A stretch of DNA of 32,000 bases from Mesorhizobium sp. YM1C-6-2 (GCF_003666685.1 NZ_RCIZ01000013.1:97507-129506); one strand, 5' to 3'; shown: positions 1 to 32,000, counted from the stretch's first letter. The notes: generated from the sequence alone by a model not told the origin. Program-made: numbers and translations.

Positions 1-143
1 GCGCCGGCATCGCCATACGCAAGGGCGAGACCGACCTGGTCAACAAGTTCAACGACGCCATCAAGGCGATCCGTGCCAACGGAAAATACAAGGAAATCAA
101 CGACAAATACTTCAGCTTCGACGTATACGGCGCCGAAAGCTGA
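1..143 (+). CDS. 3' end of a periplasmic polar-amino-acid-binding protein gene (ABC transporter SBP, HisJ/ArgT-like); partial, enters from the left edge
   Basis: Frame 3 reads without stops ...AGIAIRKGETDLVNKFNDAIKAIRANGKYKEINDKYFSFDVYGAES, with TGA at 141-143. This C-terminal pattern is typical of family-3 SBPs. It lies directly upstream of two HisQ/HisM-type permease genes. It is absent from the ORF track because it is truncated. Confidence 0.6.
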   Translation, partial: AGIAIRKGETDLVNKFNDAIKAIRANGKYKEINDKYFSFDVYGAES

Positions 144-150
144 TTGATCT

Positions 151-187
151 GGGAGGCGGTCGTCTCAGCGCGTCCGCCTCCCGTTTT
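151..187 (+). terminator. Putative rho-independent terminator or attenuating hairpin after the binding-protein gene
   Basis: GGGAGGCGG (151-159) pairs perfectly with CCGCCTCCC (174-182) around a 14-nt loop, followed by GTTTT (183-187). The hairpin begins 8 nt after the stop codon. Confidence 0.45.
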
Positions 188-220
188 GGCTGAAAGCCGA
201 AAACGGAGCCGCCCAGCCTG

Positions 221-934
221 ATGAAGAGCATCTGGACTCTGCTGAGTTGGGGCTCTGAAGGATGGCTCGACGAAATAGCCTACGGCGTCTTCGTCACCGT
301 CTCGCTGGCCGCGGCGACCCTGCCGTTCGGATTGCTGATTGGCTTTTTCGTTGCCGTTGCCAAGCAATCCAGCGAACCGTCGCTGCGACTGGCGGGAAAC
401 ATCTACACGACCATCTTCCGCGGGCTGCCGGAACTCGTCACGCTTTTCCTGGTCTATTACGGCGCGCAGATCGGCATCCAGGCGCTGATCCGGACGATCC
501 AGCCGGGCGCGACCGTCGACATAAACAGCTTCATCTCCGGCATGGTTGCCCTCGGTGTCGTGTTTTCGGCCTATGTCAGCGAGGTGTTCCTGTCGGCCTT
601 CCGCGCCATACCACGCGGACAATATGAAGGCGGCTACGCGATCGGTCTGACCAAGGGGCAGACGATGCGGCTGGTGGTGCTGCCGCAGTTGATCCGCATT
701 GCACTGCCCGGCCTCGCCAATCTGTGGCTCATCCTTCTCAAGGATACCGCGCTCGTCTCGGCGATCGGCCTCAACGACATTCTGCGCTGGACAGGCGTGG
801 CTGCACGTGTCGAACGCGAGCCCTTTGTCTTCTACAGCTTCGCGATCCTGATCTACCTTGTGCTGACGATCATTTCTTCGTTCGGCATCAACAAGATAGA
901 GCGATCGGTCGGTGAGCGGGAGCCGGCACGATGA
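221..934 (+). CDS. ABC transporter permease, polar amino acid type (HisQ-like)
   Basis: 237-aa ORF with several hydrophobic spans. It has an EAA-type loop, SEVFLSAFRAIPRGQYEGGYAIGLTKGQTMRLVVLPQLIRIALPG. Its stop overlaps the next start (ATGA at 931-934). Confidence 0.9.
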   Translation: MKSIWTLLSWGSEGWLDEIAYGVFVTVSLAAATLPFGLLIGFFVAVAKQSSEPSLRLAGNIYTTIFRGLPELVTLFLVYYGAQIGIQALIRTIQPGATVDINSFISGMVALGVVFSAYVSEVFLSAFRAIPRGQYEGGYAIGLTKGQTMRLVVLPQLIRIALPGLANLWLILLKDTALVSAIGLNDILRWTGVAARVEREPFVFYSFAILIYLVLTIISSFGINKIERSVGEREPAR

Positions 935-1755
935 GCACCAGCCCGGTTGCAGTCGAATTGGCTCCGCCCGCGCCGCCGCGCGGTTGGCCGCGGGAGCGCG
1001 TCATCGGCTACCTTCTGGTCGGACTTTGGATCCTCGCCGGTATCGGCATGCTGGCCTACCTGGCGGCCGTCTGGAACCCCGCCTGGTTCGAGAAATACAT
1101 CCCGACCTATATCTCCGGCCTGAAGGTGACCATGTCGCTGGTGGTCGTCTCGACGGTCCTCGGCGCGATCGTATCGCTGCCGGTCGCCTACGCGCGGATG
1201 TCGAAGAACAGGATCCTGTCGGCGCTCGGCTACGGCTACGTCTACTTCTTTCGCGGCACGCCGCTCCTGGCGCAGACATTCCTGATCTACTACGGCGTCG
1301 GTTCCTTCAGGCCGCAACTGGAAGCGGTCGGCCTGTGGCCGTTCTTCCGCGAGGCCTGGTACTGCGCGGTCCTGGCTTTCACTCTGAACACCTCCGCCTA
1401 TCAGGCCGAAATCCTGCGCGGCGCGATACAAAGCGTTCCGCGTGGGCAGTGGGAGGGCGCGGCCTCCCTTGGCCTGCACAAGCTGCAGACGCTGTGGAAA
1501 GTGATCCTGCCGCAGGCGCTGATCGTGGCGCTCAGGCCCTACGGCAACGAAGTGATCCTGCTGATCAAGGGCTCCGCAGTGGTTGCGCTCATCACAGTCG
1601 CCGACCTGATGGGCGAGACACGGCTCGCCTTTTCGCGCAGCTTCGACTTCCAGTCCTACATCTGGGCGGCGATCATCTACTTGGCGCTGGTCGAGACGCT
1701 GCGCAACGGCATCGAATGGATCGAGCGGCGCATCACGGTCCATCTTCATCGCTGA
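931..1755 (+). CDS. ABC transporter permease, polar amino acid type (HisM-like)
   Basis: 274-aa ORF with an EAA-type loop, SAYQAEILRGAIQSVPRGQWEGAASLGLHKLQTLWKVILPQAL. It is translationally coupled to the upstream permease. Confidence 0.9.
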   Translation: MSTSPVAVELAPPAPPRGWPRERVIGYLLVGLWILAGIGMLAYLAAVWNPAWFEKYIPTYISGLKVTMSLVVVSTVLGAIVSLPVAYARMSKNRILSALGYGYVYFFRGTPLLAQTFLIYYGVGSFRPQLEAVGLWPFFREAWYCAVLAFTLNTSAYQAEILRGAIQSVPRGQWEGAASLGLHKLQTLWKVILPQALIVALRPYGNEVILLIKGSAVVALITVADLMGETRLAFSRSFDFQSYIWAAIIYLALVETLRNGIEWIERRITVHLHR

Positions 1756-1812
1756 CTCCAATCCATTGAAGCTTTGCGCTAAGGAAGCCGGACCACCGGA
1801 CTGAAAGGATTC

Positions 1813-2688
1813 ATGAAAATGGCATCGGTTGCTTTCCTTGGACTTGGCGTGATGGGCTATCCTATGGCCGGACACCTGAAGAAGAAGGGCGGCCACGACG
1901 TCACCGTCTACAACCGAACCACCGCCAAGGCCGAGAAATGGGCAGCCGAACATGGCGGCGCCTTCGCCAGGACGCCGGCCGAGGCTGCAGAGGGCAAGGA
2001 CTTCGTCTTCACCTGCGTCGGCAATGACGACGACCTGCGCTCCGTCACCGTCGGCGCCGAAGGCTGCTTCCAGTCGATGAAGAAGGGCTCGACCTATATC
2101 GACAACACCACTGCTTCCGCCGAAGTCGCGCGGGAACTCGCCGAAAAGGCTGAGGCAGGCGGCTTTGCGGCGCTCGACGCGCCGGTCTCCGGCGGACAGG
2201 CCGGCGCAGAGAACGGCGTATTGACCGTGATGGTCGGCGGCGATGAGCAGACATTCGACAAGGCCAGGCCGGTGATCGAGGCCTATGCGAGGATGGTCGG
2301 CCTGATGGGACCGGCGGGCGCCGGTCAGCTCACCAAGATGATCAACCAGATAGCCATCGCCGGCCTGGTGCAGGGGCTGGCTGAGGGTCTGCATTTCGGC
2401 CGCAAGGCCGGGCTGGACCTCGAAAAGGTGGTCGAGGTCATCTCCAAGGGCGCGGCAGGCTCCTGGCAGATGGAGAACCGGCACAAGACGATGATCGCAG
2501 GCAAGTATGATTTCGGCTTCGCCGTCGACTGGATGCGCAAGGACCTCGGCATCTGCCTCGAAGAGGCCGACCGCAACGGAGCGAGGCTGCCGGTCACCGC
2601 GCTGGTCGATCAGTTCTACAAGGAAGTGCAGCAGATAGGCGGCAGCCGCTGGGATACGTCTTCCCTCCTGGCTCGTCTCGAGCGCTGA
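1813..2688 (+). CDS. NAD(P)-dependent beta-hydroxyacid dehydrogenase (3-hydroxyisobutyrate dehydrogenase / GarR family)
   Basis: 291 aa. N-terminal Rossmann motif VAFLGLGVMGYPMAGHL, then YIDNTT, DAPVSGG and a conserved C-terminal helical domain. GAAAGGA lies upstream of the ATG. Confidence 0.85.
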   Translation: MKMASVAFLGLGVMGYPMAGHLKKKGGHDVTVYNRTTAKAEKWAAEHGGAFARTPAEAAEGKDFVFTCVGNDDDLRSVTVGAEGCFQSMKKGSTYIDNTTASAEVARELAEKAEAGGFAALDAPVSGGQAGAENGVLTVMVGGDEQTFDKARPVIEAYARMVGLMGPAGAGQLTKMINQIAIAGLVQGLAEGLHFGRKAGLDLEKVVEVISKGAAGSWQMENRHKTMIAGKYDFGFAVDWMRKDLGICLEEADRNGARLPVTALVDQFYKEVQQIGGSRWDTSSLLARLER

Positions 2689-2752
2689 GAGCATCGGGGC
2701 CGAAAGTGGAAACCGGCAGTCGGGATGTTCCGATGCGCGACCGGAGCTTCCA

Positions 2753-3469
2753 ATGACCGCTGAACTCTCGCCATCCTTCACCGCCGCCGAGGTGATCGCG
2801 TATCTGCGCTCGCTCGGCTCGGAGGAGAAGCGGCAGGGCATGCGGCGCTACGGAATCAGGATCGACCGGACGCTCGGCATCTCGCATGGCGTGCAGCGCG
2901 ACATCGCCAGGAAGATCAAGCGCAACCACGAGCGCGCCTTCGAACTCTGGGAGTCAGGCATCACCGAGGCGCAGTTCATCGCGTCGGTGACCGCCGACCC
3001 CAGGCGCTTCACCAAGGCGGATGCGCGGCGATGGGCGGGCGAGTTCGATTCCTGGGACATCGTCGACGGCGTGTCCGACCTCTTCGTCGAGACCGATCAC
3101 TGGCGCGAGCTGATCGAGGAATTCGCTGCCGACGATCGCGAGTTCGTCCGGCGCACGGCTTTCGCGATGATCGCCTGGTCGGTGGTGCATCGGAAGAAGG
3201 AGCCGAACGAGACTTTCCTCGCCTTCCTGCCGCTGATCGAGACGCATGCAAACGACGAGCGCAACTTCGTGAAGAAGGGCGTGAACTGGGCGCTGCGCTC
3301 GATTGGCAAGCGCAACGCGAAGCTCAACGCGGAAGCGCTTGCGCTATCGGAACGACTGGCAGCCACGGACGACCGCACGGCGCGCTGGATCGGCAAGGAC
3401 GCGATCCGCGACCTTACCGGCCCAAAGACTCTGGCGAGGCTCGAAAAGCAGGCCGCGAACAAGCGCTAA
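2753..3469 (+). CDS. DNA alkylation repair protein (AlkD-like HEAT-repeat family)
   Basis: 238 aa. The pattern ...MRRYGI...LGISHGVQRDIARKI...ELWESG..EAQFIAS...NFVKKGVNWALRSIGKRN is characteristic of the DNA alkylation repair enzyme family. Confidence 0.8.
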   Translation: MTAELSPSFTAAEVIAYLRSLGSEEKRQGMRRYGIRIDRTLGISHGVQRDIARKIKRNHERAFELWESGITEAQFIASVTADPRRFTKADARRWAGEFDSWDIVDGVSDLFVETDHWRELIEEFAADDREFVRRTAFAMIAWSVVHRKKEPNETFLAFLPLIETHANDERNFVKKGVNWALRSIGKRNAKLNAEALALSERLAATDDRTARWIGKDAIRDLTGPKTLARLEKQAANKR

Positions 3470-3519
3470 TCATTCCAGGGGCAATCGGCTTTCCGTCCTG
3501 AGTTTGCAGCAACAGAAAG

Positions 3520-4020
3520 TCAGATTCCCGCGCCGGCGTGAACATTGCCGTCCTTCTCGACCATCATGTAGTCGAGCGGCATTTCGGTCGTGTATTTGAT
3601 CTGCTCCATCGCGAAGGACGACGACACGTCGCGGATCTCGATCTTGGCGATGAGACGCTTGTAGAAGGCGTCGTAGGCGGCGATGTCAGGCACCACGACG
3701 CGCAGCAGATAGTCGACATCGCCGCTCATGCGGTAGAACTCGACCACCTCGGGAAAGTCCTGGATCACCTCCGAGAAGCGCCGCAGCCATTCGTGGCTAT
3801 GCACATTGGTGCGGATCGACACGAAGACGGTGACCCGGGCATTGATCTTTGCCGGGTCGAGGATAGCCACGCGGCGCTTGATGACGCCCTCTTCCTCCAG
3901 CTTCTGGATGCGCCGCCAGCAGGGCGTCGTCGACAGGCCCACTTTCTTCGCGACGTCGGCGACGGCGAGCGTGGCGTCTTCCTGCAGCAGGCGCAGGATC
4001 TTGCGGTCAAGGCGGTCCAT
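3520..4020 (-). CDS. Lrp/AsnC family transcriptional regulator
   Basis: MDRLDRKILRLLQEDATLAVADVAKKVGLSTTPCWRRIQKLEEEGVI is an HTH_AsnC motif, followed by a RAM/AsnC_trans_reg domain. I chose the ATG at 4020 (GGAG 7-10 nt upstream) over the TTG at 4032 given in the ORF track. Confidence 0.9.
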   Translation of the reverse strand: MDRLDRKILRLLQEDATLAVADVAKKVGLSTTPCWRRIQKLEEEGVIKRRVAILDPAKINARVTVFVSIRTNVHSHEWLRRFSEVIQDFPEVVEFYRMSGDVDYLLRVVVPDIAAYDAFYKRLIAKIEIRDVSSSFAMEQIKYTTEMPLDYMMVEKDGNVHAGAGI

Positions 4021-4126
4021 AGGAAGCTCCAACAGGAAATTTCGCCTATTTTCCCGATATTCCCAGCATAAAACAAGAAAGGAATTCTCTAAACACCTTA
4101 AACGGCGAGTATTATTTGCTCGTCAT

Positions 4127-4744
4127 TCAGCCAAGGCGGCTCCGAATTTCCGTTTTCAAGAAAGGCAGCAAATCCATTTCAAACCAGGGATGCTTCTTCA
4201 GCCAGCTTGTGTTGCGCCAGGAGGGATGCGGCAGCGGCAGCACGACCGGCCGCGACGGCGCGGCAAAAATCTCGCGCCAGTTCATCACGGTTTCGGTAAG
4301 CGATCCGCGCCGCGTCTCGCCCATATGCCAGGCTTGGGCATAGAGGCCGATCGTCAGCACCAGTTCGATCTGCGGCATCGCCGCCATCAGCGGCTTGCGC
4401 CATGCCGGGGCGCATTCGCGGCGCGGCGGCAGGTCGGCGCCCCTGGCGTCCTGGCCCGGGAAGCAGAAGCCCATAGGCACGATGGCGAACTTCTTGGGGT
4501 CGTAGAACTCGTCCGGCGTGACGCCCAGCCAACTGCGCAGCCGGTCGCCCGACGCATCGGTGAAGGGTCTGCCGGAAAGATGCACCTTGGTGCCCGGCGC
4601 CTGGCTGGCGATCAGGATCCGCGCCTGCGAGGACGGCTGAAGTACCGGTCGCGGCTCGTGCGGCAGCGGCTTTCCGACCGGCTGCTCGACACAAATCCTG
4701 CAAGCGCGGATCCGCCGCGTTATGTCGTCCAGGCTCTCTGACAT
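4127..4744 (-). CDS. Uracil-DNA glycosylase superfamily protein (family 4/5-like, four-Cys type)
   Basis: The internal ATG at 4744 gives 205 aa: MSESLDDITRRIRACRIC...ILIASQAPGTKVH...GFCFPGQDARGADLPPRRECAP. The xxAPG motif and the C-x2-C ... C-x16-C cysteines match Fe-S UDG families. The upstream part of the 315-aa track ORF is Arg/Ala-rich and overlaps the GST gene. Confidence 0.8.
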   Translation of the reverse strand: MSESLDDITRRIRACRICVEQPVGKPLPHEPRPVLQPSSQARILIASQAPGTKVHLSGRPFTDASGDRLRSWLGVTPDEFYDPKKFAIVPMGFCFPGQDARGADLPPRRECAPAWRKPLMAAMPQIELVLTIGLYAQAWHMGETRRGSLTETVMNWREIFAAPSRPVVLPLPHPSWRNTSWLKKHPWFEMDLLPFLKTEIRSRLG

Positions 4745-4746
4745 GA

Positions 4747-5358
4747 TCAGGCCGATGCGCTCGGCCGGGCAGCCAGCGCGCCATGCCAGCGCGTCACATT
4801 GGTGAGTTCGGGGGGCACGCTGATGCGCGCCGGCTTCATGAAGTCGATCGCTACCAGTCCGGTGATGTCGGCGATGGAGAACGCGTCGCCGGCGGCGAAT
4901 TCGCGCAGCGACAGTTCGGCGTCGAGCAGGACGAGGAAGTCGAGCGCCTTGGACTTGTTGGCCTCGCCCCACTCCGGCACCTGCGGCTTTTCCCATTCCT
5001 TCATCGCCGGGTGGACGTGCCGGAAGGCATGACTGACGGGCTGAAAGAGATTGAACTCGATCCGGCGCTGCCACATCTCGACCTTCGCCTTGCCGAGCGC
5101 GCCGCGCCCGAACAGCGGCGGTTCGGGCTGCAATTCGTCGAAGTAGCGGCAGATCGCGACCGACTCGGTGAGTACGGTGCGATCGTCCAGTTCGAGCACT
5201 GGCAGACGCTGCAGCGGATTGCGCGAGGTCACCTCGCCGCCGCGATGCTCCATCGCGCCCATGTCCACGGGGACAAGTGGCACCGAAATGCCCTTCTCGG
5301 CGAGGAAAATACGCACACGGCGCGGATTGGGCGCCCGGCCTCCATCATAAAGCTTCAT
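4747..5358 (-). CDS. Glutathione S-transferase family protein
   Basis: The ATG at 5358 gives 203 aa: MKLYDGGRAPNPRRVRIFLAEKGI...NPLQRLPVLELDDRTVLTESVAICRYFDE (thioredoxin-like GST N-domain) plus a helical C-domain. Its stop lies 2 nt before the UDG start. Confidence 0.85.
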   Translation of the reverse strand: MKLYDGGRAPNPRRVRIFLAEKGISVPLVPVDMGAMEHRGGEVTSRNPLQRLPVLELDDRTVLTESVAICRYFDELQPEPPLFGRGALGKAKVEMWQRRIEFNLFQPVSHAFRHVHPAMKEWEKPQVPEWGEANKSKALDFLVLLDAELSLREFAAGDAFSIADITGLVAIDFMKPARISVPPELTNVTRWHGALAARPSASA

Positions 5359-5380
5359 GCACCGACATATAGCGCGGGCG

Positions 5381-6001
5381 TCACCAAAACCGAAGTACCT
5401 GGCGCAGCCAATCGATGATGCTGCCGGGCGACATATGCTCGCTCTCCACCATGCCGCCATGCATCTCGCGCCAGTCGCGCGGACGATCGAACGAGCCGGC
5501 CCAGAGCCCCGCACCGTTTTGGCGTGCGGCGGCCTCCTCCGCGCGATAGTCGCCGTAAGCCACCGCCCAGCCGGCTTCCACTTGGCTGCGGTTGAGATCG
5601 CGCCCGCCGGCCGTGCAGGTGGCAAGCAACCGGTCGTACTTGTCGCGCTCCCAGCCGGAGCACGACACCGGCTGGCCGCCGATCAGCGTCGAGAGCGAGT
5701 CGCGGGCTCGACGGCCACAGGGATAATCGGTTCCGTCGCTGCGGCAGGTCTGGCCATATTCCGGCGCATCTATGCCGCGCAGTCGGATGCGTTCAGTTCC
5801 GATCGTCAGTGAATCGCCGTCATTGACGACGACACGGCCTTCGAGGGTGCGTGTCTCGGTCCGGTCGAGCCTTGCAGCCAGAACGACGAGAAGTCCAAGG
5901 ATCGCGAAGGTGAGCAGCCAGTCCCAGGCCCTCCGCCAACGGCTGCGCGGACGCGCGACGCGGCCGCCCCGGCTGCGCCTGGCCGGGCGCATTCTCATCA
6001 T
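5381..6001 (-). CDS. Membrane-anchored thermonuclease (staphylococcal nuclease/SNase-like) family protein
   Basis: 206 aa. An Arg-rich N-terminus is followed by a TM helix (WLLTFAILGLLVVLAA) and then an SNase-like core: VVVNDGDSLTIG..RIRLRGIDAPE...DKYDRLLATC...DLNRSQVEAGWAVAY. Confidence 0.8.
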   Translation of the reverse strand: MMRMRPARRSRGGRVARPRSRWRRAWDWLLTFAILGLLVVLAARLDRTETRTLEGRVVVNDGDSLTIGTERIRLRGIDAPEYGQTCRSDGTDYPCGRRARDSLSTLIGGQPVSCSGWERDKYDRLLATCTAGGRDLNRSQVEAGWAVAYGDYRAEEAAARQNGAGLWAGSFDRPRDWREMHGGMVESEHMSPGSIIDWLRQVLRFW

Positions 6002-6079
6002 ATGGCAAACAATGTCTTAATGATTCCGCCGTAGCCTTGCGCAGACATGCTTGTGGTGCTTGCGTAAGTTGAAGTTTTC

Positions 6080-7600
6080 ATGCCGTTGCTAAGTCCAAAC
6101 ACGGCCGACAAGATCATTGTGGACCGCAGGAAACCGCATCGCAACAGCGACGTGGCGCGTGCGGTGCGCAGGACACGCGACCAGCTTACACACCGGCCTG
6201 GCAACCTCACCTTCGACCGGGAACTTCTGAAGCTCCACGCACGCGCTACGGCGCGCGTCGCCCTGGCGGTGCCTATCCTGGTTCTGGCCATCGCATTCGC
6301 CGGCTTTTCCCTCCACATGAAGGACGAGATCGTCACCTGGACGATCGTCGCCCTGGCCGGCTATTCGGCTCTGGCGGTGGTTGCCCGCAGCACGGATCGC
6401 ACGGAGGCATCGCGTCTCGACGTGAACGCGACGCGGCTCAACTTCCTCGTCGCGCATTTCGTCAGCGGCCTCGGCTGGATCTATTTCGCACTGATGCGCT
6501 GCGCTTCCTGCCAGGTGGACGACTTCACGGTCGTCAAGGGCATCGTGCTTCTGCTCGCCATCGCCGCGACCGCGCTGATTGCCTCTTCGTTGCGCGGAGC
6601 TCTGTCGGCGACCTTCGCTCTGCCCGTGGCCTCCTATGTCTTCCTGACGGAACATAGCTGGACGGTGGTGGAGATCATGGTGACGGCGCTGCTCGTCATG
6701 TCGCTGCCGCTCTTTGCCTATGTCGCAGGGCAGATGAACCGCGCCTCCCTGACGCTCCTCTCCTTCCGCTCGGAAAAGGACGCGCTGATCGCCGAGGTCG
6801 ACACGGCGAAATCGATGTCCGACGAGGCGCGGCACCGCGCCGAAGAGGCCAACCTCGCCAAGTCGCGTTTCCTAGCGTCGATGAGTCACGAATTGAGAAC
6901 CCCGCTCAACGCCATACTCGGCTTTTCGGAGGTGATGGGCAACGAGGTCCTCGGCCCGATGGAGAACGACACCTATCGCGACTACGCCAAGGACATCCAC
7001 ACCTCGGGTCAACACCTGCTCCATCTGATCAATGAAATCCTCGATCTGTCGCGCATCGAGGCGGGCAGATATCAGCTCAACGAAGAGCCCCTGATCGTGA
7101 CCGGCATCGTCGAGGATTGCTGCCACCTGATGGAGCTCAAGGCACGCAACAAGGACATTCGCATCGTCGAGCAGTTCGAGAACGACCTGCCGAGACTGCT
7201 TGCCGACGAGCGGGCGGTGCGGCAGATCACGCTGAACCTGCTGTCGAACGCCGTGAAGTTCGCCACGCCCGGTACCGAGGTGCTGGTGCGTGTCGGCTGG
7301 ACGGCAGGCGGCGGTCAGTACATCTCGGTGAAAGACACCGGCCCCGGCATACCGGCCGACGAGATTCCCGTCGCCCTGTCGGCTTTTGGCCAGGGTTCGA
7401 TCGCCATCAAGAGCGCCGAACAGGGGACCGGCCTCGGCCTGCCGATCGTCCAGGGCCTTGTCGCATTGCATGGCGGCGAATTCGAGCTGCACTCCAAGCT
7501 GCGCGAGGGGACCGAGGCGATCGCCATATTCCCGCCGTCGCGCGTCATGGAAGCCCTGCCTGCGGTGCCCACCCCGAAAAAGGCCGGCAAGCGGGCCTGA
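6080..7600 (+). CDS. Sensor histidine kinase, polytopic membrane N-terminus; no cognate response regulator adjacent
   Basis: 506 aa. H-box SHELRTPLNAILGFSEVM, N-box LLSNAVKF, G-boxes DTGPGIP and GTGLGLPIV. The first ~220 aa are mostly hydrophobic helices. The exact start is uncertain. Confidence 0.85.
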   Translation: MPLLSPNTADKIIVDRRKPHRNSDVARAVRRTRDQLTHRPGNLTFDRELLKLHARATARVALAVPILVLAIAFAGFSLHMKDEIVTWTIVALAGYSALAVVARSTDRTEASRLDVNATRLNFLVAHFVSGLGWIYFALMRCASCQVDDFTVVKGIVLLLAIAATALIASSLRGALSATFALPVASYVFLTEHSWTVVEIMVTALLVMSLPLFAYVAGQMNRASLTLLSFRSEKDALIAEVDTAKSMSDEARHRAEEANLAKSRFLASMSHELRTPLNAILGFSEVMGNEVLGPMENDTYRDYAKDIHTSGQHLLHLINEILDLSRIEAGRYQLNEEPLIVTGIVEDCCHLMELKARNKDIRIVEQFENDLPRLLADERAVRQITLNLLSNAVKFATPGTEVLVRVGWTAGGGQYISVKDTGPGIPADEIPVALSAFGQGSIAIKSAEQGTGLGLPIVQGLVALHGGEFELHSKLREGTEAIAIFPPSRVMEALPAVPTPKKAGKRA

Positions 7601-7636
7601 ACCGGCCCGCCCGAATGGAGGAACCGGCTCAGGCCC
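7593..7636. terminator. Hairpin between convergent histidine kinase and cobT genes; its stem contains both stop codons
   Basis: GGGCCTGA (7593-7600) pairs with TCAGGCCC (7629-7636). After one mismatch, CCGG (7602-7605) pairs with CCGG (7624-7627). The loop is 18 nt and there is no U-tract. Confidence 0.35.
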
Positions 7637-8627
7637 TGGTTGCCGCCGCCATGCCGGAGCTGAGCAGAGCGGCCGTCCTGACGACGCCGGCGGCAAGTGC
7701 ACTGCCTACCCCCTCTCCATGCGCCAGCCCGAGATCGAGCAGCGGCTGCAATCCGAGCCGTTCGACCGCCCGCGCCAGGCCGGGATCGGTCGGCTTCTGG
7801 GCGATCAGGCATTGGCCGAGAATGGCAGGATTGACGGCGTGCAGCACCGACGCAGCGGCGATGCCGCCGAAGCCGTCGAGGATGACCGGCACCTTCTCGG
7901 CGCGCGCGGCGATGATCGCGCCGGCAATCGCCGCGAATTCGCGCCCGCCGACGCGGCGCAGCACCTCGAACGGGTCCCCTCGGTGGCTGCCATGCAGCGC
8001 GACCGCCGCATCCACCGCCGCGGCCTTGCGCGCCAACATCGCCGCATCGGCGCCAGAGCCCGGCCCAACCCAATCGGCGCCTTCGCCGCCATAGAGCATG
8101 CAGAGGATCGCAGCCGCGACCGTCGAATTGCCCACCCCCAGATCGCCGAGGCAGAGAAGATCGGTGCCGCCCGCGACTGCCTCCATGCCGAACGCCATGG
8201 TCGCCGCGCAGTTGCGCTCGTCGAGCGCCGCTTCTTTCGTGATGTCGCCGGTCGGCAGGTCGAGCGCGAGATCGAAGACCTTCAGCCCGAGATCGTATGA
8301 AAGGCAGATCGGGTTGATCGCCGCACCGCCGGCCGCGCAAAGCTCGACGGCGCGCGCCGTCGCCTCGACCGGGCGCGGCGAGATGCCCTGCCCGGCCACG
8401 CCGTGATTGCCGGCGAAGATCGCGACCAGCGGACGGTTGATCGCCGGCGGTGCGCGACCCGACCATTCGGCCAGCCATGCGGCGACATCCTCCATGCGGC
8501 CGAGCGAGCCGGCCGGCTTTTCCGCCCTGGCGAAGACCGCGCGCACACTGTTCGCCGCCGTCTTGTCGCCACCGGGCAGAGCCTGCATCAAGCTGCGGAA
8601 ATCGTCGAAGGGAAGCGCGCTCGTCAT
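7629..8627 (-). CDS. cobT: Nicotinate-nucleotide--dimethylbenzimidazole phosphoribosyltransferase
   Basis: The ATG at 8627 gives 332 aa: MTSALPFDDFRSLMQALP...AIFAGNHGV...GDLGVGNSTVAAA...VILDGFGGIAAA...GLAHGEGVGSALA, typical of CobT. The 35 codons upstream in the track ORF look non-coding. Confidence 0.9.
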   Translation of the reverse strand: MTSALPFDDFRSLMQALPGGDKTAANSVRAVFARAEKPAGSLGRMEDVAAWLAEWSGRAPPAINRPLVAIFAGNHGVAGQGISPRPVEATARAVELCAAGGAAINPICLSYDLGLKVFDLALDLPTGDITKEAALDERNCAATMAFGMEAVAGGTDLLCLGDLGVGNSTVAAAILCMLYGGEGADWVGPGSGADAAMLARKAAAVDAAVALHGSHRGDPFEVLRRVGGREFAAIAGAIIAARAEKVPVILDGFGGIAAASVLHAVNPAILGQCLIAQKPTDPGLARAVERLGLQPLLDLGLAHGEGVGSALAAGVVRTAALLSSGMAAATRA

Positions 8628-8758
8628 CGGAAACCTGCGGGACCGTATTCTCCGGGGCGGCATAGCCGCGATGGCGCGCCGGCACAATGGCGCGTCGGCC
8701 TCAGGCTTGCATTGGCCTTCGCTCTGTCCCATGTGATGTCGAGCAAACGGAACCCTTG

Positions 8759-8989
8759 ATGGCGGCGATCGAATCCCCCTGCATCCTCGTCTGTTCGGTG
8801 GACATGAAGACGGGCTATTGCTTCGGCTGCGGTCGCACCCGCGACGAGATCGCCGGCTGGCTCGACATGACGCCTGAGACCCGCCGTGAGATCATGGCAA
8901 CGCTGCCGGCGCGGCTGGAGACGGTGGAGCGGCGCCCGCGCCGGGAAACCCGCCGTTCGCGCATGGCGCGCGAGCGTGGCACGGCCTGA
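8759..8989 (+). CDS. Small Cys-rich DUF1289-type protein (family number from memory)
   Basis: 76 aa from the ATG at 8759: SPCILVCSVDMKTGYCFGCGRTRDEIAGW (C-x3-C-x8-C-x2-C followed by R..DEI..W). An earlier in-frame start at 8687 is possible. Confidence 0.75.
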   Translation: MAAIESPCILVCSVDMKTGYCFGCGRTRDEIAGWLDMTPETRREIMATLPARLETVERRPRRETRRSRMARERGTA

Positions 8990-8997
8990 GGACGCGC

Positions 8998-9702
8998 ATG
9001 GGGCGGCTTTTCTGGATCGTGGCGGCATTGGTTGTGGCCGGACTGATCGTGCTCGTCATGGCAGATTCCAGCGGCCAGGTGCTCGGCCTCGATACCGACA
9101 GCTTCGGCTACCTCATCTATCTCGGCGCTCTAGGGGCGCTGCTGGCAAGCGGCATCCTGGCGTCTGGCCAGCGTTTCGGGCAGACGGTCCGTACTCTTGC
9201 CATCTGGTTGCTGGTCATATTGGTCTTCATGGCCGGTTATGAATACCGCTACGAACTGCAGGACGTGGCAAACCGGGTCAGCGGCGGGATCGTTCCCGGC
9301 AGCCCGCTCTCCGCCACCGATGGCGACGGGCGGGCGATCGTCACGCTGCGGCAGCGGGCGGACGGGCATTTCGAGGCGAACATCGACGTGAACGGCAGCA
9401 CGATCCGCGCGATGGTCGATACCGGCGCGACATCGACGGTATTGACCGCTGCCGATGCCGAACGGGCGGGCTTCGATCCCTCGGCGCTCGCCTTCAACAT
9501 CCCGGTGTCGACGGCCAACGGCACGTCGACCGCTGCTCGCGTGGTCGCCGACGAGGTAGCCATCGGCGGTATCGTGCGCAAGAACATGCCGCTGCTGGTG
9601 GCTGAATCCGGCCGGCTGGAGCAGAGCCTGCTCGGCATGAACTTCATCGGCACACTGTCGGGTTTCGATGTGCGCGGCGACCGGCTGGTGCTGAGAGACT
9701 AA
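8998..9702 (+). CDS. Membrane-anchored retropepsin-like (clan AA) aspartic protease
   Basis: 234 aa with three N-terminal hydrophobic helices. The catalytic-type motif is MVDTGATSTVL and the C-terminal end is LLGMNFIG. AGGA lies 6 nt upstream of the ATG, and the start is 8 nt after the DUF1289 stop. Confidence 0.8.
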   Translation: MGRLFWIVAALVVAGLIVLVMADSSGQVLGLDTDSFGYLIYLGALGALLASGILASGQRFGQTVRTLAIWLLVILVFMAGYEYRYELQDVANRVSGGIVPGSPLSATDGDGRAIVTLRQRADGHFEANIDVNGSTIRAMVDTGATSTVLTAADAERAGFDPSALAFNIPVSTANGTSTAARVVADEVAIGGIVRKNMPLLVAESGRLEQSLLGMNFIGTLSGFDVRGDRLVLRD

Positions 9703-10700
9703 GCCGCTTCCAATTCGGCGCCGAACTCTACCGCCGCGAAGGCTTCGCGGAGCACGTCTGATCCCGCACCGGGCTTCACGGCTTCCGTCGACAGTATCTG
9801 CCGGTAGCGGCGCGCACCTGGCTGGCCGTGGAAGAGGCCGACCATGTGGCGCGTGACGTGGCCGAGCTTTCCGCCGGCCGCGATGTGGCGCTCGGCATAG
9901 GCTGACATCGTCTCCAGCAGCGCCTCCGGATCGGACGGCCGCTCGGCCTCTCCGTAGAAGGCTGCATCGACGGCCGAAAGGATGCCCGGCGTATGGTAGG
10001 CGACACGCCCCAGCATGACCCCGTCGACGTGAGCGAGATGCCCCCGCGCCTCCTCGATGGAGCGGACGCCGCCATTGATGCCGATGAAGCGATCCGGGTA
10101 TTTCTGCTTGAGCCGGTAGACACGACCATAGTCGAGCGGCGGGATGTCGCGGTTCTCCTTGGGCGAGAGCCCTTCGAGCCAGGCCTTGCGAGCATGCACC
10201 CAGAGCGCGTCGGCGCCGGCCGCAAGGACGTCCGCCGCCAGCGTGTCGAGCGCGACCTCGGGATCCTGGTCGTCTACTCCGATGCGGCATTTCACCGTTA
10301 CCGGGATTTCCACCGCGCCCTTCATGGCGGCAACGCAGTCGGCGACCAGCGTCGGCGTCTTCATCAGGCAGGCGCCGAAGGTGCCGGACTGCACGCGGTC
10401 GGACGGACAGCCGACATTGAGGTTGATCTCGTCATAGCCGAAACCCTCGCCGATCCTTGCCGCCTCAGCGAGTTTCTGTGGATCGGAGCCGCCGAGCTGC
10501 AGCGCGACAGGATGTTCCTCGGCGTCGAAGCCGAGCAGCCTTTCGCGCACGCCACGGATCGCCGCATCCGCCACCACCATCTCGGTGTAAAGCAGCGAAC
10601 GGCGCGTCAGCTGGCGATGGAAGAACCGGCAATGCCGGTCCGTCCAGTCCATCATCGGTGCAATCGCAATCTTTGGCCCGTAAGGGGTTCTGACACCCAT
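9699..10700 (-). CDS. dusA: tRNA-dihydrouridine(20/20a) synthase
   Basis: IAIAPMMDWTDRHCRFFHRQL..., INLNVGCPS and VTVKCRIG are hallmark DusA motifs. The start is uncertain: ATG at 10700, or TTG at 10736 as in the ORF track. Confidence 0.9.
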   Translation of the reverse strand: MGVRTPYGPKIAIAPMMDWTDRHCRFFHRQLTRRSLLYTEMVVADAAIRGVRERLLGFDAEEHPVALQLGGSDPQKLAEAARIGEGFGYDEINLNVGCPSDRVQSGTFGACLMKTPTLVADCVAAMKGAVEIPVTVKCRIGVDDQDPEVALDTLAADVLAAGADALWVHARKAWLEGLSPKENRDIPPLDYGRVYRLKQKYPDRFIGINGGVRSIEEARGHLAHVDGVMLGRVAYHTPGILSAVDAAFYGEAERPSDPEALLETMSAYAERHIAAGGKLGHVTRHMVGLFHGQPGARRYRQILSTEAVKPGAGSDVLREAFAAVEFGAELEAA

Positions 10701-10796
10701 CCCCAAAATCCAGAGGCAGTGATCTTTTGGCCGCAAGCGGCACGTTCGACCGCTCAGATGGCGCGGATCGCTGCGGGAAGCAAGGGTAAGGCTGAT

Positions 10797-11354
10797 TCAG
10801 TCGCCGGTGGAATAGGGCCTGTTTTCCTCCAGCGGCAGGCCCGCCCTTTCCCAGCCGTCCGCTCCGGGCGGATACCAGATCACCGAGCTGTAGCCCCATT
10901 CGACGGCTCGTTTTGCGGCGTTCCACGACATCCAGCAATTCGTCATGCAGTAGAACAGGATCGGCTTCGACTTGTCCGACGCAGTACCCGCCTCGAGGCT
11001 TTTGCGGAAATATTGGGCGGTCTCCTCGGGGATCGCCCCATAGCCCACATTCGCCAGCCAGATGCTATCGGGGATATCCTCCCTGACCTTGTCCTTCCAT
11101 ATCGTTCCGGCGGGCAGGTTGGCGGGCTTCGGCGTGTCAGGCATCACGTCGAAGAAGACGGCTTTCTTCTCCCGCCAGAGCGCTTCGGCTTCCTTGGTGC
11201 CGATCACCTTCGCCCCTTTCAGCGTATCCGGCACCGGGGCCTTGTATTCTTCCATCCGGTAGTCGGCCGGCTCCTGGACGCCTTCAGCCCACGCCGGCGC
11301 GCCAAAAGCCAGGATCGCCGCCGCCAGAGGCAATGCCAGACAGCTTCTTCGCAT
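10797..11354 (-). CDS. Exported rhodanese-like protein with C-x3-C-W motif (PQQ-dependent-catabolism-associated 'CXXCW motif protein' type)
   Basis: The ATG at 11354 gives 185 aa with signal peptide MRRSCLALPLAAAILAFGAPAWA. It has rhodanese-like size and layout, with FYCMTNCWMSWNAAKRA at codons 134-150 (nt 10932-10949 for C..CW). The start lies 5 nt after the upstream stop. Confidence 0.75.
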   Translation of the reverse strand: MRRSCLALPLAAAILAFGAPAWAEGVQEPADYRMEEYKAPVPDTLKGAKVIGTKEAEALWREKKAVFFDVMPDTPKPANLPAGTIWKDKVREDIPDSIWLANVGYGAIPEETAQYFRKSLEAGTASDKSKPILFYCMTNCWMSWNAAKRAVEWGYSSVIWYPPGADGWERAGLPLEENRPYSTGD

Positions 11355-11359
11355 ATCCG

Positions 11360-12211
11360 TCAAAGGCCCGTGGGGTCGAGCGGCCACTTGTCGGTGAAGA
11401 CCTTGCCGTCGGTGTCGACGGCTTCGACCTGTATGTCGTCGGTGCCGTGCACGGCGAAGTCGAAGCGGAAGTTGGGGTCTTCCGAAATGGAGATGCCGCC
11501 TTCCATGGACAGGATCAGCCTGTCACCCTGCGAGATCGACAGGTTCTGCACGAAATGCGCCGGGATGAAATATTGGGTCAGCGGGTCGCGCTGCAGGCCC
11601 GAATTGTTCGGATGCCGGATCATCAGCTGCAGTTCCTGCGCCTTGGTCATCGATTCCTTCGGCGGCGCGAACTGACGCAGCTTCATCTGCCCCATCGAGG
11701 CCAGCGCTTCCTTCGAGTTCTTGACCGCCGGGGCTGAGCAGCCGCCGGATGCCTTGACGAAGGTCTGCGACATATGGAGCTCGCCGCTGTCGGTCTCGGC
11801 GATCACGCGCAGCCAGGAATAGTCGTTGACGCGCACGCGCGTCGCCAGATGCGTGACTCCGGAGTCCCTGCCGAGCTGGAACGTCGCCGCCACCGGCGCC
11901 GGATTGACGTCGATGACCATCGTCACCGTTTTGACCCCGGCAGCCTTGGCCGGGTCGATATAGATATCGACAGGCACGAGCGCGGCGTCCTGCGCGCGCT
12001 TCGGTGCCTCGATGCGGATGAGCCCGGTGTCGAGGAGAATCGGTCGGTCGCCGAGAACGTCGCCCTTTAGTGCGTTCCAGATCTTCTCCGAGCCTGCCAT
12101 GCTCTGCTGCGCCGCCGCCGGCCCCGCAAAGACGAGCACGCCTCCTGCCGCAGCCGCAAAAAGAAGCGCTGCCACGGAACGCCGCAGCTTACAGAAGATA
12201 TTGGATCGCAT
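11360..12211 (-). CDS. Exported fused SoxY-like/SoxZ-like carrier protein (quinoprotein-dehydrogenase-associated type)
   Basis: The ATG at 12211 gives 283 aa with a signal peptide ending PAAAQQ. The N-terminal half is SoxY-like and ends in KASGGCSAP (Cys codon 11738-11740). The C-terminal half is SoxZ-like: LMIRHPNNSGLQRDPLTQYFIPAHFV...EDPNFRFDF. Confidence 0.8.
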   Translation of the reverse strand: MRSNIFCKLRRSVAALLFAAAAGGVLVFAGPAAAQQSMAGSEKIWNALKGDVLGDRPILLDTGLIRIEAPKRAQDAALVPVDIYIDPAKAAGVKTVTMVIDVNPAPVAATFQLGRDSGVTHLATRVRVNDYSWLRVIAETDSGELHMSQTFVKASGGCSAPAVKNSKEALASMGQMKLRQFAPPKESMTKAQELQLMIRHPNNSGLQRDPLTQYFIPAHFVQNLSISQGDRLILSMEGGISISEDPNFRFDFAVHGTDDIQVEAVDTDGKVFTDKWPLDPTGL

Positions 12212-12303
12212 CGGTGCCTCCACCGGTTCGAAGGTGGTGCCCTGGCACACGCCAAGGATACTACCGGTCCCGCCCGATGGCAAACTTCGCCATGCGTTGC
12301 CGG

Positions 12304-13266
12304 CTATTCCCATTCCAGCTCGGCATAGGCAGCCGTGGCGTTGCGCTCGTTGTAATCGTCGAACAGCGCCCAGTTGGGTGCTTCGCTGCGGCCCGCGGTC
12401 TTGACCGCCTCAGCGAGCGGCGTCCCCTCCTTGATCGCCTGGCGGAGATCAGCGGCAAGCGCCTCGAAATAGCGCCGCTCGGGCTCCAGCGCGGCCGGCC
12501 ATTCGCTCGATATGGGGCCGTGACCCGGCACGACGCGCCGGGCATCGACTGCTGCCAGCGCATCCATCTGGCGTAGCCAGCCGAGCAGCGAGCCGTCGAT
12601 CGTCGGCAGGTGCCCCATGAAGACAAGATCGCCCGCGAAAAATGTCCCGCTGGAAGGATCGAGAACGGTCAGGTCATTGTCGGTATGCGCGGCTTCCCAG
12701 GCCTTCAGCTCGAGCACACGTCCGCCGAGGTCGAGTTCCAGCGTGTCGTCGACCAGCAGCGTCGGCGGCACGATTTTTATGCCTTCCATGAGCTTTGCGC
12801 CGAGCTGTTCCCGGTAGCTCCGCAGATAATATTCCCCGCGCGCTTCGAGCGCCGCCGGCAGGTTTTGGTGACCGACGATCTCAGGACCGAGCGCCTGGAA
12901 GGCCGCATTGCCGAAGATGTGGTCGGGATGCACATGAGTGTTGATCAGGTAGCGCACCGGCTTGGCTGTGACCTCGGCAATCGCATCGATGAAGGCCTGC
13001 GCCTCGACGAGGCTGCCGCCGCTGTCGATGACGGCGACGGCATCGGCGCCGACCACGACGCCCAGATTGCAGATCGCCCCCTCATTCTCCGGATGCATCA
13101 GCTCGTTGACGCCCTGGAAGGCGAAGACGCCGTCGGCGATTTCGCGGAGTGCGAAGTCGGCGTCGGCCGCGGCAAATGCCCGACGGGCGATGCCGCACGA
13201 CAAGGCAGCAACGCCGCAGGAAGCGAGCCCTTTCATCATTCGGCGTCGAACTGGATCGATCGGCAT
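12304..13266 (-). CDS. Exported metallo-beta-lactamase-fold zinc hydrolase (quinoprotein relay system metallohydrolase type)
   Basis: 320 aa. Twin-arginine-like leader PVRRRMMKGLASCGVAAL...AFAA, and HxHxDH motif INTHVHPDHIFGN. GAGG is 11 nt upstream of the ATG, and the start is only 9 nt after the fhcC stop. Confidence 0.85.
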   Translation of the reverse strand: MPIDPVRRRMMKGLASCGVAALSCGIARRAFAAADADFALREIADGVFAFQGVNELMHPENEGAICNLGVVVGADAVAVIDSGGSLVEAQAFIDAIAEVTAKPVRYLINTHVHPDHIFGNAAFQALGPEIVGHQNLPAALEARGEYYLRSYREQLGAKLMEGIKIVPPTLLVDDTLELDLGGRVLELKAWEAAHTDNDLTVLDPSSGTFFAGDLVFMGHLPTIDGSLLGWLRQMDALAAVDARRVVPGHGPISSEWPAALEPERRYFEALAADLRQAIKEGTPLAEAVKTAGRSEAPNWALFDDYNERNATAAYAELEWE

Positions 13267-13275
13267 CTTTCGACC

Positions 13276-14085
13276 TCAGGCCGGGAACAGTATCTCGCCG
13301 AGGCCGAGGGCGGCATTGTCGCCGCCATATCTGCGCGGCGCCCTCCCGAGAAGCGGCCGTTTTAGGATATCCTCGGTGACGAGATGGCGGTCCATGAGCG
13401 CGGCGAAGACGCTGTCCGGCGCTCCGCATTCGACGAAGCTCGGCGACAGGCTTTTCGGCGCGCGGTCGAGTAGGATCGAGCCGCGCCGCATCAGGTAGCC
13501 TGGCATCTCGCCGGCACCGCCGGTCACCACGAGCGTGCCGGCGATCATGCGGCTGCCCGCGTGATCGCCGCAGCCTTTCAGCACTGCGATCAGCCCACGT
13601 CGCATGCGATCGGCCGCGAAGGCGCCTGCCCTGCCACGCACGATCAGCACCCCGCCATTCATGCCGGCGAGTTCGCCTGCCAGCGGCGCGCCGAGATGAT
13701 CACCAGCACTACCGATGATTTCCAGCCTGCCGCCCCGCATGCCCGATCCAGCATGAGGGCCGGCATCGCCTTCAATCGTAAGCTGCCCGCCACGCATGCC
13801 GCGCCCTGCCTGTGCGCCGACATCGCCTGCGACACGCACCGTGCCCTCGGTCATGCCCGTGGCTACCCCGTCGAAACGGCTGCTGCCGCCCTCGAACACG
13901 AGGCTGTTGGCGTTGCTGCCGGCGATGCGGAAAATGTCGCCGACGGTCGACGCAAGCTTCGACTGACCGAGCCGGATGGCCTGGATGGCGCGCTTGTCCA
14001 GCCCCGCCAGCCCTTGTGGTGTCAGCGGCGAAAGGTCGAGGCGCTCGGGCGGCGCAGCGCGCAACGTGAAGGTCAGCGCTTTCAT
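13276..14085 (-). CDS. fhcC: Formyltransferase/hydrolase complex subunit C (formylmethanofuran dehydrogenase subunit C homologue)
   Basis: 269 aa with beta-helix repeats GDVGAQAGRGMRGGQLTIEGDAGPHAGSGMRGGRLEIIGSAGDHLG, typical of FwdC/FhcC. ATGA overlap with fhcD. Confidence 0.9.
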   Translation of the reverse strand: MKALTFTLRAAPPERLDLSPLTPQGLAGLDKRAIQAIRLGQSKLASTVGDIFRIAGSNANSLVFEGGSSRFDGVATGMTEGTVRVAGDVGAQAGRGMRGGQLTIEGDAGPHAGSGMRGGRLEIIGSAGDHLGAPLAGELAGMNGGVLIVRGRAGAFAADRMRRGLIAVLKGCGDHAGSRMIAGTLVVTGGAGEMPGYLMRRGSILLDRAPKSLSPSFVECGAPDSVFAALMDRHLVTEDILKRPLLGRAPRRYGGDNAALGLGEILFPA

Positions 14086-14990
14086 GGCAGCAGATCCTTC
14101 AGATGATAGTGGAACTTGCCTAGCTTGCCGCCATAATTACCGGCGCTGATGCGCAATGCCCCCTTCGCAGACCCCAGTTGGGTGACCGCCTTGATGCCGG
14201 CGCGCATCGCCGACGCCACCGCATCGCTGGTCTCGCCGTCGATGACGATCTCGAGCACCGCGTTGACGTCGGGTTCGAGCTCGCTCTTCGTCACGCCGCG
14301 CAGCGTCGGGGCGAAGGCGTCGTTGGTGGAGGCCGTCATGCCCTTGTACTTGCCGCCGACCTTCGAGCCGGAACGCACGATGCCGCCCGGGAAAGGCATG
14401 ATGGCGCCGCGCACCTCATTGATTGCCGCCACGGCTGCCTCCGCCGCCGCAAGCGCCTTGGCGTTGCTACCGGCGAGCAGCAGGAGGTTGCCGCCGCCGA
14501 CCGCCCCCTTGGTCATGCCGACCGTCGCCTCGCAGACGAATTCGCCGTCCATGACAGGCACGCGCCAGAAATGCCGGCCACCGAGTTTTTTCGAGATCTG
14601 CCAGCCGTCGCCGAAATAACGCAAGGCCGCGCCGAGCTTCAGCTCGTTGGGGCCCTCGAGCCCGGCGAAGCAGGCGCTGCCCGGCGAGGTCAGCACGCAT
14701 TGGCCGACGCGGTTCTGCAACTGCTTCTGCAGTTCGTCCGTGCTCACCGCGAAGATCATGACGCGACAGCCGGGACGGCCGTCTGGCGTTTCAGAGGGCG
14801 CGAGATCGACATCGATCGCTGCCTCGCAGCCGCAGCCGATGACCGAAGTGGCAAAGCCTGTCATCGTAACGGCCGCCTGCCGCGCCCATTTGCGGTTTGG
14901 TGCGGTGATGACGATAGCTGTAGCCCGCATGCCGAAAGCCTCGGCAAAGGTATCGTCGATCGCGACTCCATTGACCTTCAGGCGCGGCAT
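14082..14990 (-). CDS. fhcD: Formylmethanofuran--tetrahydromethanopterin N-formyltransferase (Fhc subunit D)
   Basis: 302 aa. VNGVAIDDTFAEAFGMRATAIVITA...TGFATSVIGCGCEAAID matches the Ftr family N-terminus. 13-nt overlap with fhcA. Confidence 0.92.
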   Translation of the reverse strand: MPRLKVNGVAIDDTFAEAFGMRATAIVITAPNRKWARQAAVTMTGFATSVIGCGCEAAIDVDLAPSETPDGRPGCRVMIFAVSTDELQKQLQNRVGQCVLTSPGSACFAGLEGPNELKLGAALRYFGDGWQISKKLGGRHFWRVPVMDGEFVCEATVGMTKGAVGGGNLLLLAGSNAKALAAAEAAVAAINEVRGAIMPFPGGIVRSGSKVGGKYKGMTASTNDAFAPTLRGVTKSELEPDVNAVLEIVIDGETSDAVASAMRAGIKAVTQLGSAKGALRISAGNYGGKLGKFHYHLKDLLP

Positions 14991-16609
14991 GGCACTTCCC
15001 GGAACGGCTCGTCGCGCTGGATGGCGGAATCGGGGAAGGTGAACCTGTCGAGCGACAGGCCGTAGCGGTGCTCGTGATAATCCCTGAGCCGCTTGACGAT
15101 CGCGCGGTCCGGCGGAGGATTGAGCCGGAGCGCCCTGCCCCAGCGATAATGGGTGATCTCCCCGTCCTTGACGACGAGGTCGCCGTTCTTGAACACCAGC
15201 GCCGCCCGACCGAGCATCTTCGCGATGTCCTTGCCCTTCCGGTAGACCGAAACGTCGGCGACAGCCCCGGCGCCGAGATGCCCCCGATCAGCCAAGCCCA
15301 ATAGTTTCGCAGGAGCGGCTCGTGTCATGATGGCGATCTCCTCCATCGTGTATTCGCGATCGATCGATGCGAGCGTCGAATGCGCCAGCGCCGACTTGGA
15401 GAGCGTCGAGGCCACCTCATTGCGGGCGTCGCGGTTCATCAGAAATTCGAAAAGCTTCGGATAGACGGTGAAGGGGGCGCCGTTCGGATGATCGGTGGTG
15501 AAGAAGACGCGCCACGGATCGGTGATCAGCAGGAAGAGTTCGAGTCCCGCCGCCCATTGCACCGTGCCGTAATAATCCGGGCGATAACGATAAGGCACGA
15601 TGCCGCCGCCATTGCCGTCGCCGTCATGGATGACGAATTTTTTCGGATGCGCTGTGCCGCGTGCGGAGAACTGGCGCATGACATCAGACGAAATGGTGAC
15701 GGTCTGGCCGAACATGACCTGGCCGATGTCGATGGTCACTTCCGGCGACGCATTGACCAACTCAGCCAGCCGCGCGGCGGCGGAGGAGAATTTCCGCTTC
15801 CCCTCGGTGCCATAGCCATAGAACTGGAGGTGCGCGAGATGCAGCGGCACGCCTTCCGCTGCCGCGATCGTCGCCGCTGCCGTGTCGGCCGAACCCGGCG
15901 CGCCGAGATTGTTGCAGTGGACATGCAGCGGATGCGGAATGCCAAGCCTGTCCACCGCCGCCTGCAGCGTCTTGACGATTTTTCGCGAACTGACGCCGTA
16001 GGACGGCACGACGTCGTCGAGCGAGAAGGTCCGCACATTCTCCTTGAAGGCAGCCGCGGCCCCGGCGTTGATGACCTTGACGCCAAGCGCCCGGGTCGAG
16101 GCGACCGTCCAGGCGACGTAATCCTCGATCATGCGTGGCGAGGCATTGTCGCGGATCATCGACAGCAGGAAATCGTCGTTGCCGAGAATGGCGAGCGTCG
16201 CCTTGTCGATGATCGGGATGTCGGCGAGCTCGAGATGGGTGTGAAGCGCAGCATTCGGCGACATCGCCGGCTCGACGACGGTGGTGAAGCCCATCTTCGC
16301 GTAGAGGCAACCGGTCTCGAAGGTCGACCAGCCGGCGTTGGAAAGCGGCGTCGCCGCCGGCCGCGCCTGATGCGCCTTGTGCTCTTCCGGCAGAAGCAGC
16401 CGCGCCGTGTTCACATTGCCGCCGCCGATATGCGAGTGGATATCGATGGCGCCGGCCATGACGACGCAGCCGGACGCGTCGAAGGTTCGGTCGGCACGTC
16501 CGCTACGCGGCGTCTCGACGATCTCCCCGTCCCTGATCCAGAGGTCGCCCTTGCCGAGGCGGCCATTCACCGGATCGACGATCTCGCCGCTCTTGATCCT
16601 GGTCAGCAT
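14978..16609 (-). CDS. fhcA: Formyltransferase/hydrolase complex subunit A (amidohydrolase; FwdA homologue)
   Basis: 543 aa with an amidohydrolase fold: MAGAIDIHSHIGGGNVN is an H-x-H metal site, followed by HLHVHCNNLG. 7-nt overlap with fhcB. Confidence 0.92.
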   Translation of the reverse strand: MLTRIKSGEIVDPVNGRLGKGDLWIRDGEIVETPRSGRADRTFDASGCVVMAGAIDIHSHIGGGNVNTARLLLPEEHKAHQARPAATPLSNAGWSTFETGCLYAKMGFTTVVEPAMSPNAALHTHLELADIPIIDKATLAILGNDDFLLSMIRDNASPRMIEDYVAWTVASTRALGVKVINAGAAAAFKENVRTFSLDDVVPSYGVSSRKIVKTLQAAVDRLGIPHPLHVHCNNLGAPGSADTAAATIAAAEGVPLHLAHLQFYGYGTEGKRKFSSAAARLAELVNASPEVTIDIGQVMFGQTVTISSDVMRQFSARGTAHPKKFVIHDGDGNGGGIVPYRYRPDYYGTVQWAAGLELFLLITDPWRVFFTTDHPNGAPFTVYPKLFEFLMNRDARNEVASTLSKSALAHSTLASIDREYTMEEIAIMTRAAPAKLLGLADRGHLGAGAVADVSVYRKGKDIAKMLGRAALVFKNGDLVVKDGEITHYRWGRALRLNPPPDRAIVKRLRDYHEHRYGLSLDRFTFPDSAIQRDEPFREVPCRA

Positions 16610-17691
16610 GGCAGCTCCGCTCCCGCCGGGATGTGCTCGGCGATCGAGCGTAGGATCGATGCGGCCGACGGCAGTTCCGATGCCGCGTCGGCCGTGACGG
16701 AATTCAGGGTGCCGGTGCGCGCCGAATAGACCACCGCGTCGTGGTCGACGCCTGCCTTGCCGATCGCGAACGTAACCTCGGCGCCGGCGACCGGTTGCGA
16801 TGTCTTCGCGAGCACCACTACCTTGGTGTCGCCGCTATTTGCGGACGGCTTCTTCACACCGTCAGATATCCAGAGGTGGAAATCCGCTTCGCCCGCCGCG
16901 AGCTGTCGCGCCACATCGAAACGCCAGGGGTCGAATTCCGGAAAGCCGCGCGCGAAGCTGGTACGCAGAGGGAATCCCGTCATCCAGGTCGAAGCGAGCG
17001 TGCTGCCCCAGCCACCCTCGCTCGCCGGAAGATGCAGGGCGGACGCGCGTGACTTGCGGTTGATGTCGGCAAGCAGGCCCTGCAGCATCTCCAGCGCGAG
17101 CCCATCGGCGGACTGGCCGAAGAACAGGAAGACCGGGAAACGGGCAGTGGCGAGCGCGGCCTGGAAGCGGCTGAAGTTCGATACCGGCGTCGACACCTGA
17201 CGTCCCGCACATTGCGCACGCAACGCCGCAATCGTTCCGCCTAGACCCGCCTTGCCGCAGGAAAGCCGTGTGGCCTTGCGGCCGTTGCCGAGGGTAAGGC
17301 CTCGCCCCCCGCCGCCGACCAGGAAGAATTGGCGCGCATTGATGGCGATGAGATCGGGAACCGTCTCTGCCAGTTCTGCGACAAACTCCCGATGAGCCTC
17401 TGGCAGTTCGCCGACGATCGCAATCAGGTCGGCGCGCCGGCGCACCTCGCCCGGCGCGACGAACATGCCGCCCTTGTCGGTAAGCAGCGCAGTCTCCCGC
17501 GCCAACCCGGCGCCATCAGCGTGGTCGTATGAGGCCCCTACCCGCTCGGCGAGGGCGATCGCCGCGCGTGTGCCATGTATGTCCGTGTCAAAGGTGAAAA
17601 CCGGGCACCGGCTCGCATGCAACAGCGCGGCGGCATGCCGGACCGCGCGCTCCAACAGAGTCTCCCGGTTGCCGATCCAAGCAACCGTCAT
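16603..17691 (-). CDS. fhcB: Formyltransferase/hydrolase complex subunit B (FwdB-like, non-catalytic)
   Basis: 362-aa ORF coupled to fhcA, in the position and with the size expected for FhcB. The assignment rests mainly on operon context and general resemblance to FwdB-type proteins. Confidence 0.75.
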   Translation of the reverse strand: MTVAWIGNRETLLERAVRHAAALLHASRCPVFTFDTDIHGTRAAIALAERVGASYDHADGAGLARETALLTDKGGMFVAPGEVRRRADLIAIVGELPEAHREFVAELAETVPDLIAINARQFFLVGGGGRGLTLGNGRKATRLSCGKAGLGGTIAALRAQCAGRQVSTPVSNFSRFQAALATARFPVFLFFGQSADGLALEMLQGLLADINRKSRASALHLPASEGGWGSTLASTWMTGFPLRTSFARGFPEFDPWRFDVARQLAAGEADFHLWISDGVKKPSANSGDTKVVVLAKTSQPVAGAEVTFAIGKAGVDHDAVVYSARTGTLNSVTADAASELPSAASILRSIAEHIPAGAELPC

Positions 17692-17791
17692 CCACTATAC
17701 TACTTTCTGGTGCCGGCTCTGATTTTAGACGAAAGCAAGTAGGCCGTGAACCCCCAACGCTGTTCAGATTAGCCGATCTTTCGCCGAGGCA

Positions 17792-18172
17792 TCAATCGTA
17801 CTTGACGTAGGCGAAGCGCTGGTCGCTTGGCGGCGTACCCTCCAGCGCACCGCCTTCCTTGCCCGGCTGCCACTGGACGACATCCTCGATCTTCTTTGCC
17901 AGTTCGAAATCCTTGTCGGTGATGCCTTTTGCCGCATGGTTCATCAACTTTACCTCGACCCACGCGTAGGAGGCAGTGATGTCGGGATGATGCCATGCCG
18001 CTTCCGCCAGATGACCGACCGTGTTGATGACCATCAGCGTCGATTTCCAGCTGTGCGTCTTGTATTTCCTGCGTATCCAGCCGTTTTCATATCGCCAGTT
18101 CGGCAGATCCTTCTGCAGCCGCTCGGCGATCTCGGCCTCCGAATAGACCCTTTCTTTTACCTTCTCGCTCAT
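17792..18172 (-). CDS. Pterin-4a-carbinolamine dehydratase (PCD/DCoH)-like protein
   Basis: The ATG at 18172 (GGAG 7-10 nt upstream) gives 126 aa. GHLAEAAWHHPDITASYAWVEVKLMNHA contains the PCD HHPD signature. A ~25-aa C-terminal tail extends beyond the usual domain. Confidence 0.85.
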   Translation of the reverse strand: MSEKVKERVYSEAEIAERLQKDLPNWRYENGWIRRKYKTHSWKSTLMVINTVGHLAEAAWHHPDITASYAWVEVKLMNHAAKGITDKDFELAKKIEDVVQWQPGKEGGALEGTPPSDQRFAYVKYD

Positions 18173-18195
18173 CTCGATCTCCACGGCGTGTCCGG

Positions 18196-18219
18196 CCAGA
18201 AATCGGCCGGCATTTCTGG
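18196..18219. promoter_or_regulatory. Perfect 8-bp inverted repeat CCAGAAAT-N8-ATTTCTGG in the divergent PCD-like / mptG control region
   Basis: 18196-18203 is the exact reverse complement of 18212-18219, with spacer CGGCCGGC. It lies 24 nt upstream of the PCD-like start on the minus strand and ~100 nt upstream of mptG. It could be an operator or a 5'-leader hairpin. Confidence 0.3.
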
Positions 18220-18321
18220 TTGAGGAAGCCCGGGCGGCTTGCCCTGAAGGTGAAAGCCGCTATCATAGCGTCGGGCACCTAAAACTTCCGTGATGCATAT
18301 GATGCACCCACCGGGGGGCAG

Positions 18322-19290
18322 ATGTCGAATTCTGTTACCATAAGAGTGCCCGCCCGCCTCCATCTCGGCTTTCTTGACCCCAGCGGCGGCAGCGGCCGTC
18401 GCTTCGGCAGCCTTGGCCTGCCGTTGAGCGAGCCCGAAACCGTGGTGACGCTGTCGCGGTCGAGCGAGACTGTCGTCATCGGTCCGGAAAGCGATCGCGC
18501 CGCAGCGCATCTCGCTACCATGACGAGCCGCCTCGGCATTCGGGCCCGGCACCGGCTCGTCGTCGAAGAAGCAATCCCCCGCCACGCCGGGCTCGGCTCC
18601 GGCACGCAGATCGCGCTCGCGGTCGCGGCGGCTCTGCGCACGCTCCACGGCCTGCCCCTCGACACGGAGGGCGACGCGAAGCTGCTGGCGCGCGGCAACC
18701 GGTCCGGCATCGGCATCGCCAGCTTCGCCGAGGGCGGCGTCATCGTCGATGCGGGCAATGACGGCAGCGGCCGGCCGCCACCGGTCGTGGCGCGGCTGCC
18801 TTTTCCGGACGACTGGCGCGTCATCCTCGTTCTCGACCAGGCGCAGGGTGGGCTACACGGCGACCAGGAAATCGAAGCCTTCCGTGCCCTGCCGCCCTTC
18901 CCTGCAAGCGGTGTTGGCGAGATTTGCCGGCATGTGCTGACCGGCGTCATGCCGGGGCTGGTCGAGCAGGATATCGATGCCTTCGGCTCGGCGGTCGCGG
19001 CCATCCAGATGCTCGTCGGCGAGCATTTCGCACCGGCCCAGGGCGGCATCTTCACCTCGAAGCGCGTCGAGGCGGCAACCCGTCGTCTTGCAGCGGCAGG
19101 CGCCGTTGGTATCGGCCAGAGTTCGTGGGGTCCGACCGGCTTCGTCTTCGCTGCATCGCAAGCCGCAGCGGCGACGATGGTTGCTGCTGAGAAGAAAGTC
19201 GCCGAGGGCGGCATCGAGATAAGGATCGTCCAGGGTCGGAATTCCGGCGCCGAGATCAGTTCGACCGGCCTCAACCTCGTCGGCAGTTGA
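18322..19290 (+). CDS. mptG: Beta-ribofuranosylaminobenzene 5'-phosphate synthase (H4MPT biosynthesis, GHMP-kinase fold)
   Basis: 322 aa. N-terminus VTIRVPARLHLGFLD and GHMP motif PRHAGLGSGTQIALAVAAAL. G-rich SD (GGGGGG 18314-18319). Confidence 0.85.
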   Translation: MSNSVTIRVPARLHLGFLDPSGGSGRRFGSLGLPLSEPETVVTLSRSSETVVIGPESDRAAAHLATMTSRLGIRARHRLVVEEAIPRHAGLGSGTQIALAVAAALRTLHGLPLDTEGDAKLLARGNRSGIGIASFAEGGVIVDAGNDGSGRPPPVVARLPFPDDWRVILVLDQAQGGLHGDQEIEAFRALPPFPASGVGEICRHVLTGVMPGLVEQDIDAFGSAVAAIQMLVGEHFAPAQGGIFTSKRVEAATRRLAAAGAVGIGQSSWGPTGFVFAASQAAAATMVAAEKKVAEGGIEIRIVQGRNSGAEISSTGLNLVGS

Positions 19291-19359
19291 CTGCCCGGCG
19301 CTATCGGATTCGCGATCACGTAAAGATTTGGCAGGGCGCCCCAAGGCGGAGACCATGAA

Positions 19360-20256
19360 ATGAGCCGTAAGCACATTCTTCATATGCTGACACCGCTGGC
19401 GCATATGAGTCCCTTCGACGTCAACATGGCGCTCGACGCCGGCTTCGACGCCGTCGTGCCTTATGTTGGCGTCGGTCCCGGCGAGGTGACGGGCCTCGTG
19501 CAGGACGCCATCTTCTCGCGGCCGCCGGACGCCGGCATCGACACGGGCATCTTCATCGGCGGTAAGGATGTCTCGCTGGCGCTCGACATGTTCGACGCCG
19601 CCAGGAAAGCGATGGTGCCGCCCTTCCAGGTCTCGGTGTTCGCCGATCCGGCCGGCTCCTTCACCACCGCCGCGGCGATGGTCGCCAAGGTCGAGAAGGC
19701 GCTGGAGAAGAAGTTCGAGCGCGGCCTGAAGGACACCAGCATCGCCGTCTTCGGCGCGACCGGCGTAGTTGGCTTCTGCACCGCCGTCATCGCCGCCAAG
19801 GAGGGCGCCAAGGTCACCATCATCGGCCATGACGGCGTCGAGCGGGTACAGAAGGTGGCGGACGAGATCAAGGCGCGTTTCGGCGCCGGCGTTGAAGCGG
19901 AGGACGGTTCGACCGAGGCAAAAAAAACAGCGCTTGCTGAGAATGCCGAAGTGATCCTGACCGCGGCCAAGGCGGGGGTGCAGGTGATCTCGAAGGCGCA
20001 GCTCTCGGCTGCGGGCAAGTTGCTGATCGCTTCCGATGTGAACGCCGTGCCGCCCGCCGGCATCGAAGGGCTGGCCGTCAACGCCAACAGCGATCCGCTC
20101 GAAGGAACGAAAGCGGTGGGCATCGGCCCGCTCGCCGTCGGCAACGTTAAGTACAAGGTGGAATTCGGTCTTTTCAAACGGATGATAGAGGCAGAAAAGA
20201 CCGTCACCTTCGATTTCCAGGACGCGTTTTCATTTGCTCGCGAGATCGCCAAATAA
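19360..20256 (+). CDS. mtdB: NAD(P)-dependent methylene-tetrahydromethanopterin dehydrogenase
   Basis: 298 aa. ILHMLTPLAHMSPFDVNMALDAGFD...GIFIGGKDV...FADPAGSFTTAAAMVA...ASDVNAVPPAGIEG...GNVKYK closely recalls Methylobacterium MtdB. GGAG lies 8 nt upstream. Confidence 0.93.
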   Translation: MSRKHILHMLTPLAHMSPFDVNMALDAGFDAVVPYVGVGPGEVTGLVQDAIFSRPPDAGIDTGIFIGGKDVSLALDMFDAARKAMVPPFQVSVFADPAGSFTTAAAMVAKVEKALEKKFERGLKDTSIAVFGATGVVGFCTAVIAAKEGAKVTIIGHDGVERVQKVADEIKARFGAGVEAEDGSTEAKKTALAENAEVILTAAKAGVQVISKAQLSAAGKLLIASDVNAVPPAGIEGLAVNANSDPLEGTKAVGIGPLAVGNVKYKVEFGLFKRMIEAEKTVTFDFQDAFSFAREIAK

Positions 20257-21364
20257 CGCCGGCCTCCTTTTGATCGCCGCGATCTCGGGTCGTGCGCTGG
20301 CGGCAGCCGCGCGACGGGCGGGCTATCGTCCGCTGGTCGCCGACTTGTTCTGCGACACCGACACCGTCGCCTTGGCTGAACGCGCAACGATGCTGCCGGG
20401 CGACCTGCAGCGCGGCATCGATAGCGCGCGGCTGGTCGAAACGCTCCACCAGCTCACGGGCAGCGACCGGCCGGTCGCCCTCGTCCTCGGCTCGGGCTTC
20501 GAGCGCGAGCCCGAGATCGTCGATGAGCTCGCCCGCCACTTTCCGCTCGCCGGCAACAGGACCGTGGCGATCCGCAGGGTGAAGGACCCCCGGATGCTCG
20601 CCGCGGACTGCGCCGAACTCGGCATCCCGCACCCGCAGTTCCGCTGGGACGCGCCGCCCGATCCGGAGAACTGGGTGGTGAAGACGGCCGGCGGCGCCGG
20701 CGGCTCGCATGTCAGGCGAGCGAACGGCGACATAGAGATGACTGGCCGCTATTTTCAGCGTTTCGTTCCCGGACAAAGCTTTTCGGCGCTATTCGTCGGC
20801 GACGGCAAAGGTGCGCGTGTCGTCGGCTTCAGCCGGCAATGGACTTCGCCGGTGCCCGGAGCGCCCTACCGCTATGGGGGCGCAGTGCGGCTGCGGCGCA
20901 TCGACCGGGAGGATTCGGCAGCGATCGGCGGCTGGCTCGACGGCCTCGCGCGCCGCGCCGGTCTGGTGGGGCTCTGCAGCGCGGATTTCATCCGCAACGA
21001 AGACGGTTACCATCTCGTCGAGATCAATCCTCGCCCTGGCGCCACGCTCGACATCTTCGACAGCACCGAAGCACCACTGATGGAAGCGCATCTCAGAGCC
21101 GCAAACGGCGAAGTCTATGCGGTCCCCCGCTTCGCGGATGCGATGGCGTCGATGATCGCCTACGCGTCAACGCCGGTCGCGAATTTTCCAGCCGTCACAT
21201 GGCCAGACTGGACGGCCGACCATCAATCGCCGGGCACGAGGCTGGTCGCCGGCGACCCGGTCTGCACAGTCTTCGCGCGCGGCCCGAATGCCGCGGAAAC
21301 CCGAAAAATCGTGCAGGCGCAAGTGAAGATGTTGCAGCGTTACTGGGAAGGAGATGCGACATGA
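20234..21364 (+). CDS. ATP-grasp domain ligase of the H4MPT/methylofuran cluster (Orf5-type)
   Basis: 376 aa with ATP-grasp elements WVVKTAGGAGGSHV and YHLVEINPRPGATLDIF. The TTG start at 20234 overlaps the mtdB end, and an in-frame TTG at 20270 is an alternative. ATGA overlap with mch. Confidence 0.8.
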   Translation: MLARSPNNAGLLLIAAISGRALAAAARRAGYRPLVADLFCDTDTVALAERATMLPGDLQRGIDSARLVETLHQLTGSDRPVALVLGSGFEREPEIVDELARHFPLAGNRTVAIRRVKDPRMLAADCAELGIPHPQFRWDAPPDPENWVVKTAGGAGGSHVRRANGDIEMTGRYFQRFVPGQSFSALFVGDGKGARVVGFSRQWTSPVPGAPYRYGGAVRLRRIDREDSAAIGGWLDGLARRAGLVGLCSADFIRNEDGYHLVEINPRPGATLDIFDSTEAPLMEAHLRAANGEVYAVPRFADAMASMIAYASTPVANFPAVTWPDWTADHQSPGTRLVAGDPVCTVFARGPNAAETRKIVQAQVKMLQRYWEGDAT

Positions 21365-22317
21365 AGGATGGTTCGGCATCCCTGAACGACAGTGCGCAAC
21401 GCATCGTCGACGGCATGATCGGCGACGCCGAGCGGCTGCGTATCAATGTCTCCAAGGGTCCTTCGGGCGAGACGCTGATCGATACCGGTGCCAAGGCTCA
21501 AGGCGGTATCGAGGCCGGGCTGCGTATGGCAGAGGCGTCGATGGGCGGTCTCGGCACGATCTCGGCGGGGCTGGACCGCTCGCTCAAGAAATGGCCGCTC
21601 ACGGTGGAGGTGCGCAGCTCGCAGCCGGCGATCGCTTGTCTCGCTTCGCAATATGCCGGCTGGAACCTGTCGAGCGGCAAATATTTCGCCATGGGTTCGG
21701 GCCCGGCACGGGCGCTCGCGCGGGTCGAGCCGCTGTTTGAGAAGCTAGGCTACAGGGACGCAGCCTCGTCGGCTGTGCTTGTGCTGGAGACAGCGGAACC
21801 GCCGCCTGACGCAGTCGTGCAGAAGGTCGCCCACGCCACCGGACTGGCAGCCGACCGGCTCACCTTCCTCTATGCTCCGACCCAGAGCCTTGCAGCGACG
21901 GTGCAGATCGTCTCGCGCGTGCTTGAGGTTGCCCTGCACAAGGCCAACGATCTCCGCTTTCCGCTGGAGAACATCGTGGATGGAATCGGCGCGTCCCCTA
22001 TCCCTGCCCCGCATCCGGATTTCCTCACCGCTATGGGCCGCACCAACGATGCGATCATCTATGGCGGCCTGGTCCAGCTCTTTGTCAAAGGCACGGCAAA
22101 AGACGCCAGGGAACTCGCCGAGAAGCTGCCGAGCCTGGCCTCACGGGATTTCGGCGAACCCTTTGCCCGGATATTCGAGCGGTTCAAGGGTGACTTCTAT
22201 GCCATCGACCCGCTGCTGTTCAGTCCGGCCGAAGTCATCGTGACCGCGATCGAGACCGGCGATACGTACCGCGCCGGCGGGCGCGACGAGATGATGCTCG
22301 AACGGAGCCTGGGATAG
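21361..22317 (+). CDS. mch: Methenyltetrahydromethanopterin cyclohydrolase
   Basis: The ATG at 21361 gives 318 aa: SQYAGWNL...YFAMGSGPARAL...AMGRTNDAIIYGG...FYAIDPLLFSPAEV are Mch hallmarks. The 174 upstream codons of the track ORF (20839-21360) are an out-of-frame overlap with the ATP-grasp gene. Confidence 0.93.
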   Translation: MKDGSASLNDSAQRIVDGMIGDAERLRINVSKGPSGETLIDTGAKAQGGIEAGLRMAEASMGGLGTISAGLDRSLKKWPLTVEVRSSQPAIACLASQYAGWNLSSGKYFAMGSGPARALARVEPLFEKLGYRDAASSAVLVLETAEPPPDAVVQKVAHATGLAADRLTFLYAPTQSLAATVQIVSRVLEVALHKANDLRFPLENIVDGIGASPIPAPHPDFLTAMGRTNDAIIYGGLVQLFVKGTAKDARELAEKLPSLASRDFGEPFARIFERFKGDFYAIDPLLFSPAEVIVTAIETGDTYRAGGRDEMMLERSLG

Positions 22318-22359
22318 TCCGTTGGGCGAAACACGCTTCGATCATTCAAGGCCGGCCGC

Positions 22360-23298
22360 ATGACCCCGCGCATCCTCGTCGTCAGCGACAATTCCGACGC
22401 GCGCTCCAGAGGATTGGCGAAAAGCCTGCGCCAACGCGGCGCCATCGCGGTGACCGCGCCGCTCGCCGCGATCGCCTTCGACACCGGCCGGCTGAGCGGC
22501 CTCGCCATACCGGGCTTCGGCCAGCGCCTGCCCGACGCGGTGCTTGTGCGCTCAGTCGCCGCCGGGTCGTTCGAGGCGATCACGCGGCGGCTCGGCGTGC
22601 TCCACGCGCTCGGACGGCTTTCGGTGCCCGTCTGGAATTCGGCGCAGGCGATCGAGCGCTGCGTCGACAAGTCGATGACGACATTCCTGCTGCAGAATGC
22701 CGGCCTGCCTACGCCGCCGACCTTCGCCGTCGAGGGCCGTGCGGCGGCCGAGGAGATCGCCGAACGCGAGTTGCCCAAGACGCCACTGGTGCTGAAGCCG
22801 CTCTTCGGCGCGCAGGGACGCGGCATAAAAATGATCCGCTCGCTCGCCGACCTGCCTGCGCCGGAAACCGTGAGCGAAGTCTACTACCTCCAGCACTATG
22901 TGCCGCGCGCGGGTCCTCCCTTCCGCGACTTCCGCATCTTCGTGGTCGCCGGCAGGGCGGTCGCCATGATGAGCCGACGCGGCGAGGACTGGATCACCAA
23001 CGTCAACCGGGGGGCAGTGCCGGAGCAGATTTCCGGCCACGACGAGAACGAGCTGGCGGAACTCGCCATCGCCGCTGCGAATGCCGTCGGAGCGGACTTT
23101 GCCGGGGTCGACATCGTGCCCGCGGCCGACGGCAGCCTGCTAGTGCTCGAGGTCAACAGCATGCCGGCATGGTCAGGGCTGCAATCGGTCGCCGCGGTCA
23201 ATATATCGGACGCGATCGCCGAGGCCCTGCTGAAGACCGTCGCCGACAGGGCGGAGGCGGCGCGCCCCTACCGCTTCGCCTCGCCGGCAAATTCATGA
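22360..23298 (+). CDS. RimK-family ATP-grasp alpha-L-glutamate ligase (MptN/Orf7-type)
   Basis: 312 aa. DKSMTTFLLQNAGLPTPPT, LVLKPLFGAQGRGI, ITNVNRGA and LVLEVNSMPAWSGLQ are RimK-type motifs. Confidence 0.85.
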   Translation: MTPRILVVSDNSDARSRGLAKSLRQRGAIAVTAPLAAIAFDTGRLSGLAIPGFGQRLPDAVLVRSVAAGSFEAITRRLGVLHALGRLSVPVWNSAQAIERCVDKSMTTFLLQNAGLPTPPTFAVEGRAAAEEIAERELPKTPLVLKPLFGAQGRGIKMIRSLADLPAPETVSEVYYLQHYVPRAGPPFRDFRIFVVAGRAVAMMSRRGEDWITNVNRGAVPEQISGHDENELAELAIAAANAVGADFAGVDIVPAADGSLLVLEVNSMPAWSGLQSVAAVNISDAIAEALLKTVADRAEAARPYRFASPANS

Positions 23299-24158
23299 GT
23301 TTTTCGCGTGACGAGTTGCGGGCCGCATACGAGGAAGCGTGCCGCCGCGAGATCGAGGCGCTGAAGCCCGGCAACGTCCATGTCTTCGCCGACGGGCACC
23401 GCATGTCCGCCGACCAGTTCCTCACCAGCGCGGAAGTCTCATCCGGTCCGCTCACCGACCCCGGCCTGCCTGTCGGACGGCGTATCCTCGAGGCGGTCCG
23501 CGCGACGCGAAAGGCCGTCGACACCAACACCAATCTCGGCATCGTCCTGCTCTGCGCACCGCTGGCCCGCGCAGCCGAAATGGCCGGCGGCGAACTCCGC
23601 CAGAACCTCGGCAAGGTCCTCGACGAATTGGATATGGACGATGCGGCAGCCGTCTTCGAGGCGATCGTGCTCGCCTCTCCCGGCGGGCTCGGATCGGCCG
23701 ACGCGCACGACGTCAGGGAAACGCCTAAGGTCGGTCTTGTCGAGGCGATGCGGGGGGCTGCCGGGCGGGACCGGATCGCCCACCAATATATCTCGCGCTA
23801 CGAGGACGTGTTCGGCATTGGCCTTCCCGCCATAGAAGCGGCCCTCACCCGCGGCGAAAGCGGCATATGGCCGACGGTCTTCGCCTACATGGCCTTCTTT
23901 GCCCGCTTTCCGGACAGCCATCTCGCGCGCAAGCACGGCCCGGAAATCGCCGAGTCCGTGCGACAAGAGGCCGCTGCCGTCAACGCATCGCTGGATGCGG
24001 CCGGCGACGAGATGGCCCGCATCGCCTTGCTCATGGATTTCGACCGGAGCCTTAAGGCGCGCGACATCAACCCCGGAACTTCCGCCGATCTGACCGTCGC
24101 CAGTCTTTTCGTCCATGCGCTTAGGTTCAACTTGCATAAAGCAAGCGTTGATGCTTGA
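23295..24158 (+). CDS. Triphosphoribosyl-dephospho-CoA synthase (CitG/MdcB)-like protein of the H4MPT cluster
   Basis: The ATG at 23295 (ATGA overlap with the RimK-like stop) gives 287 aa: KPGNVH..., DTNTNLGIVLLCAPLA, INPGTSADLTVASLF. Confidence 0.85.
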   Translation: MSFSRDELRAAYEEACRREIEALKPGNVHVFADGHRMSADQFLTSAEVSSGPLTDPGLPVGRRILEAVRATRKAVDTNTNLGIVLLCAPLARAAEMAGGELRQNLGKVLDELDMDDAAAVFEAIVLASPGGLGSADAHDVRETPKVGLVEAMRGAAGRDRIAHQYISRYEDVFGIGLPAIEAALTRGESGIWPTVFAYMAFFARFPDSHLARKHGPEIAESVRQEAAAVNASLDAAGDEMARIALLMDFDRSLKARDINPGTSADLTVASLFVHALRFNLHKASVDA

Positions 24159-24306
24159 ATTTCATTCGTGGGAGCAGTGCTTCCACGGCTATCTAGCCAA
24201 CCGGTCCGGTCAGTCCGGACGCTGCCAACAAGGATAGTCGTCCATCGAGCGCCCGCTCGGTTGCGGCGTCTTTGGACTCCATAATTTTGTCTTGGAGGAA
24301 ATTGGC

Positions 24307-24813
24307 ATGGCTAAAATCTCGAAAGTGATGGTCGGTGAATCGCTGGTCGGCGACGGCAATGAAGTCGCCCATGTTGACCTGCTCATCGGACCGCGGGGGA
24401 GCGCAGTCGAAGCGGCCTTTTGCAATGCTCTCACCAACAACAAGGACGGCTTTACATCGTTGCTGGCGGTGATTGCACCGAACCTTCAATGCAAGCCCAA
24501 CACGGTGATGTTCAACAAGGTGACGATCAAGGGCGCCAAGCAGGCCGTCCAGATGTTCGGCCCGGCCCAGCATGCGGTCGCAAAGGCCGTCCAGGACGCC
24601 GTTGCCGAGGGAATCATCCCCGCCAACGAAGCCGACGACGTCTTCATCTGCGTTGGCGTGTTCATCCACTGGGATGCCGCGGACGACGCCAAGATCCAGC
24701 AGTACAACTACCAGGCGACGAAGGAAGCCATCCAGCGCGCGGTCGAGGGCAAGCCCACCGCCGCCGAGGCGACCGCGCAACGGGACCAGGTGAAGCATCC
24801 TTTCGCGGCCTAG
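24307..24813 (+). CDS. fae: Formaldehyde-activating enzyme (5,6,7,8-tetrahydromethanopterin hydro-lyase)
   Basis: 168 aa from the ATG at 24307 (GGAGG at 24294-24298). [32 protein letters not shown]...[24 protein letters not shown]...VQMFGPAQH...[18 protein letters not shown] is near-colinear with Methylobacterium Fae as I recall it. Confidence 0.95.
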
Positions 24814-24902
24814 ACACGAGACAGCCCCGCACAGGCAAAACCCTCTGCCGAACCGGATGGTCTGCTGCGCCGGCTGAAGGCGTTTTTAGGCCTCTGACGC
24901 TA

Positions 24903-24935
24903 CCGCTCCGAAGGCATTCATTCCCTTCGGAGCGG
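24903..24935. terminator. Strong hairpin between convergent fae and HisA/HisF-like genes (possible bidirectional terminator)
   Basis: CCGCTCCGAAGG (24903-24914) and CCTTCGGAGCGG (24924-24935) form a perfect 12-bp stem with a 9-nt loop. There is no adjacent U-tract on either strand. A T5 run at 24883-24887 follows a weak 4-bp stem upstream. Confidence 0.45.
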
Positions 24936-24960
24936 ATGCCGCGCGGTATTCTCCCATCCT

Positions 24961-25659
24961 TCAGCTGCCGAGCGACGCCAGTTGCCCGGCCGCGAGGGTT
25001 CCATCATGAAGCGAAGTGGCGACCAGCGCGGCGGCAATGCCGAGCGACGACAGCGCACGGATGTCGGTTTCGTCGCGTACCCCGCCGGCGGCGATCACCT
25101 GGCGCTGTCCCGCCTTCTGCTTGATCTCGCCGAGCCGCGCGAAGTCCGGGCCGGCGGCGGCTCCAACCTTGGCCAGGGTCATGACGATCACCCGTTCCGG
25201 CCACAGATCGGGGTTTTCGAGCAGCGACGTCGGGCCGCGAAATCCGTCGCCGAAAAAATCGAGCGAAAGGATGATGCCTGGGTGATCGCGAAAACGCTTG
25301 AGCAAGGAATCGTCTCGCTGCGATTCAGAACCAAGCACCGGGCAGAGCGAAGGTCCCGCCAGCGCCGCGGCCAGCGTGTCCGCATCGGCAATGCCCGCGT
25401 CCACCCAGAGCTCCGGTGCATCGGGCATCGCGCACAGACCGGCGATCGCTTCGGCGTTGGGCGCCCTGCCCTCGATGGCATCGAGGTCGGCAATGTAGAA
25501 AGCTCGGAAAGGAAAGAGCGTGCGCAGTCCGATCGCAACGGAGACCGCATCCGTACTGACGCTGAGCGGCGTCATGATCGGCCTGTAGCTGTCGCGCTGC
25601 CCCTTCTCCGCGCGGACCACCTCGCCGCCTTTCAAGTCGAGAACAGGAATGATACGCAA
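24961..25659 (-). CDS. HisA/HisF-family (beta/alpha)8-barrel protein of the H4MPT cluster
   Basis: The TTG at 25659 (GGAAAGAG just upstream) gives M-RIIPVLDLKGGEVVRAEKG..., the usual N-terminus for this family, and ends VIAAGGVRDETDI. The track ORF extends to 25836, but that extension overlaps the divergent gene. ATG 25725 is an alternative start. Confidence 0.8.
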   Translation of the reverse strand: MRIIPVLDLKGGEVVRAEKGQRDSYRPIMTPLSVSTDAVSVAIGLRTLFPFRAFYIADLDAIEGRAPNAEAIAGLCAMPDAPELWVDAGIADADTLAAALAGPSLCPVLGSESQRDDSLLKRFRDHPGIILSLDFFGDGFRGPTSLLENPDLWPERVIVMTLAKVGAAAGPDFARLGEIKQKAGQRQVIAAGGVRDETDIRALSSLGIAAALVATSLHDGTLAAGQLASLGS

Positions 25660-25705
25660 CGCTCTTTCCGCAGCCCTTCCATTTCTTCGATGAAAGCCTG
25701 AAAGC

Positions 25706-26734
25706 GTGGAAAAAGAAAAGCACATCGTGGCCGGTTTCGATATCGGCGGGGCGCATCTGAAAGTCACGCGCGCCGAGCACGGTCGCGTCGTCGCAGCAGC
25801 GACCGCCGCCACGCCGCTGTGGCAGGGTCTAGACAAGCTCGAAGCAGGCTTCCAGGAGCTGGAACCGATCTATCGCGGCGCCGGCCTCCACGCCTTCACC
25901 ATGACAGGCGAACTGTCGGACATCTTCCCCTCGCGTGAGGCAGGCGTGACGACGCTGCTCAAACAGATCGCCGAACGCTTTCCCGCCGAAAGCCTTGTCT
26001 ATGCGGGACCAGAGGGTTTCGCCGGCATCGATGCAGCGGCGAACCTGACGATGGACGTCGCCTCCGCGAACTGGCATGCGACCGCGGCCCTGGCGGGGCG
26101 CCTTGCCGGCGATGCGCTGCTCGTCGACATGGGCTCCACGACCACCGACATCGTCGCGTTGGAGGCCGGCGCTGTCGCCAATGAAGGCTATACCGACGCC
26201 GAGCGACTGCTCACCGGCGAGCTCGTCTATACCGGCTTCACCCGCACCTTCCTGTTCGGCGTCGCCTCCTCGGCCCCGGTGCGCGGCCGGCTGACGCCGC
26301 TGATGAACGAATATTTCGCATCGATCGCCGATGCACACCGCATCCTCGGCGTGCTCGACGAAGCCGACGACAGGCACCCATCGGCTGACGGCAAGGAGAA
26401 GACCGTCGCCGGCTCGATCGCGCGGCTTGCGCGCATGATCGGTCGCGACACGGCCGATCTCCTCCCCGGCGAATGGCGCGACATCGCCGCGTGGTTCAGC
26501 GAGCAGCAGCTTCGCACGATCCATGACGCGGCGTTCCGCGTGGCGGGAAAGCTCGCCGCCGAGGCACCCATCGTCGGGGCGGGTACCGGCCGTTGGCAGA
26601 TCAAACGACTTGCCCAGCGCATGGAACGCCGCTTCCTCGATTTCGCCGACCTGATCCCGGCCGACGATGCCGTCCGCAACGCGGCAAGCAGCGCTGCGCC
26701 CGCAACCGCGATGGCGTTGCTGGCGGCCGTCTAG
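25706..26734 (+). CDS. Hydantoinase-A-like 'H4MPT-linked C1 transfer pathway' protein (possible MfnF-type methylofuran biosynthesis enzyme)
   Basis: 342 aa with ASKHA-type motifs VAGFDIGGAHLK and LLVDMGSTTTDIV. The start is GTG 25706 or GTG 25727. Confidence 0.8.
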   Translation: MEKEKHIVAGFDIGGAHLKVTRAEHGRVVAAATAATPLWQGLDKLEAGFQELEPIYRGAGLHAFTMTGELSDIFPSREAGVTTLLKQIAERFPAESLVYAGPEGFAGIDAAANLTMDVASANWHATAALAGRLAGDALLVDMGSTTTDIVALEAGAVANEGYTDAERLLTGELVYTGFTRTFLFGVASSAPVRGRLTPLMNEYFASIADAHRILGVLDEADDRHPSADGKEKTVAGSIARLARMIGRDTADLLPGEWRDIAAWFSEQQLRTIHDAAFRVAGKLAAEAPIVGAGTGRWQIKRLAQRMERRFLDFADLIPADDAVRNAASSAAPATAMALLAAV

Positions 26735-27318
26735 CCCTTCGCCGGGTGCGGCTTCATCTCGCCGGCGAGGTGATCGGTCACTTTCCGCATCAGCCAGCCC
26801 CAGGCCTCTTTCTCCTCCGGGCCGGCGGTCTTTTCGATGGCGATCGAGAGATAGGCGATCTCCGCTTCGATCTTCTCGCTGGGCAGCATGCCGAGCCGGC
26901 TGACCAGTATGGCGAGTTCCAGCACGGCGGCCCTGGCGCGGTTGAGGCCGGTGAAGGGTGCATGCGTTTCCTCCTGCACTATCCGGCAGAAATGGCGCGG
27001 CCTCACGCCGTCATCCGCTATGCTTTCCACATGCAGCACGGAATGCGCCAGCGCGGCCGCGAGCCGCGGCACCGGAGCCCCCTCGACCGGCACGGTCGGC
27101 CAATCCTTGCGTCCGGTCAGGCAGCCGGCGAAGATGCGCGGGTCGTCGGTATAGCTGGCAACGGCGAACGGCACCGCCGCCAAATTGTCGAGAGTGACCG
27201 ATGGCCGGAACGGCGCGATGATCCAGCCGTCCCTCTCGGCGATGATGCCGAGCGGCGCGATATGGACTTTCCCGTTCGTATCGACCGTGGTGATGATCGT
27301 CTCGCGAATGTAGGGCAT
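26731..27318 (-). CDS. DUF447-type protein (FMN-binding split-barrel-like; H4MPT/methylofuran cluster)
   Basis: The ATG at 27318 (GGAGGGG upstream, 2 nt after the preceding TAG) gives 195 aa: MPYIRETIITTVDTNGKVHIAPLGI.... The rest of the 477-aa track ORF is an alternate frame of the DHPS-like gene. Confidence 0.8.
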   Translation of the reverse strand: MPYIRETIITTVDTNGKVHIAPLGIIAERDGWIIAPFRPSVTLDNLAAVPFAVASYTDDPRIFAGCLTGRKDWPTVPVEGAPVPRLAAALAHSVLHVESIADDGVRPRHFCRIVQEETHAPFTGLNRARAAVLELAILVSRLGMLPSEKIEAEIAYLSIAIEKTAGPEEKEAWGWLMRKVTDHLAGEMKPHPAKG

Positions 27319-27320
27319 CG

Positions 27321-28715
27321 CTACCCCTCCTTCTTCACCCGCAATGTGTGGCCGGCTTCGGCCAGCCTGGTACGGTCGGTCTCCGGCGCGGGCGCGGCGA
27401 CGCCCCAGGCAAGCGGTTCGTCCTGCGCGTAACGCTTGCCGAGCCGCCAGGCGATCTCGGCCTTCATGAGTTCCGCGCCGAGATAGAAGGCGTGGGCGCC
27501 GTCCCGCTCGACACCCAGACCGGCGAACAGTTCGAACGCATCCTGTGCGACCGCATGGCCCTTGTTGTTGAAGACGTGGATGCCGTCTTCCGCCGTCATG
27601 ATACGGAAATTGGCGTCGCGCACCTCGGCGGCGAGCGTAGCGATGTCCTCGACCGAGGCGGCATAGGGTTTGCGGTCGTGCACCTGCAGCAGGCCGGGAT
27701 CGTAGCTGCGCGGCAGCGCGCCATCGCTCTTCGCCGCAAACAGGATGCGGCGGGCGATATCGTGCTCCTCCACCGTCCGGATCGTATGCGGGCTGACATG
27801 AACGACGAGCACGTTGCGGATATCGAGCTCCGAGCAAAGTCCGGTGAGAAGCGCGGTGACCCCGGAACTGTCGGCGTCGGTGAGTTCGGTGAGGTTGCCC
27901 GTGCCCATCAGCAATTCGACCTCGGGCCAGCGGCGGCGCGCCTCGATGAAACGGCCGATCGAGCGCGCGAAACCGAAATGGATAGGGTCGAGGACGGGAT
28001 CGGCGATGAAGGAGATACCGGCCTTGTCCGCCGCCTTGATGGCGCGCCCGAGTGAATCGAGATCTCCGGGGGCCGACGGGATCAGCACCGGGGTCGCCTT
28101 GCTGTCGAAGGCCAGCGGCAGCGTGTTTTCGTCGAGGCTGAGCAGATAGTCGGCGCCGGCCCATGCGCCGATGCGCAACTCGTCTTGGCTGGCGGAATCG
28201 ACGCTGACGGCAAGGCCCTCCGCCTTCAGCGTGCGTACCGCTTCTCCCAGTAGCGGAAACGGCGTCTCCGGGAGGCAGCCGATGTCGATGATGTTGGCGC
28301 CGGCCTTGGCAAGCGCGTGCGCGCGCTTGACCAGCGCTTCTATCGACAGCGCTGGCGCATCGACGATCTCGGCGAAGATTTTGATGTCGTGTCGGGAAAG
28401 GTCGGGCGGCTGGCCGGCCCGGCCGAGATAGGGCGGCAGGTCCGCAAGCTCGTCAGGACCGCGCTGGAATGGAATGCCGAAATGCTCGGAAAGCCGCTCG
28501 ACATCGCCGCGAAAGCGTCCCGGCAGGATCACGCGATCGGTGCCCTCAGGCATCTTGAGCCGCCGGACTATGATCTCTGCCGTCATCAGCGCCGCGACCT
28601 TTACGCCGATATCGACCACCTCCCAGGCGAATTCCGTGTCGCCGAGCCCGGCGAGCAGCTTCTCCAGCCGCGCTTTGGCGAGATGCCCCGTGAGGAAAAC
28701 CAGCCGCTCAGCCAT
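27321..28715 (-). CDS. Dihydropteroate-synthase-like pterin-binding protein with N-terminal extra domain (H4MPT biosynthesis)
   Basis: 464 aa. The pterin-binding barrel segments are GANIIDIGCLPE, AVSVDSASQDE, GADYLLSL and FIADPVLDPI. 8-nt overlap with the upstream flavoprotein gene. Confidence 0.85.
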   Translation of the reverse strand: MAERLVFLTGHLAKARLEKLLAGLGDTEFAWEVVDIGVKVAALMTAEIIVRRLKMPEGTDRVILPGRFRGDVERLSEHFGIPFQRGPDELADLPPYLGRAGQPPDLSRHDIKIFAEIVDAPALSIEALVKRAHALAKAGANIIDIGCLPETPFPLLGEAVRTLKAEGLAVSVDSASQDELRIGAWAGADYLLSLDENTLPLAFDSKATPVLIPSAPGDLDSLGRAIKAADKAGISFIADPVLDPIHFGFARSIGRFIEARRRWPEVELLMGTGNLTELTDADSSGVTALLTGLCSELDIRNVLVVHVSPHTIRTVEEHDIARRILFAAKSDGALPRSYDPGLLQVHDRKPYAASVEDIATLAAEVRDANFRIMTAEDGIHVFNNKGHAVAQDAFELFAGLGVERDGAHAFYLGAELMKAEIAWRLGKRYAQDEPLAWGVAAPAPETDRTRLAEAGHTLRVKKEG

Positions 28716-29277
28716 GTCCAGCCGGTTCGGCGCGCTTCAACTCGGCATGGCGCTCGCGGATCGCAGCCTTCAGGTCGGCCAGCGATTCGACCACCTTCGT
28801 CCGCTCGAAATCCTTCAGCTTCTCGGTGTTCTCCAGGTCGATCCTGCGCGGATAGACCTTGACCAGCCCGTGCGGCGCCATCGTCTCGAGTTCCGGCGCC
28901 GTGTCGCAGGCAAAGACGATCGACGGCACGCGGCATTTTCCCGCCTGCGCGAAGACATTGGTGGCGAGCGTGTCAGAAATGCCGAGCACGCACTTGGCTA
29001 CGGTGTTGGAAGTCGCCGGCGCGACCACCACCGTATGGTAGATGCCATGATAGAAAGCGCCGACAGGCACCGAACTCGCGGTCTTGTCATGCAGGACGCG
29101 CATCGTCTCGGGAAAATCGAGCTTCAGCTTGTACATGCGCAGCACCTCGTTCGCGGCTTTGGAAACGAAGACGTCGCAATGTTCGAGCCCGTGGATGAGC
29201 TCGAAGCTTTCGACGAAGAAGTGCCCCGAGCCGGTCAGGACCCATGCCCAGCGCGGCGTATGCAGTTTTTCCAGCAT
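28708..29277 (-). CDS. AfpA/DmrB-type flavoprotein (candidate dihydromethanopterin reductase)
   Basis: 189 aa with flavoprotein-family motifs WAWVLTGSGHF and VVVAPATSNTVAKCVLGISD. Homologues in H4MPT clusters have been assigned dihydromethanopterin reductase activity (recollection). Confidence 0.8.
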   Translation of the reverse strand: MLEKLHTPRWAWVLTGSGHFFVESFELIHGLEHCDVFVSKAANEVLRMYKLKLDFPETMRVLHDKTASSVPVGAFYHGIYHTVVVAPATSNTVAKCVLGISDTLATNVFAQAGKCRVPSIVFACDTAPELETMAPHGLVKVYPRRIDLENTEKLKDFERTKVVESLADLKAAIRERHAELKRAEPAGHG

Positions 29278-29350
29278 TCTCAGGCCCGGAGTGAAACAGA
29301 CTGCCCGTTGCGGGCGATTGCCGACGGAATTCGACCGAGACCGATCATTG

Positions 29351-29986
29351 CTACCCTGCCTTGCTCATCGGATTTCCATCCACGATCCGTATCCCCGGTA
29401 TCCGTCCCGACGACAGCGTTGCTGCGGCCGTGCCTGTGTCCTGAGCGCCGGCGACGTAAAGGCCGGTCGCAGCCGGAAGCATGGCAGCAAGATAGGTATC
29501 GACGATACCCCTTGCCATCAGATCGGCGACGCCGTCGTCCCCTGTGAACGCCCTGCTCTGCTTGACCAGCAGCAACGCCTCCGCGCCGAGCTTGCCGGCC
29601 AGCCACGCCGCCAGCGAATCCGAAGTGATCTCCCAGGAGGCCGGAATGTCCTGGGCGGGAGTGGCAAGCGCGGAAGGCAGCCAGACGGGGATTTTCCCCA
29701 CAGCCGAAGCCCGTTCGATCTCCTCTATCGAGTGGGCCGCCGAAAACCTCTTGTGACTGTCCACGATGACGTGCCCGAACTGGTCCATGGCGAGGATCGC
29801 CATGGCATGGGCAGCCGCATCGGAAAAGCCCATGCCTTTCTGCGCGCTGCGCACCTGGTCGGCAAAAGGCCCGCCGCCCGGCACGATGACGAGCGGCAGG
29901 CTCGACCCCGCCAGCGCCGCGATCCAGACCTTCATCTCGTCGTGGCCGGCCGTACTGCCGCCGAGCTTGACGACGATTCCCTTCAC
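29351..29986 (-). CDS. Amino-acid-kinase-fold protein (aspartate/glutamate/uridylate kinase family; possible MfnE-type kinase)
   Basis: 211 aa: MKGIVVKLGGS...LVIVPGGGPFADQVR. GTG start at 29986, overlapping the upstream stop (GTGA). Confidence 0.8.
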   Translation of the reverse strand: MKGIVVKLGGSTAGHDEMKVWIAALAGSSLPLVIVPGGGPFADQVRSAQKGMGFSDAAAHAMAILAMDQFGHVIVDSHKRFSAAHSIEEIERASAVGKIPVWLPSALATPAQDIPASWEITSDSLAAWLAGKLGAEALLLVKQSRAFTGDDGVADLMARGIVDTYLAAMLPAATGLYVAGAQDTGTAAATLSSGRIPGIRIVDGNPMSKAG

Positions 29987-31176
29987 CGGGTGAGGCCTTT
30001 CTTGCCGTGCCCGTGGACCGCGTCTTGCGTTTTCTCCGGCTGTGCCGTGGGCTTGAGCGCCGGCTTCTCGCTGGCCCGTCTGCGCTCTATCTCGACGCCG
30101 ACGCCGCCGGCGCCGAGTTCCAGCTTTTCCACCCTGACCTTTACCCGCACGACGCGCGGGTCCTCGAGTACATGCGCAGCCACCTGCTCGGCCAGCGTCT
30201 CGCTGAGCTCCACATGGCCGCGGGCGATGATGGCGCGGATGCCGTCCATGATGATGTCGTAGGAGAAGACATGACGCATGTCCTCCGGGTTCTTGGTGAC
30301 CCTGAGCACATCGGCGGTCACGTCGAACCGCACCTTCTGCGTATGGCCGTGCTCGAAACTGTAGGCGCCGATCTGGACGGGAAGCACGAAATCCCGCACG
30401 AAGATGCTGTCCGTCCCGAGCGTGGGGTCGACCGCGCCCGGGGAATAGCCGCGTGCCGCGAGCAACCTGTAGTCGACGCTTGCCGAGCGGCCGGTCTGCC
30501 GCTCCTCCGGGATCAGCGAACGGATATGCTTGACGGCCTCCGCATCGATCGTGGCGGTGCGCTGCGACTGATCGCAGAGCGCGCCGCGGAAACCGAGGAA
30601 ATCGGGCGAGAATGGCAGTAGCCGAGGGATGTCGGGCGCTTCGAGCGACCCGCTTAAGCCGACCTGAAGGCCAAGCGCCCGGGCGCGGTTCACGAAAGCC
30701 GGGATGCGCTCCGGCGGGAGGTGATCGAGCAGCCGTCCCCTGGCCTTGTCGGCGGTATCCACCATGACGCCGTGGAAGCCCTGCTTCGCGAACACATCGA
30801 GCAGGTAGAAATCCGGCTCCCTGTCGGCAAACAGCACGGCGATCAGCTTTGTCCGCGCCGCAAGGGGGGCCAAGGCCTCCGCACAGGCGGCGGCGTTTGC
30901 GGAAGGAAAGAAGCCTATCTTGACGTAATCCACACCGGTTGCCGCCACCTCCTCGGCCTTGGCGCGTATGGTTTCCGGCTCCATCGGCAGATCGCCGCAG
31001 ACGGCGCTGGTGGCGCGGCGGCCGGCGACCGCCTGGACCGCCTGGCGGATGATCTCGGTCGCGGCAGCGCCGAGCGCCCCGGCTTTCGGGTCCTTCAGGT
31101 CGATGATGTCGGCGCCGCCCGAAACCGCGATTTCCGCCTCGGCAAGATCGGCGACGCTGGCCAGCATTTTGGTCAT
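29983..31176 (-). CDS. Fusion protein: MfnB-like 4-(hydroxymethyl)-2-furancarboxaldehyde-phosphate synthase domain plus FolB-like dihydroneopterin aldolase domain
   Basis: 397 aa in one uninterrupted frame. Residues ~1-222 (nt 30511-31176) carry GGADIIDLKDPKAGALGA, VDYVKIG, MVDTADKARGRLLDH, LSGSL and GFRGALC, colinear with archaeal MfnB. Residues ~257-367 (nt 30076-30408), SIFVRDFVLPVQIGAYSFEHG..KVRFDV...YDIIMDGI...LSETLAEQVAAHVL...VRVKVRVEKL, are FolB-like. A 30-aa Lys/Pro tail follows. Confidence 0.85.
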   Translation of the reverse strand: MTKMLASVADLAEAEIAVSGGADIIDLKDPKAGALGAAATEIIRQAVQAVAGRRATSAVCGDLPMEPETIRAKAEEVAATGVDYVKIGFFPSANAAACAEALAPLAARTKLIAVLFADREPDFYLLDVFAKQGFHGVMVDTADKARGRLLDHLPPERIPAFVNRARALGLQVGLSGSLEAPDIPRLLPFSPDFLGFRGALCDQSQRTATIDAEAVKHIRSLIPEERQTGRSASVDYRLLAARGYSPGAVDPTLGTDSIFVRDFVLPVQIGAYSFEHGHTQKVRFDVTADVLRVTKNPEDMRHVFSYDIIMDGIRAIIARGHVELSETLAEQVAAHVLEDPRVVRVKVRVEKLELGAGGVGVEIERRRASEKPALKPTAQPEKTQDAVHGHGKKGLTR

Positions 31177-31736
31177 TTCTTCAGTTTCTCCAGCCTGGCC
31201 GACAGGACGTTGCGATAGAGGTAGTCGATGGCGCGTTGCCAGGATTCGTCGGTATTGCCGCGCAGATCGACCGTCGCGCTGGTCACCGGTCGGGAAGTCG
31301 CGGCCTCATGGACAAGAACGCTCATGCTGAGGACAAGTTCGGATACTTTGTAGACGACGCCCGTAAAGGCGTAGTCGGCGCCGAGTTCCCTCGCGAAATC
31401 GTCGGCGCAGTTGCCGCAGGCCTGCAGGTTGGCGGCGGCCGCCTTCTCGGCGAAAGGTTCGGTGTTAACAAGGTCGAAGCCCGAGTTGGCCAGATGGGCG
31501 CGCAGGCGCTCGGTGACCATTGCGCGCCTTTTGTCCTCGGCTTCCTTCTTGCTCGGCACACCCGGCACCAGTTCGCCATGCTGGAGCTCGAATTCAAAGA
31601 CCGCGGCCTTGCCGTCGGCATGCGCCGTGTTGGCCGTGATGCCCACCGCTAAACTTGCCGTGAGCAGGAAGGCCATGGGGGTTGATATCGAAAGTTGCTG
31701 CGTTAAGGTCATCACGGCACCGAAAAAATACTGCAT
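31173..31736 (-). CDS. Exported protein of unknown function (DUF3280/DUF2380-like as I recall; PQQ-system associated)
   Basis: 187-aa ORF with hydrophobic leader ...MAFLLTASLAVGITANTAHA, then AVFEFELQHGEL..., CGNCADDFARELGADYAFTGVVYKVSELVLSMSV. The start is uncertain (31736, 31712 or 31676). ATGA overlap with the MfnB::FolB gene. Confidence 0.6.
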   Translation of the reverse strand: MQYFFGAVMTLTQQLSISTPMAFLLTASLAVGITANTAHADGKAAVFEFELQHGELVPGVPSKKEAEDKRRAMVTERLRAHLANSGFDLVNTEPFAEKAAAANLQACGNCADDFARELGADYAFTGVVYKVSELVLSMSVLVHEAATSRPVTSATVDLRGNTDESWQRAIDYLYRNVLSARLEKLKK

Positions 31737-31793
31737 CGCAAGTCCGGATGATATTTGGCCGGCTTACGCAGCATGGGAGAGAGAACGCCTGCT

Positions 31794-32000
31794 ATGAAGG
31801 GCATGGTGCCGAACACCCTTGCGATCTTCTTCGGACTTTTTTTGACGACCGTCAACGCTTGGCCCACCCTGGCTCAGGAAACCACGCCTGAAGCCGAGGC
31901 GGCAAAACCCGGGCAGCCGGCGGCCGAGATCCGGATAGGATATCTGCGTGCTTATGAGCCTGAGCTGGCATTGTCGGTGCTCGACGTTGCGCCGCGCGAC
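31794..32000 (+). CDS. 5' end of an exported substrate-binding-protein-like gene (possibly the ABC SBP associated with PQQ-dependent alcohol dehydrogenase systems); partial
   Basis: The ATG at 31794 opens a frame that runs to the window end: MKGMVPNTLAIFFGLFLTTVNAWPTLAQETTPEAEAAKPGQPAAEIRIGYLRAYEPELALSVLDVAPRD. This is a signal peptide followed by an IRIGYL beta-strand start typical of Leu/Ile/Val-type SBPs. It is absent from the ORF track because no stop is reached. Confidence 0.45.
   Translation, partial: MKGMVPNTLAIFFGLFLTTVNAWPTLAQETTPEAEAAKPGQPAAEIRIGYLRAYEPELALSVLDVAPRD

What the first reader, a model, noticed from the sequence alone, without database searches (positions are those of the whole stretch)
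10797..13266. Uncharacterised three-gene periplasmic carrier-thiol module (MBL hydrolase / fused SoxY-SoxZ carrier / rhodanese-like Cys protein) appended to fhcBADC
Seen in sequence: three consecutive minus-strand genes each encode an export signal. These are a twin-arginine-like RRRMMKGL in 12304-13266, and Sec-like leaders ending AAAQQ and AWA in the other two. Gene 1 has the HxHxDH zinc site (HVHPDH). Gene 2 is a single chain with a SoxY-like half ending in SGGCSAP and a SoxZ-like half (LMIRHPNNSGLQRDP...IPAHF...NFRFDF). Gene 3 is rhodanese-sized and carries FYCMTNCWMSW. Established knowledge: SoxYZ carries intermediates covalently on the cysteine of a GGC arm. The MBL fold includes glyoxalase II thioester hydrolases and persulfide dioxygenases. 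Rhodaneses shuttle sulfane sulfur. Family-level names exist for such genes next to PQQ dehydrogenases, but I know of no experimentally defined reaction. Inference: this is a periplasmic protein-tethered thiol relay. One concrete hypothesis is a protein-bound analogue of the glutathione-dependent formaldehyde route: carrier-S-hydroxymethyl is oxidised by a quinoprotein to carrier-S-formyl, which the MBL enzyme hydrolyses to formate. Alternatives are persulfide or methanethiol handling, or redox maintenance of a quinoprotein.
Basis: partly seen in the sequence, partly recalled or inferred. Interest (0 to 1): 0.7.

Follow-up and report, generated by a model that had tools for sequence, protein, structure and literature searches.

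The report
XoxF accessory thiol-carrier genes, relocated
These three exported proteins are the already-named but never-tested helper set that normally surrounds the rare-earth methanol dehydrogenase genes xoxFGJ. In this Mesorhizobium those genes have dropped out, leaving the helpers welded onto the formaldehyde-oxidation operon fhcBADC.

Summary
Three consecutive minus-strand genes encode a Tat-exported binuclear-zinc MBL hydrolase, a Sec-exported fused SoxY-SoxZ carrier with one Cys (SGGCSAP), and a Sec-exported rhodanese-fold protein (FYCMTNCW). All three pass NCBIfam cut-offs: TIGR04559, TIGR04557 and TIGR03865, the "quinoprotein relay system". The source record (Mesorhizobium sp. YM1C-6-2) already carries that name for the hydrolase. 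No paper I found gives an experimental function.

What is new is the context. In 68 of 80 related species the order is MBL, carrier, small 4-Cys protein, xoxF, xoxG, xoxJ, CXXCW, and 65 of those also have pqqB downstream. Here and in three relatives the small protein and xoxFGJ are gone, and the three genes follow fhcC by 9 bp. They remain under purifying selection (dN/dS 0.10-0.15).

Several observations tie the three together and to XoxJ/XoxF:
- Azospirillum independently joins the MBL-carrier pair to H4MPT genes.
- Fusion proteins exist: carrier-MBL, carrier-CXXCW and XoxJ-CXXCW.
- The carrier Cys is kept in 122 of 123 distant representatives.

A covalent adduct on the carrier Cys, released by the hydrolase, is the best-supported general mechanism. 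What the adduct is remains open: aldehyde-derived, a thiol/disulfide maturation intermediate, or a sulfur species. This is a new member of a known but uncharacterised kind, of moderate interest.

The parts
12304..13266 (-). SoxH-related metallo-beta-lactamase-fold zinc hydrolase, 320 aa (TIGR04559, 'quinoprotein relay system zinc metallohydrolase 2'). Tat signal MPIDPVRRRMMKGL...AFA|AA. Metal ligands H111, H113, D115, H116, H194, D213, H249.
   Evidence: 410.6 bits, cut-off 280; PF00753; the twin-arginine motif is conserved in homologues; ligands H111, H113, H116, H194, D213 and H249 are invariant in 81 homologues, and D115 is kept in at least 95%; exact match to RLP22682.1 of Mesorhizobium sp. 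YM1C-6-2.
13225..13248 (-). Twin-arginine motif RRRMMKGL of the hydrolase
   Evidence: translation. [ST]RRxhhK-type motif in Phyllobacteriaceae, Sphingobium and Paracoccus homologues.
12919..12936 (-). HVHPDH metal-binding motif of the hydrolase
11360..12211 (-). Fused SoxY-SoxZ-like carrier, 283 aa (TIGR04557). Sec signal ends AAA|QQ. Cys158 is the only Cys of the mature protein. The open frame runs up to 12313, but the start at 12211 fits the homologues and a GGAGG.
   Evidence: 279.2 bits, cut-off 140; PF13501 + PF08770. AlphaFold pLDDT 83.5. SoxY TM 0.80-0.84, SoxZ 0.77.
11729..11749 (-). Carrier arm SGGCSAP with Cys158 (codon 11738-11740)
   Evidence: aligns with the SoxY arm Cys of 2OX5/2OXG. 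Cys kept in 122 of 123 representatives; lower model confidence at residues 151-170.
10797..11354 (-). Rhodanese-fold 'PQQ-dependent catabolism-associated CXXCW motif protein' (TIGR03865), about 185 aa. Sec signal ends AWA|EG. The open frame runs up to 11387.
   Evidence: 215.4 bits, cut-off 128; PF00581 at 23.9 bits; aligns with YgaP around its catalytic Cys..
10932..10949 (-). CMTNCW (C-x3-C-W) active-site loop of the rhodanese-like protein
   Evidence: both Cys and the Trp are invariant in 75-77 homologues.
13276..17691 (-). fhcB (16603-17691), fhcA (14978-16609), fhcD (14082-14990) and fhcC (13276-14085): the formyltransferase/hydrolase complex of the H4MPT formaldehyde-oxidation pathway. 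It lies directly upstream and is probably in the same transcript.
   Evidence: TIGR03129/03121/03119/03122; 9-nt gap between fhcC and the MBL gene; same order in L001 and L004.
17722..17750 (-). Sigma-70-like promoter match upstream of fhcB (a consensus match only)
12255..12283 (-). Sigma-70-like promoter match in the 92-bp gap between the MBL and carrier genes (a consensus match only)

Best explanation
These are the accessory proteins of a lanthanide-type PQQ alcohol dehydrogenase (XoxF): the NCBIfam 'quinoprotein relay system' hydrolase 2, its SoxYZ-like carrier, and the CXXCW rhodanese-like protein.

Origin of the arrangement (shown by comparison). In most Phyllobacteriaceae the order is MBL, carrier, small 4-Cys protein, xoxF, xoxG, xoxJ, CXXCW, usually followed by pqqBCDE. 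In the lineage of this window the segment from the small protein to xoxJ has been removed cleanly. The three remaining genes now sit at the end of the fhcBADC operon, and they are still under purifying selection.

How it most likely works (inferred):
1. All three proteins are exported to the periplasm.
2. The single Cys of the carrier sits on a flexible GGC loop at the position of the SoxY swinging arm. It forms a covalent adduct.
3. The binuclear zinc hydrolase removes the adduct hydrolytically. This is the role SoxB plays for SoxYZ.
4. The rhodanese-like protein uses its catalytic Cys and a second Cys four residues on. It loads or resets the carrier thiol by thiol/disulfide or sulfane-sulfur exchange, and it links the relay to XoxJ/XoxF.

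Nature of the adduct (weakest step). I lean slightly towards an aldehyde-derived adduct: a hemithioacetal oxidised to a thioester, giving formate in the C1 case. The reason is the repeated linkage to formaldehyde-oxidation genes. This step has no direct evidence.

Confidence by level: about 0.9 for the identity and the origin of the arrangement, about 0.5 for the general carrier-adduct-hydrolase mechanism, and about 0.3 for an aldehyde-derived adduct. The overall figure of 0.5 refers to the general mechanism.
For: Identity:
- All three proteins score above curated cut-offs.
- The source record names the hydrolase the same way.

Context:
- 68 of 80 species loci have MBL-carrier-..xoxFGJ..-CXXCW, and 75 of 80 have xoxF downstream of the carrier.
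- Eight loci outside the Phyllobacteriaceae show the same neighbours.
- A conserved 117-aa 4-Cys gene follows the carrier in 80 loci but is absent here.
- The window holds no xoxF, xoxG, xoxJ or pqq.

Retained function:
- dN/dS against L001 is 0.10 (MBL), 0.15 (carrier) and 0.10 (CXXCW), similar to 0.08-0.22 for the fhc genes.
- The same arrangement is found in L001, L004 and L090. L044 is an intermediate form.

The three act together and with XoxJ:
- Carrier-MBL fusions P0233 and P0302, and carrier-CXXCW fusion P0240.
- XoxJ-CXXCW fusions in L094 and in A. brasilense.

Covalent carrier:
- The Cys aligns with the SoxY arm Cys.
- It is kept in 122 of 123 representatives and is the only mature Cys in 105 of 122.
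- The fold matches SoxY and SoxZ.

Hydrolase and rhodanese-like protein:
- The full metal site is kept: six ligands invariant in 81 of 81 homologues, D115 in at least 95%.
- The rhodanese catalytic Cys position and the second Cys are invariant.
- The nearest named relative of this rhodanese domain is a rhodanese/DsbD fusion.

Link to formaldehyde oxidation:
- fhc operon here; H4MPT genes directly upstream of MBL-carrier in two Azospirillum species.
- adhC-fghA next to the set in Sinorhizobium and Salipiger.
- fae and H4MPT genes flank it in Methylocystis and L098.

Expression: the P. putida homologue PP_2678 is co-induced with PedE/PedH (PMC9795978).
Against: - No experiment defines any reaction for these proteins.
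- RB-TnSeq in P. putida gave minimal phenotypes, though without lanthanides (PMC12997753).
- The oxidant needed for a hemithioacetal-to-thioester step would be the PQQ dehydrogenase. It is not in this window, and I could not find it for this genome.
- The system also accompanies ethanol-type dehydrogenases, so it is not C1-specific.
- In the two carrier-MBL fusion proteins the MBL domain has lost its metal ligands, so hydrolysis is not universal.
- Genome linkage to C1 genes may only reflect a shared methylotrophy island and co-regulation.
- The hydrolase is closer in sequence to B1/B2 beta-lactamases (54.7 bits) than to glyoxalase II (18.7 bits).
Confidence: 0.5

Rival explanations
1. Maturation or redox upkeep of the dehydrogenase. 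The Cys proteins (CxxxC rhodanese-like, carrier, small 4-Cys protein) form a thiol/disulfide relay. Working with the chaperone XoxJ, the relay makes or repairs the vicinal Cys-Cys disulfide ring or the PQQ site of XoxF/PedH. The hydrolase clears a dead-end adduct.
For: - XoxJ-CXXCW fusion proteins occur in two lineages.
- MxaJ, the XoxJ homologue, is the PQQ-insertion chaperone, and the disulfide ring forms on PQQ loading (PMC12276312).
- XoxF in the related loci has the vicinal CC and the DYD lanthanide signature.
- Several secreted Cys proteins are conserved in the cluster.
- A review reports that the set tracks lanthanide-type enzymes and is absent from P. aeruginosa (PMC12997753).
- The rhodanese domain's nearest named relative is fused to DsbD.
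Against: - It gives no clear role to a conserved binuclear zinc hydrolase or to a SoxYZ-type carrier.
- Calcium-type enzymes have the same disulfide ring without this set.
- In this window the three genes are kept under selection with no xoxF, xoxG or xoxJ nearby, and are tied instead to fhc.
Confidence: 0.28
2. Sulfur-compound handling, as in the Sox system. The carrier binds a sulfane or thiosulfonate group, the SoxH-like hydrolase releases it, and the rhodanese moves sulfane sulfur. The purpose would be to protect PQQ enzymes from nucleophilic sulfur species, or to use methanethiol or persulfide.
For: - All three folds come from sulfur-oxidation families.
- SoxH was proposed to release sulfate from SoxY in Sulfurimonas (cited in PMC11237559).
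- Thiosulfate inhibits growth of H. denitrificans on methanol (cited in PMC12997753).
- An XoxF homologue has been reported to couple tetrathionate to glutathione (cited in 10.1101/683490).
Against: - No soxXA, soxB or soxCD was seen in the annotated or Pfam-labelled loci I read, or among the genes scanned in the window.
- The carrier fails the true-SoxY cut-off (58.6 bits against 125) and the true-SoxZ cut-off (58.7 against 76).
- The Dahl group concluded that the H. denitrificans gene set belongs to alcohol catabolism. The neighbouring pmpAB genes are not thiosulfate-regulated (PMC11582611).
Confidence: 0.12
3. The three genes are a decaying remnant of a deleted xoxF cluster with no present function.
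For: - xoxFGJ and the small Cys protein are missing from between the carrier and CXXCW genes.
- No XoxF from this strain or from CAU 1732 appeared among the 120 best XoxF clusters.
Against: - All three reading frames are intact.
- dN/dS is 0.10-0.15 at dS 0.5-1.1 against L001, the same as for the fhc genes.
- All catalytic and carrier residues are kept.
- The spacing is tight and operon-like.
- The arrangement is shared by at least four genomes.
Confidence: 0.03

Closest known systems
NCBIfam 'quinoprotein relay system': TIGR04557 SoxYZ-like carrier, TIGR04558/TIGR04559 zinc metallohydrolase 1/2, TIGR03865 CXXCW protein (for example P. putida PP_2677, PP_2678, PP_2666)
   Same: All three proteins score above the curated cut-offs. 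They have the same domain make-up, export signals and motifs (GGCSAP, HxHxDH, C-x3-C-W). The function is equally untested.
   Different: No PQQ dehydrogenase, xoxG, xoxJ or pqq gene lies within the 32-kb window. The genes sit at the end of fhcBADC, and the usual small 4-Cys neighbour is missing. P. putida has the type-1 hydrolase in the order carrier then MBL; here it is type 2 in the order MBL then carrier.
SoxYZ-SoxB thiosulfate-oxidation carrier system (Paracoccus pantotrophus; PDB 2OX5, 2OXG, 4UWQ)
   Same: The SoxY and SoxZ folds are shared (TM 0.77-0.84). The Cys lies at the homologous arm position after a GG pair. The logic of a carrier plus a metallohydrolase is the same.
   Different: The carrier is one fused chain, so the arm is an internal loop (GGCSAP...) rather than a free C-terminal GGCGG. 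It scores below the true-SoxY and true-SoxZ cut-offs. The hydrolase has an MBL fold (SoxH-like), not the SoxB fold. No SoxXA or SoxCD partners are present. The genomic context is alcohol and C1 oxidation.
Glutathione-dependent formaldehyde oxidation (Gfa, AdhC/FlhA, FghA) and glyoxalase II
   Same: The proposed chemistry is shared: thiol plus aldehyde gives a hemithioacetal, this is oxidised to a thioester, and the thioester is hydrolysed. Glyoxalase II is an MBL-fold thioesterase.
   Different: The thiol here would be a protein Cys in the periplasm, and the oxidant is unknown. FghA is a serine esterase, not an MBL. The hydrolase scores only 18.7 bits against GloB (cut-off 200.8). adhC-fghA coexist with this set in Sinorhizobium and Salipiger, so the set does not simply replace them.
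MxaJ/XoxJ chaperone-assisted maturation of PQQ methanol dehydrogenases
   Same: CXXCW is normally encoded next to xoxJ and is fused to it in two lineages. All partners are periplasmic.
   Different: No xoxJ lies in this window. No role for a thiol carrier or a zinc hydrolase has been described in MDH assembly.

Membership tests
[quoted passage not shown] | Whole-protein HMM score above the curated cut-off (140 bits) | tested here: met
   279.2 bits, E 1.9e-83
[quoted passage not shown] | Single chain with a SoxY-like half followed by a SoxZ-like half, with the carrier Cys between them | tested here: met
   PF13501 at residues 85-192 and PF08770 at 224-309 of the 317-aa ORF. Cys aligns with the SoxY arm Cys. 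Model matches SoxY and SoxZ.
[quoted passage not shown] | Encoded next to a PQQ-dependent (quinoprotein) dehydrogenase | tested here: not met
   No xoxF, xoxG, xoxJ or pqq in the 32-kb window. Met in 75 of 80 related species loci. The rest of this genome could not be searched.
TIGR04559 quinoprotein relay system zinc metallohydrolase 2 | HMM score above the cut-off (280 bits), and higher than for type 1 | tested here: met
   410.6 bits against 194.5 bits for TIGR04558
TIGR04559 quinoprotein relay system zinc metallohydrolase 2 | Complete MBL binuclear metal site (HxHxDH, H, D, H) | tested here: met
   H111, H113, D115, H116, H194, D213 and H249 are present. Six are invariant in 81 homologues and D115 is kept in at least 95%.
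TIGR04559 quinoprotein relay system zinc metallohydrolase 2 | Zinc content and hydrolytic activity | not testable with these tools
   Needs purified protein.
TIGR03865 PQQ-dependent catabolism-associated CXXCW motif protein | HMM score above the cut-off (128.05 bits) | tested here: met
   215.4 bits, E 4.2e-64
TIGR03865 PQQ-dependent catabolism-associated CXXCW motif protein | Conserved two-Cys-Trp motif | tested here: met
   FYCMTNCW. The spacing is C-x3-C-W in all 77 homologues. C147, C151 and W152 are invariant.
Canonical Sox thiosulfate-oxidation carrier SoxY/SoxZ | Score above the TIGR04488 (125 bits) and TIGR04490 (76 bits) cut-offs, with a C-terminal GGCGG arm | tested here: not met
   58.6 and 58.7 bits. 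The arm is an internal GGCSAP.
Canonical Sox thiosulfate-oxidation carrier SoxY/SoxZ | Partners soxXA, soxB and soxCD in the locus | tested here: not met
   The family scans of the window's genes named no sox gene.
Glyoxalase II / hydroxyacylglutathione hydrolase (TIGR03413) | HMM score above the cut-off (200.8 bits) | tested here: not met
   18.7 bits
Rhodanese sulfurtransferase (PF00581) | Rhodanese domain with Cys at the active-site loop position | tested here: met
   PF00581 at 23.9 bits, cut-off 22.2. FYC aligns with FHC of YgaP.
Rhodanese sulfurtransferase (PF00581) | Sulfane-sulfur transfer activity | not testable with these tools
   Needs an enzyme assay. The second Cys in the loop may point instead to thiol/disulfide chemistry.
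Subclass B1/B2 metallo-beta-lactamase | Score above the NF033088 (200 bits) or NF033087 (240 bits) cut-off | tested here: not met
   54.7 and 32.2 bits

The most novel reading that the evidence does not exclude
The three proteins form a periplasmic, protein-tethered route for aldehydes; in the C1 case, formaldehyde to formate. The carrier Cys captures the aldehyde made by a PQQ dehydrogenase. The adduct is oxidised to a thioester and the zinc hydrolase releases the acid. This would be a third formaldehyde-handling system beside the H4MPT and glutathione routes. It would explain why the genes have been joined to H4MPT or fhc operons independently in Mesorhizobium and Azospirillum.
Probability: 0.2. 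Interest if true: 0.8.

Novelty: new member of a known kind. Interest (0 to 1): 0.45.

Why it matters
Homologues of the carrier number in the thousands: about 7,300 clusters at 90% identity with E at or below 1e-10. They accompany lanthanide-dependent methanol and ethanol dehydrogenases in methylotrophs, rhizobia, Azospirillum, Pseudomonas and marine symbionts. No reaction is known for them.

If they detoxify or oxidise periplasmic aldehydes, models of methylotrophic carbon and energy flow lack a step. If they mature XoxF or PedH, they are needed for heterologous expression of these enzymes.

This window adds a natural dissection of the cluster. The three genes are kept together under selection after xoxFGJ was removed, and they are co-transcribed with fhc. 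The fusion proteins found here also give a wiring diagram to test: MBL with carrier, carrier with CXXCW, and CXXCW with XoxJ.

Tried and rejected
1. Finding xoxF elsewhere in the source genome.
- The exact-protein look-up of the carrier failed.
- Walking off the window ends gave only unrelated genes or nothing.
- A search with the nearest XoxF listed 120 clusters at 82-97% identity. None is named for YM1C-6-2 or CAU 1732, including the members of ten multi-member clusters.
- This is a weak negative, not proof of absence.

2. AlphaFold of the hydrolase from a single sequence gave pLDDT 38 and was discarded. No homologue search was left to build an alignment.

3. PDB by sequence. The closest hydrolase entry is 8D2Z, an unannotated MBL-superfamily protein that reads SHYHAVR in place of the HxHxDH motif. 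Next is chlorothalonil dehalogenase 6UXU. I found no paper on 8D2Z, so neither gives a functional lead.

4. Terminator and promoter scans gave only weak consensus matches.

5. Rfam and tRNA scans of the window found nothing.

6. Rejected readings:
- A true Sox system: cut-offs not met and no sox partners.
- Beta-lactamase or glyoxalase II membership: far below cut-offs.
- A decaying remnant: ruled out by dN/dS and intact motifs.
- A lanthanide-binding role for the carrier thiol: considered only from general chemistry (thiols are poor ligands for hard lanthanide ions) and not pursued.


Full report
**1. What is in the sequence**

Three consecutive minus-strand ORFs lie at 12304-13266, 11360-12313 and 10797-11387. 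GC at the third codon position is 0.78-0.81, as in the neighbouring real genes.

The NCBIfam scan places all three above curated cut-offs:
- TIGR04559, 'quinoprotein relay system zinc metallohydrolase 2': 410.6 bits, cut-off 280.
- TIGR03865, 'PQQ-dependent catabolism-associated CXXCW motif protein': 215.4 bits, cut-off 128.

Pfam adds Lactamase_B, SoxY + SoxZ, and a borderline Rhodanese match. Exact-sequence look-up shows that the window comes from Mesorhizobium sp. YM1C-6-2, from a contig of 129,506 bp. GenBank already gives the hydrolase this family name.

**2. Corrections to the gene models**

- The carrier most likely begins at MRSNIF (12211). Homologues are 282-289 aa and a GGAGG lies 7 nt upstream.
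- The third gene most likely begins at MRRSCL (11354), 5 nt after the carrier's stop.
- fhcC's stop is 9 nt from the hydrolase start.
- The hydrolase's 320-aa start is the right one. The twin-arginine motif is conserved in homologues from Phyllobacteriaceae, Sphingobium and Paracoccus. The 310-aa RefSeq model removes it.
- The carrier and the rhodanese-like protein have conserved Sec-type leaders ending in AxA.

**3. Key residues**

- Carrier. Cys158 aligns with the arm Cys of P. pantotrophus SoxY. A scan of 1.84 billion representatives gave 659 relatives at E no greater than 1e-10. Of 123 aligned sequences (the window's carrier plus 122 full-length representatives at 31-58% identity), 122 keep the Cys in a GGC context. 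In 105 of the 122 representatives it is the only Cys of the mature protein.
- Carrier model. An AlphaFold model built on 51 sequences has pLDDT 83.5. Confidence dips at residues 151-170, the arm and linker. Foldseek matches SoxY (TM 0.80-0.84) and SoxZ (0.77).
- Hydrolase. H111, H113, H116, H194, D213 and H249 are invariant in 81 homologues, and D115 is kept in at least 95%.
- Rhodanese-like protein. C147, C151 and W152 are invariant. The spacing is C-x3-C-W in all 77 homologues read, despite the family's name. The first Cys aligns with the catalytic Cys of the rhodanese YgaP. The only other named relative is a rhodanese/DsbD fusion.

**4. Surroundings in the window**

- Upstream on the same strand are fhcB, fhcA, fhcD and fhcC.
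- Downstream is dusA, which is unrelated.
- The plus strand from 18322 carries H4MPT pathway and cofactor genes: beta-RFAP synthase, mtdB, mch, fae at 24307-24810, and others.
- No xoxF, xoxG, xoxJ or pqq gene lies in the 32 kb.

**5. The same genes elsewhere**

A scan of one genome per species returned 80 loci, all Phyllobacteriaceae. The census gave the following:
- 68 loci have the order MBL, carrier, about 1 kb, xoxF, xoxG, xoxJ, CXXCW. In 65 of these pqqB follows.
- 75 loci have xoxF downstream of the carrier.
- The 1-kb gap holds a conserved, convergently oriented gene. It encodes a secreted protein of about 117 aa with four Cys. It is found in 80 loci, including S. meliloti and Azospirillum, but not in the window or in L001.

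The fhcBADC-MBL-carrier(-CXXCW) order is seen only in four places:
- the window;
- L001, Mesorhizobium sp. CAU 1732, with 85%, 86% and 76% identity for the three proteins;
- the short MAG contig L004;
- probably L090, which shows dusA followed by the start of the CXXCW gene.

L044 looks like an intermediate: fhcBADC, carrier, small protein, xoxFGJ, CXXCW, with no MBL within 10 kb.

The window's 'module' is therefore what remains of a xoxF cluster after clean loss of the four genes between the carrier and CXXCW. It now lies against fhcC. It is not decaying. dN/dS against L001 is 0.10, 0.15 and 0.10 at dS 0.5-1.1, the same range as the fhc genes.

**6. Wider taxa**

- S. meliloti pSymB and Salipiger: CXXCW-xoxJ-xoxG-xoxF-cyt c-fghA-adhC, then MBL2 and the carrier.
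- Methylocystis parvus: fae genes, then CXXCW-xoxJ-xoxG-xoxF, divergent from MBL-carrier.
- Five metagenomic or MAG loci have the same neighbours. One of them has H4MPT genes and fae directly downstream.
- Azospirillum ramasamyi and A. brasilense: MBL2-carrier-small protein follow directly after H4MPT genes. xoxF lies about 20 kb away. fhcBADC itself is followed directly by the ABC-transporter genes that usually accompany PQQ dehydrogenases.
- A second subtype (hydrolase 1, in the order carrier then MBL) sits with ethanol-type PQQ dehydrogenases and PedF. It occurs in Sphingobium, Paracoccus pantotrophus, A. lipoferum and P. putida (PMC12997753).

Linkage to formaldehyde-oxidation genes thus recurs with both the H4MPT and the glutathione routes. 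Across the whole family the common denominator is a PQQ alcohol dehydrogenase of the lanthanide type. The related XoxF proteins carry the DYD signature and the vicinal Cys-Cys.

**7. Fusion proteins**

- Among the distant representatives, P0233 and P0302 are carrier-MBL fusions and P0240 is a carrier-CXXCW fusion.
- XoxJ-CXXCW fusions occur in L094 (453 aa) and in A. brasilense Sp7 (438 aa).
- Together these give a chain: MBL, carrier, CXXCW, XoxJ.
- Caveat: in the two carrier-MBL fusions the MBL domain has lost HxHxDH and D213. There it probably only binds.
- Some fusions come from metagenome gene calls and could be artefacts.

**8. Literature**

I found no experimental function.
- A 2026 review of the ped cluster calls PP_2666, PP_2677 and PP_2678 poorly characterised. 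It reports minimal RB-TnSeq phenotypes under lanthanide-free conditions. It proposes disulfide formation or cofactor stabilisation, or protection of PQQ from sulfur nucleophiles (PMC12997753).
- The Dahl group noted the Sox(YZ) fusion and SoxH in H. denitrificans. They concluded that the ensemble belongs to a PQQ alcohol dehydrogenase. The neighbouring pmpAB genes do not respond to thiosulfate (PMC11582611).
- Lucinid-symbiont work notes soxYZ fusions next to an ADH, xoxF and soxH (PMC11237559).
- PP_2678 is co-induced with PedE and PedH on octane (PMC9795978).
- MxaJ is the PQQ-insertion chaperone, and the disulfide ring forms on PQQ loading (PMC12276312).

**9. Mechanism**

Shown:
- export signals on all three proteins;
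- a conserved carrier Cys at the SoxY arm position;
- an intact binuclear metal site;
- a two-Cys rhodanese loop;
- physical and functional coupling of the three, and of CXXCW with XoxJ, through fusions and synteny;
- retention under selection without adjacent xoxFGJ.

Inferred:
- the carrier Cys bears a covalent adduct;
- the hydrolase removes it, by analogy with SoxYZ-SoxB (established knowledge; Sauve et al. 2007, as cited);
- the rhodanese-like protein loads or resets the thiol.

The identity of the adduct is open. My rough split is:
- aldehyde-derived adduct: about 0.3;
- thiol/disulfide maturation or repair of XoxF/PedH: about 0.28;
- sulfur species: about 0.12;
- decaying remnant: about 0.03;
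- something else: the rest.

The window's own contribution favours a role that does not need xoxFGJ next door and that is co-expressed with the formate-forming end of formaldehyde oxidation. I could not establish whether this genome has a PQQ dehydrogenase elsewhere.

**10. Verdict**

The specific formaldehyde scheme remains one of several live hypotheses. The proteins are members of families that are already defined and annotated but uncharacterised.

The novel elements are:
- the gene arrangement without xoxFGJ, joined to fhc;
- the independent Azospirillum linkage to H4MPT genes;
- the set of fusion proteins;
- the unnamed 4-Cys partner.

Interest is moderate (0.45).

Noticed in passing
L003 10788-11141 (-); L002 10781-11131 (-); L084 9748-10107 (-); absent from the window: A secreted protein of about 117 aa with four conserved Cys (DYPT..YV.GCM.ANG..C.CSIDVIAS...AQ.EA...CF). 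It is encoded convergently right after the carrier gene in 80 loci: Phyllobacteriaceae, S. meliloti and Azospirillum. It has no family name, and it is missing in the window and in L001.
   Followed up: partly
L094 3458-4819 (-); L095 17373-18689 (-): Single proteins that fuse a XoxJ-like binding protein to the CXXCW rhodanese-like domain: 453 aa in L094 and 438 aa in A. brasilense Sp7. NCBI names the A. brasilense one only as a substrate-binding protein.
   Followed up: yes
P0233, P0302 (carrier-MBL fusions); P0240 (carrier-CXXCW fusion): In the carrier-MBL fusions the MBL domain has lost the metal ligands (THSRAEF in place of THVHPDH, Gly in place of D213). It is probably a non-catalytic binding domain.
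   Followed up: partly
L003 7900-8541 (+); L092 2403-3047 (+); L094 2801-3445 (+): A secreted protein of about 213 aa with 'DWPC' and 'YVCE' motifs recurs in xoxF clusters, including 24 loci in the tblastn. It is absent from the window and has no family name.
   Followed up: no
window 10932-10949 and 77 homologues: The family is named 'CXXCW', but every homologue read here has three residues between the two Cys (C-x3-C-W).
   Followed up: yes
window 13237-13266: The RefSeq model of the hydrolase (WP_183097221.1, 310 aa) starts 10 codons later than the GenBank model. This removes the conserved twin-arginine export motif.
   Followed up: yes
L044 5480-15729: A Mesorhizobium MAG has fhcBADC, carrier, small Cys protein, xoxFGJ, CXXCW, with no MBL hydrolase within 10 kb. 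It looks like an intermediate or alternative rearrangement of the same island.
   Followed up: partly
L095 3077-11638: In A. brasilense Sp7, fhcBADC is followed directly by genes for an ABC transporter and a beta-propeller protein of the kind that accompanies PQQ dehydrogenases (pedA1A2BC-like). This is a second case of xox accessory genes appended to fhc.
   Followed up: no
window 17792-18184 (-): A pterin-4a-carbinolamine dehydratase-like ORF lies just upstream of fhcB. A gene of this kind lies between the beta-RFAP synthase gene and fhcB in L001 and in A. brasilense as well.
   Followed up: no
window 24307-24810 (+): The formaldehyde-activating enzyme gene fae is present. I had scanned the opposite-strand ORF at 24193-24798, which matched nothing. 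With mtdB, mch and fhcBADC, the window holds the whole H4MPT oxidation route.
   Followed up: yes
window 1-32000: No tRNA gene and no Rfam family at gathering score anywhere in the window.
   Followed up: yes
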